64,000 bases of DNA from a virus. Its lineage: Duplodnaviria; Heunggongvirae; Uroviricota; Caudoviricetes. The stretch is from positions 1 to 64,000 of the IMG/VR virus record IMGVR_UViG_3300025000_000063. One strand, given 5' to 3'. How positions within the stretch are numbered: the stretch's first letter is position 1; every line of letters begins with the position of its first letter. Of the stretch, positions 1-64,000 are shown piece by piece. A program made the translations under genes and the position numbers. The notes under the pieces are model-generated. The model did not search any database. It saw nothing but the letters and a program-made list of their open reading frames with translations, and was not told the DNA's origin.

Positions 1-26
1 GTCCATGGAAGAAAGCTGTAGAGATT

Positions 27-563
27 TCATAGGCCCCCCTCCTGTAGCGGTTCTTCACGCTTCCAATGATAAAATATTATACCTAACGTTAAATAGAAAA
101 TTCTAACGCTTGTTAGGTAAACTTTATGTAAGTTACTGATTATAAAAGATTTAAACCATGGGTGGCTTGGATTCTCAGGCAGACCAGCAGAGTTGAAACC
201 CTTGCCTCTCTTACGCTGGTGGCGTATCTCATGACAATCACGGCAGAGTGACATTAGATTGTCCATATCCAGGCGCTTTGACGGATCGTCCTCAACAGGG
301 ATGATGTGATGTACCACTACGGCCGGCCGGATAACACCGGCACCTTGGCAATCAATACATAAGGGGTTTTGTTTGAGATACCAATTCCGGAGCCGCTCCC
401 ACGCCGTATCGTAGCCGCGCGCCCTGGAGCTGGGCCGCTTATCTTGGTCTTGTCGGTATGATTGTTTTTTAGTGTCTTGGATGGACTGGCAGGCAGGGCA
501 GTACGTTGATGTGGTTAGATTCTTTTTACATTTTAAACATGGTTTGTTAGGTGTTTCGGGCAT
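27..563 (-). mobile_element. HNH homing endonuclease (Zn-ribbon + HNH motif)
   Basis: The translation has an N-terminal CxxC...CxxC ribbon. The HNH core reads VVHHIIP...NLMSLCRDCH...H. It sits at the edge of the early region, as is typical for phage homing endonucleases. Confidence 0.6.
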
Positions 564-696
564 TTATATACTGTTGCACTCCGTATGATACACAATTGCC
601 TCACAATACGCTTATGCTTCATGCTTGTCAAGAAATAAGAATTCATATGTCCTATTTTATTTTAAACAATGGTATATAAAACATTTGAAACGCTTT

Positions 697-1125
697 ATTA
701 TCAAAGCTTTCGAAACAAACAAGACGCGCAATGTCCTATAATAAATCAAAGAAGCGCGATGTCTGATTCACTATCTTGAACCAATAAACAAAACCTTGAA
801 AGCCTTTACAGTTAGGGATACCAAGACAAACAAGACATTCAATGTCTTATATTATGTTCAATATTTTGAATCTTTATTGCAATGACGAAAAGCCTTGATA
901 CGCAAAGCTATAAACATCAACAAGACAGTCAAGGTCTGACTATGAGTTCATAATCGTGAACCGATATAAAGATTTAAAGCTTTGGAAAGAACCAGGGGAA
1001 AAAACTTTAAATAGGACTGAAAGCCTTTATTATCAACATTCTTCAATTAAATTTAAAATACTTGGTATGTTTGGCATATGGATTGCATTAAAGAAAAGCA
1101 AGACCGACAATGTAAACACTAAATA
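697..1125. repeat. AT-rich iteron array of about four degenerate ~100 bp units. Each unit carries AAAGCCTT, then AACAAGAC-N3-CAATGTC (an internal palindrome), then TCKTGAACC.
   Basis: The direct repeats are visible at 720-738, 828-846, 918-936 and 1096-1114. AAAGCYTT recurs at 703, 803, 889, 975 and 1019. The region is noncoding. Confidence 0.5.
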
Positions 1126-1139
1126 GAAAGGAACAACCC

Positions 1140-1355
1140 ATGTATAAAAGAACTCCCGACAAATCTGAAATATACCCTCCAGAAGAAGACATAATTAAAA
1201 TAAGCCATATCACTCTTATCCATCAACTACAAAAGAAGATAAGCATGAAACAAACGGATTTTAACATTCTTTGGAAAAGATCCGCGGAATATCTGGAAAG
1301 TTTCAGAAACGACTTGGTTATGGTTTATAACCGAAAAATAAAAGAGGAGAAATAA
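1140..1355 (+). CDS. hypothetical early protein (71 aa)
   Basis: ORF with an AGGAA RBS. No recognisable domain. Confidence 0.4.
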   Translation: MYKRTPDKSEIYPPEEDIIKISHITLIHQLQKKISMKQTDFNILWKRSAEYLESFRNDLVMVYNRKIKEEK

Positions 1356-1360
1356 ATAAA

Positions 1361-1606
1361 ATGATAAAAACAGCCAAAACAATCAAAGATTTTAAAGCCG
1401 ATTTTAAGGGGTATAATATCCTTATCCCCGCGGGATCAACCGTATCAAATAATACAGCCCGCGGACCAGACGACAGCTATCATTTTTGGGTTGATTTTAA
1501 AGAACACGCTGAAAAAATAACCGGACATAAAAACAGTATCTTAAATCATGATCTTACTTACTACGGAATCAACGTCCCGGCTGAATTTTGTGAACCTTAT
1601 TTATAA
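1361..1606 (+). CDS. hypothetical early protein (81 aa)
   Basis: GAGGAG RBS 8 nt upstream. Tightly packed after the previous ORF. Confidence 0.45.
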   Translation: MIKTAKTIKDFKADFKGYNILIPAGSTVSNNTARGPDDSYHFWVDFKEHAEKITGHKNSILNHDLTYYGINVPAEFCEPYL

Positions 1607-1622
1607 AATAGGAGATAAAACC

Positions 1623-2132
1623 ATGAACGAATACCAGAAACAAGCAATCGACTTTTTGACAAAAACCGGCGCAACAATGGACATTATTAAAACGGGTCAC
1701 GGCCTTTATTTCGAAGACGATAAACAAGAAAGAGATATCTATCAAATCACAATCAAACGAGACAAAAGGCAATACTCTTTCCCGTTCGGCCAGTCCATCG
1801 CCAAGTCCGGAATCTACAGGGATAAAGTAACAAAAAAAGAATATTATCCGGACGGATCACCGGTCAACCCATACGGTAACAAAAAAGTTTCACCATCTTT
1901 TCTATCAGATTTTTGCGTCTTTATCCCTGGAAAAGCGCCGTCTGAATACAACGTCCTTGCAGCCTTAACAAAATATGAACCCGGAACCTTTGAAGATTTT
2001 TGCAGCGATTATGGCTATGATTCAGACAGCCGAAAAGCTGAAAAAGTATACAAAGCCGTAGTAAAAGAACTCAAGGCGCTTCAAACACTTTTCAGCGATG
2101 AAGAACTGGAAGAAATGCAGGAAATAAACTAA
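1623..2132 (+). CDS. hypothetical early protein (start adjusted to MNEYQK)
   Basis: An AGGAGA RBS precedes the ATG at 1623. The longer table ORF 1548-2132 probably starts internally. Confidence 0.5.
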   Translation: MNEYQKQAIDFLTKTGATMDIIKTGHGLYFEDDKQERDIYQITIKRDKRQYSFPFGQSIAKSGIYRDKVTKKEYYPDGSPVNPYGNKKVSPSFLSDFCVFIPGKAPSEYNVLAALTKYEPGTFEDFCSDYGYDSDSRKAEKVYKAVVKELKALQTLFSDEELEEMQEIN

Positions 2133-2163
2133 TTTGGCCATAACCTATACGGTTTATAAAACA
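2133..2163 (+). promoter_or_regulatory. early promoter-like motif copy (TTGGCC-N17-TAAAAC with a TACGGTTTATAAAA core)
   Basis: Member of a family of about 10 conserved motifs placed directly upstream of RBS+ATG of early genes. Confidence 0.45.
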
Positions 2164-2176
2164 GGAGAATAATACC

Positions 2177-2788
2177 ATGAGACAAAAAACAATAACGAGA
2201 AACGTTTACAAATTTGAAGAATTGTCAGAAAACGCAAAAGAAAGGGCCCTATATGAATACGGCCTTTTTCTGTCCGCCGAAAATAACTGGCATGAATACG
2301 AGATTGAGTACTGGGCCGAAAAACTTCAAAAAATAGGTTTCCTGAACGCTGATATACGCTTCTCCGGTTTCTGGTCTCAAGGCGACGGCGCAAGTTTTAC
2401 GGCCGACGTTGACCTTGATACTATCGTCAATTCATTGTTATGCTCTGATTATAACCGGTCTTATCTTGCTCTATGCACTATGCAAGATAAAAGCATAATC
2501 GATATTGATATTGACGTAACAAGAAATTCACACCATTACAGCCATGAAATGACCTGCGGCGTCAACATCGACTGGAATTGCTGGGATAAACCTATAAAAT
2601 TTGAAAATTGGTTAATCAGTGTCGTTGACAGCCTTGAAAAAGATATTGAATCGTTACGGTATGATCTTTGCCGGGAAATCTATAAATCCCTGAAAGAAGA
2701 ATATTATTATCAGGTTTCTAAAGAATCGTACAAGGAAACTTGTGACGCTAACGAATATGAGTTTTATTCAGACGGTTCTATGGCTTAA
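2177..2788 (+). CDS. hypothetical early protein (203 aa, acidic, Trp/Tyr-rich)
   Basis: ORF with an AGGAGA RBS, preceded by the promoter motif. Confidence 0.5.
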   Translation: MRQKTITRNVYKFEELSENAKERALYEYGLFLSAENNWHEYEIEYWAEKLQKIGFLNADIRFSGFWSQGDGASFTADVDLDTIVNSLLCSDYNRSYLALCTMQDKSIIDIDIDVTRNSHHYSHEMTCGVNIDWNCWDKPIKFENWLISVVDSLEKDIESLRYDLCREIYKSLKEEYYYQVSKESYKETCDANEYEFYSDGSMA

Positions 2789-2789
2789 A

Positions 2790-2820
2790 TTTGATCATAA
2801 CACGCACGGTTTATAAAAAA
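2790..2820 (+). promoter_or_regulatory. early promoter-like motif copy (TTGATC-N17-TAAAAA)
   Basis: TTTGATCATAACACGCACGGTTTATAAAAAAGGAGA lies directly before the ATG at 2834. Confidence 0.45.
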
Positions 2821-2833
2821 GGAGATAACTGAA

Positions 2834-3211
2834 ATGAAAATTAACACCACGAAAAAAGAAGAAATTTTAAAAGCAATTGAAACTGTTGAACTCAAACAAA
2901 AAGCCCGGCTTTTTAATCCTGATAGAATCACGGCCGGAATAAACGCCGCTGAAAAAATCCTTTCCCAGATGTGCCCGGAAAAATACTGGGCAGGTTCTAC
3001 CATAGAATTTTATCCAGAAAAACTGCCCAATGCTTATAAATCCATCGCTATGGGCACTCATGTACGCGCAGAAAAATATCCTTCGGGATGGTTTATCACA
3101 GATATCCGCCGGGGATATTGCGGAAAAAAGGCCTATGGTTCCGGTCCATCTTCTAAACTTTTTTTGTCAGATCTTACAAAGACAAATTTAAAAACTGAAT
3201 TCATCCTGTAA
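2834..3211 (+). CDS. hypothetical early protein (125 aa)
   Basis: ORF, RBS and promoter motif all present. Confidence 0.5.
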   Translation: MKINTTKKEEILKAIETVELKQKARLFNPDRITAGINAAEKILSQMCPEKYWAGSTIEFYPEKLPNAYKSIAMGTHVRAEKYPSGWFITDIRRGYCGKKAYGSGPSSKLFLSDLTKTNLKTEFIL

Positions 3212-3218
3212 ATTTGTT

Positions 3219-3249
3219 TTTGATCAACAGGTATACGGTTTATAGAATT
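3219..3249 (+). promoter_or_regulatory. early promoter-like motif copy (TTGATC-N17-TAGAAT)
   Basis: TTTTTGATCAACAGGTATACGGTTTATAGAAT. It is followed by an ATCGAYAA repeat cluster rather than an immediate gene. Confidence 0.4.
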
Positions 3250-3434
3250 TGAAAGGACAAAACCTTGACTTATTCACACATCGACAAACAAAACATAATC
3301 GACAACATTTACCAGACTCGATTAAGATTAATCAACCGGCACAAAATCGATTATACCAAGTCAGTTAAAATTTATATTTACTTCATGAATGCCTGGTTAG
3401 GCCGGGTATTTATTTAAAAAAGGAGAACGCTAAA

Positions 3435-3929
3435 ATGAACTCATTTAGAAAGATCAACCCTGCAAGCCCTGAAACAATCCTCAACATGACGGACGAAAAT
3501 CTTGCTATAATGGCCGCCATTACCGGCAAAGATATCAGTATCGGGCAGGCGCCTTTAATTGGCAGGTATGGCAACATTGACGGCAAAAGAATATCCGAGA
3601 CAGAACCAGCCCATGCGGACCTTGACTTTGCCTTTGAATGGGCGGAATCGGGAGAATTATGCCGTATTTATGTGGGCTCCAGAATTCACGGGCCTTTGAT
3701 GTCATGGTCAAGCGATGGATGGCGGAATTGTTACGGACACGGAAATCATGGAAAAAACGGGAGCCATGGCGGAACCTGGTCTTCCTCGTCAAAAGAGGTA
3801 TGGGCTACAATGGCTGAAGCCCTGGAAAACAGATCATACAAAGTCAGCGGAATTATGATGCACAAAAACCGGCTGATTGAAGGCCCTGCGCTTATCGAAG
3901 CGCTTCAAGAAATCGCAAAAACAGAATAA
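3435..3929 (+). CDS. hypothetical early protein (164 aa, Gly/His-rich C-terminus)
   Basis: ORF with an AGGAGA RBS. A truncated motif copy, GGGTATTTATTTAAAAA, lies upstream. Confidence 0.5.
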   Translation: MNSFRKINPASPETILNMTDENLAIMAAITGKDISIGQAPLIGRYGNIDGKRISETEPAHADLDFAFEWAESGELCRIYVGSRIHGPLMSWSSDGWRNCYGHGNHGKNGSHGGTWSSSSKEVWATMAEALENRSYKVSGIMMHKNRLIEGPALIEALQEIAKTE

Positions 3930-3930
3930 A

Positions 3931-3990
3931 TTTGACCTCATGCCCTACGGTTTACAGTTTCTGACCGCGGGACATAGGGTTTATAAAAAC
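3931..3990 (+). promoter_or_regulatory. tandem early promoter-like motifs (TTTGACC..CTACGGTTTACAG and TCTGACC-N17-TAAAAA)
   Basis: Two motif copies sit back to back before the ATG at 4003. Confidence 0.45.
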
Positions 3991-4002
3991 ACAAGGAGCT
4001 CC

Positions 4003-4401
4003 ATGAGAATAAAAGCAGGAAGAAAAAGCGACGGCCCTTGTGAAAGAGCCGAGGAATGCGCCCGGGAAAACGGCTTTACCTTAGAACGGGAGCCTTTTGG
4101 AAAAAGAGGAACAAACGTCGAAATATACTTAAACGGGAAAATGATAGGATACCGAAAAAGCTATCAAGGCGCTATAAATTTTATGAAAAAACACAAAGGA
4201 GAACCAAAACAAATGAGACCAAAATCGAACGTGAAAAATCCTACAGCTATGATAATTAAAAACATCCCCAAATCCTTAAGAAAGGCCGTAAATATTGCCG
4301 CTCAAGAAGCAGATATCACCGCCCAGGAATTACATCGCCGAGCGCTATTCTGGGCTATCAATAACATGAGCACCATTAAAAATATGGAAAACGTGATATA
4401 A
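4003..4401 (+). CDS. small basic protein with a C-terminal ribbon-helix-helix-like (Arc/CopG) DNA-binding motif
   Basis: The C-terminus reads IIKNIPKSLRKAVNIAAQEADITAQELHRRALFWAI, a beta strand followed by two helices. The start at 4003 has a GGAGCT RBS. Confidence 0.4.
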   Translation: MRIKAGRKSDGPCERAEECARENGFTLEREPFGKRGTNVEIYLNGKMIGYRKSYQGAINFMKKHKGEPKQMRPKSNVKNPTAMIIKNIPKSLRKAVNIAAQEADITAQELHRRALFWAINNMSTIKNMENVI

Positions 4402-4409
4402 CGGAATAG

Positions 4410-4456
4410 CATACGGTTTATAGTTTTTGACCAATACGTGTATGGTTTATAAATTT
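4410..4456 (+). promoter_or_regulatory. early promoter-like motif copies (TTGACC-N17-TAAATT)
   Basis: CATACGGTTTATAGTTTTTGACCAATACGTGTATGGTTTATAAATT. Confidence 0.45.
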
Positions 4457-4473
4457 TAATGAAAGGAAAAACA

Positions 4474-4581
4474 ATGACTGAAATTTTTGAATACATTGAC
4501 TCCCTGCCGGATAGAGTTTTCTTAGAGCTATTCGTTCTTTGGGTTATAATTTTACTGGCCCGGCCTAAAACCACCAATTAA
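4474..4581 (+). CDS. very small hydrophobic protein (about 35 aa)
   Basis: ATG 4474 follows a GAAAGGAAAAA RBS. It is below the 60 aa cutoff of the ORF track. Confidence 0.3.
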   Translation: MTEIFEYIDSLPDRVFLELFVLWVIILLARPKTTN

Positions 4582-4594
4582 AAAGGAAAACATC

Positions 4595-4756
4595 ATGAAT
4601 CTTAAAAAAGCACTGCCGGCCCTTGGTTTTTGTTTTGGTCTATTACTTGCATCCAATGACGGGAAATACTTTCCGGGGGTCAATATCGTGGGTCTGTTAG
4701 TCTTCGGCTTAAGCTGTTTTAAAATGAACAAGAATGGTGCGGTTTATAAACTTTGA
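4595..4756 (+). CDS. small membrane protein (53 aa)
   Basis: Translates as MNLKKALPALGFCFGLLLAS...GLLVFGLSCF, with two hydrophobic segments. An AAAGGAAAA RBS is present. Confidence 0.35.
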   Translation: MNLKKALPALGFCFGLLLASNDGKYFPGVNIVGLLVFGLSCFKMNKNGAVYKL

Positions 4757-4781
4757 CCAAGTATAAGACGGTCGAAAAAAC
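4739..4781 (+). promoter_or_regulatory. early promoter-like motif copy (TTGACC-N17)
   Basis: GCGGTTTATAAACTTTGACCAAGTATAAGACGGTCGAAAAAAC. Confidence 0.4.
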
Positions 4782-4796
4782 TTAAAGGAGAAGAAA

Positions 4797-5150
4797 ATGC
4801 GTCAATGGATGGCCGATCCTTCCTTGATGTGTCGTAAGCATTTACTTGGTGAACATGTTGAACACCATATGTTTATCGGCGCTTTAAAAAGAGAAAAGAA
4901 TGTGAACGGATACCTGGAAAAAGGCCTTTTAGAACCGCGATCTTTATTCAAGCGCCATGAAGAACTTGTCAAAGAGATGAAAAAGAGAGGGTATAAACAC
5001 TCTTCTCCTTTAACTAAAGAAGACGCGACTTGCATATCTTACCTTACCGAAAAACAGAAAAAAGCTAAAATAAACGCCGCTGTATCTTACAAAGATCTTG
5101 TATTAAGATGCCCTGAATGCTTCAAACTCATGATGGAGGAAATACGATGA
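4797..5150 (+). CDS. pyrimidine dimer DNA glycosylase (T4 endonuclease V / DenV-like)
   Basis: The N-terminal pattern SLMCRKHLLGEHVEHHM and the LFKRHEELVKEMKKRGYKH block resemble the DenV family, which has L.DQHL.AE.RE near its N-terminus followed by ...L..E..KRGF. This was compared by eye only. Confidence 0.45.
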   Translation: MRQWMADPSLMCRKHLLGEHVEHHMFIGALKREKNVNGYLEKGLLEPRSLFKRHEELVKEMKKRGYKHSSPLTKEDATCISYLTEKQKKAKINAAVSYKDLVLRCPECFKLMMEEIR

Positions 5151-5359
5151 TGACAAGAAAAGACATAGGAAAAAGAGTGATTGTATACCACGAAGAAGAA
5201 TTTTTAACCGGTAGGATATGCCAAGTAATTGAGGGCAACCCTTCTATCAACATCGGGGTAGAATTCGACAAGCCCAAATACTACTTTCATGACTGTGGGA
5301 AAACTTGTTCTAAGGGCTTCGGGTGGTATGTAAATGAAAAAGATATTACCTTCGATTAG
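5147..5359 (+). CDS. hypothetical protein (70 aa)
   Basis: Start MMTRKD overlaps the stop of the previous gene. Confidence 0.45.
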   Translation: MMTRKDIGKRVIVYHEEEFLTGRICQVIEGNPSINIGVEFDKPKYYFHDCGKTCSKGFGWYVNEKDITFD

Positions 5360-5370
5360 CCTGGATGAGT

Positions 5371-5432
5371 ATTTGATCGAAAGTGATACGATCGATAAAC
5401 TTTGATTGAACACGGTATGGTCAAGAAGTTTT
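5371..5432 (+). promoter_or_regulatory. early promoter-like motif copies
   Basis: ATTTGATCGAAAGTGATACGATCGATAAAC, then TTTGATTGAACACGGTATGGTCAAGAAGTTTT, lie before the RBS. Confidence 0.4.
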
Positions 5433-5445
5433 AAAGGAGAACATT

Positions 5446-5844
5446 ATGCAAGTAAACGAATACGCAAAGCACTTCTTCCTGTACGCAAAAGGCTGATATA
5501 GAAGATCGGAAGATCCATGGAAAGACTTAAAAAAGCTTAGGGGGATACACTTTCTAACAGTAGACGGGAAAGAAGAGAAAGATTTAATCCTTAACAAAAT
5601 AACCCAATGCGCTATTGAATGTATTTTAGAACACCCAAAACACAGAACTTTAACTGAATTCCAAGAACTGTTAACCAAACTGTCCCCCAACTACTGGTTA
5701 AGGAACTTTAACAAACCCCCAAAACCCTATGTCTATGAAACCGAACTATTAGAAATATGCTTAAACATTATGCGCTTTTCTAACATTGAAAACTTGAACC
5801 CTGATAAGGATTGCCGGTTTGATGTTTTGCCATCTCCTGAATAA
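5446..5844 (+). pseudogene. 132-codon reading frame interrupted by one in-frame TGA at 5494-5496 (16 aa leader + 115 aa continuation with no start codon)
   Basis: The frame is continuous from ATG 5446 to TAA 5842 except for one TGA. The downstream part reads as plausible protein (…LTVDGKEEKDLILNKITQCAIECILEHPKH…). Confidence 0.35.
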
Positions 5845-5854
5845 CGGCGGCATC

Positions 5855-5918
5855 TTTTTGACCGACAGAGGGATGGTTTCTAAAATTTGATCATAAGGTG
5901 TATGGTCGATAATTTTTT
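5855..5918 (+). promoter_or_regulatory. early promoter-like motif copies (TTTTTGACC... and TTGATC-N17-TAATTT)
   Basis: GGATGGTTTCTAAAATTTGATCATAAGGTGTATGGTCGATAATTTTTT. Confidence 0.45.
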
Positions 5919-5931
5919 AAAGGAGAAAACC

Positions 5932-6156
5932 ATGAAAATAGAAACAATTAAAAAAGCAAACATATTACTGGATAACATCGATAAAGTGGATTTTTTAATG
6001 CGGGATTATGTCCACATCGGCATTTTTACGAATCAAGACAGAGGACCCCAAAGCAGTGAACTCGCCGGCGAAGTAGCAAGCATACTGATAGGTGTGATCA
6101 AAACAGAACTGCCTAAATTGCGGACAAAATACCAAAAACAGCTCGAAGAACTGTAA
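5932..6156 (+). CDS. hypothetical protein (74 aa)
   Basis: ATG 5932 follows an AGGAGAAAAC RBS. Confidence 0.5.
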   Translation: MKIETIKKANILLDNIDKVDFLMRDYVHIGIFTNQDRGPQSSELAGEVASILIGVIKTELPKLRTKYQKQLEEL

Positions 6157-6200
6157 GACAGCACATGAGAGTTTTTACCGCCGCCCGAATAACACTAAAA

Positions 6201-6307
6201 TTTTTGACCCCAACCTGTACGGTCGATAAAAATTCAGAAGCCTTCTTTTTGATCAAGAGGGGTATGGTTTCTAAAATTTGACCAAACCCCTTACGGTCGA
6301 TAAAAAC
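6201..6307 (+). promoter_or_regulatory. three orphan copies of the early promoter-like motif with no downstream plus-strand gene
   Basis: TTTTTGACC-N17-TAAAAA at 6201, TTTTTGATC...GGTATGGTTTCTAAAA at 6246, TTTGACC-N17-TAAAAA at 6277. They abut the 3' end of minus-strand gene 6310-6714. Confidence 0.4.
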
Positions 6308-6309
6308 TT

Positions 6310-6714
6310 CTAAGGTCTGAAACCATCAAACAGAGAACGATTCTGGTTTTCTATTTTAGACATGTCCGCCTTTTCTAAAACCCTAATTCTTTTACGGCCC
6401 TTTATCACATCTTTTTTAACGACAAACACACGGCTGTCAAAATAAACCAAGTATCCAACAAGAAGGGGTAAAATTTTTTCACTCTCTTCCGTCAACCCCG
6501 CAACCTGTATAATCTTCTCAGGTACGGCAGACACAGGCATGAAACCGCCGCAATTGCCGAACTGATTCAACCCCTTACAATCTCCAGGAACCCAATGACC
6601 GTACATAGGGCTGCGGTTAGCGTATTTTGTACACCCATGAATAAAATCCAATTGGTTTTTATACTCAGGCCTTACAAAATATTCACACTCCATGCAAACA
6701 GAAACTACTTCCAT
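6310..6714 (-). CDS. hypothetical Cys-rich protein (134 aa)
   Basis: ORF with a GGAGA RBS. The N-terminal CMECEYF...C...C pattern suggests a metal site. It is the last gene of the leftward operon. Confidence 0.45.
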   Translation of the reverse strand: MEVVSVCMECEYFVRPEYKNQLDFIHGCTKYANRSPMYGHWVPGDCKGLNQFGNCGGFMPVSAVPEKIIQVAGLTEESEKILPLLVGYLVYFDSRVFVVKKDVIKGRKRIRVLEKADMSKIENQNRSLFDGFRP

Positions 6715-6732
6715 TTTTATTTCTCCTTTTTT

Positions 6733-6902
6733 TTATATTTTTTCCAGCTCTTTGTCTATCTCATACCTTCTCCGGGAATTCAAAACAGCAACCAAAAGCC
6801 ACGCCGGAAGCCAAAATCCGGCGGTAAACAAAGTCATGAACAAATGAAAAATATGACTAGTTTGACACGATTGACGCTTTGCTAACAGAACTGATTCTTT
6901 CA
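6733..6902 (-). CDS. small membrane protein (about 56 aa, start MKESVLL)
   Basis: A GGAGGAGAAAAAA RBS precedes the internal ATG. A hydrophobic stretch, LFMTLFTAGFWLPAWLLVAVL, is present. Confidence 0.35.
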
Positions 6903-6929
6903 TTTTTTTCTCCTCCGCGACCAAAAACA

Positions 6930-7700
6930 TTACTTCTTCTGAAACAGTAGCCGTTTTTTCAATTCTTCTTTTGCCCGAAACGCTATAGGCTCTTTTTTTC
7001 TTGCACCACGATTGCAAACTATTTCTATCTCGGTCAGATACCCATCAGATGTTGACTGGTGGGTTATTAAGCTGGGGTACTGTTTAATCTTTTTCTTGAA
7101 GTCAGAGGCGCGGAACTCAGGAACACACATAGCCCTCGACAGGGCTGTAACAAACGGCTTTGATGAAGCGTATTTAAGGCCCAGGCTTTGCATATACAGA
7201 ACCACGTCTTTTATTCTGTCGGTGAGCTTTGTGCTGGTGACTTTGTATGTCCCGTTAATAAACATATCACTGTAGTTTCCGCCGGAACCGGAAGGACTCC
7301 CTCTAAAAAACCCGATGGCGGTCGCGAGAGGAATCCTTGTTTCTTCGATAAAATCCTTTATCACAATATAATCTGGTCTTCCGTCTCTGACATACCCGTT
7401 CAGGAAATCGTGGAGAGACCATTTATTAACCGTCTTGGCCAAGTCGGGGATTGATATATCATCATTGCAGACAACGTATTTCGCCGGTATCCCCAAACTC
7501 TGAGCCACTTCAAGCCGGTGATGGCCGTCAATGACTTTAAATTTTTTGTTACCGTTGACTCTGACATGGCATGGATAAGCAGGTATCCAACCATGTTCAC
7601 GCATTGCCTTTGTTAAAAATCTGATCTTTGAAACATCCCGGTTGATCGGATGGAGTTCAAATTTTTCATAATCTGTCGTTGACCTTACTAAATCATTCAT
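6930..7700 (-). CDS. ParB/Srx-fold N-terminal domain protein (ParB-like nuclease domain)
   Basis: KVIDGHHRLEVAQSLGIP is the characteristic ParB N-terminal GxxR box. The start codon overlaps the upstream gene. Confidence 0.6.
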   Translation of the reverse strand: MNDLVRSTTDYEKFELHPINRDVSKIRFLTKAMREHGWIPAYPCHVRVNGNKKFKVIDGHHRLEVAQSLGIPAKYVVCNDDISIPDLAKTVNKWSLHDFLNGYVRDGRPDYIVIKDFIEETRIPLATAIGFFRGSPSGSGGNYSDMFINGTYKVTSTKLTDRIKDVVLYMQSLGLKYASSKPFVTALSRAMCVPEFRASDFKKKIKQYPSLITHQSTSDGYLTEIEIVCNRGARKKEPIAFRAKEELKKRLLFQKK

Positions 7701-8467
7701 GATACAATCCTTTCTATGTGGTTATTTATCCAAGCGACGACCCTCTCAAAAGCCTCTCTTCTTTGGGGGTCGTCGCTTCTAATCCTTTCTAATTGAGAAA
7801 TCGCCATCGTTGAGAACTGCATTGCAGAAGATGCTCGTTTGATATCTTCTTTTTTTGGCTCAACATTAATTTTCTTATAAGCCCCGGCAACACTCTTGTT
7901 AAGATCCTTCTTTAATTCTTTGGCCTTCTCAGGGTCAGATTGTTTCAAGCTGTCAATAGCATCCACAACAGCAATTGCTTTTTCAGCCGTTTTCCCTGAC
8001 CATCCTACTTTTGCGGCTGCGATGTCACGGGACTTACCTTCGCTTAGTGGTGGTAAATTTTCCACAACTAAAGGTTTGCCTGTTTTATGGACTTCCAGGT
8101 TTTTTGCACCGGCGGCAGCTTGTCTATCAGCCGCCCTCTTATCCTCAATCGCCTTCAACACTTTAACCTCCCTGGCTTTCTGTTCCTTGGTCTTCTCCCT
8201 CTGGACGTTGGAAGCTATAAGAATTTCCACCAGCTTATCCGGGTCGGTTTCTTCAATCTCCTGAACCGGGATGACTTCATGTTTGAGAGCTTTGCAGACA
8301 TTCCAACGACGATGCCCGGAAATGATGGTGAAATCTAAGGTAACGATTACCGGAGAGGTAATGCCGTGTTTTTTTATGCTCTGATAAAGATCGTCGTCAA
8401 ACGAATCACCATATATGAGGTTGTTTTGCGGGTGAGGTTTAAGACTATTAATAGGAGCATGATTCAT
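7697..8467 (-). CDS. ParB-like N-terminal domain protein with a Lys-rich C-terminal half
   Basis: LKPHPQNNLIYGD...ISGHRRW is a ParB-N motif. It is arranged in tandem with the second ParB-like gene. Confidence 0.6.
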   Translation of the reverse strand: MNHAPINSLKPHPQNNLIYGDSFDDDLYQSIKKHGITSPVIVTLDFTIISGHRRWNVCKALKHEVIPVQEIEETDPDKLVEILIASNVQREKTKEQKAREVKVLKAIEDKRAADRQAAAGAKNLEVHKTGKPLVVENLPPLSEGKSRDIAAAKVGWSGKTAEKAIAVVDAIDSLKQSDPEKAKELKKDLNKSVAGAYKKINVEPKKEDIKRASSAMQFSTMAISQLERIRSDDPQRREAFERVVAWINNHIERIVS

Positions 8468-8649
8468 CTCTTCTCCCCCACTTTAATTTTAAAATGTGAT
8501 TCCCATTGAACCGGCACGTTACCTGATTTTTCCCACGCAGTAATCGTGGCCGGATTGATGCCCAAAAACGCCGCCGCAGAAACTTTCGGCTTCGGCGTAT
8601 CTTTAAAATGATTCAGTAATTCTTTTACTTTCATATTGTATCCCTTCAT
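8464..8649 (-). CDS. small HTH DNA-binding protein (Cro/YdaS-like)
   Basis: SAAAFLGINPATITAWEKSG is a helix-turn-helix. A TTGACA-containing palindrome, ACTTGTCAAGT, lies upstream at 8662-8672. Confidence 0.45.
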   Translation of the reverse strand: MKGYNMKVKELLNHFKDTPKPKVSAAAFLGINPATITAWEKSGNVPVQWESHFKIKVGEKR

Positions 8650-8707
8650 GTTTCTTGCACTTTAATCTTTTAAAAAAGACTTGTCAAGTATTTTTTTTTA
8701 TTTTTTT

Positions 8708-8953
8708 TTATTCATCATAAAAGGACGCACAGGTTTCGGTCCCTGGCTCCAATTCAGTGTGACCGGCGTCCTTCACAACAAATGCTCCTTTCTCAAATAC
8801 TATCTCTTTAAATTTCTTATCACTGACGGCCAGCACCACCACATTCATATAATACTCTTTGTGATTAATACCCGTAGCTGCGTGAACCGCTTGAGCGGCC
8901 AACTTACCAGGCGACATTTTCAAATTTTTCCGGTAAATTATTTTGAGTCTCAT
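8708..8953 (-). CDS. PTH2-family peptidyl-tRNA hydrolase-like protein (short, 81 aa)
   Basis: NLKMSPGKLAAQAVHAA matches the PTH2 signature (GKGK[IL]AAQ..HAA). The protein ends with DAGHTELEPGTET and appears to lack the last about 25 residues of canonical PTH2. Confidence 0.5.
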   Translation of the reverse strand: MRLKIIYRKNLKMSPGKLAAQAVHAATGINHKEYYMNVVVLAVSDKKFKEIVFEKGAFVVKDAGHTELEPGTETCASFYDE

Positions 8954-9044
8954 TAAAACACCAAAACATAAATAAACTGAGCCACGGTTGATACGGTCAA
9001 AGACAACAAAATAACCGCCACGGCCATCAATAAAAAATAAATAA

Positions 9045-9620
9045 TTATTTCAATAATTTGCATATTTCCCCCGCAAAATCTTTCAGTTCACCAAAAGCAG
9101 GACGGCACCTGAGATCCCACCCCCTATATTTATCCAAGGCTGTTTCTGAACTGTGACGAGCGGCCGGGCCGGACTCCCAACCAACATAAGGGTCAATCCG
9201 GACAAGAATTCCGCCATTGTCTTTAACGAACTCAGCCTCATCTTCAAAACGAACGTCATCAATTACCACCCCGGGGCAGTCGTTGTCTTGGAGTTCATTC
9301 AAGCGCCTTTTCATCTGTTTTGTCCAGTACGCCAGGTCTTGTTTACGCCGGATTTCAGTAGCGTGCCATTGAAGCAAATCACGAACAGTTGTTTGAGGAG
9401 GTGTATACTCCACACCGTCAATAAAATATTTTTCTCTCAACTGGCAAGCCCATTGTTTGTGATGATAACAAACCTCAAGGGGAATCCCATAAATCTGGCT
9501 AACTTCCTGTTTAACCGGGTTTGCAAAAGACGCCCTGACAAACCCTGTTAATCTCACCAATTCTCTGGAGGTCTCTGTTTTACCTGATCCTATTTTTCCC
9601 GAGATACCGATTAATTTCAT
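9045..9620 (-). CDS. P-loop kinase, deoxynucleoside monophosphate kinase family-like
   Basis: MKLIGISGKIGSGKTET is a Walker A motif. FANPVKQEVSQIYGIP resembles the phage dNMP kinase (T4 gp1-like) substrate loop. Confidence 0.55.
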   Translation of the reverse strand: MKLIGISGKIGSGKTETSRELVRLTGFVRASFANPVKQEVSQIYGIPLEVCYHHKQWACQLREKYFIDGVEYTPPQTTVRDLLQWHATEIRRKQDLAYWTKQMKRRLNELQDNDCPGVVIDDVRFEDEAEFVKDNGGILVRIDPYVGWESGPAARHSSETALDKYRGWDLRCRPAFGELKDFAGEICKLLK

Positions 9621-9621
9621 C

Positions 9622-10980
9622 CTACTCTCCTTTTACCGCTGAAATTTTAGAAGGTATTCCTGCTTTTCTAAGAATATCCCCATAATGACTACATACCCCC
9701 ACATTTCCTACTACATTTATCCCCCCCGGTTTACTTTTTATCAGGGAATGCAACCGGGTTAGTTTATCCTTCGTAGACCCCTCTTCTGGAATAAAGAAAT
9801 CGACATATTCAACACCTTCGGCCCCCTCAACAATAGTAACCCCGTCACTCTGAGCGCCAAACTCCCTGTGGAGCTGAACACACCACACTTCAGCTCCGTC
9901 AAACACCCATTCCATTTTTACGCCGCATAAAACCTGCTCCGCTTTTTCATATACCTTTTTAACCGCCGACACAACTTCTTCGGGGATATCCTCTGCCTGT
10001 TTCCCCATCATAAACTCGTCGCCAGCCCCCGCCACCCCTTGGACAAAACCTCGAACAACAGCCCCAGACCACACAGACTTGACGCTTTCTTGACAGATAA
10101 TAGATTTTATAGGCACGTCTTCTTCTTCCTTGATCATCTCAAAAGGGTCTTTCCACCCGAAAAAAGTGGAATAATACCCAGGATGCGGAACTTCCGGACA
10201 AGTCCGTATCCATTTCTCAGTCTCACCCGTTTTTTTACCAAAAACAAAGACAGCAACGTTTCTGGGAATAACCGTCGTCTTAGGCACCCTCAAGCCTATG
10301 GCCTGAGCCACAAGAAGGCCAAAAACTTTATCCCCAAGAAAGCGACTGAAATTATTAGGCCATAAAATTTCAGAATTTACAGGTGAGAAAGAATCAAAAA
10401 CCTCTAACTCCCAAAAAATTATGTGATCATGAGCGTAACCGACTTTTTTCGGATGCAGACTAAACTCTATCCTTTCACCCGGCCTGGGATTCAGCCGAAT
10501 CGGAAACTTATAAACCTCTTCCAAAAGCATAACACCCATGCCAACCGGCAACCGACACGCCCCCGGTTTATCGACACATTTTGGCGTGTCGCCAGGAGAA
10601 AATTCAATGACGCCTCCAAAAACAACCCCTGATACGCCCCCGTCATGAATAGAAATGCTCTCATTCACTATGACGTGGTAACCTTTTTCAAAAGCTTCAT
10701 CCAAACACCTCATAACCTCAGAAACAGAACCGAGATCGAAGATAAGCGACGTCCCTTTAGGGTCGTCAGGGGTAAATCTCCGGATATTGACCGATGAAAC
10801 ATTTTTCAGCAGCCTCTCCACACCCTCTTCAACACAGGGAAAAGAATAATTCGGTTCCGCCCCTCTTATTCTGCAAAAAGTTTGTTCGTATCTGGTTTCC
10901 CCCGGAACAAACGAAATAAACTGAGCCACATTACCTCTTTCTGACAAGCTATTCAAAATCTCATCTTTTTTCATTCTCAC
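9622..10980 (-). CDS. PEP-utilising-enzyme-like ATP-grasp protein (PPDK_N / PEP synthase N-domain-like), 452 aa
   Basis: GDKVFGLLVAQAIGLRVPKTTVIP resembles GGKxANLxExxxxGxPVPxGFxI. The later block EWVFDGAEVWCVQLHRE resembles the EWAxDGxxLxxLQxRP motif of PEP synthase / rifampin phosphotransferase ATP-grasp domains. Confidence 0.4.
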   Translation of the reverse strand: MRMKKDEILNSLSERGNVAQFISFVPGETRYEQTFCRIRGAEPNYSFPCVEEGVERLLKNVSSVNIRRFTPDDPKGTSLIFDLGSVSEVMRCLDEAFEKGYHVIVNESISIHDGGVSGVVFGGVIEFSPGDTPKCVDKPGACRLPVGMGVMLLEEVYKFPIRLNPRPGERIEFSLHPKKVGYAHDHIIFWELEVFDSFSPVNSEILWPNNFSRFLGDKVFGLLVAQAIGLRVPKTTVIPRNVAVFVFGKKTGETEKWIRTCPEVPHPGYYSTFFGWKDPFEMIKEEEDVPIKSIICQESVKSVWSGAVVRGFVQGVAGAGDEFMMGKQAEDIPEEVVSAVKKVYEKAEQVLCGVKMEWVFDGAEVWCVQLHREFGAQSDGVTIVEGAEGVEYVDFFIPEEGSTKDKLTRLHSLIKSKPGGINVVGNVGVCSHYGDILRKAGIPSKISAVKGE

Positions 10981-11002
10981 TCTCCTTCAAATTATGCGTT
11001 AT

Positions 11003-11401
11003 TTAGCGTCCTATAGGGTCAAATTCTTCGAAATCAGCTAAAGTGTATACTTTGATACGCGGCGCCCAAATTTCGGTTGATTTTCCCTTCTCTTTTTTGA
11101 TCTTCCTCCAGGCGATCAATTCAAGGGCTGTCCCCGGGGTCGAAAGCCAATCTATAGCGTCTTGTCTTTTCTCGATCAGAATCTTTTTGTCGTGTCCGGA
11201 GAAATCTTGTCCGGCGGACTGGATACCAAGTACCCCGCGAGAGGGGTCGAGAGCTATTATGTCTATAATGCCCCACAGGTCTTTCCTAATACCTCTCTGA
11301 CCGTTCTTCACCCATACCTGAGCGACGTACCTCTCAACGATACCCGCTTTCATGCCTCGGCTTTTCAGCAGTTTAAGAGTTCGTTCTGTATTTGACGACA
11401 T
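11003..11401 (-). CDS. Holliday junction resolvase, archaeal Hjc-like PD-(D/E)xK nuclease
   Basis: The pattern ERTLKLLKSRG...RKDLWGIIDIIAL...GVLGIQS aligns by eye with the Hjc GSxxER...RKDxxPDIIAL...IEVKS pattern. Confidence 0.5.
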   Translation of the reverse strand: MSSNTERTLKLLKSRGMKAGIVERYVAQVWVKNGQRGIRKDLWGIIDIIALDPSRGVLGIQSAGQDFSGHDKKILIEKRQDAIDWLSTPGTALELIAWRKIKKEKGKSTEIWAPRIKVYTLADFEEFDPIGR

Positions 11402-11410
11402 CTTTTTTCA

Positions 11411-11623
11411 CTACTCCTTTTTTCCGGTGCTCCATTCAGCATACCAATCCCTTTCCGCTTTAGTTAAATCCTTTCTGTATTTGACAACATCTTTTTTCCT
11501 TTTCAAATTTTCAGGGTAATCATACCACACATATCTTCTTGCTGTGTGTTTTAATGTTCCACATTTAATACACCACTCTAAATTTTCTTTTCCTTTTTTC
11601 ACCCATTGGTGTTCACATTTCAT
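11411..11623 (-). CDS. small zinc-ribbon protein (70 aa)
   Basis: CEHQW...CIKCG is a Cys4-type ribbon. A GGAAA RBS is present. Confidence 0.4.
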   Translation of the reverse strand: MKCEHQWVKKGKENLEWCIKCGTLKHTARRYVWYDYPENLKRKKDVVKYRKDLTKAERDWYAEWSTGKKE

Positions 11624-11635
11624 TTAATTTTTCCT

Positions 11636-11695
11636 TTCATTTTGCCCGGTATTTCCTATTGGGGAAAAACCGGCTAAAAGCGGTTTTCCCTTATA
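11636..11695. other. long imperfect hairpin (about 25 bp stem, 8 nt loop)
   Basis: GGTATTTCCTATTGGGGAAAAACCG-GCTAAAAG-CGGTTTTCCCTTATAGGAATACC. A GC-rich mini hairpin follows at 11713-11733. Confidence 0.5.
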
Positions 11696-12033
11696 GGAAT
11701 ACCGATATTCAATCGAAACCTGAAGCCCCGCAATGGGCGGGCATCTCCAAGGTCGTGTAACTTTATGAAAATCTGAAAAACGTTCAATACTCGAAATTTA
11801 AAGTTAGCCGCTTTTGAAGACAGGCTATAGACTATTGTTTTAGAATTAGCTTTAAAGTCGAAAAAATTGAACGGTTTTTGACATCTTCGATATCCTTTAA
11901 AGTAACTCGCGCTTCGTCTGCTTACTCCTGCTATTATCTTCGCCGTTACATTAGAGACTCGATTTTTCAGTGTGTATTTTTTTACCCAATTTTCCTGTAA
12001 ATCGCTCCAGGCTATTGTTTCAGAATTAGCCAT
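11674..12033 (-). CDS. doubtful ORF (119 aa) inside a structured, repeat-rich noncoding-looking region
   Basis: No convincing RBS. The composition is Arg/Lys/Phe-rich and odd. It contains two copies of a 24 bp DNA repeat. It may not be coding. Confidence 0.2.
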   Translation of the reverse strand: MANSETIAWSDLQENWVKKYTLKNRVSNVTAKIIAGVSRRSASYFKGYRRCQKPFNFFDFKANSKTIVYSLSSKAANFKFRVLNVFQIFIKLHDLGDARPLRGFRFRLNIGIPIRENRF

Positions 12034-12394
12034 TTTTTCTGTTCCCTTTAGAGAAATTTTAAATTTATTTTAGAGTTCATCGCCTGTTAAAACCTTTGAT
12101 ATACTATTAACACAGAGTTACAAATAAAGCAAGTTTAGAGAACATTTAAAGTACAGCCTTTTTCGCTAACCAGGAGATAATAGCCCAGCAAGGTTCTCCA
12201 GCTTTTAGCAATAAATGCAATCTTTCCGAGCAGGCGTTCACCACAACCTCCGCCACAGGCTGTTGTTTCAGAGTTACAGAGGCTTTCATGGTGAACGCCC
12301 GCTCGGAATCGTTTTGTCGGGTTTTTTAGTGTTTTGTCGGTGTTAAAAATAGGTCGGCCGTCGGGTGAAAAGCGGTTAGATTTTCCGTGAAACA

Positions 12395-12613
12395 TTATGG
12401 GTTTTTTATCCAATCTATGGCCTCTTGAAATAGCTCAATCGCTTCTTCTCTTGTAAAATAACCGGAAAACCATCCACCACATTCTTCCCTGACGCGGATT
12501 AATTTTCCCTCGTCAAACTCCGGGTCTTCATTCTTTTTAATGCTGAAAAGGCGATCATGACCGTATTTTTTAAAGCATAGTTTACCGGGCTTTGTTTCTT
12601 CAAAGTATTTCAT
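12395..12613 (-). CDS. hypothetical protein (start MKYFEET)
   Basis: ORF overlaps the upstream gene stop. No domain recognised. Confidence 0.4.
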   Translation of the reverse strand: MKYFEETKPGKLCFKKYGHDRLFSIKKNEDPEFDEGKLIRVREECGGWFSGYFTREEAIELFQEAIDWIKNP

Positions 12614-12617
12614 TGTT

Positions 12618-13130
12618 CTACCTCGTTTCAAAAAGGATTTTATAAGGAGAGGTCTTCTTTATTTTATCCTGCATCTCGGAAGTTTCAAACCTCTCCAAGC
12701 GTATGGTTTTTATTTCCGCGCCAGTTACATTTTCAAAGTCTGCTATCAGTTTAAGGATTTCATCTGCCAATACTTCTTTTAAATTTTTATCGTTCATTAT
12801 TTCCCCCCCCCCACAAAAATATTTCTTTATTTCACTTCTCGTTATAGCCGGTCGGGTCCATTCTCTTTGAAACCTTCTCCAGTTTTTGTCTTCATCCCCG
12901 GCAAAAGAATTAAAAGCCGGTCCGTCCATTTCTGCCGGAGCAATCTTTGACCACGCTTTATAAAGATATTCAGCCTTTTCGATGTCATAAGTGAATAAGG
13001 TGCTGATATGAACTCTTGTTATATCCTTTGGGGTGCTCTCGTTCGGAACATCGAAAAAACAGAGATGATCCTCCGGGGAAGCCGAAGTTTTTCTTGGGAA
13101 CACTCTTGCAAGGCCTATCTCTCCCAGCAT
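12618..13130 (-). CDS. hypothetical protein (170 aa) containing a C10 homopolymer tract at 12803-12812
   Basis: The ORF overlaps the primase stop. GGG codons are encoded by the poly-C run. The C-terminal 57 aa may be a separate product, because the run G10 AAATA ATG could act as an RBS. Confidence 0.35.
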   Translation of the reverse strand: MLGEIGLARVFPRKTSASPEDHLCFFDVPNESTPKDITRVHISTLFTYDIEKAEYLYKAWSKIAPAEMDGPAFNSFAGDEDKNWRRFQREWTRPAITRSEIKKYFCGGGEIMNDKNLKEVLADEILKLIADFENVTGAEIKTIRLERFETSEMQDKIKKTSPYKILFETR

Positions 13131-15055
13131 GTCAGTACCCTCCTGTTCCCGGATAAGGGGTCAAGTCTGTATTCTTTTTTACCGTGTTCGTGGATCATTG
13201 AAAAAATCTCCTCTAAGTTATCGGTTATGGTGTTGACCGCCTTGCTCGATACTCCTGCTGCTTTTATTTCTTCCGCTATTTTCTTTAATGTGGTTGGGCC
13301 TTGTCTATCGACAATAGACATAGCCGCTGAAGCCAGAGACTCGTTCGATCCTGAGCCTATAACTTGGTCGAGTTGAACGGCTTCCAGGACGCCGGTGGTT
13401 TCGTCGTTGTCGTAGAACAGTTTTACTGATTTCTTTTCAAACCATTCAAATGACTCTGAAGGCGGCGCAAGGTTAGCTTTGGCGGAATCAAGGCGGGTGT
13501 ACCAGGAAGCCCGGGCGGGCGTTATACCGTATTGCAGGGCCTCTTTTTCGCTCATGGTATAAAAGGTATGGGCTATGCGGGCGGCACTTGCTAAAGCGGA
13601 TGCGCCGCGTGCTTTGTCCATGTTCCCGTGGGTGTCTTTGGCGCCTTTAGATGTGTGGTGGACAATGGATATGGCGCAACCGGTTTCTTTGGCTATCTTT
13701 CGGAAGGACCGCATAACCATGTTGATTGCCCCATTGTCGTTTTCGTTGACTTGATGGCATTCTACAAATGGGTCGAGAATGAACAACTTAATACGCCGTT
13801 GGCGTATCTGGTTGACAATAGCCCCGAGAAGAGGTTCGTTTATAACGGGTCGGTTCCGGTCATCATATGAAACAAGGGTCAACGGGTTGTCGTAGGCTGA
13901 ACTGTAATAAAAGTTTTCAAGGTCTTCTTTGGTTAAATTATATTGCTTTGCAGCCGCCATTATTCTAAGGGAGAGTTCGTCGAACGGATCTTCTGTGTTG
14001 AAGAGCCATACGGCCCCCGGTAATTTAACCTCGTCATGGGTGAGTCGTTTTCCGGACGCCACTGAGATTGCTTCGAGGATGGTGAGGAGGGATTTTCCTG
14101 CGCCTCCTGGGGCGATGGTGAGGGTGGTGAAACCGAGTAAATAGCGATGTCCGAGGAGCCATTGTCGGGGTTGAAGCTGCTCGATTTTGGTTTCTGCGGC
14201 GCATTTGACCATGGCTGTGGAAGAAATACCACTGGAAAACATCGCTTCTGGTGTTGCATTGCCTGGTCTGTCTTTTGCGTACTTGAAAGCGTTTGCAATT
14301 TTCTTTTCAAGTTCAGTCTGGTCCCAGGGGGGAAATGCCTTGGTTTCGTTCCAGTGCTCTGATAATAATTCCAGGGCAGTGGCTTCTGAGACATTGAAAT
14401 CCCGTAATTTGCACGCAATTTGGAATGTAACAGCATCTCCTCCATTGCCTTGAATTGCTTCGGGTGCATAGCTTTTAAGCCATAGAATAGCTCTTTCAAC
14501 GTTGGAGTTTTTGTCTGGTTCTGATATGGGGATGTCATAATCCTCTCTCCTTTCTGTTGGTATTCCTACGAAGTTTATTATCCATTCCGGCAGGGGGGCG
14601 GGGATACCTTTTTTGCACAGAACGTACTCCCCCTTTCCCTTCACGTGTTGGCCCGGTAAAGGGATCATCACGGGTATGTCTATTCCTTTTGCTAATTTGT
14701 CTACTCCTCTGGCGCAATACCCTTTGAATACGTAATGAACTCCCGCATTGGGGGTTTTCGCTTCCATAGTTTCTGGTAGATTGCCGTATTGATTTTCAAG
14801 GTTTACAAGGTTTATTCCCCCTTTTTTTCCTTTTTTGTTGTCGACATCAACAACAGTCAGTCCAGAAGCTTTTAAATTCACGCAAAAATAACAGTTGGGC
14901 CATTGTTCGACCCATTTTTCCAACGCAGGTATTTCGGAAGAAGATTTGGTACTCCATTCTATGCAGGGGTAATGTTTTTCATTACTCCAACGGGAGGGGA
15001 ACAGCTTCCACCCCGCTTTTGCAAAAGGTATAGCGTTTAACAGATTTTTATTCAT
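13115..15055 (-). CDS. bifunctional primase-polymerase (PrimPol) / RecA-like replicative helicase (AAA_25, RepA/D5-like)
   Basis: The N-terminal half reads PSRWSNEKHYPCIEW...VVDVDNKKG..., which is PrimPol-like. The C-terminal half has Walker A LTIAPGGAGKSLLT and Walker B/arginine region LFILDPFVECH...ISIVHHTSKG. Confidence 0.75.
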   Translation of the reverse strand: MNKNLLNAIPFAKAGWKLFPSRWSNEKHYPCIEWSTKSSSEIPALEKWVEQWPNCYFCVNLKASGLTVVDVDNKKGKKGGINLVNLENQYGNLPETMEAKTPNAGVHYVFKGYCARGVDKLAKGIDIPVMIPLPGQHVKGKGEYVLCKKGIPAPLPEWIINFVGIPTERREDYDIPISEPDKNSNVERAILWLKSYAPEAIQGNGGDAVTFQIACKLRDFNVSEATALELLSEHWNETKAFPPWDQTELEKKIANAFKYAKDRPGNATPEAMFSSGISSTAMVKCAAETKIEQLQPRQWLLGHRYLLGFTTLTIAPGGAGKSLLTILEAISVASGKRLTHDEVKLPGAVWLFNTEDPFDELSLRIMAAAKQYNLTKEDLENFYYSSAYDNPLTLVSYDDRNRPVINEPLLGAIVNQIRQRRIKLFILDPFVECHQVNENDNGAINMVMRSFRKIAKETGCAISIVHHTSKGAKDTHGNMDKARGASALASAARIAHTFYTMSEKEALQYGITPARASWYTRLDSAKANLAPPSESFEWFEKKSVKLFYDNDETTGVLEAVQLDQVIGSGSNESLASAAMSIVDRQGPTTLKKIAEEIKAAGVSSKAVNTITDNLEEIFSMIHEHGKKEYRLDPLSGNRRVLTCWER

Positions 15056-15151
15056 GAATGATAAGTTCCCTCGAAATCTTTAAATGGATATTTACTGCCG
15101 GGTAGGATGGGGAAAACATACCATCCTTTCTCGGCGAACTTTATGGCGTAA

Positions 15152-15421
15152 TCATTCATTAGGCTCCCCGTCCAGGTCTTTTATTTGTCGAAGCAATATC
15201 GTTTTTAGAGCTTTCTCATATTCTTTTTTAGATTTAAAACTATTAAGGATTTTATTGCAGTCGGTGCAAATTTCAGCGCCGTAGTCGCTGACATAAGGGT
15301 ATTTTTCCCAAGTCCAGAATTTGGTGTTTTTATGCAGGCATTCCAGCGTCGTGACGCGCCTTTGTAATTGGTCTATTTTAGATTCTAAGATTTTAAGTCT
15401 GCGGTCAGTAAGAACTAACAT
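15152..15421 (-). CDS. hypothetical protein (89 aa, coiled-coil N-terminus, CxxC)
   Basis: ORF only. Confidence 0.4.
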   Translation of the reverse strand: MLVLTDRRLKILESKIDQLQRRVTTLECLHKNTKFWTWEKYPYVSDYGAEICTDCNKILNSFKSKKEYEKALKTILLRQIKDLDGEPNE

Positions 15422-15446
15422 TTGTTTTTTCTCCTATAATAAGATT

Positions 15447-15656
15447 TTATTCATGAATGATAAGCTCCAAATGATGGAAATGAGCGTTGACTAAGTTTTT
15501 TAGCCCGCGGCGTTTTAGGGGGTAATGGAGAAACCATAGGTCTACAGCATCTATCCAATCACATATTTTTTCTGAATTTTTCTCCAACTCTTTATAATTC
15601 TTTAGCAGTCTGGTTTTTAAAACGATGAGGTCTGTTTTCATTTTATTTGTCCTCAT
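15447..15656 (-). CDS. hypothetical protein (69 aa)
   Basis: ORF only. Confidence 0.35.
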   Translation of the reverse strand: MRTNKMKTDLIVLKTRLLKNYKELEKNSEKICDWIDAVDLWFLHYPLKRRGLKNLVNAHFHHLELIIHE

Positions 15657-15796
15657 CCAAAATGGCGATATCGTGCAACCAAGTTAAAAGAACTCCCGCG
15701 GTTAAAACTAACCACCACAAAAAAGTATTCTCGGGTATGATCGTAACCGCCAGTAGCGACCCAAGGTATGCGAAAATTAGATATCTGAACATAAAG
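15647..15796 (-). CDS. small two-TM membrane protein (about 49 aa, MKNFMFRYLIFAYLGSLLAV...)
   Basis: Found by manual translation of the minus strand. It is strongly hydrophobic and is missing from the ORF track because of the length cutoff. Confidence 0.3.
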
Positions 15797-15805
15797 TTTT
15801 TCATT

Positions 15806-16225
15806 TCATTCCCCCCAGTTAATAACCCAGTTCTTTTCTTTGCAAATAGCTATGATCAAATCTGAGTCTTTCATTGTTGGAGGACCGGGAACCCACAGGT
15901 CTCTTTTCTCTTGGAAAAAATGCAATCTTTCAACTTTTTTCCCGCCATATGGGCATGGGCCGCCATCCGCCCAGATATCAAACATTTCGGGCTTTGGATG
16001 CGCCCAAGCGTCTCTTCGCATAAGTTCAAGCGTGAGAGCGGGTGGCAATTTACCAAGTTGGCATCTTAATATGCTGACCGGGAAGAAAGCAAAGCTGCAC
16101 CGTTCTGCAAAGCTGCACTGTTCCGGGAAGTTTTTGATTAACGAATAATCCCCGGTAGGGCAGTGTTTGACTCTATGATAGTCAACAGGAAATAAATCAA
16201 ATTCTTTTTGTGTGTACTTTTTCAT
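15806..16225 (-). CDS. hypothetical protein (139 aa)
   Basis: ORF. Its stop overlaps the upstream Thg1-like gene. Confidence 0.45.
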   Translation of the reverse strand: MKKYTQKEFDLFPVDYHRVKHCPTGDYSLIKNFPEQCSFAERCSFAFFPVSILRCQLGKLPPALTLELMRRDAWAHPKPEMFDIWADGGPCPYGGKKVERLHFFQEKRDLWVPGPPTMKDSDLIIAICKEKNWVINWGE

Positions 16226-16926
16226 TTCACCAGCTCCTCTATAATTTCCTTGTTTTCAGTGAAAATCGCATCAGGCCTTGCAGAAATCCCCTCCGCTCCT
16301 CTAAACATAAATCCCCCGTTTTTCCATACCGGGTCGAGATCTGCCCAGTTGATTCCTTTTGTGTAGAGCAATTCATGCAGGTCCGGTGTCTTTTTGTTTT
16401 GGAGTTCCTTGTGCGGGAAATGAGCCTGGGCCAGCATTTGAATAGAATTTCTGAGCCAATCTTGTTGCCTCCAGATGAAATAATTACACACCTCTTCCTT
16501 TGGGATATTGAACACCCGGCAGTCGAATAGCCCGTCTTCGCCAAAGGTTTTTGAAAACTGAACCGAGGCCATACCCGCTGCGACTGAACACATTTTTTGG
16601 ATATTGTAATCAAACCATGCCTCGGTTGTTAACAGTTCGTAGTCTGTCAATAATAAGGAGATTTCATCTGATTGAACGTAGGCGCATTTAGCGCCCTGTA
16701 CTTTCGCTAAAAGGGTCAAAGCGGTTGAGCCCATACACTGTCTGAACATATCGTCAAAAGGTTTGTTGCATTGACGAGTCAGCGTGTGAAAGGCCTTGCC
16801 GTCCAGTCGCATTATGACTGGCGTTCGCCGGGTGAGTTTTAACCGGTAGCGGTCTTCATAATTCTTTTTCATTCTGTCGCCTAAACTGTCATTCTTCATA
16901 TAAACCCCCTTTCCTTCGCCAACCAT
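16222..16926 (-). CDS. Thg1-like protein (tRNA-His guanylyltransferase family, 3'-5' nucleotide polymerase)
   Basis: VIMRLDGKAFH and VQSDEISLLL match the two catalytic aspartate-containing motifs of Thg1/TLP ([VI]V[VI]R.DGR.FH and GQSDEYSF). The C-terminal region, YFIWRQQDWLRNSIQ, also resembles the family. The true start is probably MKNDS at about 16899. Confidence 0.7.
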   Translation of the reverse strand: MVGEGKGVYMKNDSLGDRMKKNYEDRYRLKLTRRTPVIMRLDGKAFHTLTRQCNKPFDDMFRQCMGSTALTLLAKVQGAKCAYVQSDEISLLLTDYELLTTEAWFDYNIQKMCSVAAGMASVQFSKTFGEDGLFDCRVFNIPKEEVCNYFIWRQQDWLRNSIQMLAQAHFPHKELQNKKTPDLHELLYTKGINWADLDPVWKNGGFMFRGAEGISARPDAIFTENKEIIEELVK

Positions 16927-17162
16927 TCCGGCATTGTTATTTCCACGGCCTCACCGACCTCCACAGGGTCAGAAACTTCGATTTGGCTTTTGGGTATCCA
17001 TACAGCGTCGTCTTTATTGCCTGTCTCGGAAACAAGGTACGAACGCTCTGTTTCATGATGAATTTCTAAGGTGATTTCGATGTTACTCACGATTGCTCTC
17101 CTTCCATAAAGATCTGAATTTTTCCAGCTTCTCCGCTGGGATAGACACCTGGGCCAGCTCAT
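16896..17162 (-). CDS. hypothetical protein (88 aa)
   Basis: ORF in the operon. Confidence 0.4.
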   Translation of the reverse strand: MSWPRCLSQRRSWKNSDLYGRRAIVSNIEITLEIHHETERSYLVSETGNKDDAVWIPKSQIEVSDPVEVGEAVEITMPEWLAKERGFI

Positions 17163-17304
17163 ACCGCGATATGTCCGCCTGAGTTACTTTGATCATTTTC
17201 GGGTCTGTTTCATTGAACAGTTCCGTGAACTGTTTTTGGGTTAAGCCGAGTTTTAACCGGATCAACCTTATTTCATAGCCTATTTTTTTCTTGATGTCAC
17301 ACAT
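17083..17304 (-). CDS. XRE-family helix-turn-helix transcriptional regulator (Cro/CI-like)
   Basis: IRLKLGLTQKQFTELFN...ISRYE is a classic XRE HTH. The gene is adjacent to the divergent promoter region. Confidence 0.6.
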   Translation of the reverse strand: MCDIKKKIGYEIRLIRLKLGLTQKQFTELFNETDPKMIKVTQADISRYELAQVSIPAEKLEKFRSLWKESNRE

Positions 17305-17545
17305 TCTTTTTCTCCTTTTCGTTTTGCATTTTCCCTATAAGATCCCAAACATCTGTTTCGTGTACGTAGTTCCAATTGCCGTCTTTTTTGCCTTCTTCAT
17401 TGAAAGGCCGAATCTGCTTTCGGTCTTTGACGAATTTATAAGGGTTAAATTCTTTATCCTTCTGTAAGAGGTTTTCGTATTCCTTTTTTGTATCGGGATC
17501 TTTGAGAGCTTCTGCTTTGAAACTTTTGTAACTTAAATCGTTCAT
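17297..17545 (-). CDS. hypothetical protein (82 aa), first gene of the leftward operon
   Basis: ORF with an AGGAGAAGGAA RBS. Confidence 0.45.
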   Translation of the reverse strand: MNDLSYKSFKAEALKDPDTKKEYENLLQKDKEFNPYKFVKDRKQIRPFNEEGKKDGNWNYVHETDVWDLIGKMQNEKEKKNV

Positions 17546-17584
17546 TTCCTTCTCCTTTATATAGTTAAGGGTTTGCCATCAGGT

Positions 17585-17700
17585 GTACAGTATAAAAATA
17601 CTCGTGTCAAGAGTATTTAAAATATTTTATGGAAAGAAAAAAAACTCTTGACACGAGTATTTTAGGTCTATAATATACATCTCACGAGTAAGCCGTAGAC
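17585..17700. promoter_or_regulatory. divergent promoter/operator region: an inverted pair of 21 bp sites, AATACTCGTGTCAAGAGTATT / AATACTCTTGACACGAGTATT, and a consensus rightward promoter TTGACA-N17-TAATAT (TATAAT overlapping)
   Basis: The sites are at 17595-17620 and 17650-17672. The rightward -35/-10 elements are at 17655-17690. The leftward copy also embeds TTGACA on the minus strand. Confidence 0.6.
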
Positions 17701-17740
17701 CTCGTTAATGGGGAGCGGGCCAACAACAAAGGAGAAAATT

Positions 17741-19732
17741 ATGGATTTTAACATTTTTAAAAAGGCAATGGAATCCCAGTTTGCAAAAATGACCGGGGAG
17801 TTTTTTGTAACTGACGTGGACAAAGATGAGATGTGGAATCTTTATCTCAACAGTTTCCCTCCTGGAACAAACGAAATTTACAGAACAAGACGGGAGTATG
17901 ACTGCCAATGCTGTAAGCAGTTTATCCGGGCCTGCGGTAATGTTATTTCGTTTTCAAGCGGAGAGAGGATGTCTATCTGGGATGTTCAAGTGGATGGCGC
18001 TTTTAAAGTGGTTGCCGAAGCCATGTCAAGATTCGTTAAGGCTGCGCCGGTTAAAAACGTTTTCCGGTATTTCCAAAACAGAGTCGGAACTGACCACAAT
18101 GTTCAGATGGGCGAGGAAGGGAGAATGATAACTTGGAACCATTTTTCACTTGATTTGCCCGCGAGCGTTGTCCGGCCTGCGGACTCAATTGATTCTTTGA
18201 TCGGTGAAATTCGTAGCAGTCAGGAAGTGTTTTTCAGGGGGCTCAATGAAATAACTGTTGAAGCTCTGGAAACGGTTCTGGAATTGATCGCTCAGAATTC
18301 TCTTTACCGGGGGGAAGAACATCAGGCGGCGGTAAAAGCTTTTTCCAAGCTCAAAAAAGAATTCGATAAAAGCGCCGAAAAAATTGATTTTTCATGGATT
18401 CACTCCGGTGCAAAATGCGCCAGAATTCGGAACACTGCAATAGGAACTCTTCTGGTTGATATTTCTAACGACATGCCGCTGGATCAGGCCGTCAGGATGT
18501 TTGAATCGAAAGTCGCCCCGGCCAATTACAAACGTCCTACCGCCCTTGTTACCAAAGGCATGATTGAAAAAGCCCAGAAAACGGTGGAAGAACTGGGCAT
18601 TGAATCTGCTTTAAAACGTCGGTTCGCTGTTGAGCAGGATCTGACCATTAATAACATTCTGTTTGCGGACAGGGCCACCAAAGTTTCCATGAACGTGTTT
18701 GATGACCTGAAAGACGACGTTTCCGTACCAGTGAAGTCGTTGGAGAAAGTCGAAGAGGTCAGTGTCGGGGCGTTTGTTGAGAGCATTCTCCCCCAAGCAT
18801 CCAGTATATCTCTTTTGTTTGAAAACAGGCATTGCGGGAACCTGGTGTCTCTGATTTCCCCGTGCGATCTTGCTGCCAAAAATATTTTCAAATGGAAAAA
18901 CAATTTCTCCTGGTCGTATAAAGGGGAGTTTGCCGACTCGATTAAAGAAAGAGTGAAGGCCGCCGGCGGGAGTGTTACCGGGGATTTACGACTGTCCATT
19001 GGCTGGTTCAATTATGATGATCTGGACAATCATCTGGTAGAACCAGGAACATTCCATATCTATTTTCCATCAAGTAACCGAGTTAACCCCATCTCTTTGG
19101 GGCAACTCGACGTAGACATGAACGCAATGAGTGGTAAATCCAGATCCGCCGTTGAAAACATAACTTACCCGGAAAAGAGGAGGATACAGGAGGGGTACTA
19201 TACTTGGTTCGTTAACCAGTTTACCAGGAGAGAAACTGTAGATGTGGGTTTCACTGCTGAAATGGAGTTTGAGGGAAAGATTTACACATTCAATTACCCT
19301 AAAGCGGTTGTGGGCAATGTTATCGTGGCAAAGTTTAAATACTCTCACACAAACGGGATAGAGATCCTTGAGTCTCTTCCATCAACAGAAACCTCTAAAA
19401 TTGAATGGTGTTTGTCTACCCAGAAATTCCATGACGTTTCGATGATTATGAACTCTCCAAACCATTGGGATGGTAACGAAACAGGCAATAAACATTATTT
19501 TTTCATGCTTAAGGGATGTAAAAACGTTGATTCAGCCCGGGGTTTTTACAACGAGTTTTTGAACGAGGGGTTAACAGAACACCGGAAAGTATTCGAAATT
19601 TTAGGATCTAAAATGAAAGTAGAACCCTCGGATAACCAATTGAGCGGGTTGGGCTTTTCTTCCACTCAAAGAAATCATGTTTTCTGCAAAGTCGCAGGAA
19701 ACTTTACCAGAACAATTAAAATCGTATTTTAA
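17741..19732 (+). CDS. large hypothetical protein (663 aa), first gene of the rightward operon
   Basis: AAAGGAGAAAATT RBS before ATG 17741. I recognise no family. An N-terminal Cys cluster, CQCCKQFIRAC, is present. Confidence 0.55.
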   Translation: MDFNIFKKAMESQFAKMTGEFFVTDVDKDEMWNLYLNSFPPGTNEIYRTRREYDCQCCKQFIRACGNVISFSSGERMSIWDVQVDGAFKVVAEAMSRFVKAAPVKNVFRYFQNRVGTDHNVQMGEEGRMITWNHFSLDLPASVVRPADSIDSLIGEIRSSQEVFFRGLNEITVEALETVLELIAQNSLYRGEEHQAAVKAFSKLKKEFDKSAEKIDFSWIHSGAKCARIRNTAIGTLLVDISNDMPLDQAVRMFESKVAPANYKRPTALVTKGMIEKAQKTVEELGIESALKRRFAVEQDLTINNILFADRATKVSMNVFDDLKDDVSVPVKSLEKVEEVSVGAFVESILPQASSISLLFENRHCGNLVSLISPCDLAAKNIFKWKNNFSWSYKGEFADSIKERVKAAGGSVTGDLRLSIGWFNYDDLDNHLVEPGTFHIYFPSSNRVNPISLGQLDVDMNAMSGKSRSAVENITYPEKRRIQEGYYTWFVNQFTRRETVDVGFTAEMEFEGKIYTFNYPKAVVGNVIVAKFKYSHTNGIEILESLPSTETSKIEWCLSTQKFHDVSMIMNSPNHWDGNETGNKHYFFMLKGCKNVDSARGFYNEFLNEGLTEHRKVFEILGSKMKVEPSDNQLSGLGFSSTQRNHVFCKVAGNFTRTIKIVF

Positions 19733-19743
19733 GGAGAACCATC

Positions 19744-20157
19744 ATGTTTATTATGGCAGCGAAGAAAAAATTCCGTTTTGAGACACCCAAAGGTTTTTTG
19801 ACCGTCGAAGATCTGTTTGATTGCCCCTTGATCAGCCGGAGCGGTACTGGTGTGTCTTTAGATAACATCGCCAAAGGCATTCATCGGCAGCTCAAGGCCA
19901 CGGAAGATGAGAGCTTTGTTCTGGCCTCCAGTAAAAAAGATACTGAACTGGAAACAAAGCTGGAAATCGTGAAATACGTTATCGCTGAAAAGAAAGCAGA
20001 ACTGAAGCGCCGGGAAACCTTGGCCGCGAACAAGGCTAAGAGGGAAAAGATTCTCGAAATCATAGCCTCTAAGGAAGACGATGGCCTGCGTCAGTCCGGC
20101 GTGGATGACTTGAAGAAAATGTTGGCCGAGATGGAAGCTGTGGAAAATAACGCTTAA
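19744..20157 (+). CDS. hypothetical protein (137 aa, Lys/Glu-rich coiled-coil C-terminus)
   Basis: ORF with a GGAGAACC RBS. Confidence 0.5.
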   Translation: MFIMAAKKKFRFETPKGFLTVEDLFDCPLISRSGTGVSLDNIAKGIHRQLKATEDESFVLASSKKDTELETKLEIVKYVIAEKKAELKRRETLAANKAKREKILEIIASKEDDGLRQSGVDDLKKMLAEMEAVENNA

Positions 20158-20163
20158 GAAGGT

Positions 20164-20200
20164 GAAAGGCTCTCCTCGGCTAATTTTTAAAGGAGAGCCT
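20164..20200 (+). other. perfect 11 bp-stem hairpin (AAGGCTCTCCT / AGGAGAGCCTT) right after the stop of 19744-20157, with no T-tract
   Basis: Seen directly. It could be an RNA stability or attenuator element rather than an intrinsic terminator. Confidence 0.4.
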
Positions 20201-20251
20201 TAAAAACAAAGCCGGAATAAAACGGGAAACCGTGAAAGTGAAGGTGTTTTG

Positions 20252-20422
20252 ATGGCTAAGATAGAAGTTCAGAAGACTAAGACTTACACTCTGCATTTAA
20301 ACGAGGCTGAGTTAGCTTTTCTGTGTGATTTATGCGAGAAATACTGGAAGACGTATCCAAGCAGCCTTAATGAGGCCGCAAAGAGTGTTGCGAGGGTTAT
20401 CAATGAGGGAATAAACGCTTGA
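20252..20422 (+). CDS. small hypothetical protein (56 aa)
   Basis: ATG 20252. Its stop TGA overlaps the TTG start of the SNF2 gene (TTGA). Confidence 0.4.
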   Translation: MAKIEVQKTKTYTLHLNEAELAFLCDLCEKYWKTYPSSLNEAAKSVARVINEGINA

Positions 20423-21981
20423 TCGCCTTCAACCAAAAACATAACCTTTTTATTTGGTCCGGTCGGTATGAAGACCGGCATAATCCCCAAAAAGCCGGGT
20501 TCACTTGGCATGAAGAGGGAAAAGCTTGGGTCACGCCGTCGGTCTATATTGCCTGCCAGCTTTATGGACAGTGCGACAATCTCGCAAAGCAAAGGCTTTC
20601 CAGGGTTGTCCGCAATATCAAAATGTCGGCTGTTCATGAAGAAGACCCTTTGTCGATTTTCCGGATTCCTCTTCCCCCAGGAAAAGCCCTCTACCCTTTT
20701 CAAGCTTCTGGGATAGAACACCTTGTGACTCAGTTACGGTCTGGCAGGAAGGCAGTAGCGTGTTTTGACGAGCAAGGTCTTGGTAAAACTGTTCAGGCAA
20801 TAGGGATTGCAAATGTTTTGGGTTTAAGTAAACTTGCGGTTGTTTGCCCTGCTCATCTTCGGTTGAATTGGGAAAAAGAAATAAACGGGTGGCATTTTTT
20901 CAATAAAGGCGTGAAGGTAATTTTAAAAGGGTCTGACAGTTTTGATTATGCTCAGTCCTGTGTTGTTTCTTACGAGCTTTGTCATAAGATAAAAGATTTC
21001 AATCCAGAGCTTCTTATATTGGATGAAATTCATTATGTCAAAACTCCTGGAACAAAGAGAACCACGGCCGTCCTCGGTAATGTTGAAAAAAATATCAAAG
21101 GTTTGGTCATGGATACCAGAACGATCTTTATAGACGGAACTCCTTTACCCAACGGCAAACCCAACGAACTTTGGCCGATCCTTTTTAAAACGGCGCCGGA
21201 TGCTATCTCATACATGAAACTCTGGCCCTTTATTCAAAAATTTTGTGAGATATGGGAAGATGGTGCTGAATATAAAGTCGTCGGCGCCAAGAACAAAAAA
21301 GAGTTATTCACCCGATTGCGTGGATCAGGTTTCATTCTGCGCCGACTGAAGAAAGATGTTCTAAAAGACCTTCCCCCCAAAGTTTTTAAGATGGTTGTTT
21401 TTCCGCAGGACAGTAAGACCAGGAAGATAATTGACAAGGAATCCGAGTTCAATGAAAAAGAAATCCTTCTTCACGGCGCTCCGGTTGGAACAGTTTTGCC
21501 TGAACTCAGAAGAGAAATGGGCTTGGCTAAAGTCGAAGACTCTTTGAAATATATAACCGATCTTCTTGATGGCGGGGTAAAAAAGGTCGTAGTTTTTGGC
21601 CACCACAGGGATGTGTGCTTTGGGTTGAAAGATGGTTTGAAAAAGTATAACCCGGTAATTTATATCGGTGGTTTGAGTGACAAGGCAAAAATGTTGGCTG
21701 AATCAGTCTTTCAAACGGATTCGAGATGTCGGGTATTTATCGGCAACGAAGCGGCGGAAGAAGGAATAACTTTGACGGCCGCCCAGAACTTAATCGATGT
21801 GGAGCCGGAATGGGTTCCCGGAAAAAGCGACCAAAGGTATGACCGTCTGCACAGAATAACCCAAACAGGCAGCGTGGTTATCCATATTTTAGTCGTTGAG
21901 GGTTCACTGGATGCAAAGATACTCGGCTCCGCTGCAAACAAGAAAAAAGATAGCAAGGAGGTGTTGGATGGACAGCATTAA
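20419..21981 (+). CDS. SNF2-family DEAD/DEAH-box helicase (TTG start)
   Basis: FDEQGLGKTVQAIG is motif I. LILDEIHYVK is a DEIH motif II. The helicase-C block reads QTDSRCRVFIGNEAAEEGITLTAAQNLIDVEPEWVPGKSDQRYDRLHRITQT. Confidence 0.7.
   Translation: MIAFNQKHNLFIWSGRYEDRHNPQKAGFTWHEEGKAWVTPSVYIACQLYGQCDNLAKQRLSRVVRNIKMSAVHEEDPLSIFRIPLPPGKALYPFQASGIEHLVTQLRSGRKAVACFDEQGLGKTVQAIGIANVLGLSKLAVVCPAHLRLNWEKEINGWHFFNKGVKVILKGSDSFDYAQSCVVSYELCHKIKDFNPELLILDEIHYVKTPGTKRTTAVLGNVEKNIKGLVMDTRTIFIDGTPLPNGKPNELWPILFKTAPDAISYMKLWPFIQKFCEIWEDGAEYKVVGAKNKKELFTRLRGSGFILRRLKKDVLKDLPPKVFKMVVFPQDSKTRKIIDKESEFNEKEILLHGAPVGTVLPELRREMGLAKVEDSLKYITDLLDGGVKKVVVFGHHRDVCFGLKDGLKKYNPVIYIGGLSDKAKMLAESVFQTDSRCRVFIGNEAAEEGITLTAAQNLIDVEPEWVPGKSDQRYDRLHRITQTGSVVIHILVVEGSLDAKILGSAANKKKDSKEVLDGQH
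21953..21972 (+). repeat. 20 bp direct repeat GCAAGGAGGTGTTGGATGGA (copy 1). It contains an RBS and a start codon.
   Basis: An identical copy lies at 22323-22342. Both flank the 21967-22351 gene. Confidence 0.6.
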
Positions 21982-22351
21982 AACTGGAAGCCGGTGGCGT
22001 CGCCCCGGGTACTCAAAAGACAAAGGGCCTTATAATGGGTACACTGTTTTGTTTGTAACGAATACTAAAAATTTGAGCGATTTTCACCCGCCCCAAGTCG
22101 TATACCGGGGCGACAATGGAGGAAATTGGAGTATGCCTCTTTCAGATTGGCCTGGAAAGCTTATCCCTGAAGAACGGGTTGGTGGCCATGTGCTTTATTC
22201 GAAAGAAGATTTTGAAGATGAAAACCCCCATAATATTGAAGCTGTGGCTGATTTAGTCTGTAATGGCGGGTTAGGTATTTGTATGTTTTGTCTGGCGGCT
22301 GAATCGGAACTTGATTACCCTTGCAAGGAGGTGTTGGATGGAAAAAGTTGA
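21967..22351 (+). CDS. hypothetical protein (128 aa) flanked by 20 bp direct repeats
   Basis: ATG 21967 lies within repeat copy 1. The C-terminus has VCNGGLGICMFC. Confidence 0.45.
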
Positions 22352-22369
22352 GAAGGGGGAGAATAAAAA

Positions 22370-23014
22370 ATGAGTAGCCTATATTGGGATGATTTTGAAA
22401 GACGTATATCTGAAACTGTTTCAGCCGTTAATTCAAAAACCAAACCCCCGGTCAGGCGTGTGGCTGTTTTTATAACGAACCGGTGTAATTTCAGGTGTCA
22501 TTACTGCAATGTAAACCAAAACGAAAAAACATTATCCGAAGAAGCTTTTAATGGCATCATTAATCGCTACGGGAGTGGCGCGATAATCCATATAACTGGT
22601 GGTGAGCCTTCCGTTGTTCCTTGGTTATACTCTTATATGGAAAACAGAAAGGATGTCCGGTTTCATTTAAATACTAACGCCTATTTAGCTCCTCCTAAAA
22701 ACATTAAAAGGTTAAAAGTTTCACTGGACACTCAGTATAAAGATTATTTTAATTTTTTAATTGGGGTTAATTTTAACGCTTTCGATTCGGTGGTGGAAAA
22801 TATAAGGCAAGCGTGTAAAAATACGGTTGTCAGTATAACCTATACTTTGACAAAAGAAAACCATAAGGATTCCGTTGAATTCGCCAAATGGGCGTTAAAA
22901 CAATTCCCCGGTCTATACGCTGTTTTTTTCAGTGTTTACAAAGGAGATAATAAGAGGTTTAAGTTTGATGATTTGTCAGTTAAAGTTTTTTTAATCAGGT
23001 GTTACCTAAGTTGA
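22370..23014 (+). CDS. radical SAM enzyme, N-terminal core (CxxxCxxC = CNFRCHYC; ITGGEP SAM-binding motif)
   Basis: VAVFITNRCNFRCHYC and IIHITGGEPSVVP are present. The frame ends just after the slippery run TTTTTTA at 22987-22993. Confidence 0.65.
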   Translation: MSSLYWDDFERRISETVSAVNSKTKPPVRRVAVFITNRCNFRCHYCNVNQNEKTLSEEAFNGIINRYGSGAIIHITGGEPSVVPWLYSYMENRKDVRFHLNTNAYLAPPKNIKRLKVSLDTQYKDYFNFLIGVNFNAFDSVVENIRQACKNTVVSITYTLTKENHKDSVEFAKWALKQFPGLYAVFFSVYKGDNKRFKFDDLSVKVFLIRCYLS

Positions 23015-23310
23015 AAAAGAGCCTGAACCCTGAGAGCTTGGAACTTATTAATGAAACAATAGATGAAAAGCTTAGGCTTATACAGGGGGTTAGATTCCCT
23101 GAGAATAAAAGAGAAAACTCGTGCTATATCTCTATGTCTGAAAGAGTAATTTCACCCTCTGGAGAAATCTTCAGGTGTTCTCATTTATACCGGGATAAAA
23201 TTAACCATAAAGACAGCGAAAAACATGAAAAATGTTTGTATGGGTGCAACAGAAGATTAATAAGTTTTAATGAGGAAGTTGAAAGGAGGATAAAACGTGT
23301 ATATTTATGA
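22984..23310 (+). CDS. C-terminal Cys-rich (SPASM/twitch-like) continuation of the radical SAM gene, in the -1 frame
   Basis: The frame is open from 22984, and the table ORF 22999-23310 starts at GTG. Five Cys lie in CYISMSERVISPSGEIFRCSHL...KCLYGCNRR. The combined length of about 315 aa is typical for a radical SAM protein. Confidence 0.45.
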   Translation, partial: SFFNQVLPKLKKSLNPESLELINETIDEKLRLIQGVRFPENKRENSCYISMSERVISPSGEIFRCSHLYRDKINHKDSEKHEKCLYGCNRRLISFNEEVERRIKRVYL

Positions 23311-23361
23311 CAAGCAAAAGAACGAGATAGCTGGAAAAACAGCTTTTAAGGAAGGCTTATA

Positions 23362-23841
23362 ATGCCAGAACAACAGATATGGTACGTCTGTGAAGAATGC
23401 GGCTGCCGGGTCCCTCAGTCGGGCATGACGAAAATTAAATCCGGTCCTGATTTCGTCTTCAGGTGCGCGAAGCACTTGACCAAAGTTGATCACCGGGAAG
23501 CGACATGCCTGTGGCCTGGATGTACTGAGATTTTCAGTCAGTCAAGGAGCGGTTATATTTCAAAGTTCTGCCCCAAGCACAGAAAAACGAACGCTGTGAA
23601 AGTAGCCCAGGAATATCGGGAAAACCACTCTGAGACTTTTGGGATTAGAATTAAAAAGCGGTCTATGAAGCTTTATGACCCGTCGAAGATACATTGCGCT
23701 AACCGGTTGGAATGCTGTGGCAAGTACGACGGCTACGCATGTTTACCCTGTAAAAACTGCCGGGATTATCGGCTTGAGCACGGTAATGTTGACCCGATGG
23801 CTATGAGGCGGGATGGGGAAGCATCAAGGTTGTGTTTATAA
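23362..23841 (+). CDS. Cys-rich zinc-finger protein (159 aa)
   Basis: Several CxxC pairs. AAGGAAGGCTTATAATG RBS. Confidence 0.5.
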   Translation: MPEQQIWYVCEECGCRVPQSGMTKIKSGPDFVFRCAKHLTKVDHREATCLWPGCTEIFSQSRSGYISKFCPKHRKTNAVKVAQEYRENHSETFGIRIKKRSMKLYDPSKIHCANRLECCGKYDGYACLPCKNCRDYRLEHGNVDPMAMRRDGEASRLCL

Positions 23842-23854
23842 ATAAGGAGGAAAC

Positions 23855-24049
23855 ATGAAAATTTATTGTTGGCTTGTAGGATTGGCTATTATTATTGGGT
23901 TATTGATCGGCGTGGTTTTGCCAGGCTTGATCTCGTCAAATAGCTCGGAATTGTTTTTGATTGGGGTGGTTTTGATAATCGTATCAATCCCGCTCGTTTA
24001 TTTCATAGGAAAGAAAATATATAAGGAGATTCAAAATGCAAAGATTTAA
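23855..24049 (+). CDS. small two-TM membrane protein (possible NfeD-like partner of the SPFH protein)
   Basis: Hydrophobic, 64 aa. Its stop overlaps the SPFH start. Confidence 0.4.
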   Translation: MKIYCWLVGLAIIIGLLIGVVLPGLISSNSSELFLIGVVLIIVSIPLVYFIGKKIYKEIQNAKI

Positions 24050-24884
24050 ATGGTTTTTTGTTTTGCTGGTGCTTTTGTCAACGGTTGCCTGTTCAAAGGT
24101 TCCTGCTGGTCATGTCGGGGTAAAAGTGTACCTTCTTGGTGGTTCAAAGGGTGTTGAGTCTGAGCAGTTGGGCGTGGGGCGGTATTGGATTGGATGGAAT
24201 GAAGAACTGTATCTGTTCCCTGCGTTTACTCAGAATTACGTATGGACCAAAGATAAAAACGAAGGCAGCCCCAACGACGAGTCAATATCATTTCAAACAG
24301 TTGAAGGCATGAGCGTCAACGCCGATGTCGGGATTTCATACTCAGTTAAACCAGAAAAGGTTGCAGAAGTATTTCAGAAGTACAGAAAGCAGATGGGTGA
24401 AATAACAGATATTTATCTCAGGAACATGGTGAGAGACGCTTTCGTGTCAATAGCGTCCACAATGCCGGTTGAAAACGTGTATGGCGCTGGCAAGGCAGAA
24501 CTTTTAAAATCTGTTGAGGATTATGTTAAAAGCCAGTGCGAGGATATGTTCAATATAGAGCGTATTTATTTAGTCGGTGATCTTAGGTTGCCACAGCAGG
24601 TTACGGCGGCTCTAAATGCTAAAATACAGGCTACTCAGCAGGCCCAGCAGGTGGAAAATGAGATTCGGGCGGCAAAAGCCCAGGCCGAAAAGAAAATAGC
24701 CGAGGCAAAAGGTGAAGCTGATTCATTGCTTCTTGTTGCTGAATCACAGGCCAAAGCCAATAAAATTCTTGCGGCATCTTTGACCCCTGAATTTGTCCAG
24801 TACCAGGCGTTGAAGCAATGGGACGGCAAATTGCCAGGAATAATGATACCGGGCGGTGCCGTTCCGTTCGTGTCGGTGAAATAA
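24036..24884 (+). CDS. SPFH/band-7 (prohibitin/HflK-like) domain lipoprotein
   Basis: Signal peptide with lipobox LSTVAC. VPAGHVGVKV is the SPFH start motif. An Ala/Gln-rich coiled-coil C-terminus follows. Confidence 0.65.
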   Translation: MQRFKWFFVLLVLLSTVACSKVPAGHVGVKVYLLGGSKGVESEQLGVGRYWIGWNEELYLFPAFTQNYVWTKDKNEGSPNDESISFQTVEGMSVNADVGISYSVKPEKVAEVFQKYRKQMGEITDIYLRNMVRDAFVSIASTMPVENVYGAGKAELLKSVEDYVKSQCEDMFNIERIYLVGDLRLPQQVTAALNAKIQATQQAQQVENEIRAAKAQAEKKIAEAKGEADSLLLVAESQAKANKILAASLTPEFVQYQALKQWDGKLPGIMIPGGAVPFVSVK

Positions 24885-24922
24885 TAAGCGCGTTTTTAAC
24901 AAAAAAAAAAAGGAGAAGTAAA

Positions 24923-25660
24923 ATGCTTGAAAGTTTGTTTGAAAGATTGGTTGTGGCTGTAGAGGGTTTGCTCATTGAATCGAGAAAAAGAACTGAAATC
25001 GCAGGAAATTGGGTACAGGTTGAGTTGCAGGAAACCCAGACCTCGGTAAAAGAGATGCCGGATTTTAAAAAGCTTAGTCCGGGGTCTCTTGAAGAAGAGC
25101 CCATTGGAGTGACTTCTTTCAAAACATATGAACAGCTTCTTGAAGAACACGGCCTCCCGTACCTCAAAGGGTTGTGTGAAAAACGTGAAATTAACTTCCC
25201 AAAGCTGGCTCGGTCCAACACTATTATCGCTTTGCTGAAGGATAGCGACAAAGAAGCTGGTCTACCGGGTTCCTGTTTGCCTGAAACCAAGGAGGCTGCC
25301 ACACCCGGCCCGGAAACATCCACCCCGGCCGACCCTTTCGCCGTGGAAGCGCCCGTTGTCGAAGACCCGTTCGCCACTACTCCCGCACCTGAAACCGATC
25401 CTTTGGCGGGTTCTGAACCGGAATCCAAAAAAGAAGTAACCGAAGATGAAGTGAGATCCCGGATGTACGAGCTTAAAAAGGTTTATGATGCCAAGTTCGA
25501 AGGTCAAGGCATCGGCATGATTGTGGCTTTTCTGGAAAAACAAACCGGCGTCAGGGGGTTCAACACTTGGGCGGATAACATCCCTAAAGAAAACAGGAAG
25601 AAAGAGTTCTCCGCTATGCTTAAGATAGTTAATTCTGAAATATCCGGGATGTCCAAATAA
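24923..25660 (+). CDS. hypothetical protein with a Pro/Thr/Glu-rich low-complexity linker
   Basis: GGAGAAGTAAAATG RBS. The longer table ORF starts further upstream inside the poly-A region. Confidence 0.45.
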   Translation: MLESLFERLVVAVEGLLIESRKRTEIAGNWVQVELQETQTSVKEMPDFKKLSPGSLEEEPIGVTSFKTYEQLLEEHGLPYLKGLCEKREINFPKLARSNTIIALLKDSDKEAGLPGSCLPETKEAATPGPETSTPADPFAVEAPVVEDPFATTPAPETDPLAGSEPESKKEVTEDEVRSRMYELKKVYDAKFEGQGIGMIVAFLEKQTGVRGFNTWADNIPKENRKKEFSAMLKIVNSEISGMSK

Positions 25661-26898
25661 TGAGTGAACATTCTGAAATCAGCCCCAGCGGGCTTCACCG
25701 AGTTTTGAATTGTCCAGGCAGCGTTCGTCAATGCCGGGGGTTGGAGAGTAAGTCTTCGATGTACTCTATGGATGGGTCAATTGTCCATGACTTGAATAAA
25801 CTCTGTTTACTTCGGGGTCAAGATGCTGAAGACTACCTTGGGTACTGGGGTTGGTATAATAAAAACAATGCAACCGGGGTGCAAGAATTAAAGCCGACTG
25901 ACAAAGGCCTGCTCCGGGTTATCCAGATAACAGAAAAGGAGGTACAAAGTAGTCAGATATACCTTGATGTGATTCGGGCTTCCCGGGCAAAACACCCCAG
26001 CGCCGAATACAAAGTTGAAGAGAAGATGGATATGGGTTGGATATCCCCTGGAATGAAAGGGACCGGGGACCACATTATCCGGGAATTTTTTGGAATTTTG
26101 ATCGTCGATGACTATAAAAACGGGTTCAATGAAGTGGAAATTGAAATGAATCCCCAGTTTCTTACTTACGCTCTCGGCGCCCTCGGTCCCAACAACGATC
26201 AAGCCATTGAAGATGTTATGATCCGGGTTATCCAGCCCAATGGGATGCACCATAAAGGACTAGTGCGAAGTCAAGTTCTATCAGTAAAGAGAGTTTATAA
26301 GTGGAAAGACGAGGTTCTTCTTCCTGGCATCGCCAGGGCTCAGGACCCAAATGCGCCTTTAATACCCGGAAGTTGGTGTTTCTTTTGTGAAGCTTCCAGG
26401 CAGCATAAATGCCCAAAGCAAACAGAATTAGCCGTTGATACTATGTTTGGTACTCCGATTGATCTGACAAAGGATTTTCTGCCAGAGCCGCCCGACCCCA
26501 AGACGTTGAGCCGAGTCCGGATGGATAAGGTACTGAAAGTGGCTGACATGATGGAAAGCTGGCTCAAAGCTGCAAAGGAGGAAGCATACAGAAGATTGGA
26601 AGTAGGAGACCCGGACGCGCCGGTTAATTTCAAACTGGTGGACGGCCCGTTAAGCGACAGGAAATGGGCGGATGAACAAAAAGTCGTCGAAGCGTTTAAA
26701 CCTTTAGGTGTGGAAGTCTATCAGTCACCAAAAATTAAATCCCCGGCTCAATTGGAAAAAGATTTGGTTAAAAAATATAAACCTAAAGAAAGAGAGGAGA
26801 AAATCAAACCGCTGTTGGCAGAAAGAAAACGAGGCAAGCCGGTCATGGTTCCGATAACAGATGAACGGCCGTCAATAGTTGATAAAATGTTTGGATAG
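25660..26898 (+). CDS. DUF2800-family PD-(D/E)xK nuclease (Cas4-like Cys cluster)
   Basis: The N-terminal pattern SPSGLHRVLNCPGS matches the DUF2800 hallmark (LS.SS..RWL.CP.S). The C-terminal CFFCEASRQHKCPK is a Cys cluster. It lies upstream of the DUF2815 gene and the PolA gene. Confidence 0.55.
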   Translation: MSEHSEISPSGLHRVLNCPGSVRQCRGLESKSSMYSMDGSIVHDLNKLCLLRGQDAEDYLGYWGWYNKNNATGVQELKPTDKGLLRVIQITEKEVQSSQIYLDVIRASRAKHPSAEYKVEEKMDMGWISPGMKGTGDHIIREFFGILIVDDYKNGFNEVEIEMNPQFLTYALGALGPNNDQAIEDVMIRVIQPNGMHHKGLVRSQVLSVKRVYKWKDEVLLPGIARAQDPNAPLIPGSWCFFCEASRQHKCPKQTELAVDTMFGTPIDLTKDFLPEPPDPKTLSRVRMDKVLKVADMMESWLKAAKEEAYRRLEVGDPDAPVNFKLVDGPLSDRKWADEQKVVEAFKPLGVEVYQSPKIKSPAQLEKDLVKKYKPKEREEKIKPLLAERKRGKPVMVPITDERPSIVDKMFG

Positions 26899-27054
26899 GA
26901 GCCTGAAATGGAAGATAAATGTTTTAAGATCGCATGTGTGCTCGTGTCGGGGATTATCAGCTCATTCTGGCTTGGAATTTTAAGTGTTGAAGTTTATTTC
27001 CTGTTGTGGGCGCTTAAACACTATAACGTTATATAAAAACAAAGGAGAAATAAA

Positions 27055-27339
27055 ATGAAGATAGGTTCAGAAGAGATTTCCGGGATAATGGAGTTGTTTG
27101 AAAATGCTGAAGATTTCCGGCCTCTTGTTAAAAAGGTACTAAACGTTTTGACCAGCTTCGGGCCGGAGATAGAAGGTATCCCTAAAAAGGTATCTAAATG
27201 GCTGGTTCAGAATCGGATTGAATCTGTTAAAATGTACAAGGCGGCCGGTTTCACAACAGAACAAGCCGTCGACATGACCATGGACGACGTTATGGCGCTT
27301 AAAAGAGCAATCCGCTCAATAAAAACGAAGGAGAAATAA
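27055..27339 (+). CDS. hypothetical protein (94 aa)
   Basis: AAAGGAGAAATAAAATG RBS. Confidence 0.45.
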   Translation: MKIGSEEISGIMELFENAEDFRPLVKKVLNVLTSFGPEIEGIPKKVSKWLVQNRIESVKMYKAAGFTTEQAVDMTMDDVMALKRAIRSIKTKEK

Positions 27340-27343
27340 AATT

Positions 27344-28024
27344 ATGGCAAGTAAGACAGCACATTCAGAAAACAGCACAACCCCGGAAGTGGTGGTAACA
27401 TTTCCCAATATTTTTAAACTTAAGAGCTACCAGGGCGGAACACCGTCGAAGTCAATTCGGTTGCTGTTCAACAAGACGAACAAAGAGCATATGGACTACC
27501 TGAAAGGCCTGGTTGCACAGATGAACGCAGTTCTGGCCGAACAGTGGCCCAACGAAGCCGAGCGCCCCCGCATCCCTATGGTTGGCCATGACAAGTCAAC
27601 CATTAAAGACGGCGATAAAAGCTGCAATGGCCAGGGAATCCCTTATAAAGAAAAAAACCCGGAAGTCGCCGGCCACTACTTTTTGACTGTATCGAAATAC
27701 CCCAATGAAAGTAACCCGGACGCCACCCTGCCCATTGTTGATCGGAACAAGGCCGATATCCTGAACGCCGGGGAAATCTTTTCCGGGTGTTACTGCAAAG
27801 TGAACCTGAACGCCTATGCCCGCACCAGAACTGACAACAAAGGTATCAGCCTCGGCCTCAATGGGGTCCAGAAAATCAAAGACGGTGAAAGAATTGGCGG
27901 CGGCGGTGGCCCGAGCGTGGACGATATGTTTGAAGCGTCAGGTGCATCTGATCCGTTGGCCTACGGCAAGGAAAATGACTTCTTCGGGTCGGTGTCTGTT
28001 GTTGATGACGATATTCCTTATTAA
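27344..28024 (+). CDS. DUF2815-family ssDNA-binding-like protein
   Basis: CYCKVNLNAYARTRTDNKGISLGLNGVQKIKDGERIGGGGG is typical of DUF2815 proteins that accompany DUF2800 and family A polymerases. Confidence 0.5.
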   Translation: MASKTAHSENSTTPEVVVTFPNIFKLKSYQGGTPSKSIRLLFNKTNKEHMDYLKGLVAQMNAVLAEQWPNEAERPRIPMVGHDKSTIKDGDKSCNGQGIPYKEKNPEVAGHYFLTVSKYPNESNPDATLPIVDRNKADILNAGEIFSGCYCKVNLNAYARTRTDNKGISLGLNGVQKIKDGERIGGGGGPSVDDMFEASGASDPLAYGKENDFFGSVSVVDDDIPY

Positions 28025-28062
28025 CTTTTAATTACCCGGGGCGTGGCGGAATAGGAGTTGAT

Positions 28063-28335
28063 ATGCGACTGAGAATGAATGATTACGATAGAAGATGGAA
28101 CAACAAAAGTAGACGATGGGTTTATAAGCACCGTGAAATTATGGAGTTAAAAATAGGCCGGCTATTGGAAAAAGGAGAACATGTGCACCATATTGACGGT
28201 GATTATTTAAATAATGATCCAAATAACTTAAAAATAGAAAGTCTGCCCAGCCATATGTCTAAGCATTCGCCCGTATATCAAAGAAAATTTAGACCAGTTA
28301 AACGAGGGGTTCAAACCCCCGCCGCCCCAAAATAG
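28063..28335 (+). mobile_element. HNH homing endonuclease (90 aa)
   Basis: GEHVHHIDGDYLNNDPNNL...H is an HNH motif. It is inserted between replication genes. Confidence 0.6.
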
Positions 28336-28592
28336 TAAAGACGAGGAAAGTAATGGACGAAAATAAGCCGTATAGCGAGAAAGATTGTCAAGATGCCTTG
28401 TCTAAAGGGTTTGATTTAGATGATTGGATGGATTACCAAAAATATTATAAATTAGGCGAAGAAGCATAACCAATAAAGACCGGCACCGGGTTGGCCGGGT
28501 GGATTTTAAAAAAACAATAAGAAATTAACGTTTCTGTTCTTCAAGACTGCATCCACAGCCGGTCTTTAACAAAATAAAAAAAGGAATTAATT

Positions 28593-28982
28593 ATGGCGGT
28601 AAATGACGGTGAAAAAGAAAGATCGATCAAGGTGTTGGAAGACCTGATTCGTGATATTAAAAAAGAGTCTATGCATATTTTATACGTCGCTATGAAAAAA
28701 ACTATTGAAGAAGGTCCACCAGAAGATGGGTTTAAAACATACCGCTCTACTGGGGAGCTTTCTATTACTATTCACGCCGTCAAAAAACCACTTTTGGATA
28801 AATCTGATAAAGCCGATGCTGAAAGATTTAGGTACTTTATATCCTGGATCACGTTTCAAGAGTCAGGAGGTAATTTGTATTTTATTGGGGAGGGCGTTAC
28901 TGAAGAAGAAAAAGATAAAACAAGGAGAAAAATTGATGAGGCTATTCAAAGAAAGTGTGGAACAAAGGAGAAAACAAAATGA
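28593..28982 (+). CDS. hypothetical protein (129 aa)
   Basis: AAAGGAATTAATTATG RBS. Confidence 0.45.
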   Translation: MAVNDGEKERSIKVLEDLIRDIKKESMHILYVAMKKTIEEGPPEDGFKTYRSTGELSITIHAVKKPLLDKSDKADAERFRYFISWITFQESGGNLYFIGEGVTEEEKDKTRRKIDEAIQRKCGTKEKTK

Positions 28983-29518
28983 TTCACGTAATGGTAGATT
29001 TAGAGACATTAGGCACAAAGCAAAATTCAGCTTTCATTTCAATCGGCGCCTGCCAGTTTGAACCGAGCACTGGGGAAATTGGAGAAACCTTCTACGCCAA
29101 TATTGACTGGGACGACGCACTGAAAACCCGTCAAGTAACCGGTGGGACAATAAAATGGTGGCTCAGACAAAGCAAAGAAGCGATAGACCGTGTTTGCGCT
29201 CCAGGGAAGCCTCTGAAAGAAGTTCTTGGAACTTTCGGCCGTTGGTTCCGTAAAGACGGCGTGGAGCGCCGCCCCTGGGGTAACGGGGCGTGTTTTGATA
29301 TCAGTATGCTCGAAAACGCCTATGAACAACATTTCGGGGTAACACCTTGGAACCATTGGGCTGTTCGGGATGTCCGGACGATTGTTGACGTTGTGGCTGG
29401 TATTGTCAGTAAAGACAGTGTTCCCTTTGAAGGAACTCAACATGATGCACTGGCAGATGCGATCCATCAGGCAAAATATGTGTCTGCGATGTGGCAGGCG
29501 TTGAGGGGAGGGAAATGA
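28979..29518 (+). CDS. DEDDh 3'-5' exonuclease (DnaQ/RNase T-like)
   Basis: MIHVMVDLETLG is Exo I. NGACFDISML is Exo II. HDALADAIHQA is Exo III with the DEDDh His. Confidence 0.65.
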   Translation: MIHVMVDLETLGTKQNSAFISIGACQFEPSTGEIGETFYANIDWDDALKTRQVTGGTIKWWLRQSKEAIDRVCAPGKPLKEVLGTFGRWFRKDGVERRPWGNGACFDISMLENAYEQHFGVTPWNHWAVRDVRTIVDVVAGIVSKDSVPFEGTQHDALADAIHQAKYVSAMWQALRGGK

Positions 29519-29519
29519 T

Positions 29520-29741
29520 ATGATAGAACCAGCCGAAGCGATTCTTTGGAGTGCGCTTTTCTACGTAATAGTCGTATATTGTTTGCTTTTAATTGTGAAG
29601 GTCCTGTTCATAAAGAACCCATGTTATGTCCTGCCCCCTCCACCCAGTAGAAAAGACGCTGGTGAGCTTTCAAGAAGAACGGACATGTTTTTGGAGTATT
29701 ACTCAACGCATCAAAGGAAAAGTAATGAAAGCTTGTCTTGA
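29520..29741 (+). CDS. small hydrophobic protein (73 aa) overlapping the PolA start
   Basis: ORF with an N-terminal TM helix. Confidence 0.3.
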   Translation: MIEPAEAILWSALFYVIVVYCLLLIVKVLFIKNPCYVLPPPPSRKDAGELSRRTDMFLEYYSTHQRKSNESLS

Positions 29742-31947
29742 TTTTGAGACCCGGAGCAAAGTTGATCTGAAAACCGCCGGTCCATGGAAGTACGCTGCTG
29801 ACCCGTCAACCGACGTGGTTTGTCTTTCGGTTAAAAAAGACGACCAACCTTCACGAGCGTGGATTCCGGAATGGGTTTCAAAAAAATTAAACGGAATGAA
29901 AGGATTCATCTCTGATCGAGAGTTATCAGAAAAAATTCAAACTGCCGAAAGTTATTCCGCTTTCAATGCTGAATTCGAGCGCGCTATCTGGCATCACATT
30001 ATGCACAAGCGTTACGGCTTTCCCGATTTAGACCTCAATAAAATGCACTGCTCCGCCGCTGCTGCCGCATATATGAACCTGCCCCGGAAACTTGAAAAAG
30101 TTTGCGAGGTGCTGAATCTTCCTGTTCAAAAAGACGACGCTGGCCATCGGTTGATGTTGAAGATGTGTAAGCCTCGGAACCCGACAAAAAAAGAAAAAGC
30201 GGAAAATCCGAATTGGTCAAATATGACCTTTTGGCATGAGAAACCAGAAGACATTATTCGGCTGATCCAGTATTGCAACACTGATACAGATGCAGAATAC
30301 GGAGTTTCTAAGGTGGTTATGCCTCTTTCTACTTTAGAGCGCCCTGTATGGCTATTAGATCAACGTATAAATCAGCGAGGGGTTCACATAGACCTTGATA
30401 ATGTAACATCCATTGTGGGTACTCTGGCAATACATGAATCGAAATTATTAGGCAGGATGTTTAAACTAACCGACGAGATAGTAAAAAGCCCTCGGCAGAC
30501 AGATAAGTTAAAAGAGTGGTTAAAAATTCAGGGTGTTTTTATTAATGATGTTCAGAAACAAACTATAGCAGAGTTGTTAGACAGAAAAGGCTTATCCGAC
30601 GAGGTTAAAGAAGTTCTTCAGATTCGGCAGGCCCTCGGAAAAGCCAGCACATCAAAATTTGGGGCCATGCTGAACCGGGTTCAGGAAGATCAAAGATGCA
30701 GGGCTTTGTTCATGTATTCAGGGGCGGGAACCCACAGGTTTACGGCCAAAGCAATTCAACCTCAGAACATGGTTCGGGATTCCTATTCTGGGAAGAAACT
30801 CGAAGATGCCTATGAAGCTTTTCGACAGGGAGATATTGAATGGATAAAATGGGCGTTCGATGATCCTTTTCCTGCCGCAAGCCGATGTTTGCGTGGGTCA
30901 ATTATGGCGGCTCCGGGGAAAATATTTCGCTGTGCGGACTACCATTCTATTGAGGGCCGGGGTAATGCCTGGCAGGCTGGTGATGAAGAAAAAATGGACC
31001 AGTTCAGAAGAGAGGACAATAAGACCGGCCCAAAGATCTACAATTTAGCTGCTGCATCTATATTCGGCATCGATCCTTACAAGATCACCAAAGACATGCC
31101 AGAATACCTTGTTGGTAAGGTTGAAGAGCTGGCCAGGGGTTATCAAGGGGGCATCGGCGCAGGGGCGTCCATGGCTAAAAACTACAACCTTAGTTTAGAG
31201 ATCCTTCCTCCATTGGTTCTCCCCTTGGCGACTCCGGAAGAATTGAATGGGCCATATGGAGCCCGGTCTCTGGCTGAGAAATATCTGAAAAAGAATCCCG
31301 GGTCCATGAGTATGAACGCAGCCATTGCCTGCGATATCCTTAAAAGAAAATGGCGGGCAAAGAATATGCCTATTGTTCGATCCTGGAAGCAGCTTGAAAA
31401 CGCAGCAAAGATGGCCGTAACAAACCCAGGGGAAACTTTCACTTTTCGGAAAACAGCTTATAAGACTTGGGTTGATCCGAATAAAAACAGATACCTTCTT
31501 TGTCAGCTCCCCAGTGGAAGAGTGCTGTTTTATTTTAACCCCCAGGTCCGTATGGTTAGAAATGATTTCTTGGATGATGATCTCGATGTCGAGGAGACGC
31601 GTCCTGGGAGTATAGTTGTCAAAGCAGTTAAATATCGTGAAGTAATTACCTGCAACGTCGTTGACTCGGTGACAAAACAGTGGCTCCGCCGCCCGCTCTA
31701 TGGGGGCCTGCTATGTGAAAATAACATCCAGTCTTTTTGCCGGGATTTGTTGGTGGAAGCAATGCTCCAGGTAGAAGCGGCTGGGTATCCCGTGGTTATG
31801 CACGTCCACGATGAAATCCTGTCGGAAGTAGACAAGGGCTTTGGCAGCCTTGAAGAATTCATTAAAATAATGGAAATTGTTCCGACCTGGGCAACGAACA
31901 TGCCAATTAAAGCCGCGGGTTGGGAAGGAATGAGGTTTAGGAAATGA
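29737..31947 (+). CDS. family A DNA polymerase (phage PolA type, N-terminal 3'-5' exo)
   Basis: MKACLDFETRSKVDL is an Exo I-like start typical of the PolA partnered with DUF2800/DUF2815. A C-terminal palm motif region, VHDEIL, is present. Confidence 0.75.
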   Translation, partial: LDFETRSKVDLKTAGPWKYAADPSTDVVCLSVKKDDQPSRAWIPEWVSKKLNGMKGFISDRELSEKIQTAESYSAFNAEFERAIWHHIMHKRYGFPDLDLNKMHCSAAAAAYMNLPRKLEKVCEVLNLPVQKDDAGHRLMLKMCKPRNPTKKEKAENPNWSNMTFWHEKPEDIIRLIQYCNTDTDAEYGVSKVVMPLSTLERPVWLLDQRINQRGVHIDLDNVTSIVGTLAIHESKLLGRMFKLTDEIVKSPRQTDKLKEWLKIQGVFINDVQKQTIAELLDRKGLSDEVKEVLQIRQALGKASTSKFGAMLNRVQEDQRCRALFMYSGAGTHRFTAKAIQPQNMVRDSYSGKKLEDAYEAFRQGDIEWIKWAFDDPFPAASRCLRGSIMAAPGKIFRCADYHSIEGRGNAWQAGDEEKMDQFRREDNKTGPKIYNLAAASIFGIDPYKITKDMPEYLVGKVEELARGYQGGIGAGASMAKNYNLSLEILPPLVLPLATPEELNGPYGARSLAEKYLKKNPGSMSMNAAIACDILKRKWRAKNMPIVRSWKQLENAAKMAVTNPGETFTFRKTAYKTWVDPNKNRYLLCQLPSGRVLFYFNPQVRMVRNDFLDDDLDVEETRPGSIVVKAVKYREVITCNVVDSVTKQWLRRPLYGGLLCENNIQSFCRDLLVEAMLQVEAAGYPVVMHVHDEILSEVDKGFGSLEEFIKIMEIVPTWATNMPIKAAGWEGMRFRK

Positions 31948-32372
31948 AATATCTTAATCTTTTAAATCAAAGCTTCGAACAGGCTAAAGATACGGTATGC
32001 GATGACATTATGGGGCGGCTGGAGTATCTCGCGGGCTACATATTCAATTTTATCACTTATGAAAACATCGCGTCGTCTTTGATGGCCCAGAAAGCCCTTG
32101 AGGTAGGTAAAGCAATCTCTGATCGAAAAACGTTCGAGTATATTAGATCAGAAGAGGGGAATCTTTGGTTTCTGATAATGGTTAATATGCCGTTTTTTGA
32201 ATGTAAACTTAGTTGGGGTACGTCCATACGAGGGGCGTTCTGGGACAGAAAAAAGTTTACAGTTGAGTCGTGCGGGTTGTATGACGGGTTTAACCAGATA
32301 CTTGAATTAGAGGTTGATTGGGTTGAATTTGTCGAAGACATGATTTCTTTTTCGAAGGAGGAGTGGAAATGA
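31944..32372 (+). CDS. hypothetical protein (142 aa)
   Basis: ORF overlapping the PolA stop. Confidence 0.45.
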   Translation: MKYLNLLNQSFEQAKDTVCDDIMGRLEYLAGYIFNFITYENIASSLMAQKALEVGKAISDRKTFEYIRSEEGNLWFLIMVNMPFFECKLSWGTSIRGAFWDRKKFTVESCGLYDGFNQILELEVDWVEFVEDMISFSKEEWK

Positions 32373-32563
32373 AATTACCAGAAAGAATATACTTGGTCCA
32401 GCCATATCCAGACACGGCGGATTGTGAATGGTGTGAAGACCCAGGGCTGTTTGGGGTTAAGAAAGAAGAGGCTACATTATATGTTCGGGCTGATTTTGTT
32501 TGTGGCGTACTTAATGACTATAAGAAAGTTACTGAGCTATTAGATTCATTGGAGAGAGAATAA
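32363..32563 (+). CDS. hypothetical protein (66 aa, CxxC)
   Basis: ORF with a GGAGGAG RBS. Confidence 0.4.
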   Translation: MEMKLPERIYLVQPYPDTADCEWCEDPGLFGVKKEEATLYVRADFVCGVLNDYKKVTELLDSLERE

Positions 32564-32752
32564 ATGATAAACAAATATCAAAAACACGAGTTTTGTCGAG
32601 ATGTGGAGTGTGAAGGGTTAAGGTCTGATTTAAATGGCGACAAGACCCAGTGCCCATATTATGCAGAATATTGTTTGAAAACTGCTAAGGAGTTTCATGA
32701 TTGGTTGAAAAACAAAGGTTTTAAAATAACCAAAGAAGGAGAAGGCGAGTAA
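32564..32752 (+). CDS. hypothetical protein (62 aa)
   Basis: ORF. Confidence 0.4.
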   Translation: MINKYQKHEFCRDVECEGLRSDLNGDKTQCPYYAEYCLKTAKEFHDWLKNKGFKITKEGEGE

Positions 32753-33291
32753 TGGACTCCCTAATTTTAACCCAATCAGGAAATTATTTCGATCTTCTTC
32801 GCCCGGAAGAAAGTTGTTTTTCTATTAAGGACATTGCCCACGGGCTATCAAACCTATGTCGTTTTACAGGTCATTGCAGAGAGTTTTATTCGGTGGCGCA
32901 GCACAGTGTACTGGTTAGCAGGATATTACCCATAGAACTTAAATTTGCGGGGTTAATGCACGATGCAGCAGAAGCGTTTTTAGGTGACGTGTCTTCTCCG
33001 TTAAAACACCTTCTCCCGGAATATAAAAAGATTGAAGAGAATGTCGAGAAGGCTATTTTTGATAGATTTGGTGTTTCGTGGGACCAAGTTAAAAGTAAAG
33101 AAGTTAAAAAGGCTGATTTGATTCTTCTTGCTACAGAGAAAAGGGATTTGATGCCCATTACAGGTTATCAATGGGAAATATTAAAAGGCATCGGTCCTTT
33201 GGATTTTATGCGGATACACCCTTTGCCCCCGGAAAAAGCTTTTAATTTATTTATGGAAGAATACAATAAGCTTGACATAAGGAGGGTGTGA
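32752..33291 (+). CDS. HD-domain phosphohydrolase (YfbR-like 5'-deoxynucleotidase family)
   Basis: YSVAQHSVLVS (H) and LMHDAAEAFLGD (HD) motifs are present. Confidence 0.6.
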   Translation: MDSLILTQSGNYFDLLRPEESCFSIKDIAHGLSNLCRFTGHCREFYSVAQHSVLVSRILPIELKFAGLMHDAAEAFLGDVSSPLKHLLPEYKKIEENVEKAIFDRFGVSWDQVKSKEVKKADLILLATEKRDLMPITGYQWEILKGIGPLDFMRIHPLPPEKAFNLFMEEYNKLDIRRV

Positions 33292-33292
33292 A

Positions 33293-33574
33293 ATGGAAGA
33301 AATAAAAATAACTAAACGAGCATTATTTTTGAACAATGATCAAGCGGTATTGCCTAGGAAGTTGACGGCTGAGAATGGGGCAAAGGCATTACTTAGTGGA
33401 AAGTTTTTTGAGAAAAGTTATCGTCTTTGTCTGAATTGTCAATGGGATTATGATGGTGATCTATGTGAGTTTTGCAGTGGAACCGGTTTTGTGGTTGAAA
33501 AAATACCTGTATCATGGACCACAATCGAGGTCATCTATGACAAAATCGTTGAAGCTTTGGAGGTTAAACCATGA
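33293..33574 (+). CDS. hypothetical protein (93 aa, C-x2-C...C-x2-C)
   Basis: ORF. Confidence 0.4.
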   Translation: MEEIKITKRALFLNNDQAVLPRKLTAENGAKALLSGKFFEKSYRLCLNCQWDYDGDLCEFCSGTGFVVEKIPVSWTTIEVIYDKIVEALEVKP

Positions 33575-33725
33575 AAATAGGAGGGTTCAAAAGCAAGCCA
33601 ATTTTAGGAATCAGGATGTTGAAGATCACATTTGAATCACCCATTAAAAAGCACAAGACAGGGTTAATCAGCTCGGTATCGTTTTTTGGGGTAACAATAA
33701 CTTGGCTGAAATCAAAGGATGAGAA

Positions 33726-33920
33726 ATGAAACTTATAATCATTTCAGCCCTGCTAATCTTCATCCTCACCGGTTCTATATCGTGTGGCGAGATACCCGAA
33801 GATAAGACCAAAGCTCACATTGAAAAACATGGCTCAGGGGTAGACATGACTGGAATATGGGATGATGGGAAAAGCAATATGCAATTGAAAAAGAAAAATT
33901 TTATACCGAAAGGAAGGTGA
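33726..33920 (+). CDS. small secreted/lipoprotein-like protein (64 aa)
   Basis: Hydrophobic N-terminus ending in SISCG. Confidence 0.35.
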   Translation: MKLIIISALLIFILTGSISCGEIPEDKTKAHIEKHGSGVDMTGIWDDGKSNMQLKKKNFIPKGR

Positions 33921-34133
33921 ATGATGGAAAAATATTATCGGGTATGTAATCAATGCTGCCAAAAGATAGGTCTTAAAATTAACTCAGACATAGAAAGCAG
34001 ATGCCATAGAAAGTATTGTGATATCTGCGGATTCAGTTCTGATAGTGATTTATCTTCCATTTCAGAGAAAGCGCTTGAAAAGCGAAGACGGATAAAACAC
34101 CAATTTCAAAATGAAAGAAAGGAAGGTGAATGA
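33921..34133 (+). CDS. small Cys-rich protein, paralog 1 (MMEKYYRVCNQCCQK)
   Basis: Preceded by the repeated RBS/start block GAAAGGAAGGTGAATGATGGAAAAAT. Confidence 0.45.
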   Translation: MMEKYYRVCNQCCQKIGLKINSDIESRCHRKYCDICGFSSDSDLSSISEKALEKRRRIKHQFQNERKEGE

Positions 34134-34366
34134 TGAAAACTCCAAAAGAAAAATACATGCACGATCCAGAATACCATCATCTGGTTAATACTCTGGAACA
34201 GCTTATCGAGCAAGCCAGATTTACTCCGTCTGAACTGAGAGAGGCTTGTATTCTTGCAAGCATCAATTATGAAATGAGACATGTCAGGGATCAGCATATT
34301 GACCCAAGAGTTGAAGACGCTTTCAGGATATTGGATATGTTTTTTATTAATAAGAAAGGGAGGTGA
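34130..34366 (+). CDS. small protein (78 aa) with the same repeated RBS/start block
   Basis: GAAAGGAAGGTGAATGATGAAAAC at 34117. Confidence 0.45.
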   Translation: MMKTPKEKYMHDPEYHHLVNTLEQLIEQARFTPSELREACILASINYEMRHVRDQHIDPRVEDAFRILDMFFINKKGR

Positions 34367-35011
34367 ATGATGGAAAAATGCTGTAAGAAATGTAAGAATA
34401 CACGATGGCATAACGAAATCCCTTGCCCTGTTATTGGGTGTTTTGATTATAAATATTTTGACCCTATAGATCAGCCATTTGTCCAGGAACACTTCTCCGG
34501 GCTTAACGTTGATGAAGCTGAGAAGCTAATTGGAAAAAAGGTTGAGTTTTCGGATCAGGGAATTCAATGGGTTACAAGCATCCTTTTAAGAATACAATCT
34601 GGAACTGCTTTTAGGTACTTAAGTGAAAATAATAGGAGCTATATTTACATCCGCACCACGCCAGAAACATTCAAGCCGGAAAAACCATCCATCTTGTCAG
34701 CCCTGGAAATGTCGTGGTTACAGTGGAAAATTATGGCTATGACGGGGGAAGGTAAAAAAGAAGTATATGAGTTTTTGGGAGGTAACCCTAAGTCTGGCCG
34801 CTTTTATTCTTGTTTTTTATGTGATTTTACAGAGCATAACGGCGGTATTTCTGGCTGTGATAGATGCCTGGATTGGGCAGGCAGCAATGGTACATGTACC
34901 GATTCAGGCTCTGTTTTCAACACTTGGAAGAAAAACCCAACCCCCGAAAACGCCCAAGCCGTGGCTGATTTTTTGCATAAAAAATATATTGAATTGTCGA
35001 AGGAGGAATAA
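34367..35011 (+). CDS. Cys-rich protein, paralog 2 (MMEKCCKKCKNTRW), 214 aa
   Basis: GAAAGGGAGGTGAATGATGGAAAAATG at 34355. Confidence 0.45.
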   Translation: MMEKCCKKCKNTRWHNEIPCPVIGCFDYKYFDPIDQPFVQEHFSGLNVDEAEKLIGKKVEFSDQGIQWVTSILLRIQSGTAFRYLSENNRSYIYIRTTPETFKPEKPSILSALEMSWLQWKIMAMTGEGKKEVYEFLGGNPKSGRFYSCFLCDFTEHNGGISGCDRCLDWAGSNGTCTDSGSVFNTWKKNPTPENAQAVADFLHKKYIELSKEE

Positions 35012-35302
35012 ATGACACAAAAATTTAAAATAGGCGAAACAGTCTTTTGGGCCTCACAGTCAAACGGTTCTTTAAAGGTTAAAACCGGCAAAATTGTTCA
35101 CATTTTAAAACGTGACATGGGGAATTGGAAATCAAATCCATGTCATATTGCGGATAGGCTTTTCCCAAATCACAAACGGATGTTCGACGGCTTCCAGATC
35201 CCTGGAGGAGCAGAAATAGGCTGTCTTGTTGAAGTCTTGCCGGAAGGCAAGGGCAAGCCAAGGCTGTATATGCCGAGACCGAATCAATTAAGAAGTTTAT
35301 GA
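35012..35302 (+). CDS. hypothetical protein (96 aa)
   Basis: ORF. Confidence 0.4.
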   Translation: MTQKFKIGETVFWASQSNGSLKVKTGKIVHILKRDMGNWKSNPCHIADRLFPNHKRMFDGFQIPGGAEIGCLVEVLPEGKGKPRLYMPRPNQLRSL

Positions 35303-35520
35303 TGAAAACATTTGAACAATTAATATCTGAATGCCCTTGGTATCACAAGAGAGTGCATTATGAGTGCGCTGCGAATGATTTCGATCCTGTTTGTTACGAA
35401 GCGAACTGTGCACCATATTACTTTTACCGCATGGCGTTACAATCTGATTCGTACGGAATGCCGGGCAATGACAATCTGATTGTCAAAGACATGAACGGAA
35501 CAGTAATAGAACCAGGGTAA
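35299..35520 (+). CDS. hypothetical protein (73 aa)
   Basis: ORF. Confidence 0.4.
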   Translation: MMKTFEQLISECPWYHKRVHYECAANDFDPVCYEANCAPYYFYRMALQSDSYGMPGNDNLIVKDMNGTVIEPG

Positions 35521-35593
35521 ACCGTATGTCAATTGCATTTCGGTTATTGCCCTCACTGCGTTAACGGAGAATGTGAATTGGAGGAAAAATAAA

Positions 35594-35905
35594 ATGAATA
35601 CAGCGACATGCCCGTATTGTGAAAATGAATGTGATATGGATTCTTTTGAAAACGATTGTGCCGAATTGGATTGGGAATGTGAACATTGCGGGAAGGAGTT
35701 CCAGATTGAAGTTGAGTATGATCCTTATTTCCATGCCAGTAAAATCATAATTAAAACCTGCCAGGCTTGCAATAAAAAAACCAGAGAATTCGGAGAGAAG
35801 GGAAAGAGGTATCCATTTCCAAAGACCCCATACGAAACACTTTGTGACGCATGCTATGCCAAAATGATGTTTGTTGAAATAGCCGCAAATAAAAAGGAAA
35901 AATAA
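35594..35905 (+). CDS. zinc-ribbon protein (CPYC...CEHC...C..C)
   Basis: GGAGGAAAAATAAAATG RBS. Four CxxC pairs. Confidence 0.45.
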   Translation: MNTATCPYCENECDMDSFENDCAELDWECEHCGKEFQIEVEYDPYFHASKIIIKTCQACNKKTREFGEKGKRYPFPKTPYETLCDACYAKMMFVEIAANKKEK

Positions 35906-36232
35906 ATGTCATCATCAATAGAAGAAATTAAAAAGACTGGGGAATTCACCTGGGGCAAGCTGGTGGCCTGGCATGAGATAGGGCCGTATACGCTGCTTGA
36001 ATATCATCCCCATAAATTTAAGGATAACCGGGCAATTCACAACGAGTATACAGACGAGGTATCATTCCACGGTTGGATAGACGGAAAGGATATCCATGAA
36101 TCCTGGCCCACGTTGGAAACTGGAATAATCGGCCTGATATGTAAAAAACATAGCGGTGGTTCTGCTTTGGAATATTTCTTTTGCAGGGGCATCCAGGCAC
36201 CGCTGTATGATGGGAAGGAGATAAAAGAATGA
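35906..36232 (+). CDS. hypothetical protein (108 aa)
   Basis: ORF. Confidence 0.4.
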   Translation: MSSSIEEIKKTGEFTWGKLVAWHEIGPYTLLEYHPHKFKDNRAIHNEYTDEVSFHGWIDGKDIHESWPTLETGIIGLICKKHSGGSALEYFFCRGIQAPLYDGKEIKE

Positions 36233-36606
36233 GGACGATAAAATTCAGACAGTGGGATTCTGTGTCAAGAACAATGATGTCTGGCTTCGGAGCCACATTC
36301 CCCAGCGGATGGTCAGGATTCCCGAAGGTATCGTGGGAAAGATACCCGATCATGCAATTTACCGGCCTGAAAGATAAAAACGGGAAAGATATTTATGAGG
36401 GAGATATTATCTCTCTGTCTTGTGGGTGCTGCCTTTACGAGGTTGTTTGGGATGAAAAAAAATTGTGCTGGTGGCCTGTGGATGACAGTTTTTCACAGGT
36501 TCACGGCTTAGATGGCTTCGATGTTTGGACGCATAGAATTGAGGTTGTCGGGAATGTTTATGAAAACCCTGAAATGGCTATCCGTTTTGAGGGGGTGAAA
36601 GAATGA
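36229..36606 (+). CDS. hypothetical protein (125 aa)
   Basis: ORF. Confidence 0.4.
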   Translation: MRTIKFRQWDSVSRTMMSGFGATFPSGWSGFPKVSWERYPIMQFTGLKDKNGKDIYEGDIISLSCGCCLYEVVWDEKKLCWWPVDDSFSQVHGLDGFDVWTHRIEVVGNVYENPEMAIRFEGVKE

Positions 36607-36959
36607 GACCAAAACCAAAAGTAGGCCAGATACTTTATAGCCTGAACGTAGGCAATGCAGCCAGGCACACTGAACAAAAATTAACCCCTGTTGTGGTCAA
36701 AAAGGTTGGCCGTAAATATTTTAAAGCTGGTCAAGATGGCAACAATTGGTCAGACAGGGAGTATTCTATAGACAGTTGGGAAGAAAGCAGCAACTATTTT
36801 CCGACTTCTATGCTTTATGAAACCGAACAAGAATGGCTCGATGAGAAAGAAAAAGCAGAGCTATTCGTTTTGATCCGAAATAGATTCGGCTGGGGTGCTG
36901 AAAAGAAAATCACCCTTGAAAAACTTAGGGCCATTAAAAAAATATTGGAGAGAGAATGA
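36603..36959 (+). CDS. hypothetical protein (118 aa)
   Basis: ORF. Confidence 0.4.
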   Translation: MRPKPKVGQILYSLNVGNAARHTEQKLTPVVVKKVGRKYFKAGQDGNNWSDREYSIDSWEESSNYFPTSMLYETEQEWLDEKEKAELFVLIRNRFGWGAEKKITLEKLRAIKKILERE

Positions 36960-37261
36960 AACAATACAAATTTTTCTGTGATGGTCATAACGCACCAGCA
37001 TATAGCTGTGATACACCGGGGGACAATTCAGGGGTATATTATAAAAAAGAAGATGTGGATAAACTGTCAATAGAAATAATAAATATTCAGGTTGACAACA
37101 CTGCGGAAAACCTGGTTATTGATACCGGCAAGAGGGCTTATGCCCTTGGTAGGATATTAAGTCAAATAATTAAGCTAGCATATCAATTAGGCCACCGAGA
37201 TGCAAGACACACCGCTGCGGAACTGGTATTCATAAAGGAGAGAGAAAATGAAAAGGGATGA
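36956..37261 (+). CDS. hypothetical protein (101 aa)
   Basis: ORF. Confidence 0.4.
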   Translation: MKQYKFFCDGHNAPAYSCDTPGDNSGVYYKKEDVDKLSIEIINIQVDNTAENLVIDTGKRAYALGRILSQIIKLAYQLGHRDARHTAAELVFIKERENEKG

Positions 37262-37496
37262 GCATGATTATTGGGATAGCTTGACTGCCGAACAAAAAGA
37301 AAAACATTTACTGGAAAAAGAGAAGGAATTAGGGCTTCCTGAAGGATGTATTAAGCTGTGTCAGCCCTATTTTGAAAGACGCCAGGGCAAAAACATCCAA
37401 GGAATAGAAAGAATAGAAAAACATAGATACTCTTTCTTCCATAAATGCTCAAGCCCTTATTATGCAGTCCCAGGAGGAGAAAATAAAGATGAATAA
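37248..37496 (+). CDS. hypothetical protein (82 aa)
   Basis: ORF. Confidence 0.4.
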   Translation: MKRDEHDYWDSLTAEQKEKHLLEKEKELGLPEGCIKLCQPYFERRQGKNIQGIERIEKHRYSFFHKCSSPYYAVPGGENKDE

Positions 37497-37749
37497 ACAT
37501 GATCCAGAATGGTTAAAACAAAGCGGTTGGTTCAAGTCATTAGAGAAAGACATTTTATTCCCTGAAAAAGCAATCCAGCTTTTAATTGAATCAGATTTTA
37601 AGGTTGAGATTTATTCATCCGATGAGGCGGAAACGCCTCAATGGGTCATCTGCCCTGAAAGAGATCCGTCTTTTTGGCTCAATGCGTTTAAAACAGAACA
37701 GGGGGCCCGGAACTTCTGCCGGGAAATGGAATGGGATATTGTGGAATGA
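37462..37749 (+). CDS. hypothetical protein (95 aa), last gene of the rightward operon
   Basis: ORF. Confidence 0.4.
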   Translation: MQSQEEKIKMNKHDPEWLKQSGWFKSLEKDILFPEKAIQLLIESDFKVEIYSSDEAETPQWVICPERDPSFWLNAFKTEQGARNFCREMEWDIVE

Positions 37750-37751
37750 AA

Positions 37752-37780
37752 TGCCCCCGGCTGGACTCGAACCAGCGCGT
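37752..37780 (-). other. tRNA-like 3' fragment: T-arm (GCTGG-TTCGAGT-CCAGC) + acceptor 3' strand CGGGGGC + discriminator A. No matching 5' acceptor strand was found.
   Basis: Reverse complement of 37752-37776. A cloverleaf could not be completed by hand. Confidence 0.35.
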
Positions 37781-38040
37781 GAAGCTTGACCATCCGATTG
37801 GACCACTGGGGTTAATACCATTCATCATGAACTGAAGGAGCTTTCCTTTCTTGTATCGTAAGCCTTTCACAAGCATACGTCAAAACTGACCGTCTTGGAT
37901 TTTTGCATGATTGACAAGAGCAAACAGTATTGTTTTTTCTCAGTGATCCGATAGATGGAGTGCCCCAAATTTTCCGGCACAATCTTTTCTTAGCTATCAG
38001 ATTCGCTTTTTGAAGCCTTAAATAATTCATGATTTTTAAC

Positions 38041-38070
38041 GGCCTTGGTCGGGAATCGAACCCGGCATGG
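38041..38070 (-). other. second tRNA-like T-arm/acceptor fragment (GGG-TTCGATT-CCC core) next to an 8 bp-stem hairpin (GGCTTGTC...GACAAGCC)
   Basis: Reverse complement of 38041-38125. No full cloverleaf was found. Confidence 0.3.
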
Positions 38071-38196
38071 CTTGTCTGCTGAGAGTACCTCTTTCGACTG
38101 AGGACAAGCCCAGTACTCACATGACCAACTGTTTTTAAAATGCTGGTTACGTTTCCGGCGCTGATGTTTTTGGCAGAGCAGCCGATTTGTGTAGAG

Positions 38197-38243
38197 CCGC
38201 ATCTTGAAGCCAGTTTTTACAGACAAATCAAGATGCGGCCCAT
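38197..38243. other. strong hairpin (12 bp perfect stem GCCGCATCTTGA / TCAAGATGCGGC, 20 nt loop) in the noncoding region
   Basis: Seen directly. No U-tract follows on either strand. Confidence 0.4.
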
Positions 38244-38421
38244 TCCAACTCCTTAAGCGTTCTCAAGGCGATATCCGATCTGGATCTACTGGTGCGCTTG
38301 TGTAAACCGGCTTTGAACCCGATGACAGAGGCGAGTATGGTTTATTATCCATACCAAAGCTGTTTGATTATGTCAAGCTATTTTTGCATAAAAAATCAAT
38401 GCAAATGTTTAAATCGATAAA

Positions 38422-39288
38422 CTATCTCGCCCGTTCGGCATCGTATTTTATACAGTGGTCTGTCCGGCTGTACCAGAAATTAAGCCATGTTGCGCCCTTG
38501 ACTTTAGGCGAAAGCCCTTTTTCAACAGCGAATCCGGCGCTCTGATTCGTGGTTTCATCTTTATATGATGGCACCGAACAATGAATCTGTTCATCAATAG
38601 AAAGCGTTCCTTGGGCCGATATCCGTTCCCTCGGGACCGGGACTATCCATGTGTCATGAGAATGACCCGATAGGATTATATGGGCGTCCGGATGCGTCAC
38701 GGCCCGGCGATTAGTGTTTATGACGCCTTTTGTAACAGGTGAGTTACCACCCGATCCGTGAATGTAACGGATATTCACAGACTGCCTTGCTCCGTTTGCC
38801 CCCTTATATTCAAACTGGACCTTTAACCAGCCAGCATACCCGCCCAAAATAACCGGAGAGCCTTCTTTGTTTAGACGGCTCACAAGCCTTTTTAGAAGGT
38901 TTGTTTCAGAATGTTTCAGCACAGACGTTTCATGATTGCCGAGGCAAAACAGCATAAGATTATCTTTATACGGTGATATGAACTCAAACCCATAATCCAC
39001 CAAGCTATCAAAATATTCCTCTTTGTCACTGACTTCCGGACGCTGGACCCGGCTTCGTCTGTTGTCGTTTCTGCCAGCCATTGAATCAAAGAAATCCCCT
39101 AAGTCAATAACAGGCCAGCCGTTGACCTTGGCGATATCCAGATGCTTTTTTTGCAAGGTAACATCTGAATAGAGGCTGTCTACATGTCTGTCGGACGTTA
39201 CAAGGATTCTGAATTTCCAATTGTTCGCTTGCCTGTACTGTATTTTTAGCTTTGCAACAACTCCTGAAACAGATTCTATTTGCCACAT
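38422..39288 (-). CDS. calcineurin-like metallophosphoesterase
   Basis: DRH/GDFFD, GNHE and GHSHD motifs are present. Confidence 0.6.
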   Translation of the reverse strand: MWQIESVSGVVAKLKIQYRQANNWKFRILVTSDRHVDSLYSDVTLQKKHLDIAKVNGWPVIDLGDFFDSMAGRNDNRRSRVQRPEVSDKEEYFDSLVDYGFEFISPYKDNLMLFCLGNHETSVLKHSETNLLKRLVSRLNKEGSPVILGGYAGWLKVQFEYKGANGARQSVNIRYIHGSGGNSPVTKGVINTNRRAVTHPDAHIILSGHSHDTWIVPVPRERISAQGTLSIDEQIHCSVPSYKDETTNQSAGFAVEKGLSPKVKGATWLNFWYSRTDHCIKYDAERAR

Positions 39289-39307
39289 GAAAGACCTTTT
39301 TTAAAAG

Positions 39308-39673
39308 TTAATAATTACAACCGACACCTAAAAAAGCTCCTACTCTAACTCCAAGATACCCGACTTTTTTTGTAATCCACCACGATGTCATACCGACATC
39401 ATTTTCAAATTCTTTATCTGCCCATGCTCTTTCTTCTTTGGTTTTAGCATTGTCGCATCTCCAATCATGGCGGCAAGAAGCAATAGGGTGATTGTGCTTA
39501 GGGAAGGCCCATCTCAAAAGTAAGGGAGTAGAATTCCCATTCCAAACATAATCAAAAGGAACATAGCCATCAGAACCATCATAATTCTTGCAATATAATG
39601 GCGCTGTTAATGCCCTGAGATCATCTGTGCCAAGGACGTTGCGCATGAATATTATTGTTCCAGAATGCGCCAT
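39308..39673 (-). CDS. hypothetical protein (121 aa), possibly DUF1353-like
   Basis: DGSDGYVPFD and CRHDWRCD resemble the DGAS.P / HD..Y pattern. This is a weak match. Confidence 0.3.
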   Translation of the reverse strand: MAHSGTIIFMRNVLGTDDLRALTAPLYCKNYDGSDGYVPFDYVWNGNSTPLLLRWAFPKHNHPIASCRHDWRCDNAKTKEERAWADKEFENDVGMTSWWITKKVGYLGVRVGAFLGVGCNY

Positions 39674-39915
39674 TATTTTCTTTGCTCCTTCACAATTGTA
39701 GCAAGTTCGTTTACCAAGGCTTCATACATGGCTCTAAGTTCTGGAACTTGCTCCGGATCATTGACTGACACTCCGGTGGCAAGTTCGTTTCCGGCTTTAT
39801 CCTTGACTGTCATAAAAAATCCGTTATCGGTCTTGCCCTGGAATCCGGCAAAATCAGCCACACATCCCGTCATTAAAAACATTGCCGTGATTAAAATCAA
39901 AAATAGCTTTTTCAT
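39673..39915 (-). CDS. lipoprotein (signal peptide + lipobox LMTGC). Candidate spanin-like lysis component.
   Basis: MKKLFLILITAMFLMTGC. Confidence 0.45.
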   Translation of the reverse strand: MKKLFLILITAMFLMTGCVADFAGFQGKTDNGFFMTVKDKAGNELATGVSVNDPEQVPELRAMYEALVNELATIVKEQRK

Positions 39916-40075
39916 TTAAATCCTCTCTAATCAGTTCTTGTAAATCGTCCATCCATCCAGGCAGGCCAGTATGCTCATTCACCCACCCAACCCTGCACCA
40001 ACAATTCACAATCCCGAAGTTTTTACGGTCTGCTGTGATTAAATTGCCGTTGCAGTTCGGGCAGGTGATAAACAT
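39854..40075 (-). CDS. small Cys-rich protein (CPNCNG...C.C)
   Basis: ORF overlapping its neighbours. Confidence 0.35.
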   Translation of the reverse strand: MFITCPNCNGNLITADRKNFGIVNCWCRVGWVNEHTGLPGWMDDLQELIREDLNEKAIFDFNHGNVFNDGMCG

Positions 40076-40076
40076 G

Positions 40077-40439
40077 TTATCCGCTTATCTGGAAATGAAT
40101 ATGGTCTTTCATTCTCGGCAGTCCATAGTCTTTCGAAACAGCTTGAGCAATCCCTATGCTTTCCCCTGCCTTAACGCTTTTCCCAACCAGCCATTTGTGC
40201 GGTTGGAAATAAAACATCTTACCCTTAGTTACCCCCTTAGTCCATGCTATGCCAGAAAGAGGGGAACCGGCTTTAGGGATAGCTTCTCGTTCTATTATAA
40301 GATCGAATGGAGCAACGATCATTTGATTCTCGTCGCACAGATAGTCAATGCCGTTATGGAGCCGGTTACCTCTGGGTGCACCGTATTCCCCTGAGCCTTC
40401 TTCATCATTCCTAATGCCCTTACCTGTCGGTGATATCAT
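40077..40439 (-). CDS. M23-family zinc metallopeptidase (putative endolysin / lysis enzyme)
   Basis: RLHNGIDY (HxxxD) and DHIHFQI (HxH) are the M23 zinc-binding motifs. Confidence 0.6.
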   Translation of the reverse strand: MISPTGKGIRNDEEGSGEYGAPRGNRLHNGIDYLCDENQMIVAPFDLIIEREAIPKAGSPLSGIAWTKGVTKGKMFYFQPHKWLVGKSVKAGESIGIAQAVSKDYGLPRMKDHIHFQISG

Positions 40440-40454
40440 AATCCCCCTTATCGT

Positions 40455-40724
40455 TTATTTAAACGGAGCCCAACCTTTAAAGAATGCAATAACCATACCC
40501 ACAGATATACTTATGGCTGAAAAAATAGCGATAACCGAATCTATCGTTTTGCGTTTCAATAAAAATTTTGTGTCTTTTTCAATAGCTTTAAACCGTTCAT
40601 TGCAGTTGATTGGGTGTTTATCAAGCTGCTCGATGATCCTTAAATTCATGACAAACAACATCCCAAGTTTTGTTTTAACCGGGGCATCATCAAAGACTTC
40701 TTTCGAATATTCGTTTATCGGCAT
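40455..40724 (-). CDS. small membrane protein with a C-terminal TM helix (holin candidate)
   Basis: IAIFSAISISVGMVIAFF. It is immediately upstream of the peptidase in transcription order. Confidence 0.35.
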   Translation of the reverse strand: MPINEYSKEVFDDAPVKTKLGMLFVMNLRIIEQLDKHPINCNERFKAIEKDTKFLLKRKTIDSVIAIFSAISISVGMVIAFFKGWAPFK

Positions 40725-40821
40725 TCGTAATTCCTTTTTATCTTATTATACAATACTACTATTCAAAATTTAAAAGTCCCGCATTTAGCCTTTCTACTCA
40801 GGGGGGGGCTCCTTTTTATAA

Positions 40822-41181
40822 TCAGCTCACAACATCCGTTTGCCCAACCAATTTATCAATTGTAAAAACACATTCTGCCGTGAGAGGTAAATCTGTTCCT
40901 GCGGACGAATCGTAAGCGGCTTGAAAAGAGATAACCCTATTTCCTGAGTCCCTGGAACCAAAAATAGCCAAGTCATCCCCACTGATAACCCAAGAAAGGC
41001 CTGTCAAAGCAGAAAGGGCAAATGTTCTGTCATTGACGACTGTCCCGTCAGTTTTCATAAGCTGCCATTGAGGATTAGTGAGTTGCCCAAAAGTCAAGGC
41101 AACTCCATCTTCATCCACAGGGACAATTGTCACAACAGCCGTGCCTTTTTCAGAAGGTCTTATACTGATAAAATCAGTCAT
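40822..41181 (-). CDS. structural/hypothetical protein (119 aa)
   Basis: ORF at the end of the tail module. Confidence 0.4.
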   Translation of the reverse strand: MTDFISIRPSEKGTAVVTIVPVDEDGVALTFGQLTNPQWQLMKTDGTVVNDRTFALSALTGLSWVISGDDLAIFGSRDSGNRVISFQAAYDSSAGTDLPLTAECVFTIDKLVGQTDVVS

Positions 41182-41584
41182 GGATTACTCCTTTTGTTAT
41201 CCTGGGATGGATATGCGCTTTAAATTCTTGTAAAAGAGATTCATACTTTTTTATCAACACCCCTGATTTAAAATCATAGTCCTCAAGATAACAGTTTTTA
41301 CCATCTGTCCATCCCGCAGTCCAGATACGGATGGCTTCGTACCTGTCAAATTTGCCGTATTTATATATAGGGTGCTGTCCACCCCACCGGAAAACCATAA
41401 AAAATTGAAAAGCGGGATTCTGGCAGGTAATGGAATGGGTGAATTGTTTCAGGTGGGTATCCACCCGGATAACTTTTTCCCACTCCACTTGTCGCCAATT
41501 CACTTTCCGGCTATCAGCGGTTTCCCCGGTGACCAGGTGGTACTCTTGCCACCTATCCCGATATTGTGAATCTAAGTGCATCAT
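41174..41584 (-). CDS. structural/hypothetical protein (136 aa)
   Basis: ORF. Confidence 0.4.
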   Translation of the reverse strand: MMHLDSQYRDRWQEYHLVTGETADSRKVNWRQVEWEKVIRVDTHLKQFTHSITCQNPAFQFFMVFRWGGQHPIYKYGKFDRYEAIRIWTAGWTDGKNCYLEDYDFKSGVLIKKYESLLQEFKAHIHPRITKGVIHD

Positions 41585-42156
41585 GAATAGCTGTACTTGA
41601 ATGAAAATTGCAGTTCGTAGCCAGCATCAGTGCCTTTGTATGTACCGGTTGTTTCACTGGCAGCAATTGCGGCGTACATGGCCCACATAACCACATCATC
41701 TGATGTTGTAGAAAGTACCATATCGGCCCCTTCATCTGTCGGCCATACGTTCTGTGCCGGTTCTGTTTCGGGCATAGTTGCCCAGGTGTAGCTACCCACG
41801 ACTGCGTTAGCGACATAATTTTGGGTGTTACTGGGCGATGCCTGATCCCCTCCGGATAAGGGTTGCATTTTAATTACCGACCCGGCCTGATCAAAACCGT
41901 TGCTGGACAACCAAAGTTTAAATGTCTCCACCTTGGTATTGCCTCCGTCAGCGGTCACGTCCCATAGGATCGTTTGAACACCTGAATTTGCGGCACCACC
42001 TGAAATATCGACGGTGCCAAAGTCAGCCTCATTGCCACTTCCCGTAGAGACAACCGCTTCACTTGCAATAGCTGCAAGTCTTTCCGCGGCAGTATCTAAA
42101 GCCGTTGTCGCGGTAGCCAACGGAATTTTCCTGAATCTTGTAGTCGGTTCTGCCAT
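41581..42156 (-). CDS. structural/hypothetical protein (191 aa, Ala/Thr/Gly-rich)
   Basis: ORF. Confidence 0.4.
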   Translation of the reverse strand: MAEPTTRFRKIPLATATTALDTAAERLAAIASEAVVSTGSGNEADFGTVDISGGAANSGVQTILWDVTADGGNTKVETFKLWLSSNGFDQAGSVIKMQPLSGGDQASPSNTQNYVANAVVGSYTWATMPETEPAQNVWPTDEGADMVLSTTSDDVVMWAMYAAIAASETTGTYKGTDAGYELQFSFKYSYS

Positions 42157-42167
42157 GTTTTTTCTCC

Positions 42168-44096
42168 TTAAACAACACTAAATGTTATGCCTGGTGTTTT
42201 TAAATCAAAAGTGATACCGGGCGTTTTTAAATCAAATGTTATCGTTACCTTGCCGTGAGCAAGAGCAGTTAAAATAATTTTACCGTCAAAAATGTTTATT
42301 GCGCTATCTGAAGCTATTACAAGTTTCCCATCCAGAATAGTTGTCCCATCGTCTCCTATAATTATCTTGCCATCCAGCAGCCCAATAGATGCAGTTTTGA
42401 CAGACAGATTACCATCAAATAAATTAACAACATTCGTTTTTATCGCAATTTTACCGTCAAGCAAGTCAGAAGCGATATCTTTGACTGTCACTTTGCCATC
42501 TAAATTTAAAGCGCTGTTTTTGAATATTATCAACTTACCATCGAGAGATAAGGTGGAATAGTCCTGGATTGAAATCAGACCATCCAGATAATCCGTTGTA
42601 ATAGACTTGATTGATATTTTACCGTCCAATAAGTCATAAACCGTGCCCCCGGATTCCAGCAGCATTTTACCGTCAAGACTGTTAGTGACGTTGGACGGGA
42701 CAGTGATCTTACCGTTCAACAGGTCGGAAGCAGTGTTTTTAATTTGGGCTTTGCCATCCAAATAGTTTAGCGCAATATTCTGTACAGTGACCGTACCGTC
42801 GAACAAATTCATTCCGGCGGATTTCAGAACAAGCTCACCATCCAATATGGTGATTCTGTCATCATTGATATTTACGCTACCATCCAGAGTATCCTGTCCA
42901 ACATTGCTTACAGCCACCAAACCATCCAATAAAACGGCCGCCGAATCCCGTATAGCCAGGGACCCGTCCACCAAGGCGGTTGCGGTATCCTTCACCGTCA
43001 ATTCACCATCAAGCAGATTTGTTACCGACGTTTGTTCTAAAATTTGAACCTGACCATCTAATAAGTTCAAAGCATCGTCTTTAATTTTTAATAAGCCGTC
43101 TAACAAAATGCTTGATGCGGATATAATTTTTATTTTTCCATCGAATATAGGCGATAAAGTTGAACCGCCACTCATATACTCATCTGCCCCAACATCCCAC
43201 GCTGATCTGATATCTCCATCAATATCTGTAGTAAATGTTCCTGATAAATCAACTCCATAAACGCCGAAAAGGGCATATCCGGTATTTTTCAGATGAAAAT
43301 CACCATTCGCATAATCAACAAAATAAGTGCTATAGTTGGTTTTAGATGTTGCAACGGTTGTCCCTGGAGCGGTAGCATCCGATGATACATTGTTATCAGT
43401 TCCGGAGACAAATGTACCTGCAAAGCAAGCAGTATCAGAATCTGAAACAATGACATTTTTAGCCGTTACCCTGGATTTATTTGAATTAATACCAGTATCG
43501 CAACTACAAACCGTACAATTGTATAGGTTTAAATACGCCCCAGTAGACGATCCGTCTGAATAGCCATATCCATTGCTAACACCATTACCAATAAAAATAT
43601 TATTATAAGCGTTTACTGTTATACCTGAGTTGCTTGCAGACAATAAAATTGTGCTTGCGGAATTATTGGCTCTAATGATGTTATTTTGTATAGCACATGA
43701 TTGCGATACGGACAAAGCTATCCCACCAAGACCCCTTGAATGATCTATGATAAGGCCGTCACAAACAATACCCGCATTACCAAAAAACACGCCTGGTGAT
43801 GCAGAAGATGCAGCTAATATATAGACGTAATTCCCATCTTCCAACCTTGTATCTGCATATTTCCCCTCGTGCCTGTATGATTCGTTAACTATTATCTGTG
43901 GAATGACTCCAGCCTTCCATCCAGTAATTGATAGGACGGTAGCATCTTTGGCAGATGTAGTTCTCAGACAATCCGCTATAACAATGTCGCCTGAGTTGTA
44001 CCCATCGGATGCAATGTCTTGTGCTGCTTCCCACGCTGATAATGAGGTGTAATCGCCACTACCACCAGGATCAACTATGAAAGAATATATAGTCAC
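42168..44096 (-). CDS. tailspike / tail fiber: N-terminal right-handed beta-helix (pectin-lyase-like) domain + about 20 tandem 13-residue repeats (consensus xLLDGKxxIKxxx)
   Basis: Asn/Ser/Gly-rich beta-helix rungs (NNIIRANN, IFIGNG) are present. Periodic 39 bp DNA repeats span 42260-43100. A C-terminal duplication, ITFDLKTPG, repeats twice. Confidence 0.65.
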   Translation of the reverse strand: MTIYSFIVDPGGSGDYTSLSAWEAAQDIASDGYNSGDIVIADCLRTTSAKDATVLSITGWKAGVIPQIIVNESYRHEGKYADTRLEDGNYVYILAASSASPGVFFGNAGIVCDGLIIDHSRGLGGIALSVSQSCAIQNNIIRANNSASTILLSASNSGITVNAYNNIFIGNGVSNGYGYSDGSSTGAYLNLYNCTVCSCDTGINSNKSRVTAKNVIVSDSDTACFAGTFVSGTDNNVSSDATAPGTTVATSKTNYSTYFVDYANGDFHLKNTGYALFGVYGVDLSGTFTTDIDGDIRSAWDVGADEYMSGGSTLSPIFDGKIKIISASSILLDGLLKIKDDALNLLDGQVQILEQTSVTNLLDGELTVKDTATALVDGSLAIRDSAAVLLDGLVAVSNVGQDTLDGSVNINDDRITILDGELVLKSAGMNLFDGTVTVQNIALNYLDGKAQIKNTASDLLNGKITVPSNVTNSLDGKMLLESGGTVYDLLDGKISIKSITTDYLDGLISIQDYSTLSLDGKLIIFKNSALNLDGKVTVKDIASDLLDGKIAIKTNVVNLFDGNLSVKTASIGLLDGKIIIGDDGTTILDGKLVIASDSAINIFDGKIILTALAHGKVTITFDLKTPGITFDLKTPGITFSVV

Positions 44097-44545
44097 TATT
44101 CAACGATTTCCTCGGTTACCGTGATACTTAGCTTCTTAGCCCTATTTTCCGGTATGTACGAATAGTTGTTGCCGAGTTGTCCGATCATGGCAAGTTTCAC
44201 CTCTTTACTGATAGCGGAACTTTGGAAAGCAGTCTTTTGCTCTTCTGTAAGCCCGGCTGTGGTCCACATATACTTCGGTTCTTTCTCTAGTTTTTTCCAA
44301 GGCTCATTTGGTGAATTACGCCACATCTTGATGGATGTGTCTTCTGTTTTAACTTCTTGCAGCTCAGGAAATTTTAAACTTGAAATAAGTTCATCACGGG
44401 TTATGTTTGGCACATAGCCAATTACAAACATGATATGTTCAGTTGGCGTAAATACATGAGAATCATCGAAAATACCCACGATATCACCAATCTGATTCAC
44501 ACCGTCTTTAAATGTTTCCGCCGATATTAAAAGTAGTTGTGCCAT
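44096..44545 (-). CDS. hypothetical tail-associated protein (149 aa)
   Basis: ORF. Confidence 0.4.
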   Translation of the reverse strand: MAQLLLISAETFKDGVNQIGDIVGIFDDSHVFTPTEHIMFVIGYVPNITRDELISSLKFPELQEVKTEDTSIKMWRNSPNEPWKKLEKEPKYMWTTAGLTEEQKTAFQSSAISKEVKLAMIGQLGNNYSYIPENRAKKLSITVTEEIVE

Positions 44546-44637
44546 TTACACTTTATCCCCAATTAAGTTTATTTTAAGTTCCCGCATTTCTTTAAAATAC
44601 CCATTCTATAATTTCCGCAATGGACTCCAATTCTTCT

Positions 44638-45087
44638 TTAGCCTACGCCCATAATAATTTTAATCATTTCCAACTGTTCCTGGAGTTCCTCTGTTGTCAA
44701 TTTCTTGCCTTGCGCTTCAACACTTATTTTTTTCAAAGATTCTTTGGCTTCTGCCACTTTGAGTTCTTTGTTTATTAATTCTTTTTTAACATTTTGGACA
44801 TCTTCCAATCTTTTTATTTCAGCAGAATCCTGCGGAACAAGGCCCCACTGTTGCGTCCACACCCCTTCAACTTCTACAGGGGCAATTTCCTGTAAAACAT
44901 AATAAACGGGATCATATTCAGGGGGCCGTGTTAAAAGGACGCGTTTGTACCCGTCCGGAGGGGAGAATGGCTGCCTAAAAGCTTTTCTTGGGAATTCTCT
45001 TTTAACGTCTTTTTCTGATAACGGATATTTTTTATCTGAAATTCTTATAAACATTTTGTACTCCTTAATGAATAACCATATATACAT
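44638..45087 (-). CDS. hypothetical protein (149 aa, coiled-coil C-terminus)
   Basis: ORF. Confidence 0.4.
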   Translation of the reverse strand: MYIWLFIKEYKMFIRISDKKYPLSEKDVKREFPRKAFRQPFSPPDGYKRVLLTRPPEYDPVYYVLQEIAPVEVEGVWTQQWGLVPQDSAEIKRLEDVQNVKKELINKELKVAEAKESLKKISVEAQGKKLTTEELQEQLEMIKIIMGVG

Positions 45088-46027
45088 AAGTTGATCCGTT
45101 TGCGTTCACATCGGTGTCAGTACTGGTGAGTTGAAATCCGTTGGAATTCACTTTTAATAAATCCTCAGACGATTCGGCCGCACTTGAATTAAGACGGGTA
45201 ACAGCGTCATTCCCAGTCTCTGAAATGCCTCTTTCTGAATCCACTACCACCCAATCTCCAGTTCCACCAATTGACCTTTTAATCATGATATATTTAGGTT
45301 CCATACCTGTTGTAACGATTGGCCCTGTTATGGAACCATTCCCGGGATAACTCCCACAGACTATTTTACCTAAAGTGGAAGCATCGTGAGCGAAAGCCAT
45401 TACATCCACGACAGTGGGGGATGCTATATCGGCAGCATGTAGTGTTACGTCGGTTCCTGAAACAGTAATTGCGCCGAGCGTGGCCTCCTCTGCATTTGTG
45501 TTAAGCTTTAAAAGTTTTCCACTGGTTAGAGACCTATGCCAAACAAAAAATGAGTTGCCAGTTACATCAAAACAAACGACCATACCGATTGTCTCTAAGT
45601 CTGCGAAAGCTATAGTGTTGTCGGAAGTCACAGGAACAGAAGGGCTATAATCAAAGAATTTAGGAGATTCTCGGAATGTATGCACAACATAAGTCCCGCC
45701 CGATTCATTTATATTAACATCTGTTGTTGTGATATCTATCCCGATTTCAGTCCAGTCCCCAATATCGAATGCAGTTCCTACAACAGAACCATCCCCACCA
45801 GAAGAACAAGTTAAATACGCATAACCACCTGCCACTGCTCCATTATAAAAAATGGGGTAAGAAGACGCATTCCGTCGCTTGAAAAATTGAACCCCTGTCT
45901 CATTTAACAGATCTACATCATTAACTATACTGACAGGCGGGGTTGCCCCAGTATAAATATCAGTACTGAATACACCTTTTAACAAGGCTTTGCTACGGTT
46001 CATAAAAAGTCTTTTTCTTATCGTCAT
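45065..46027 (-). CDS. tail / baseplate-associated protein (320 aa)
   Basis: Positioned within the distal tail genes. Gly/Thr/Ser-rich. Confidence 0.4.
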   Translation of the reverse strand: MTIRKRLFMNRSKALLKGVFSTDIYTGATPPVSIVNDVDLLNETGVQFFKRRNASSYPIFYNGAVAGGYAYLTCSSGGDGSVVGTAFDIGDWTEIGIDITTTDVNINESGGTYVVHTFRESPKFFDYSPSVPVTSDNTIAFADLETIGMVVCFDVTGNSFFVWHRSLTSGKLLKLNTNAEEATLGAITVSGTDVTLHAADIASPTVVDVMAFAHDASTLGKIVCGSYPGNGSITGPIVTTGMEPKYIMIKRSIGGTGDWVVVDSERGISETGNDAVTRLNSSAAESSEDLLKVNSNGFQLTSTDTDVNANGSTYVYMVIH

Positions 46028-46800
46028 CTTGCAACAATCCCATATTTAGTGGTTCCACCATCTATAGTCCAAATCAACACAAGATCGATCCCACTTGCAT
46101 GTAATGGAGTTTCATTTTCCGAAAACACTGTAGTTAAATCCCCATTTGGTAAAATCCAATTTGTTGTTGGAAGATCCGGCTCATATCCCCCAGCGTCGAT
46201 TAACCAAAGCAGAACCTCACCATATTCACCGGATGGGGGCCAATTGACGATTGATAAGTCAAAATATCCAGTGGCGGTGAGTATCCCAATATTCCCGTCC
46301 TCGATATCCATCTCAATGGCAGCAGAAAATGTCAGTACTTGGGTTTTTTCAGATGTGTTTTTAAAAACGGTATTTGATTGAGTATACCCGTTCGCATCTA
46401 CATCTTGATTCCATTTGTTTGTAAATGGGATCTCCGCATAATCCGTATTTGCTACGGCTGGTTCAGACACTGTGACATCCGACAAAGCAACCGCCACAGA
46501 CCACCACCCGGATGTTCCGGTTACTGCGTGATAATAAGTCCAGCCAACAGAAGCAGCCCCGGTAGCCGCAGACCAGTAACCTTTGAAATTAGCTGCGCCT
46601 TGAGCGATTAAAGCCACAGTCGCTGCGTTTTCGATATCTGGGATCAAGGCGTTTATGCCGGATATACTGGCATTCATGTTTGCGGCAAGCGTTGCCTCAT
46701 ATGTCAATTGCTGTGCCGTATACGTACTAAAATTGGTTTTTTGTCCTCTGATTGGAACCCCCCCGGTATAAACCGGAACAGGTAATATTGGTGTAGTCAT
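46024..46800 (-). CDS. tail protein (258 aa)
   Basis: Position only. Confidence 0.4.
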   Translation of the reverse strand: MTTPILPVPVYTGGVPIRGQKTNFSTYTAQQLTYEATLAANMNASISGINALIPDIENAATVALIAQGAANFKGYWSAATGAASVGWTYYHAVTGTSGWWSVAVALSDVTVSEPAVANTDYAEIPFTNKWNQDVDANGYTQSNTVFKNTSEKTQVLTFSAAIEMDIEDGNIGILTATGYFDLSIVNWPPSGEYGEVLLWLIDAGGYEPDLPTTNWILPNGDLTTVFSENETPLHASGIDLVLIWTIDGGTTKYGIVAR

Positions 46801-47718
46801 TTAAATAAACCCCTCAAATGTTATGGAACATTCACTAACTGCCGGACCCGGAACCACTATGGAAAAATCCGTGAAAAACCCGTAACCGTTCATAGACGTT
46901 ATCCCGTAATCAACATCATCCCCGATAAAAGCAACCCCTACCGCATCCATTTCCGACAATATAGAATCCACCTCATCAACAAATTCATTTTCGATAATGA
47001 TATCCAGTTCAACTTCTCTGGCGCTTGGTCGTTTAGTAAACTCAACCCTACCGTACTCATCTCGATCAGTTTTGGAAAAAGATAAGCGCCCTATTTTTGG
47101 CCCCCACACAGTTTTCCCCAAAGACATCAACTTTCCTACCACAACCGCGCCAGCTTTGACGGTCTCACCGGAATAAGAAATTGTGATAGTCGTAACCGCA
47201 TCCGGGTATGGCGGCAAATCAAGATCCACAATTGTTTTGATGTATCGAACCGGTTTAAAATAGTAATCGTAATAATCATCAACTTCCATGTCAATCGCAG
47301 AATGTACTTTACGATAAACCTCACCCTCAACGGGATCAGTCATAACGATAGTCACCGTTTCGGCCTCAATATTAAAAATAGCACAGGCGTCTATTATCTC
47401 TCCGGGCGTAATTTCCACCACGATTTCATCTGTTGTAACCGTCTGAGAGTTAACAAACTCGTCAGACAGCATTTTCCACGGGTTAGTAGCTCCTAAATAA
47501 ATCCATTTCGGGGTGGCAGATACCCGATCATCCGTTGTATTTGGATCATTCCCGATATTACTCCCAGCCACACTTTCCCATTCTTCGTGCTGAGCAGCGA
47601 TCATCACGGTATCCCCCGCGGCATATGTTGTACCCACCGCCCATTCCGGATTATCTGTTTCCGGGACATCCGTAGTTGTGTTTACATCTGTTAAAAGGAC
47701 AGGGATAATGGCTTTCAT
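46801..47718 (-). CDS. distal tail protein (Dit-like), immediately downstream of the tape measure
   Basis: Position after the tape measure protein (TMP). Size 305 aa. Confidence 0.45.
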   Translation of the reverse strand: MKAIIPVLLTDVNTTTDVPETDNPEWAVGTTYAAGDTVMIAAQHEEWESVAGSNIGNDPNTTDDRVSATPKWIYLGATNPWKMLSDEFVNSQTVTTDEIVVEITPGEIIDACAIFNIEAETVTIVMTDPVEGEVYRKVHSAIDMEVDDYYDYYFKPVRYIKTIVDLDLPPYPDAVTTITISYSGETVKAGAVVVGKLMSLGKTVWGPKIGRLSFSKTDRDEYGRVEFTKRPSAREVELDIIIENEFVDEVDSILSEMDAVGVAFIGDDVDYGITSMNGYGFFTDFSIVVPGPAVSECSITFEGFI

Positions 47719-50700
47719 GCAATCACCCTCACTTTCATAGCGTCAACATCGTTAAACCGCTTCAGCAATTTTGTAGTTTCCAAAGTATTTTTAACCGTTT
47801 GATAATTCAAAGTCTCCAGACGCTCTGTCTGTTTTTCAATAGCTTTGACAACGGCATCATTGTCAGGAAGTTTTTTGTTTGGGATAATCCATTCATCCCC
47901 GTGGAAAGTGGCATCCGGCATTTTATACCCAGAATCAGGTCCAGAGATAAACCCCCCGTCCCGGAACTGCCTGCCCTCGTTCAATCCGTACATCAGGTAA
48001 TGTTCCAGCCCACTGGCAAATTGCCCGGATTGTACTGCCTGGGCTACGTCTAAATTGTTGGCAAGGTATGTGTCCTCTTTCGTCAAAGAGGCGTATCCAG
48101 TGGCTCCACGGCCTTCATATTTGCCATACAAGTCATAGTGTTCTTGGCCGCTGGTAAACTGCCCGGCAGCCACAGCCGCGGCTACGTCAGGATTCGCAGC
48201 CAGATAAGCAGCTTCCGGGTCTGCCGTTGTTTGTGCTGTAATCAATGCGGCTTGGGCAGCAAAGAAGGCTTGCATTAACTGCTCGATGGTTTGGGAGCTG
48301 TCCAACAAACTTTTCAAAGTCGCAATTTCTTCCTGCATCCAGGAATTATCCAGTTCCATTTGTGCTGATTCGTATGCAGCACGGGCAGCGGCAATATCCG
48401 TCACGTTGGAAGAAACCCCATTGACTTCGTCCATCAAGCCTTCCAAGTATTCGGTCTGTTTTTCAGCTTCAGATAATTGATCAACGGCGGAGTCCTCAAC
48501 CCCAGTCAACAAAACGGAAGTCTTTGCCAAGTCACGGGCATAATCAATCCAAGAAACTGAAGTGGACTTGGCAGTGTCCAGATACTTTTCCGAAACCGAC
48601 AATAGGCTGTCTATGGATTCTGTATCCCCTGACATGGCTGAACTTGCCAGAGACGACATTTGAGATGCATAAATGCTTTTACCGGTAACGCCGATTGTCC
48701 CGGCAGTTGACCACATTTCAGACTTGAAATCTTGCAAACTTTTGATGGCCGGAGTAAGCGCCGACACGATATCTTGCTGTGCGCTCAGTTCATCGTCTAA
48801 AAGACTCAGATAATTTTCTTTGGCCGTGGCCGCCTTATCCTCCAGGATGGATAATTCGCTTTCAAGGGCAGATAAATATTCCTGGCCGGCGGAATTCCTG
48901 GAAGAAGTAAGAGAATCAATATCTATCCCGGCATTATCAAAAAAGTCATCCCATTTTTCGGACAAAGCGTCCACTTCCGAAATAATGCTGGATATATCAA
49001 GTTGGTCTATGATGTAAGGCAAATAATCAAACATCTTTTCAACATCACCGCCCACGGCATCAAAAACTTCCCCCAGCTTAATATTAAAAGGAGTGATATA
49101 TTTTTCAATGACTTCGTTTGTCAACGAAACAGCCAAAGAGGAGGATACTGACTGTTTCATGATATCAGAAATCAAGCTCCCGGTATCTCCGCCCATTATT
49201 GCCTGTTGCAAGGCCGAGCTTACGTTTGTGGCAGTTAGCCCACTGACCTGCATACCCAAGGCCGTGGTGCGATTTTTCTCAGCTTCCGTGACCTCTTCCA
49301 GCGTAGCCAAAGAATCATTAAGGGCGTCAATCCACGTCTCAAACTGATCAATGATTTGAACCAGGGGATCTGTAATTTTTATCAATGGGTCCATCATGGC
49401 ATCCATTTCCGTAAAAACACCCATGATCGATTCCAAATTCAAAAAAGCCTGCAAAGAATCATCCCCCAAAGCTGCCATCTGCCCGGAAAACTTTTCAAGG
49501 AAATCAGTAGTCCCTTCAACAACCGTATTAAAATCTATAAACGCCTGAAAAAGGTCCTCATCATCCCCTTTTATAGATTCAAAAAAATCAACCCCGAAAG
49601 ATTCGAACCCGGCACCCATCGTTACCGTTTTTAAACCGTCTAAAATACCTTCAAAAACATTGTTGCTAACCGCTTCCAGGATTGCGTCGGTATCCATGCC
49701 TTCAGTGTACACCCAACCCCTATTTTTGGCCCCTGCATCGTATTTTTCCAGGGTTTCGGCGAATGCCCCGGAAAGTGCTTCATCTACCGCAGCAAACCGA
49801 GTATCAAAAAACTCCAAAAGGGTGGCAGAAGATTCACCCCCCATGTCCTGAGCAAAGAGTTTGTAATTGTATTTGGTTGAGTTCAGGCTCCCTGTCGATG
49901 GAGATTCTTCCTCCCAAGACCCACCTTGTATTCCTATTGCCGGGGTCGGATCATCTTCAAAGAGAGAAGTAATCAACGGGATAGCTATGGCTGCAATAGC
50001 CGCATAAGGAGCGATGGCAGAAAGCGTAGAAGCTATACCCGCTGTTCCGGCAGCTTCAGCTCCGGCCGCGACCATATATTCAGCTCCACCATAATAAGCA
50101 GCACTCGTACCCGCCATTGAAGCGCCTGTCCCGTACCAATTGGAATTACCGAATATGCTGGAGCCTACTTTTCCCCCAAGGCCAGTTGTTAGAAATTGGG
50201 AAGTTCCTCCGTTGAAAGCATTATATATGGAATTGGCCCCTGAAGCCGTACTGAGAATATTAGAACTGGCCCCGGACATGTTTGAAAAGGATGTCCCATT
50301 CCAAGTTGCGCCCAAAGCGGAACCAATTTGTAAACCAATAGGAATAACGAATTTCTGAGCAATTATTGAAGCGGCGATCTCATAAAGCATGTCCTTGAAG
50401 ATGCTGACAATCTTATCAGCCATATTTTCATGGGATTCAATAATATCCTTAATATTATCTTTTATGGTGTCAGAAAAATCAGTGTAAGCTTCAAGAGATT
50501 TTTCCTGAGATTTTTTATACTCCTTGGCCCATCTCTCCCGGAACTTTGCAAGATCTTCTTCAGCCTTCTTACGATCTTCAACGGCTTTCAATTCTTTCTC
50601 TGCCAGGTAAGCAATCTGAGCCTCCTGGGTTAAGAAGGAATCGTCCCAGGCCATACCAAGTGCCATATTGGAATATCTGTTTTTGAAGCCCTCTTCTTGG

Positions 50701-52151
50701 TCAGCGAGCAGCTTCATTAATCGGGCAGTTTCTTCTATACCTTCATTTGTTGCTCCGATTACTTTTACTTTTTCTTTACGCCAATTATCTACTTCCAGAT
50801 ATTTTAATTGCTTTTCTGCGTCAGCATAACCTCCGGTGCTTATTTGTAATTGTGCTAACAATTTTGCGACAGACTCATTTGCACTTATTTGTTTTTTGGT
50901 CAGAGCGATACTTTCTTTGACTGCCGAGGCAACAACCCCAGATATTGTGCCAGCATATTCCGAATACCCATCGGTACTCTCGGAAATAGTTTTATTCACC
51001 CCGTTTAAACTAATATCAAAATCCAGAACACGCTGCCGCATTTGGTTCGTGCTGGAAGTTAAAAATTCGGCTAAAGACATTTGCCCACCAGCAACCATGC
51101 CAGCAGCTTTAGAATTAACCATAACACTATCTAACGCAGTGTTCACCAAGGACAATGCTGCTGCCGCAACTTGCCCAGCAGCAGCCACTCCACGCAACGT
51201 TACCGCAATAGATTGGATTAATTCTGGTAAATGCTGTTTAATTAATTCAGAATTATTATCAACCCAATTCGCAAATTCTTGAGAAACTCGCTGTAACTCT
51301 GCTTGAATTTCCGGCTGAACAATTGCTGTATTCAAATCCTTCATTAAATTGGTTACTGCTTTTACGGCATCGGCGGTTGCTGGATTAAATGCCTCTCCCA
51401 TTTCGATCTTAAAATCATTGATATACCTGGGTAAAGAAGTGATTTGTTTTCCAGCGGTTTCCATCGCAGCTTCATACGTGCCAATTTTTTTAACACCTTC
51501 TTCCATAACCGCATTGGTACGCGCTTGCATTTTCTCTTGTTCAGTTAATGCATTTGAGGTTTTACCAAGTTCCTTCGCCAATTTAGCGTAAGAAGCTTCA
51601 AAAGAAACATTGATACCAATAGACCTCAATACGTCAGTTTGAGCTGTCTGGATACCATGAATCATCCTTTCAAGTGCTTCCGATGAATTTATATTTCCAA
51701 TAATAGCCGCATCCTGCGCAATACGAGCAAGCTGCTGCGATTTCGACAAGTCGATTTGGGCTTGTGCCATACGGATTGTAACCTGTCTGGCAATATCCAT
51801 CTGGATACCAGCGTCTTTTACTCCAGCAGCGTATTTATTCATTTCCTGGGAGGAGTACCCCATATTTTTACCAACCTGGGTTAATACCACTCCAAGGGTC
51901 TCGTACCTGGCGCCAGCCATTGCAACATCTTGTAGAAATGTCTTTAACTGCAAGCCGGCAAAAGCAGTACCAATCAACCCTACTGATTTTACAATAAAGG
52001 CAGATGAACTCCCCCAACCCCTATTCACTTTAGACAAGGCATCATCTGTCTTCCTGGAGTACTTTTCCAGTTCAGAATTTGCCTGAGCCACAGCGGATTT
52101 CAGGTCTGTTATGTCTGCACCGATTGTTGCAAGTAAGCTGCCGATATCCAT
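47715..52151 (-). CDS. tail tape measure protein (1478 aa)
   Basis: Very long Ala/Gln/Glu-rich coiled-coil protein downstream of the G/GT chaperones. This is typical of tape measure proteins. Confidence 0.85.
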   Translation of the reverse strand: MDIGSLLATIGADITDLKSAVAQANSELEKYSRKTDDALSKVNRGWGSSSAFIVKSVGLIGTAFAGLQLKTFLQDVAMAGARYETLGVVLTQVGKNMGYSSQEMNKYAAGVKDAGIQMDIARQVTIRMAQAQIDLSKSQQLARIAQDAAIIGNINSSEALERMIHGIQTAQTDVLRSIGINVSFEASYAKLAKELGKTSNALTEQEKMQARTNAVMEEGVKKIGTYEAAMETAGKQITSLPRYINDFKIEMGEAFNPATADAVKAVTNLMKDLNTAIVQPEIQAELQRVSQEFANWVDNNSELIKQHLPELIQSIAVTLRGVAAAGQVAAAALSLVNTALDSVMVNSKAAGMVAGGQMSLAEFLTSSTNQMRQRVLDFDISLNGVNKTISESTDGYSEYAGTISGVVASAVKESIALTKKQISANESVAKLLAQLQISTGGYADAEKQLKYLEVDNWRKEKVKVIGATNEGIEETARLMKLLADQEEGFKNRYSNMALGMAWDDSFLTQEAQIAYLAEKELKAVEDRKKAEEDLAKFRERWAKEYKKSQEKSLEAYTDFSDTIKDNIKDIIESHENMADKIVSIFKDMLYEIAASIIAQKFVIPIGLQIGSALGATWNGTSFSNMSGASSNILSTASGANSIYNAFNGGTSQFLTTGLGGKVGSSIFGNSNWYGTGASMAGTSAAYYGGAEYMVAAGAEAAGTAGIASTLSAIAPYAAIAAIAIPLITSLFEDDPTPAIGIQGGSWEEESPSTGSLNSTKYNYKLFAQDMGGESSATLLEFFDTRFAAVDEALSGAFAETLEKYDAGAKNRGWVYTEGMDTDAILEAVSNNVFEGILDGLKTVTMGAGFESFGVDFFESIKGDDEDLFQAFIDFNTVVEGTTDFLEKFSGQMAALGDDSLQAFLNLESIMGVFTEMDAMMDPLIKITDPLVQIIDQFETWIDALNDSLATLEEVTEAEKNRTTALGMQVSGLTATNVSSALQQAIMGGDTGSLISDIMKQSVSSSLAVSLTNEVIEKYITPFNIKLGEVFDAVGGDVEKMFDYLPYIIDQLDISSIISEVDALSEKWDDFFDNAGIDIDSLTSSRNSAGQEYLSALESELSILEDKAATAKENYLSLLDDELSAQQDIVSALTPAIKSLQDFKSEMWSTAGTIGVTGKSIYASQMSSLASSAMSGDTESIDSLLSVSEKYLDTAKSTSVSWIDYARDLAKTSVLLTGVEDSAVDQLSEAEKQTEYLEGLMDEVNGVSSNVTDIAAARAAYESAQMELDNSWMQEEIATLKSLLDSSQTIEQLMQAFFAAQAALITAQTTADPEAAYLAANPDVAAAVAAGQFTSGQEHYDLYGKYEGRGATGYASLTKEDTYLANNLDVAQAVQSGQFASGLEHYLMYGLNEGRQFRDGGFISGPDSGYKMPDATFHGDEWIIPNKKLPDNDAVVKAIEKQTERLETLNYQTVKNTLETTKLLKRFNDVDAMKVRVIA

Positions 52152-52160
52152 TATTTGTCC

Positions 52161-52643
52161 TTATTTACCTGTATCCCCATTTGTTTTAAGCCGTCTGGGT
52201 TTTCTTACTGACGCTGCTGGTTGAACTTGGGAAAGCCGTTTGGGGGGCTTTGTCCTTGTTGCAAACTCTTCCAAGGCATAATTGTACCATTTTCCGTCAG
52301 TGCCTTGAACTTTTTTAACTTCAACTTCATCTTTCTTTGCCCAAGCCTTTGCTTTTTCATCCCCTGATTTCAACAAAATGTTTTTAAAAGAGGATAACAA
52401 ACCTGAAGCAACTTCTTTCTTTGCTGCTTTACTGGAAGTTGTCTTGGCTTTCTTTTTCCAGGGCATGAAATCCTCAATACTGAATTCAGCCCCATCTTTT
52501 CTTTTAACTGTTGCGGATGCAAATAATTGGGCAACATATGCGATCTGAAGCAGAATAACATCCTCAAAAGACGGATTGTCTTTCGCAAATATTTCCCATT
52601 CGAGTGCTTGTTTTGCTGTCATGCTGCCCATAAATGCATCCAT
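52161..52643 (-). CDS. tail assembly chaperone gpT-like frame, expressed as a gpG-T fusion by a -1 frameshift
   Basis: The frame is open for 22 codons upstream of its ATG and overlaps the gpG 3' end. A slippery heptamer, A AAA AAC, lies at 52703-52710 on the minus strand. Confidence 0.6.
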   Translation of the reverse strand: MDAFMGSMTAKQALEWEIFAKDNPSFEDVILLQIAYVAQLFASATVKRKDGAEFSIEDFMPWKKKAKTTSSKAAKKEVASGLLSSFKNILLKSGDEKAKAWAKKDEVEVKKVQGTDGKWYNYALEEFATRTKPPKRLSQVQPAASVRKPRRLKTNGDTGK

Positions 52644-52672
52644 ATTATATTGTCCCGCCCTACGTGCTTCTG

Positions 52673-53143
52673 TTAACCAGAAACGACGCTCTGGGCGTTT
52701 AAGTTTTTTTCAATGGCGTCCTCGTCTTCTTTTGTTACGCCAGAAGCCGCTCTCAGTGCCTCCTGAAGCCGGTTGATGACTGCGGCTGACTTATCCCCTA
52801 AAGCGTCGATATCCGATTCTTTGAAGATAAGAACCTTTCCTTCCGGGTCTGCGCAAAGCATTTTAACCAGTAAAGAAGCGGAAAGGTTTTTCACAGTCAC
52901 TTTACCAGGGGTTCCGTCTGCTGATTCCTGTGCATCTTTATTCAAGAAAAAATAGGACGCTTGCCAGTCGTCACGTTCTTTTGCGGTCATTGAACGCACA
53001 TACACAGTAACCCCGCCCCATTCCGGAACAACCTGGGGGATCACAGGCAAATCATTCGCCTGTAAAATGATGTTTCTGAGTTCTTCTGCTGTTAGAAAGG
53101 TTGCTGCTGTAGGAGCCTGATTGGTTCCGTTGATTTCAGTCAT
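52673..53143 (-). CDS. tail assembly chaperone gpG-like
   Basis: Located between the major tail protein and the tape measure. It ends 20 codons past the canonical slippery site. Confidence 0.6.
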   Translation of the reverse strand: MTEINGTNQAPTAATFLTAEELRNIILQANDLPVIPQVVPEWGGVTVYVRSMTAKERDDWQASYFFLNKDAQESADGTPGKVTVKNLSASLLVKMLCADPEGKVLIFKESDIDALGDKSAAVINRLQEALRAASGVTKEDEDAIEKNLNAQSVVSG

Positions 53144-53255
53144 TTTGTTTTCTCCTGTTCAATTTGTTAAATTTGTTTAATTTGGTGAACCTTTGATTAG
53201 GTTTTCTTTTTATCTTTTAATTACATTTCATACGTCTGACAATTGGTAATACCGG

Positions 53256-53690
53256 TTATGCGTGTGTCACTGTGCCCGATCCGGAATTAACTGTCACCGG
53301 GCCTGAAATCTTAACCGTTACATTGATACTCATGGGGCCTTCAGGGATTGTCAACGGGAGATCCGTCACAAACCCAGAGAACTCCAATGTTGTATGGTCA
53401 TCATCGGGGAGGATAATCTCAAAGTCAACCAAATCATCCGAATTGAAATTAGCCAGGGCGGCATCAAAGTCAGCCCTGTTAAACCACATCGTAAACTGGA
53501 GGGTGCCTGGGTCTTTCAATCCAACAATAAATTCCCGAAATCCACCTGTACTTGCCAAACTTGTGACATCATGCGTTGCTTTGGTCATTGACGGGCCAGT
53601 AATGTTTGTCACTTCCCCAAAACTTACCCAAGCTGCTCCACTGTAATACCTTACAAGAGCACCAACGCCACTTTTTGCTTCTGAAGCCAT
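53256..53690 (-). CDS. major tail protein (144 aa)
   Basis: Position immediately upstream of the G/GT pair. Size is typical of siphovirus major tail proteins. Confidence 0.5.
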   Translation of the reverse strand: MASEAKSGVGALVRYYSGAAWVSFGEVTNITGPSMTKATHDVTSLASTGGFREFIVGLKDPGTLQFTMWFNRADFDAALANFNSDDLVDFEIILPDDDHTTLEFSGFVTDLPLTIPEGPMSINVTVKISGPVTVNSGSGTVTHA

Positions 53691-53731
53691 TATATTCTCC
53701 TTACATTATATAGTGCTTGTGCACAGTTGTG

Positions 53732-54133
53732 TTAATTCCCAGACCGCCAAATACTGAAATTCAGTGTCCAAGAATGCCTATTTTTTTCATCTTGCCCAAT
53801 ATATAAAATATCGGAGCGAGTTTCAATCTGGATGTATCTTGTCCCATTCCAGATTTCCCCATTTCTTGCTTGATGCAAATAGTATTTAATGTCCCGAATT
53901 AAACGGTACCCAGTTAAATAATCAATATTTCTGACACGGACTTGTACATTTGGCCGTTCTAATGCATACTGTAACTGAGGTAATCCTCCAGTATCATACA
54001 AACATACAGCATTATGCGGCATATCAGGCAAAGAGGACAAAAATAAATTGGTACCAAAAGTCAACACCAGTCCAGAATTTGAATTATCCAACATGTCTTT
54101 CAAATCTAAACTGGGTGGATTTACTTGACTCAT
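53732..54133 (-). CDS. head-tail joining / tail completion protein
   Basis: Position only. Confidence 0.4.
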   Translation of the reverse strand: MSQVNPPSLDLKDMLDNSNSGLVLTFGTNLFLSSLPDMPHNAVCLYDTGGLPQLQYALERPNVQVRVRNIDYLTGYRLIRDIKYYLHQARNGEIWNGTRYIQIETRSDILYIGQDEKNRHSWTLNFSIWRSGN

Positions 54134-54549
54134 ACTTTTGCCTCTTTCTGTATCATTTCCAATATAGATTTTGCATTCCTGTCTAAAGCACTTTCCAAAA
54201 ACTTTGCCCCGGAACCGGGCCTCTGAAAAGTAACATTTACTGCTTCATGCACTTTCACAGCATAATTAGCGGAGAAACCTAAAGCTACGTAAGGGCCAGG
54301 GACTGCTTGTTTTGGTACTCCTGGATTCGAACCATCCCGCGTATCACCATTACTGGTAACCAAAAAATAACTGGAGCGCAAGTTCCCAGTGTCTACTGGT
54401 ATTTTAGGCTTCGTTTGTTCCATATCCCTACGGACAATTATTGCTGCCCGGATTAACCCTTTTAGAGTTTTACCTGGGATAGCGTCTGTGGCTTTTTTTA
54501 ATTTGCCCAAAACGTCATCCAATCCCTTTAAGTATTTTGCTGGATACAT
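54130..54549 (-). CDS. head-tail connector protein (start adjusted to MYPAKY)
   Basis: The internal ATG gives a clean overlap with the upstream gene stop. Confidence 0.4.
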   Translation of the reverse strand: MYPAKYLKGLDDVLGKLKKATDAIPGKTLKGLIRAAIIVRRDMEQTKPKIPVDTGNLRSSYFLVTSNGDTRDGSNPGVPKQAVPGPYVALGFSANYAVKVHEAVNVTFQRPGSGAKFLESALDRNAKSILEMIQKEAKV

Positions 54550-54550
54550 T

Positions 54551-54895
54551 TTATAAAAACACCTTCGAAACAAACGTCCCGCCCTGCAAATCGTATGATT
54601 TATTCCTGCCCCTGACTGGCAAAGCACCTGTAACAAGCATTGGGTCTGCCTTTTGTCCAGCAGATAAAGAAGCTAAACTCCCAAGCCATAAATAATCATC
54701 AAAATCAATAGAAGTTTCTGCGTAAACTACATGTGCACTGACTTCTTCTTTCCCGGTTTGGCTGATAAACAATTTTGAGCTTTCTTGCCAACGGACATCT
54801 AATAAAACAGCAGTGTTGTACGTAATCTTTCCGTATCCATCAGTGGTATTTTTAGACCACAAAACTGCTGCTTGATTTAATGCCCCGCTTAACAT
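54551..54895 (-). CDS. head-tail connector protein (114 aa)
   Basis: Position only. Confidence 0.4.
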   Translation of the reverse strand: MLSGALNQAAVLWSKNTTDGYGKITYNTAVLLDVRWQESSKLFISQTGKEEVSAHVVYAETSIDFDDYLWLGSLASLSAGQKADPMLVTGALPVRGRNKSYDLQGGTFVSKVFL

Positions 54896-55297
54896 CTAAA
54901 GGACCTCACTGTCATCAAATGATGGTATAGCTTCAATCTTTGCTGTACTTTTCCCGGTATCCACCAAAATACCGGTATAATCTAACTGAGCTACAATCAC
55001 ACCATACGTCGTTGCTTTTAAACCCTCACCAAGCTTCGCGTAACTTTCAGATGCGTCACCAACGGATTTATTTTGTACCTGTCTTTTAACCGTGGTATAA
55101 AGGAGGTGGGCAGTTAAAAACTGCTCGATCTGCTCCAGTAAAGTGTCATCCATACCAGAGGTTGCAACGGTATTGTCAACCATAGTGGAGGCAAGCACGA
55201 TAAAAGCATCAATCACAATTGAGGAAATTGTATCCGGGATAATTGCCTGAACCTCTACATGATTTGTTCTGCTCATTTGTTCCTCCTGGCACGCCAA
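54896..55297 (-). CDS. head-tail connector / head completion protein (133 aa)
   Basis: Position only. Confidence 0.4.
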   Translation of the reverse strand: MACQEEQMSRTNHVEVQAIIPDTISSIVIDAFIVLASTMVDNTVATSGMDDTLLEQIEQFLTAHLLYTTVKRQVQNKSVGDASESYAKLGEGLKATTYGVIVAQLDYTGILVDTGKSTAKIEAIPSFDDSEVL

Positions 55298-55992
55298 AGC
55301 CGTGGCTCAATAAATTCCATAACTGCTTGGCCATTCCACTGCAATCCTGCCCATTCAATGGCATCTTTCAATTCAGAATAATCTGCTTTGACCATCTTTT
55401 CGGGCCAAATTACTTTGGTATTGATCCCTTGATTGATAATCTCATTAAATTTATTTTCGTGAAATTCTACCCAGTAATTCCATCCTTCTTCCGGTTGTTT
55501 AAACCCCATTCTGCGCAGAATATGTGGCTGGTTAAAACTCCGCATAAAAGCAGTTTGCATGCATGAGAATATGATATCCTCTTTTCTCCTGCGAACGATG
55601 ATCCATTTGCTTTCAGGAAAGGCAAAAGCCCAAACAGGCCATAACAAAGACATCTTTGCACATTTGTACATCCAAATGGTTTCCGGGGTCCATCCTTGTT
55701 TTGTAATATTGGCCAAAACCCTCTGCCGTAAATCAAACGGGATCTTCACTTTATTTGTAGGAGGCAATGGAAATTGGCCCAGAGGATCATATCCTAAATC
55801 CCTAAACAAAGGCTTTACAATCTCTTGCCGCAAAGGAAGGTTCTCAAACATCCCCTTCTCATTGTATGCAGACGGGCCTCCGGTATCACCTTTCCAAGCG
55901 CCACACAGGTGGAAACAAGCAGCAACCATAGAAGTTCCAGAACGAGCCGCACCAGTGATTAAGATTGGTTTACTGGAATAGTCTTTTAGCAT
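55273..55992 (-). CDS. sulfotransferase (Stf0 / Sulfotransfer_3-like)
   Basis: PILITGAARSGTSMVAACF is a 5'-PSB-like PAPS-binding P-loop resembling carbohydrate sulfotransferases. Confidence 0.55.
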   Translation of the reverse strand: MLKDYSSKPILITGAARSGTSMVAACFHLCGAWKGDTGGPSAYNEKGMFENLPLRQEIVKPLFRDLGYDPLGQFPLPPTNKVKIPFDLRQRVLANITKQGWTPETIWMYKCAKMSLLWPVWAFAFPESKWIIVRRRKEDIIFSCMQTAFMRSFNQPHILRRMGFKQPEEGWNYWVEFHENKFNEIINQGINTKVIWPEKMVKADYSELKDAIEWAGLQWNGQAVMEFIEPRLWRARRNK

Positions 55993-56381
55993 ACTAAATT
56001 CCTCAAATTCTTCATTTGATATAAAGATAAAGGGTTTTCGTCCTCACCCGGTTCCTCATATTCTGTACCAGGCCACAATGTTCCACCCGGGATATGAATT
56101 AATGCTGCCCCAGGGACTTTTTCAAGCATCATTTGCCGCCATGATTTTTTCGGCATTATTGCTGCTATGATAACATTATTACCTTGCTCCCGGATAAGTG
56201 CTGCAAGACTTGCCATCCTGAATAAATGCTGTTCTCGATCTTGGTCAGAAAATCCTGTGGGATAAATTGCCCGGATAGCGTCACTGTCTAACAGCACAGC
56301 ATCAATATTTTTTGCCAAAGAAGTTGCCAATGTAGTTTTACCCGCACCAGCTTTCCCTGTTATTAAAATAACTTGATTCAT
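55986..56381 (-). CDS. adenylylsulfate (APS) kinase-like P-loop kinase
   Basis: ITGKAGAGKTTLA is Walker A. LLDSDAIRAIYPTGFSDQDREQHLFRMASLAALI resembles the CysC LDGDN[IV]R..L..DLGFS..DR.ENIRR..EVA.L pattern. Confidence 0.55.
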   Translation of the reverse strand: MNQVILITGKAGAGKTTLATSLAKNIDAVLLDSDAIRAIYPTGFSDQDREQHLFRMASLAALIREQGNNVIIAAIMPKKSWRQMMLEKVPGAALIHIPGGTLWPGTEYEEPGEDENPLSLYQMKNLRNLVC

Positions 56382-56448
56382 GCGACTGTCCTCACATTGG
56401 TGAATTCTTTACGCTCTTTGGCAAACAAATCGCTGTTTCTTTTTAGCA

Positions 56449-57204
56449 TTATAAAGTCCTTGCGATCTTGGTAGATAAAAAGGGCAATTCCTTATCCATT
56501 ACTTGATCTAAACGTTCTTTGGAGTAAATAATCTTATTTCGAGTAAATAACTGTGAAAAATTATTGGGCCGGGGCTTCTCGTGCCATTGATGCGTAACTT
56601 GAAGATCATCCCGAAATACAAAAGGGATATTTGAGTAAAAAACCCTATCTCGGAATGAGTCATCATCATACCCATAGCCAATGGTGTATTCCTCGTTAAA
56701 ACCCTTTACCAAATTAAAGTTCTCCCGGGATAAAGCAGTGCAAAAATTCAAAGCCCGGTTTCCGTGGATACTATGTTGATACCATCGTCTAAAAGAGCCA
56801 TCAGGATTGGTTGCTTTGCAAGAACAGATCACATACGCTCCCATGTTCTTTTGAAATTCTGCATCCAGCCCTTTTAAAATATCCACATCGTGCTGACATT
56901 CAGGGCTGCTTAGAATAAGAAAGTCTCCTCTCGCTTCTTTGGCTCCATCATTATAAGCGGTTGCCGGATCATACGCAATCTTTGCACTACAAGGTATAAG
57001 TCGTATTTTAAAGAAAGCATGAAAAGCATCAACCAAGTTCAATAATTCCCTGGTCATCACCAGGGTTTGTTTTTGATCCAGAATAAATAAGATTTCTACA
57101 TCTTCCCTGGTCCCATAAAAAGTAACCAAAGAAACTAAAGTGGCCCTGGTTTGGGGAATCCTATCCAAATAAGGAAATAAAAAAGTATATTTTATGCTTT
57201 GCAT
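56449..57204 (-). CDS. GT-A fold glycosyltransferase (family 2-like)
   Basis: ILSSPECQHD is DxD-like. The C-terminus has GYGYDDDSF. Confidence 0.5.
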   Translation of the reverse strand: MQSIKYTFLFPYLDRIPQTRATLVSLVTFYGTREDVEILFILDQKQTLVMTRELLNLVDAFHAFFKIRLIPCSAKIAYDPATAYNDGAKEARGDFLILSSPECQHDVDILKGLDAEFQKNMGAYVICSCKATNPDGSFRRWYQHSIHGNRALNFCTALSRENFNLVKGFNEEYTIGYGYDDDSFRDRVFYSNIPFVFRDDLQVTHQWHEKPRPNNFSQLFTRNKIIYSKERLDQVMDKELPFLSTKIARTL

Positions 57205-57899
57205 TTTCTTTTATACGCCTTAAAAATAGGAAGATTCCTTTTTTCATCCAACTGAGGGGTATGCCATAAATGGATAACGGAATAAGATAAATTGCGTTTT
57301 ATTTTACATTTATGTATTTTCAGCTTAATATCAAAAACGGTGTCCTCATGACCATAACCGATACATTGTTCCGGAAATCCACCCACCTGAATAAAAACAT
57401 CCTTTTTAATGCAAAAACATCCACCAGAAATTACTGAAGAATCTTGGATTTTGATAGGGTTTTTGACAATTACATCAAATCCCGCGAGGATTACCGCGCT
57501 GGGTATATTTCCTACATAGACAACCTTCCCATAGGGATCAACCACATCATTTTCCTGGATATCTTTGATGGTGGTTAAGTAAACATCTTCTGATACCACC
57601 AGGTCAATATCATGGAAAAACAGAATGGCATACTTAGCGTTCAGGGCACCCAAATTATACAAAAAGGATTTGTAAAATAGCCCTGGATCGTTAACAAAGA
57701 TAACCTCAATACCTTCTTTAAAAAAAGTTTGTTTTACGCCCTGCTCTACCACAATAATTTGTTTTTCAATCGGTAAAGCTTCTATCCGTTTCAAAACAAA
57801 TTTGATGTTTTCTTCCCTGAATTGATCCGCCGCTTTATATGAAAGGATAAAGGAAATCATCACACAAACTCCAAATGGTCGTATTCGGTTGTCATGCAA
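57192..57899 (-). CDS. GT-A fold glycosyltransferase (GT2 / Glyco_transf_7C-like)
   Basis: LFFHDIDL is DxD. GGCFCIKKDVF...GGFPE...GYGHED is a galactosyltransferase-like C-terminal motif. Confidence 0.55.
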   Translation of the reverse strand: MHDNRIRPFGVCVMISFILSYKAADQFREENIKFVLKRIEALPIEKQIIVVEQGVKQTFFKEGIEVIFVNDPGLFYKSFLYNLGALNAKYAILFFHDIDLVVSEDVYLTTIKDIQENDVVDPYGKVVYVGNIPSAVILAGFDVIVKNPIKIQDSSVISGGCFCIKKDVFIQVGGFPEQCIGYGHEDTVFDIKLKIHKCKIKRNLSYSVIHLWHTPQLDEKRNLPIFKAYKRKCKA

Positions 57900-58843
57900 T
57901 CCAAAGCCGTATTATACTCTTGGTAATAGCATCTATAGCAACTGGAACCCTCATAAACTTTCTGAGAAGCAAAATAAGTAGGAATATCCTCAATATGACA
58001 CATCCGCATTTCTTCCGGGAAAACGCCCTGTGTTTCAGGCAAAGCATACTGAACACCACAACAAGGGTAAACAAATCCATCAGGAGCAATCACAGGCTTC
58101 AGTAAACTGATCTTACATTTACTCGTTCCCATGCTGTATTCCTGCCGGGATTGGTAAATGACGATAGAATCATCCACTCCGTATTCTTTCATTAATTCCC
58201 GGATAAAAACCGGCGATGGAACCCGATCAAGGTCAAGGAGATCGCTCACGGCCCTCACGTGGGTGAATCCATGATCGTTTGCAAACTGGACTGCCTTGGC
58301 AAACTTCTGAATTTTAAAATTCCTGGTGACGACATAACTGAATGCCCAATCAATTTTATTCTCTGTGACCAAAGGAAATAAAATGGAAAAGAGTTTGTCT
58401 AAATCCCTGTCATCAGATACACTCACCCGGCACCAAGTCAGGAGTGAAATTTCCTTTAAAATCCTTTCAATGAGATATCCGTTAGTGACAAGCCCTAATT
58501 TAAACCGGGCACCGCTTAAACAACGGATTATCTCAGGTAGATTCGGATGACAGCAAGGTTCCCCACCCCCAGTTATTGTCACAGCCGCTGAACCCAAAGA
58601 ATAAAAGATATCTGAAAGATTTTGCACCTGTTTTAAAGAAAGCTGTTGCGATTTCTCCCTGGCGGAACAAGAACAAAAAGCACAATTCAAATTACATGCA
58701 TTTGTTGGGCACAATTGAAAATGAATTGGTTTGATAAATAAATCATACGTCAAACAAGTCCTGGCAATTCTAAGCAATTTCCCTGGGAGAGTGTTCGCAG
58801 ATGAATATGAAACTACTTTATCAACTGGATTCATTTGTGCCAC
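57860..58843 (-). CDS. radical SAM enzyme with a C-terminal SPASM/twitch-like Cys cluster
   Basis: CPTNACNLNCAFC is CxxxCxxC. ITGGGEP is a SAM-binding motif. The C-terminus has PCCGVQY...C..C...C. Confidence 0.65.
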   Translation of the reverse strand: MAQMNPVDKVVSYSSANTLPGKLLRIARTCLTYDLFIKPIHFQLCPTNACNLNCAFCSCSAREKSQQLSLKQVQNLSDIFYSLGSAAVTITGGGEPCCHPNLPEIIRCLSGARFKLGLVTNGYLIERILKEISLLTWCRVSVSDDRDLDKLFSILFPLVTENKIDWAFSYVVTRNFKIQKFAKAVQFANDHGFTHVRAVSDLLDLDRVPSPVFIRELMKEYGVDDSIVIYQSRQEYSMGTSKCKISLLKPVIAPDGFVYPCCGVQYALPETQGVFPEEMRMCHIEDIPTYFASQKVYEGSSCYRCYYQEYNTALDCMTTEYDHLEFV

Positions 58844-59574
58844 CTATACCCATTCCAAAGTGACGATAATTCCTGGTGAATGATATCGTTCCCATTGTTT
58901 AATTCATGCAGCCTGGGTTCACCAGACCAAGCAATCACAGAAGCTTCATCCGGGATCTTATTGGCCAGATGGATAATTCTTTTACCGACAATGTAGTTTT
59001 CCTGGAGGTGCTCTTGCAGTCTGGGGACGTTATCAACCCCTATTACGGAAGCAATAAAACCCTGGTCTCCGTGCATCCAATTTTCTTGTTTGATGGTCAT
59101 AAATCTTTCAGGGTCTTCAAGGAATAACTCATACACGGGCGAATACTCCCAGAAAGAACCTGCCATAATCCCGCTGGCAAAATTCAGGCTTCCAGGCTTC
59201 CTGAACTTATTGCTGAACCCCCTCAATACAATAAAAGAATGAGAATGAGCTTGCTGGGTAAGTGCGTCGATATTGCCTTTTATGATGGTGTCAAGGTCAA
59301 AATAAACAGAAGGAATTTTGGGCAAGTCCTGCCGAAATAACTCAATCTTGGACCACCAACCCGGCCAACCGTGTTTCAGTTTTTTGGTCTTACATACTTT
59401 TTTGGAAATAAACGCTTCATCATCAGTCAGGCAAAGGAAGGAAATATTTTCAGTAGAATACCGTTGTACTCCTTCCAAAAGACGCAAAACATATTCATCC
59501 GTGTAAGGCCCCCCGGTCTTATACACACATAAAATCTGCGTCTTGGTATTTATGGTCAGACTATCTGTTAACAT
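58831..59574 (-). CDS. putative nucleotide-sugar glycosyltransferase (GT-A-like)
   Basis: CVYKTGGPYTDEYV...FLCLTDD is an N-terminal Rossmann-like region plus DxD. The family assignment is weak. Confidence 0.35.
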   Translation of the reverse strand: MLTDSLTINTKTQILCVYKTGGPYTDEYVLRLLEGVQRYSTENISFLCLTDDEAFISKKVCKTKKLKHGWPGWWSKIELFRQDLPKIPSVYFDLDTIIKGNIDALTQQAHSHSFIVLRGFSNKFRKPGSLNFASGIMAGSFWEYSPVYELFLEDPERFMTIKQENWMHGDQGFIASVIGVDNVPRLQEHLQENYIVGKRIIHLANKIPDEASVIAWSGEPRLHELNNGNDIIHQELSSLWNGYRWHK

Positions 59575-60322
59575 TATTGCTCCTTGCTTTCTTGGTTAGA
59601 GTCAAGGCTTTCTTTAAAGCGGTCTTTAAATCTATCTTTTCAAAACAATCCAAAGCAGAATCAGGCGATACATTCCAGATTTTAACCCCGAGCTTTTCAG
59701 CATCACTGGCGATAAAATGATAATTCTGCATATGGATTTTAAAAGGCACTGGGCTTTCTTTTGTGGGGATACCTTTGTGCAGGTGTTTTATTGTGGGGGT
59801 TTTACCCTTATCCGGGTACCCAGAATGCCAATGAACCCGGCCTCTGGTTTCTTTAAGGTCAATCCCCAAAAGAAATATTTCCCTGCACCCCAAATGGTAT
59901 GCTAAACTGATGGCACCACAAGCGGAATTGTAAGCAACCCAGGACACTTCATTCGGTTTCCTGGTAATGCCGTGTTTATGGCTCTTGTACACGTGATAAA
60001 TGGAAGTAAACATGGGCTCGACGAACTTACCGGCCCCAGAAACTTTAATCCCTCCAAAATCATCATACCAACTCCGGAAGTCACTATACGTGTCGGAATC
60101 ACCAAAAAATGCCACCGGTATTGCATCAGAAACGAAAGCACCTACGTTTACCCCAATGACATGATCACGCATAATTGGCTCCAAGTAAGAACCGAATTCA
60201 TAGTATTCTTCCCGGGTTGTAGGAATAAGGGTTTCAGGCACACCAAATTGATCAGCTACGGAAACCCCTCCGCCCAATATCCAACAATAGCCAGACCATA
60301 TTTGTGGGATAGACCAAAGCAT
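59561..60322 (-). CDS. MAF/DUF115-like (sialyl/nonulosonic-acid-transferase-like) protein
   Basis: YCWILGGGVSV resembles the DUF115/Cst GNGPS nucleotide-sugar motif. This is weak. Confidence 0.3.
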   Translation of the reverse strand: MLWSIPQIWSGYCWILGGGVSVADQFGVPETLIPTTREEYYEFGSYLEPIMRDHVIGVNVGAFVSDAIPVAFFGDSDTYSDFRSWYDDFGGIKVSGAGKFVEPMFTSIYHVYKSHKHGITRKPNEVSWVAYNSACGAISLAYHLGCREIFLLGIDLKETRGRVHWHSGYPDKGKTPTIKHLHKGIPTKESPVPFKIHMQNYHFIASDAEKLGVKIWNVSPDSALDCFEKIDLKTALKKALTLTKKARSNNVNR

Positions 60323-60816
60323 CAGTCGTCGTATTCCTCCTCGTCATCTTCCTTTTCCTCAGGCTCTTTGCCTTTGGTTTCCGTGGATTTCTTCTCAGGT
60401 GGTTCCAGGGGCTCAGGGCCAGTTGGAAGGGATTGGCCTTCTTCCAAAAAAGCTTTTGCGGATGTGGCATCCAATGGGGAGTCGTTAAGGATATCGCCGG
60501 TCAGGATATTAATTACATTCCAGCAGTTCTTGCCGGCAGGTGCCAGCCCTACTTTAATACCGGGGTCTGCCGAGGCTGTAATTTCATCCAAGCAAATAAA
60601 ACTGGAAGCAAACCCTGCTGGGATTTCTTCTGGGTAAGCGAGGAAGATCTCATTTTTACGGACAGGTTGCTTTGTGGCAGAAAAGAAAATGCCGCCGGTC
60701 ACTTTCTTATACCGAAGTTTTTTTCTTTCAGGCACGGGCTTGGGTGCCGGTTTTGCAATTTTAACTTTACGGCCGGGTGTTTGATTATCTCCGGGTTTCT
60801 GTGTGCTTTTTATCAT
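60322..60816 (-). CDS. hypothetical virion-associated protein: Lys/Pro-rich N-terminus, Ig-like middle, acidic C-tail
   Basis: Sits between the major capsid gene and the glyco/sulfo cluster. The C-terminus reads EPEEKEDDEEEYDD. Confidence 0.4.
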   Translation of the reverse strand: MIKSTQKPGDNQTPGRKVKIAKPAPKPVPERKKLRYKKVTGGIFFSATKQPVRKNEIFLAYPEEIPAGFASSFICLDEITASADPGIKVGLAPAGKNCWNVINILTGDILNDSPLDATSAKAFLEEGQSLPTGPEPLEPPEKKSTETKGKEPEEKEDDEEEYDD

Positions 60817-60902
60817 TTGAACCTCTCTTGTTTTATCTTTACAAAATGGGCTTGATTACCCATTGTTAATTAAATACGTGGTATTAAGGGCCTTCACTGA
60901 AA

Positions 60903-61967
60903 CTATGCGGAAAGGACTGTGATACCGCTATTCCCTGCCTGGTCTGCTCTCATCTGGGGCACCTGGATGGCCATAACCTTAAAATGATGGATCATGCCGC
61001 CCTGACTGGACCACTGAATGACTTTGGGGCTGAACCCATTAATCAAACGAACGGTGTCCGATGTCATCTGCGCCAAAATAACTTTGTTCGCAGTGAGTCT
61101 GTCGGCAACCTTAATAGCAGTAAGACCTTCAATCTCCATCAAACGCTGCATAATGGACTTGGGGTACCCGGTTGCATAGTCTTCCGACATCTTTGTCTGA
61201 TATGCCGTAGGAATATAAAGAACCCAGGGGCCATAATGCTTTGCTGTAATGGATGCTTCGATCATGTTCAAAACATCAGCCAGAATGAGTGCGCCGGTTT
61301 TACCAGCAGCATCCCAATTTGCGGAAAGGGTCACTTCATTCTTGGAAGTGAAGGACAGATAGGAATAAATGGTTCCGCCCCCGAACGCATAAGTGGTATT
61401 GGTGAACAGGAGGTCTTCCAGTTTTTCCGTTACTCTGCGGGTGTGTGCTTCAACAATGGTCGTATCAAGGGCATCACCTGAGTTTCTGCTGGCTTCCAGT
61501 GCCCTCTGCCCGATGGTGAAATCAGAATGAATAATGGGGATGGGCAGGTATTTGGTCTGGAAATCAGGCCGGTCGCCTTTACCCTGAGTTGCCCCGTCCA
61601 TGCTCATTGCTGCTTCACCGGGGTCATCCATATCCTGGTATTCAAACACGGTCTTACCCATGGGATTGGTCAGATTGTATGTGAGGCCCCGGCCGAGAAG
61701 ATCAGCAGCACCAACAAGGCGCTCACGGGAAACCTTCTGGACAACTTTATCAATTTCTATCCATTCGTCTCTGAGCAGGGCAGCATTAGCGGTTACCTTT
61801 ACCGCTTTCATTTTGCCGTCAAAGCCTTTCTGGTTAATATATACATGGCCTTTGTGCCAATACGGGCGCATGGCATTCACGTTAAACGATGTCCCCAACA
61901 TGCTTCCGACTTCTGAATCAGAAAATCTTCCGCTCTGAGGATCAACAAAAGTGGTATTCGCTTCCAT
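60903..61967 (-). CDS. major capsid protein (lambda gpE-like, 354 aa)
   Basis: Size and position after a decoration-like gene and a protease/scaffold gene. Highly expressed-type RBS. Confidence 0.55.
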   Translation of the reverse strand: MEANTTFVDPQSGRFSDSEVGSMLGTSFNVNAMRPYWHKGHVYINQKGFDGKMKAVKVTANAALLRDEWIEIDKVVQKVSRERLVGAADLLGRGLTYNLTNPMGKTVFEYQDMDDPGEAAMSMDGATQGKGDRPDFQTKYLPIPIIHSDFTIGQRALEASRNSGDALDTTIVEAHTRRVTEKLEDLLFTNTTYAFGGGTIYSYLSFTSKNEVTLSANWDAAGKTGALILADVLNMIEASITAKHYGPWVLYIPTAYQTKMSEDYATGYPKSIMQRLMEIEGLTAIKVADRLTANKVILAQMTSDTVRLINGFSPKVIQWSSQGGMIHHFKVMAIQVPQMRADQAGNSGITVLSA

Positions 61968-62035
61968 CTATTTTCTCCTTGTACATTTATGTTTCAATTT
62001 AATTTATTCTGTGTCTCAGTAAATCTTACTTTGGA

Positions 62036-62533
62036 TTAGATAATCATAATCCAAACAGCTACGTTGCCGGCGCCATCAGTGGTACCGATTGCAGCATCTG
62101 CTCCGGAAGAGGAGGAAAGGTTGGCCGCTTCCATTGCAATGCCAACGATCTGTTCCGTCAAATGTGGGTCATTTGAATCATCCGCAACGTGTACCTGGAG
62201 CAGGCCAGCCCCTGCGCTTTCCAACCTGGAACCGATGGAGGCATTCTGGCCGTTTTTAAGCCAGGCCTGGATGAAATCACCTCTCTGGGGTATAATACCG
62301 ACAACATTATCACCGGCAGCATAGGTATCGCCAACGTCTTTCCCCTGAAGCTCATCTTCAATGGCAAACATTACCGGGGACACCTGTCCACCAGCAGTAG
62401 CATGCATCCGGAATTTATTGGTGCTCATCAGTTCGATAAGGTGGCCGGGCTTCAAAGCCGCATTTGCCAGTCGTTCAAGCTGCACTCTCTGGGACTGTCC
62501 CTGGCGCAGATAAATCGTATTCTTGGAACTCAT
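62036..62533 (-). CDS. head decoration-like protein (165 aa)
   Basis: Position between the scaffold and the major capsid protein, as in lambda gpD. Gly/Ala-rich. Confidence 0.35.
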   Translation of the reverse strand: MSSKNTIYLRQGQSQRVQLERLANAALKPGHLIELMSTNKFRMHATAGGQVSPVMFAIEDELQGKDVGDTYAAGDNVVGIIPQRGDFIQAWLKNGQNASIGSRLESAGAGLLQVHVADDSNDPHLTEQIVGIAMEAANLSSSSGADAAIGTTDGAGNVAVWIMII

Positions 62534-62592
62534 CGTATTTCTCCTTATTGCTATTTATCTTGTATTTGGTTGTTCAATGCAAATCCACAGGG

Positions 62593-64000
62593 TTATTTTG
62601 CGTCTTTCCAGGCGTCTTCCAGTTCAGGGAGGGGTTCAACCCCTTCGGAATTGATAACCTGCCGGGCACCGCCGTTGCCGGCCCAATTTACGGGCGCGGG
62701 AACCATGGCAGCGAGTTTACCAAGCATATCCAGGCTGAAAGCCTTCAATTCATCATCGCTGAAGGAATTGGCCTTATTGGTTTTGATCCGGGAAACCAGG
62801 TTTTCTCTTTCCTGGGCAACAAGACGCTGTCCGTGCTGGATGGATTCCTGAAGCTTGGGGTCTGCATTTGCCAGCAGTTCATCAAAGGTTTTGGATTCTG
62901 CATTGACCTTGACTTCTTTTTCAACGACCTTGACCACTTCCTTTTCCACAACAGTGGGGGCGGACAGGTCAATAACACGGGCAAAAGCATCTTCTGACAT
63001 ATTCAGGAGCATCTCTTTGTCCGTTTCCTGGAATTTGGCATTGGCCTTGATCAGCTCATCGACCTTTGCCGGGCAACATTCACGCATTGTCTTCATTTCG
63101 TTCTCCTCGTTCTTCTTGTTATTTATTTCGTTTGCTGTTACATTGGTTTGAATTTCTTTGTACGTAATTTCCTGCTGAACCTCAACTGGCTCGGAAGTCC
63201 ATTCCACCTTACCATCCATCATTTTGTATTCTTTTTTGAAAAGCTTTGTGCCAGTGAATTTAGATTCCCTCTCATACACGATGTAATCCGGATACGCTGC
63301 CCTTATATAATGGTATACTTCACCATTAATATCATTAGGATAAAGGGCTGCACGTAAAGCGTCCATAATCCCTTGGTACGATTGGGGGTCTTTCGCTTTG
63401 TTCTCAGAAGGATGGATTAATTCTTCTCCGAAATTGATGGTGAAGGCAAGGGGGATAAGGGCTTCTTCCTGTTTGATGAATTCAGTGTTCTCATCGATAC
63501 CGGTAGAATTAACCACCGGGGGTTTTCTTCTTCTCATTTTTGGTTTCACCTCCTTTCCTTCTTTATTCTCGGTATTCGCTATATTGGCTCTCACGCCACA
63601 CCCATCTTTCCAGGAACAAGCCCCAGTTTCCCCTGGTAAAAGGGCCAAATGATCGGGTCGGATATTGTGAGCAACCGCCACATAATCCTGTCCGTTAAAA
63701 TTCCCAGTAACTTTCGGCCCTTCATCAAATAGGCCTGTGCTCACATCCAGCTTCATCCCAACCCGGAGTCCATTTAATAGTCCAGGAGCAAGCATTTCCA
63801 ATTTCTGCTCGTTCAACCAAAGTTCCGCTTTCAGTTTATTGTCTTGGAAGGTGGTATTAAATACGGTACCGACAACTTGGGTTTTATAGATTTCAGGCTG
63901 GTTTGCGCTGACAGGGGTGCCATTGAGATCAGGGTGTTTTAATGTAACAGGGGTGCCATTCCAGGTTTGGTGGAAATTGGCAAGGGTTTGCGCAGTGTAA
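62593..64000 (-). CDS. head maturation protease / scaffold fusion-like protein (partial, continues beyond the window end)
   Basis: The frame is open to the window edge. The C-terminal half is a Glu/Lys-rich coiled coil (EKEVVKVVEKEVKV), typical of scaffold domains. Confidence 0.45.
   Translation of the reverse strand, partial: YTAQTLANFHQTWNGTPVTLKHPDLNGTPVSANQPEIYKTQVVGTVFNTTFQDNKLKAELWLNEQKLEMLAPGLLNGLRVGMKLDVSTGLFDEGPKVTGNFNGQDYVAVAHNIRPDHLALLPGETGACSWKDGCGVRANIANTENKEGKEVKPKMRRRKPPVVNSTGIDENTEFIKQEEALIPLAFTINFGEELIHPSENKAKDPQSYQGIMDALRAALYPNDINGEVYHYIRAAYPDYIVYERESKFTGTKLFKKEYKMMDGKVEWTSEPVEVQQEITYKEIQTNVTANEINNKKNEENEMKTMRECCPAKVDELIKANAKFQETDKEMLLNMSEDAFARVIDLSAPTVVEKEVVKVVEKEVKVNAESKTFDELLANADPKLQESIQHGQRLVAQERENLVSRIKTNKANSFSDDELKAFSLDMLGKLAAMVPAPVNWAGNGGARQVINSEGVEPLPELEDAWKDAK

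Follow-up and report, generated by a model that had tools for sequence, protein, structure and literature searches.

Organization of the locus

The window, i.e. the whole stretch of 64 kb of phage DNA analysed here, contains a convergent junction at which plus-strand genes end at position 37749 and a minus-strand gene ends at position 38422. At this junction the block of late genes (tail, lysis, metallophosphoesterase) meets the block of early genes. An earlier note on this DNA had described the gap as a noncoding strand-switch region of 670 bp. The gene arrangement is corrected here to a convergent junction, and the gap is not entirely noncoding, as a conserved ORF of 72 codons lies inside it. 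The following features are referred to below:

37752 to 37812, minus strand: element 1, a tRNA-like remnant of 61 nt, placed by alignment to the Rfam tRNA model
37812 to 38030 including the stop codon (ORF 38030 to 37815), minus strand: small protein gene, 72 aa, exactly between both tRNA-like elements
37796 to 38124, no strand: segment of 329 nt absent from the sister haplotype L013, determined by BLAST and reading of L013
38033 to 38066, minus strand: block A, extending from the 5' arm of the T-stem over the T-loop and the 3' arm of the T-stem to the 3' acceptor strand and a trailer of 8 nt
38041 to 38111, minus strand: element 2, a tRNA-His-type remnant of 71 nt
38194 to 38241, minus strand: strong hairpin, 14-bp stem, -28.1 kcal/mol, z = -6.3
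38267 to 38297, minus strand: block B, 31 nt (GCGCACCAGTAGATCCAGATCGGATATCGCC), close to where the putative transcript begins
38347 to 38376, minus strand and pointing into the region: promoter-like site, TTGACA, 17 nt, TATGGA, placed by a three-way alignment
16222 to 16926, minus strand: gene of a Thg1-like protein (TLP), 234 aa (Pfam PF04446, E = 1.5e-25), listed as context and with no demonstrated link to the elements

Read along the minus strand, the unit would start with the promoter, followed by the conserved leader block and the strong hairpin, and then by element 2, the 72-aa gene and element 1.

In the promoter-like site a TGG precedes the second hexamer. Both hexamers are conserved between the window and the related phages L013 and L007, and the spacer varies. 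A consensus promoter scanner made no call at this site because the second hexamer ends in A. Judged from these sequence features, the unit would be transcribed from its own promoter. The leader block B is common to the window, L013 and L007, and 29 of its 31 positions are identical to L007 (P ~6e-10 as compared to neutral sites). The strong hairpin, which the earlier note had placed at 38197-38243, was found at 38241 to 38194. It overlaps a Shine-Dalgarno-like AAGGAG and a mini-ORF of eight codons, MGRILICL (38254 to 38217), and it is kept in L013 with a single C-to-T change that preserves the pairing as G.U. A role of the hairpin as an intrinsic terminator was ruled out, no T-run being present after it on either strand.

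Two T-arms without a complete tRNA

Both T-arm motifs are real and non-random. The sequence GGTTCGANTCC occurs three times in the 64-kb window as compared to 0.06 copies expected from shuffled sequences, and two of the three copies are located in the gap, on the same strand and 289 nt apart. The ARAGORN search that had been suggested for this region returned no tRNA gene, and thus no complete canonical tRNA, anywhere in the 64-kb window, and none in any relative of the locus. The Rfam tRNA model RF00005 (gathering score, GA, of 29 bits) found nothing at E<=1 in the whole window. Complete tRNAs that had been overlooked by eye are therefore ruled out by ARAGORN and by Rfam at gathering and permissive thresholds. 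When its threshold was lowered or introns were allowed, ARAGORN proposed two versions of a tRNA-Asp, one with an intron of 500 nt and one of 81 nt, as well as a call on the wrong strand over element 2. These were not accepted, since all of them have poor stems or loops and chance alone would provide an acceptor partner. In comparison with shuffled sequence, neither of the elements has a more stable fold (z = -0.33 for element 1 and z = -0.34 for element 2).

Other structured RNAs were considered as well. A tmRNA was ruled out, as ARAGORN found none, the Rfam tmRNA models scored about 7 bits for the T-loop alone and position 3:70 is C-G in both acceptors instead of G3.U70; a tag reading frame in the right context is absent as well. 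Group I introns, Y-RNA-like RNAs and viral TLS families were dismissed, giving no meaningful Rfam score, and the Rfam intron families did not match between 37400 and 38500 at E<=10.

The first base of element 1 is also the final base of the 72-aa ORF, i.e. of its stop codon, and the other end of the element is at a distance of 2 nt from the stop codon of the plus-strand gene that converges on it. Its T-arm, GCTGG-TTCGAGT-CCAGC (37776 to 37760, loop TTCGAGT), is perfect with five out of five pairs and is directly followed by the 3' acceptor strand CGGGGGC and A73 (37759 to 37752), just as the earlier note had read it from the reverse complement of 37752-37780. The same note had recognized neither a complementary 5' acceptor strand nor an anticodon arm. 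The latter is indeed missing, with 7 nt where it belongs, but a 5' acceptor strand, ACCCCAG (37812 to 37806), can be aligned and forms five of the seven pairs (mismatches A1.C72 and A6.G67). It is followed by a D-like segment in which the flanks GTC...GTC are unpaired. Element 1 reaches 22.3 bits with the Rfam tRNA model, i.e. less than the gathering score, with E = 0.07 in a 1.1-kb search, and its MFE fold is not a cloverleaf. Since its 3' 24-mer is identical to the 3' end of tRNA-Arg, tRNA-Leu and tRNA-Met genes, many of them bacterial, in more than 120 genomes from many phyla, element 1 is tRNA-derived; identity to these tRNAs never extends more than 4 nt upstream beyond the 24-mer. As compared to L013, 4 of 25 positions of the T-arm and acceptor differ, which equals the local background, and one T-stem pair is broken in L013.

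The T-arm of element 2, CCGGG-TTCGATT-CCCGA (38065 to 38049, loop TTCGATT), corresponds to a second T-loop-like element, GGG-TTCGATT-CCC, that had been noticed earlier at 38041-38070. It is present on the minus strand, forms four out of five stem pairs with a C49.A65 mismatch, and is followed on that strand by CCAAGGC-C. The acceptor strands GGGCTTGT and CCAAGGCC form six of eight pairs when G-1:C73 is counted, the mismatches being G2.G71 and U7.C66. A D-like stem of 4 bp (CCTC/GAGG) carries a D-loop, AGTCGAAA, without GG. In the anticodon region (ACTCT/CAAGC) only two of five pairs are formed, and the loop CAGCAGA has an A at position 33. Furthermore, a competing perfect helix of 8 bp (GGCTTGTC/GACAAGCC) is possible. 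The Rfam tRNA model did not match element 2 even when it was scored alone.

The hallmark of tRNA-His, an 8-bp acceptor with G-1:C73, is present in element 2 as well as in L007. A GUG anticodon, inspected for as GTG after T in a stem-closed 7-nt loop, is absent from element 2 and from the corresponding 152-nt unit of L007. The contig L140 encodes a complete tRNA-His(GTG) whose 3' end matches the element 2 block with one wildcard position; at this position L007 matches exactly and the window copy differs. L007 and the tRNA-His of L140 also share the 12-nt run TGGTGGTGCAGT and GGCCTTG-TGGTG.

Taken together, both elements are of tRNA ancestry, and every tRNA criterion except the T-arm fails in both. 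The description as T-arm/acceptor fragments without complete cloverleafs is correct in that the elements are incomplete and neither is a tRNA; they are, however, more than 3' fragments.

Conservation in related phages

The locus is represented by three distinct haplotypes only, i.e. the window, L013 and the L007 type. The sister phage L013 shows 98.6% identity to the window at fourfold-type sites of the adjacent gene. Element 2, the 72-aa gene and the 5' portion of element 1 are lacking in this phage, which keeps only a diverged T-arm and 3' acceptor strand of element 1. In the window all three are located on the 329-nt segment, which is bounded by a direct repeat, TGGTCA, at about 38125 to 38120 and about 37792 to 37787. 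Presence and absence of these sequences thus vary between near-identical phages.

In the diverged relative L007/L139 block A is the sole part of element 2 that is conserved. Window and L007 are identical at 32 of its 34 positions, as compared to 40% identity for third codon positions of the fourfold type in the adjacent gene (binomial P ~5e-11), and synonymous sites between the two are saturated. The tRNA-His-like T-arm/acceptor block is therefore strongly conserved in a diverged relative. A protein-coding constraint as the cause was ruled out, because no shared ORF covers block A. The 5' acceptor strand is also kept in both L007 and the window (GGCCTTGT and GGGCTTGT).

In the unit of L007, which is about 152 nt long, the ends are paired and a T-arm is combined with a long central arm. 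The 5' partner, GGCCTTG, is perfect over 7 bp and is found about 140 nt upstream (chance ~0.04), and the D-arm keeps GTG/CAC with the loop GATAAGGGTAA containing GGG. The fold of this unit has z = -1.6. In the two cases where the window and L007 differ at helix positions, it is the window copy in which the pairing is disrupted (C49.A65 and G2.G71). Outside the tRNA-His-like top half, the length ranges between 39 and about 120 nt in the two phages.

Relatives whose upstream gene is 54-61% identical (L011, L012 and L015 to L018) as well as L001 and L002 (38-39% identity of this gene) have other downstream content and no T-arm element at the junction. Four scans of viral contigs including IMG/VR for further copies of the elements or the leader block gave nothing or coincidences within coding sequences, blastn against INPHARED revealed no further copies, and a metagenome scan returned the L007-type phage and one tRNA-His only. 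The converging 95-aa gene was discarded as an anchor for finding further relatives due to its poor conservation.

The elements as probable decaying derivatives of tRNA genes

We consider it slightly better than an even bet, with a probability of roughly 55%, that both elements are decaying derivatives of tRNA genes, and neither working tRNAs nor bare att cores, within a small accessory unit with a promoter-like site. Degenerate tRNAs were among the possibilities named in the earlier note, and this one is borne out best: the elements are tRNA-derived over most of the length of a tRNA but fail every detector, their stems are mismatched, the anticodon arm is missing, and L013 lacks element 2 and part of element 1.

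Element 2 would have originated from a tRNA-His-type gene, as indicated by the 8-bp acceptor with G-1:C73, the TTCGATT T-loop and the tRNA-His-like junction of acceptor and D-arm in L007. In the window lineage it would then have shrunk to 71 nt, lost the anticodon stem and the GG of the D-loop, and gained mismatches in acceptor and T-stem. Element 1 may go back to another tRNA gene, the acceptor of which was of the GCCCCCG type that occurs in Arg, Leu or Met tRNAs; its lineage would have lost the anticodon arm and would have been left with a 5' strand with two mismatches. The near identity of block A despite saturation is unlike a long-dead pseudogene, and block A has therefore been constrained until recently or still is. 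We infer that selection acted on the ancestral tRNA-His-like RNA and was recently relaxed in the window lineage. Present-day activity would be at most incidental, e.g. as sites of RNase P or 3'-end processing around the mRNA of the small gene, and would not consist in decoding. An intact tRNA at this position was found in none of the relatives, which counts against the functional ancestor assumed here.

Pseudogenes of tRNAs are documented in phage genomes (PMC1524935, PMC5852040). As in the pseudogenes that tRNAscan-SE recognized in phages of the T4 type (PMC1524935) and in the jumbo phage XacN1 (PMC5852040), T-arm and acceptor are still recognisable in the elements described here, the stems and the anticodon are defective, and presence varies among close relatives; phages with such pseudogenes also often carry genes for tRNA processing including Thg1. 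In contrast to these cases, the present elements are too degraded for the detectors to call them even as pseudogenes, the window has no intact tRNA in its 64 kb, and the tRNA-His-like T-arm/acceptor is conserved far beyond the expectation for neutral decay.

As it stands, this result is mostly one of clean-up and the remnants are a fairly ordinary find. They should neither be annotated as tRNAs nor be used alone to infer a temperate lifestyle.

A possible functional top-half RNA and the Thg1-like enzyme

The conservation of block A could alternatively reflect a functional tRNA-like top-half RNA, in which the acceptor stacked on the T-arm is selected and the D/anticodon body is free, and the window copy may still be active. 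We regard this as unlikely. RNase P, the CCA-adding enzyme, HisRS via G-1:C73 or the phage Thg1-like enzyme would be conceivable readers of such an RNA once it is transcribed from the local promoter, and it might serve as a processing or stability module for a small transcript or as a mimic of tRNA-His. Such a role would account for the 32 of 34 identities across saturated divergence, which a shared ORF does not explain, and for the G-1:C73 pair in both the window and the L007 copy, and the perfect 5' partner together with the GGG of the D-loop in L007 as well as the common orientation of the elements with the conserved promoter-like site are in line with it. On the other hand, element 2 of the window has three helix mismatches and no GG in the D-loop, the fold z-scores (-0.3 in the window, -1.6 in L007) are unremarkable, and no further copies appeared in IMG/VR or in the metagenome scan. 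The conserved block also extends 8 nt past the discriminator, which a top-half RNA does not predict. Finally, as element 2 is deleted as a whole in the sister phage L013, it is dispensable.

Known top-half RNAs are the tRNA-like domain of tmRNA, the stable RNAs species 1 and 2 of the tRNA region of phage T4 and RNAs of the mascRNA type. The present elements resemble them in that an acceptor stem is stacked on a T-arm and the anticodon region is either lacking or substituted. They differ from the tmRNA domain by the lack of a tmRNA match in Rfam or ARAGORN, of G3.U70 and of a tag frame in the right context.

The Thg1-family gene mentioned in the earlier note is indeed present in the window, and its occurrence in the same genome speaks in favour of a top-half RNA. 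Homologues are found in 160 sequenced phage records, where they are usually annotated as tRNA-His guanylyltransferase. TLPs repair 5'-truncated or 5'-mismatched tRNAs by templated 3'-5' addition (PMC4820378), and the mismatches 1:72 of element 1 and 2:71 of element 2 lie within the first three acceptor pairs, i.e. in the zone that Thg1-type repair can rebuild (PMC4820378 for the activity). With a Thg1-family gene in the same genome and one in-zone mismatch each, the elements are thus similar to TLP substrates; unlike these, they are not otherwise functional tRNAs, and Thg1 genes are common in phages, normally together with real sets of tRNAs. The mismatches 6:67, 7:66 and 49:65 are outside the repair zone. 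Because of these and of the missing anticodon arms, which 5' repair would not restore, repair would not yield a usable tRNA, and the proposal that the elements are 5'-aberrant tRNAs in need of repair finds no support in this form. It is also very doubtful that the tRNA-His-like top half, with a promoter of its own, is expressed as a mimic of tRNA-His that has no anticodon and would be a substrate, decoy or partner of HisRS and/or the Thg1-like 3'-5' polymerase of the phage, or a dedicated handle for RNase P.

A tRNA-His-type T-arm/acceptor block that stays constant across deep divergence in a lineage of which one member encodes a Thg1-like enzyme goes beyond the ordinary. If its conservation reflects an RNA function, phage Thg1-like enzymes would have a concrete non-decoding partner.

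Attachment site cores and an interrupted tRNA as less likely readings

Both T-arms had also been proposed to be attP-type cores, with an integrase encoded outside the window. In this case the cores would be active or relict, and block A would be an attP core whose integrase crosses over within the T-loop of a tRNA-His gene of the host. Element 1 could then be regarded as another core, either second or older, and the 5' tRNA parts as what is left of a host tRNA that was picked up during imprecise excision. The host tRNA-His would be expected to end in CCCGGCCAAGGCC followed by GTTA, the tRNA-His 3' end to match being CCGGGTTCGATTCCCGGCCAAGGCC and then GTTA. We judge this distinctly improbable. 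The use of tRNA gene 3' ends as attP/attB cores by tyrosine integrases is established in principle (Islander, PMC4383910), and the limits of block A, from the T-stem 5' arm to the tRNA 3' end and a few nt beyond, resemble such a core. Block A is conserved at the DNA level including its trailer, and related phages carry integrase genes at this junction of late and early genes: in L018, a tyrosine integrase as a sign of a temperate lifestyle is encoded 1.3 kb downstream of the homologous gene. As another such sign, the contig of L017 ends in the 3' end of a tRNA-Pro about 200 nt downstream of this gene.

In the window, however, none of the 40 ORFs tested (nearly all non-overlapping ORFs of at least 150 aa in the 64 kb) contains an integrase or recombinase domain, and the syntenic 18-kb contig L145, a relative with the best-preserved copy, does not encode an integrase either, so that the search for one has come up empty in both. 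No arm-type repeats surround either element, only the two T-loops matching each other, and ParB-like genes in the window hint at a non-integrative lifestyle. The metagenome scan revealed no bacterial tRNA-His with the 3' end of block A; one was found in an AT-rich, apparently archaeal contig. Both elements carry 5' halves, which an att core does not need, and are co-oriented with the promoter, and element 2 is wholly absent from L013. For element 1, a match to host tRNAs had been suggested as a check. The 24-mer does match tRNA genes, but this does not discriminate, because it is common to many Arg, Leu and Met tRNAs across phyla and the identity is generic, with at most 4 nt upstream. More generally, a shared host tRNA 3' end is an uninformative test for generic T-arm/acceptor sequences.

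A single interrupted tRNA-Asp(GTC), in which a 5' part at about 38325 (GCCTCTG...) would be joined to the 3' part of element 1 across a 500-nt insertion in the anticodon loop, has 7 of 7 acceptor pairs (two of them G.U), a 5-bp anticodon stem and a 5' part that starts beside the predicted transcription start (near 38340) within a 32-nt stretch missing in L013, but is highly improbable: it was found by ARAGORN in intron mode only with a lowered threshold and free intron length, about 1.2 partners of CGGGGGC are calculated to occur by chance per 600 nt when G.U is allowed, the D-arm is poor, position 37 is C, the variable region has 16 nt, neither a group I nor a group II intron is detected here by Rfam, a 3' strand that would match is lacking in L007, and L013 keeps most of the supposed intron and loses the supposed exon, which is the opposite of intron loss.

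A small gene between the remnants

The gap between the tRNA gene remnants is the home of a real, previously unnamed small gene. The sequence of its 72-aa product contains MNYLRLQKANLIAKKRL and, further on, LRKNNTVCSCQSCKNPRR; it is matched by neither Pfam nor PHROG. Seven homologues of 70-76 aa with 54-71% identity were found. In other contigs they are located among small phage genes and have no tRNA-like flanks, which rules out a mobile tRNA-flanked cassette containing this gene. C37, C39 and C42 as well as the motif LRKNNT are invariant in the homologues.

Two tRNA-like elements at a convergent gene junction

The window is the initial 64 kb of a metagenomic phage contig that measures 116.9 kb and comes from groundwater samples; identical copies are present in several samples. 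Its gene content includes a family A DNA polymerase, a primase-polymerase/helicase, ParB-like proteins, a tape-measure-sized protein, tail genes and a Thg1-family protein. Both tRNA-like elements are located at a convergent junction, where the small plus-strand genes end at 37749 and, on the minus-strand side, the metallophosphoesterase gene, the last of the tail block, ends at 38422. The junction contains the following features:

37752-37812, minus: element 1, tRNA-like
37812-38030, minus: 72-aa protein gene, CxCxxC; Cys37, Cys39 and Cys42 invariant in the family, which also has an LRKNNT motif
38041-38111, minus: element 2, tRNA-His-type derivative
38194-38241, minus: hairpin
38267-38297, minus: 31-nt leader block GCGCACCAG.AGATCCAGAT.GGATATCGCC, 29/31 identical to the diverged relative L007, synonymous sites being saturated

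As described in the earlier note, both T-arm motifs are on the minus strand, and the strong hairpin (38241..38194) is real, with z = -6.3. GGTTCGANTCC is found three times in the window as compared to 0.06 expected, two copies being 289 nt apart on the same strand in the gap. A third exact GGTTCGAATCC (54323-54333, minus) lies within a 168-aa minus-strand ORF of the structural block; as it lacks a flanking T-stem, it is probably a coincidence inside coding sequence. ARAGORN called no tRNA or tmRNA in the 64 kb. The observation was only partly borne out: the elements are not just 3' fragments, and the gap is not noncoding, since the 72-aa ORF (38030..37815, minus) exactly fills the space between them. 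Of the three readings offered there, only that of degenerate tRNAs is supported, by the defective stems, the missing anticodon arm and the loss in a sister phage. We assign a probability of about 0.55 to both elements being decaying, non-decoding tRNA derivatives.

Element 1

The Rfam tRNA model aligns all 61 nt of element 1 (37812..37752) with 22.3 bits against a threshold of 29. The alignment contains a 5' strand, ACCCCAG, with 5/7 pairs, a D-like segment, a perfect T-arm and a mere 7 nt in place of the anticodon arm. Thus, the claim of a 3' fragment alone does not hold, while the anticodon arm is indeed missing. In more than 120 genomes of many phyla, tRNA-Arg(CCU/UCU), several tRNA-Leu and one tRNA-Met end in exactly the same 24 nt as element 1, identity reaching at most 4 nt further upstream; judged by this match, element 1 is tRNA-derived. 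Being generic, the match is uninformative on host or att site: many Arg, Leu and Met tRNAs share the fragment, pointing to no particular one. Element 1 is 21/25 identical to the near-identical sister haplotype L013, equal to its surroundings, and is a second tRNA-gene remnant that bears no sign of special constraint. In a few of the bacterial 24-mer matches, among them L019, in which ARAGORN finds no tRNA, similarity of the upstream sequence to tRNA-Arg(UCU) begins only at the anticodon loop (...GGCTAAGCAGAGGG[C/T]CG). Such loci resemble tRNA 3' fragments that have been displaced and that mark integrated elements.

Element 2 and its tRNA-His affinity

Element 2 (38111..38041) is a 71-nt tRNA-sized unit with the acceptor GGGCTTGT/CCAAGGCC (6/8 pairs), a D-like stem CCTC/GAGG, a T-stem with 4/5 pairs and no anticodon stem; scored alone, it obtains no Rfam tRNA score. 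In a metagenome scan, its T-loop/acceptor block matched only phage of the L007 type and, on the AT-rich, apparently archaeal contig L140, a single complete tRNA-His(GTG) that has G-1 and C73. G-1:C73 is present in both element 2 and its L007 counterpart, and L007 shares GGCCTTG-TGGTG and the 12-nt run TGGTGGTGCAGT with this tRNA-His. Taken together, these sequences indicate that element 2 is a tRNA-His-type derivative. A GUG anticodon loop was found in neither element 2 nor the L007 counterpart. On the opposite strand of L140 (300-420), about 45 nt from the tRNA-His, there is an apparent intron-interrupted tRNA gene, which suggests an archaeal origin of this contig.

Comparison of haplotypes and alternative explanations

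Only three distinct haplotypes of the locus were found for comparison (the window, L013 and L007/L139/L145). The adjacent gene of L013 shares 99% protein identity with that of the window and 98.6% at fourfold-type sites. L013 lacks 38124..37796, i.e. element 2, the 72-aa ORF and the 5' part of element 1, and this window-specific segment is flanked by a TGGTCA direct repeat. All that is left, adjacent to the stop codon of the converging gene, is a T-arm with its 3' acceptor in diverged form (ACTGG-TTCGAGC-CCAGC-CAGTGGC-A). L007/L139/L145, with 85% protein identity in the adjacent gene and 40% (saturated) at fourfold-type sites, have neither element 1 nor the 72-aa ORF. In the L007 unit of 152 nt, both the acceptor (GGCCTTG/CAAGGCC) and the T-arm are perfect, the loop of a D-like hairpin contains GGG, and a long central arm is present. 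Intergenic DNA of the window and L007 is unalignable except for promoter-like hexamers (TTGACA-N17-TATGRA, spacer variable), the leader block and block A, the 34-nt T-arm, 3' acceptor and trailer of element 2 (32/34 identical; P about 5e-11 against neutral sites). The two differences at helix positions, C49.A65 and G2.G71, are both disruptive in the window copy. A shared ORF as the cause of block A conservation was rejected, as window and L007 share none.

On the simplest account, the common ancestor would have kept an RNA gene derived from tRNA-His, or a site based on such a gene; in the window lineage it would have shrunk, gained stem mismatches and become dispensable, and L013 would have lost it fully. 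Such tRNA-gene remnants in phage are a known kind of feature, of which this is a new example. The one real oddity is how deeply the tRNA-His-like top half is conserved, and on this account a more interesting reading retains a slim chance. A functional tRNA-like top half would best account for the conserved block A and 5' acceptor strand and is consistent with the G-1:C73 pair and with a Thg1-like gene in the same genome. This reading is nevertheless unlikely: the window copy has mismatches, L013 has the element deleted, fold z-scores are unremarkable and the trailer is conserved as well.

An att-type core, as proposed in the earlier note, would fit the limits of block A, and more distant relatives (upstream gene 54-60% identical) offer parallels at the same junction: L018 carries a tyrosine integrase 1.3 kb downstream (4237-5415, minus), and contig L017 ends within a tRNA-Pro-like 3' end (4077-4106, minus; GGAGG-TTCAAAT-CCTCT-CGCCCCG-A-CCA) pointing into phage genes as at a prophage attL. 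However, no integrase was found among 40 ORFs of the 64-kb window, which cover nearly all its non-overlapping ORFs of 150 aa or more, or in the 18-kb syntenic L145 contig, arm-type repeats are absent, tRNA 5' halves exist and the metagenome scan yielded no matching bacterial tRNA-His, which makes this rival quite improbable. At this junction, the more distant relatives have other genes and no T-arm element. An interrupted tRNA, suggested by ARAGORN intron mode, is hardly credible, as the underlying pairings are expected by chance and the L013 indel pattern contradicts it.

Thg1-like gene

The Thg1-family gene (16222-16926, minus; tRNA-His guanylyltransferase-like) is real, although the 64 kb of this phage contain no detectable tRNA. 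Sequenced phage records with homologues number 160 and include phages of Bacillus, Prevotella, Caulobacter and Mycobacterium; in large phages, e.g. XacN1 (PMC5852040), genes of this kind are common and their annotation is routine. Thg1-like proteins can rebuild the 5' end, where the 1:72 and 2:71 mismatches fall (PMC4820378). The other defects lie elsewhere and an anticodon arm could not be regained by such repair, arguing against 5'-aberrant tRNAs awaiting repair. The gene and the elements are co-resident; any functional link is purely putative.

A putative accessory transcription unit

A promoter-like site conserved in three phages lies upstream of both elements, the hairpin and the 72-aa gene, which all share one orientation and thus probably make up a small accessory transcription unit where the late and early gene blocks meet. 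The presumed promoter is not called by a consensus scanner because its second hexamer ends in A. The leader block is the most widely shared portion of the putative transcript. The 72-aa protein, whose CxCxxC may bind metal, belongs to a conserved but unannotated family of small phage proteins with no Pfam or PHROG match; its homologues (seven in metagenomes, one in IMG/VR) are always among small early-type phage genes.

At 38217-38254 (minus), an SD-like AAGGAG is followed after 6 nt by an 8-codon mini-ORF (MGRILICL, stop) in the hairpin 5' arm and loop, which could be a leader-peptide type regulatory device. Its single substitution in L013, ATC to ATT, is synonymous and leaves the stem paired as G.U. 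The 32-nt stretch 38299-38330 (minus), of similar length and different sequence in L007 and missing from L013, holds a small T-loop-like hairpin (ATCGG-GTTCAAAG-CCGGT) and, with the preceding GCC, gives GCCTCTG, the 5' acceptor strand of the intron-mode call. In relatives, a further block of about 200 nt, missing from the window, is located between the metallophosphoesterase gene and the promoter-like site (L013 3942-4146, L007 about 3900-4085, L018 about 2990-3140). It contains AAGGAG with a short ORF of 7-20 codons, a hairpin that is conserved (ACTCAGCAGGTTGTTGAGT) and a strong stem that, with the T-run after it, resembles an intrinsic terminator, and looks like a leader/attenuator or small toxin-like module.

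Elsewhere, glycosyltransferase, sulfotransferase-like, sialyltransferase-like and radical-SAM genes form a run within the virion/structural block (55273-60322, minus), adjoining a capsid gene of encapsulin/HK97-like type (60903-61967), and another radical-SAM gene is located at 22370-23014. The run may be a module for virion or host-surface glycan modification.
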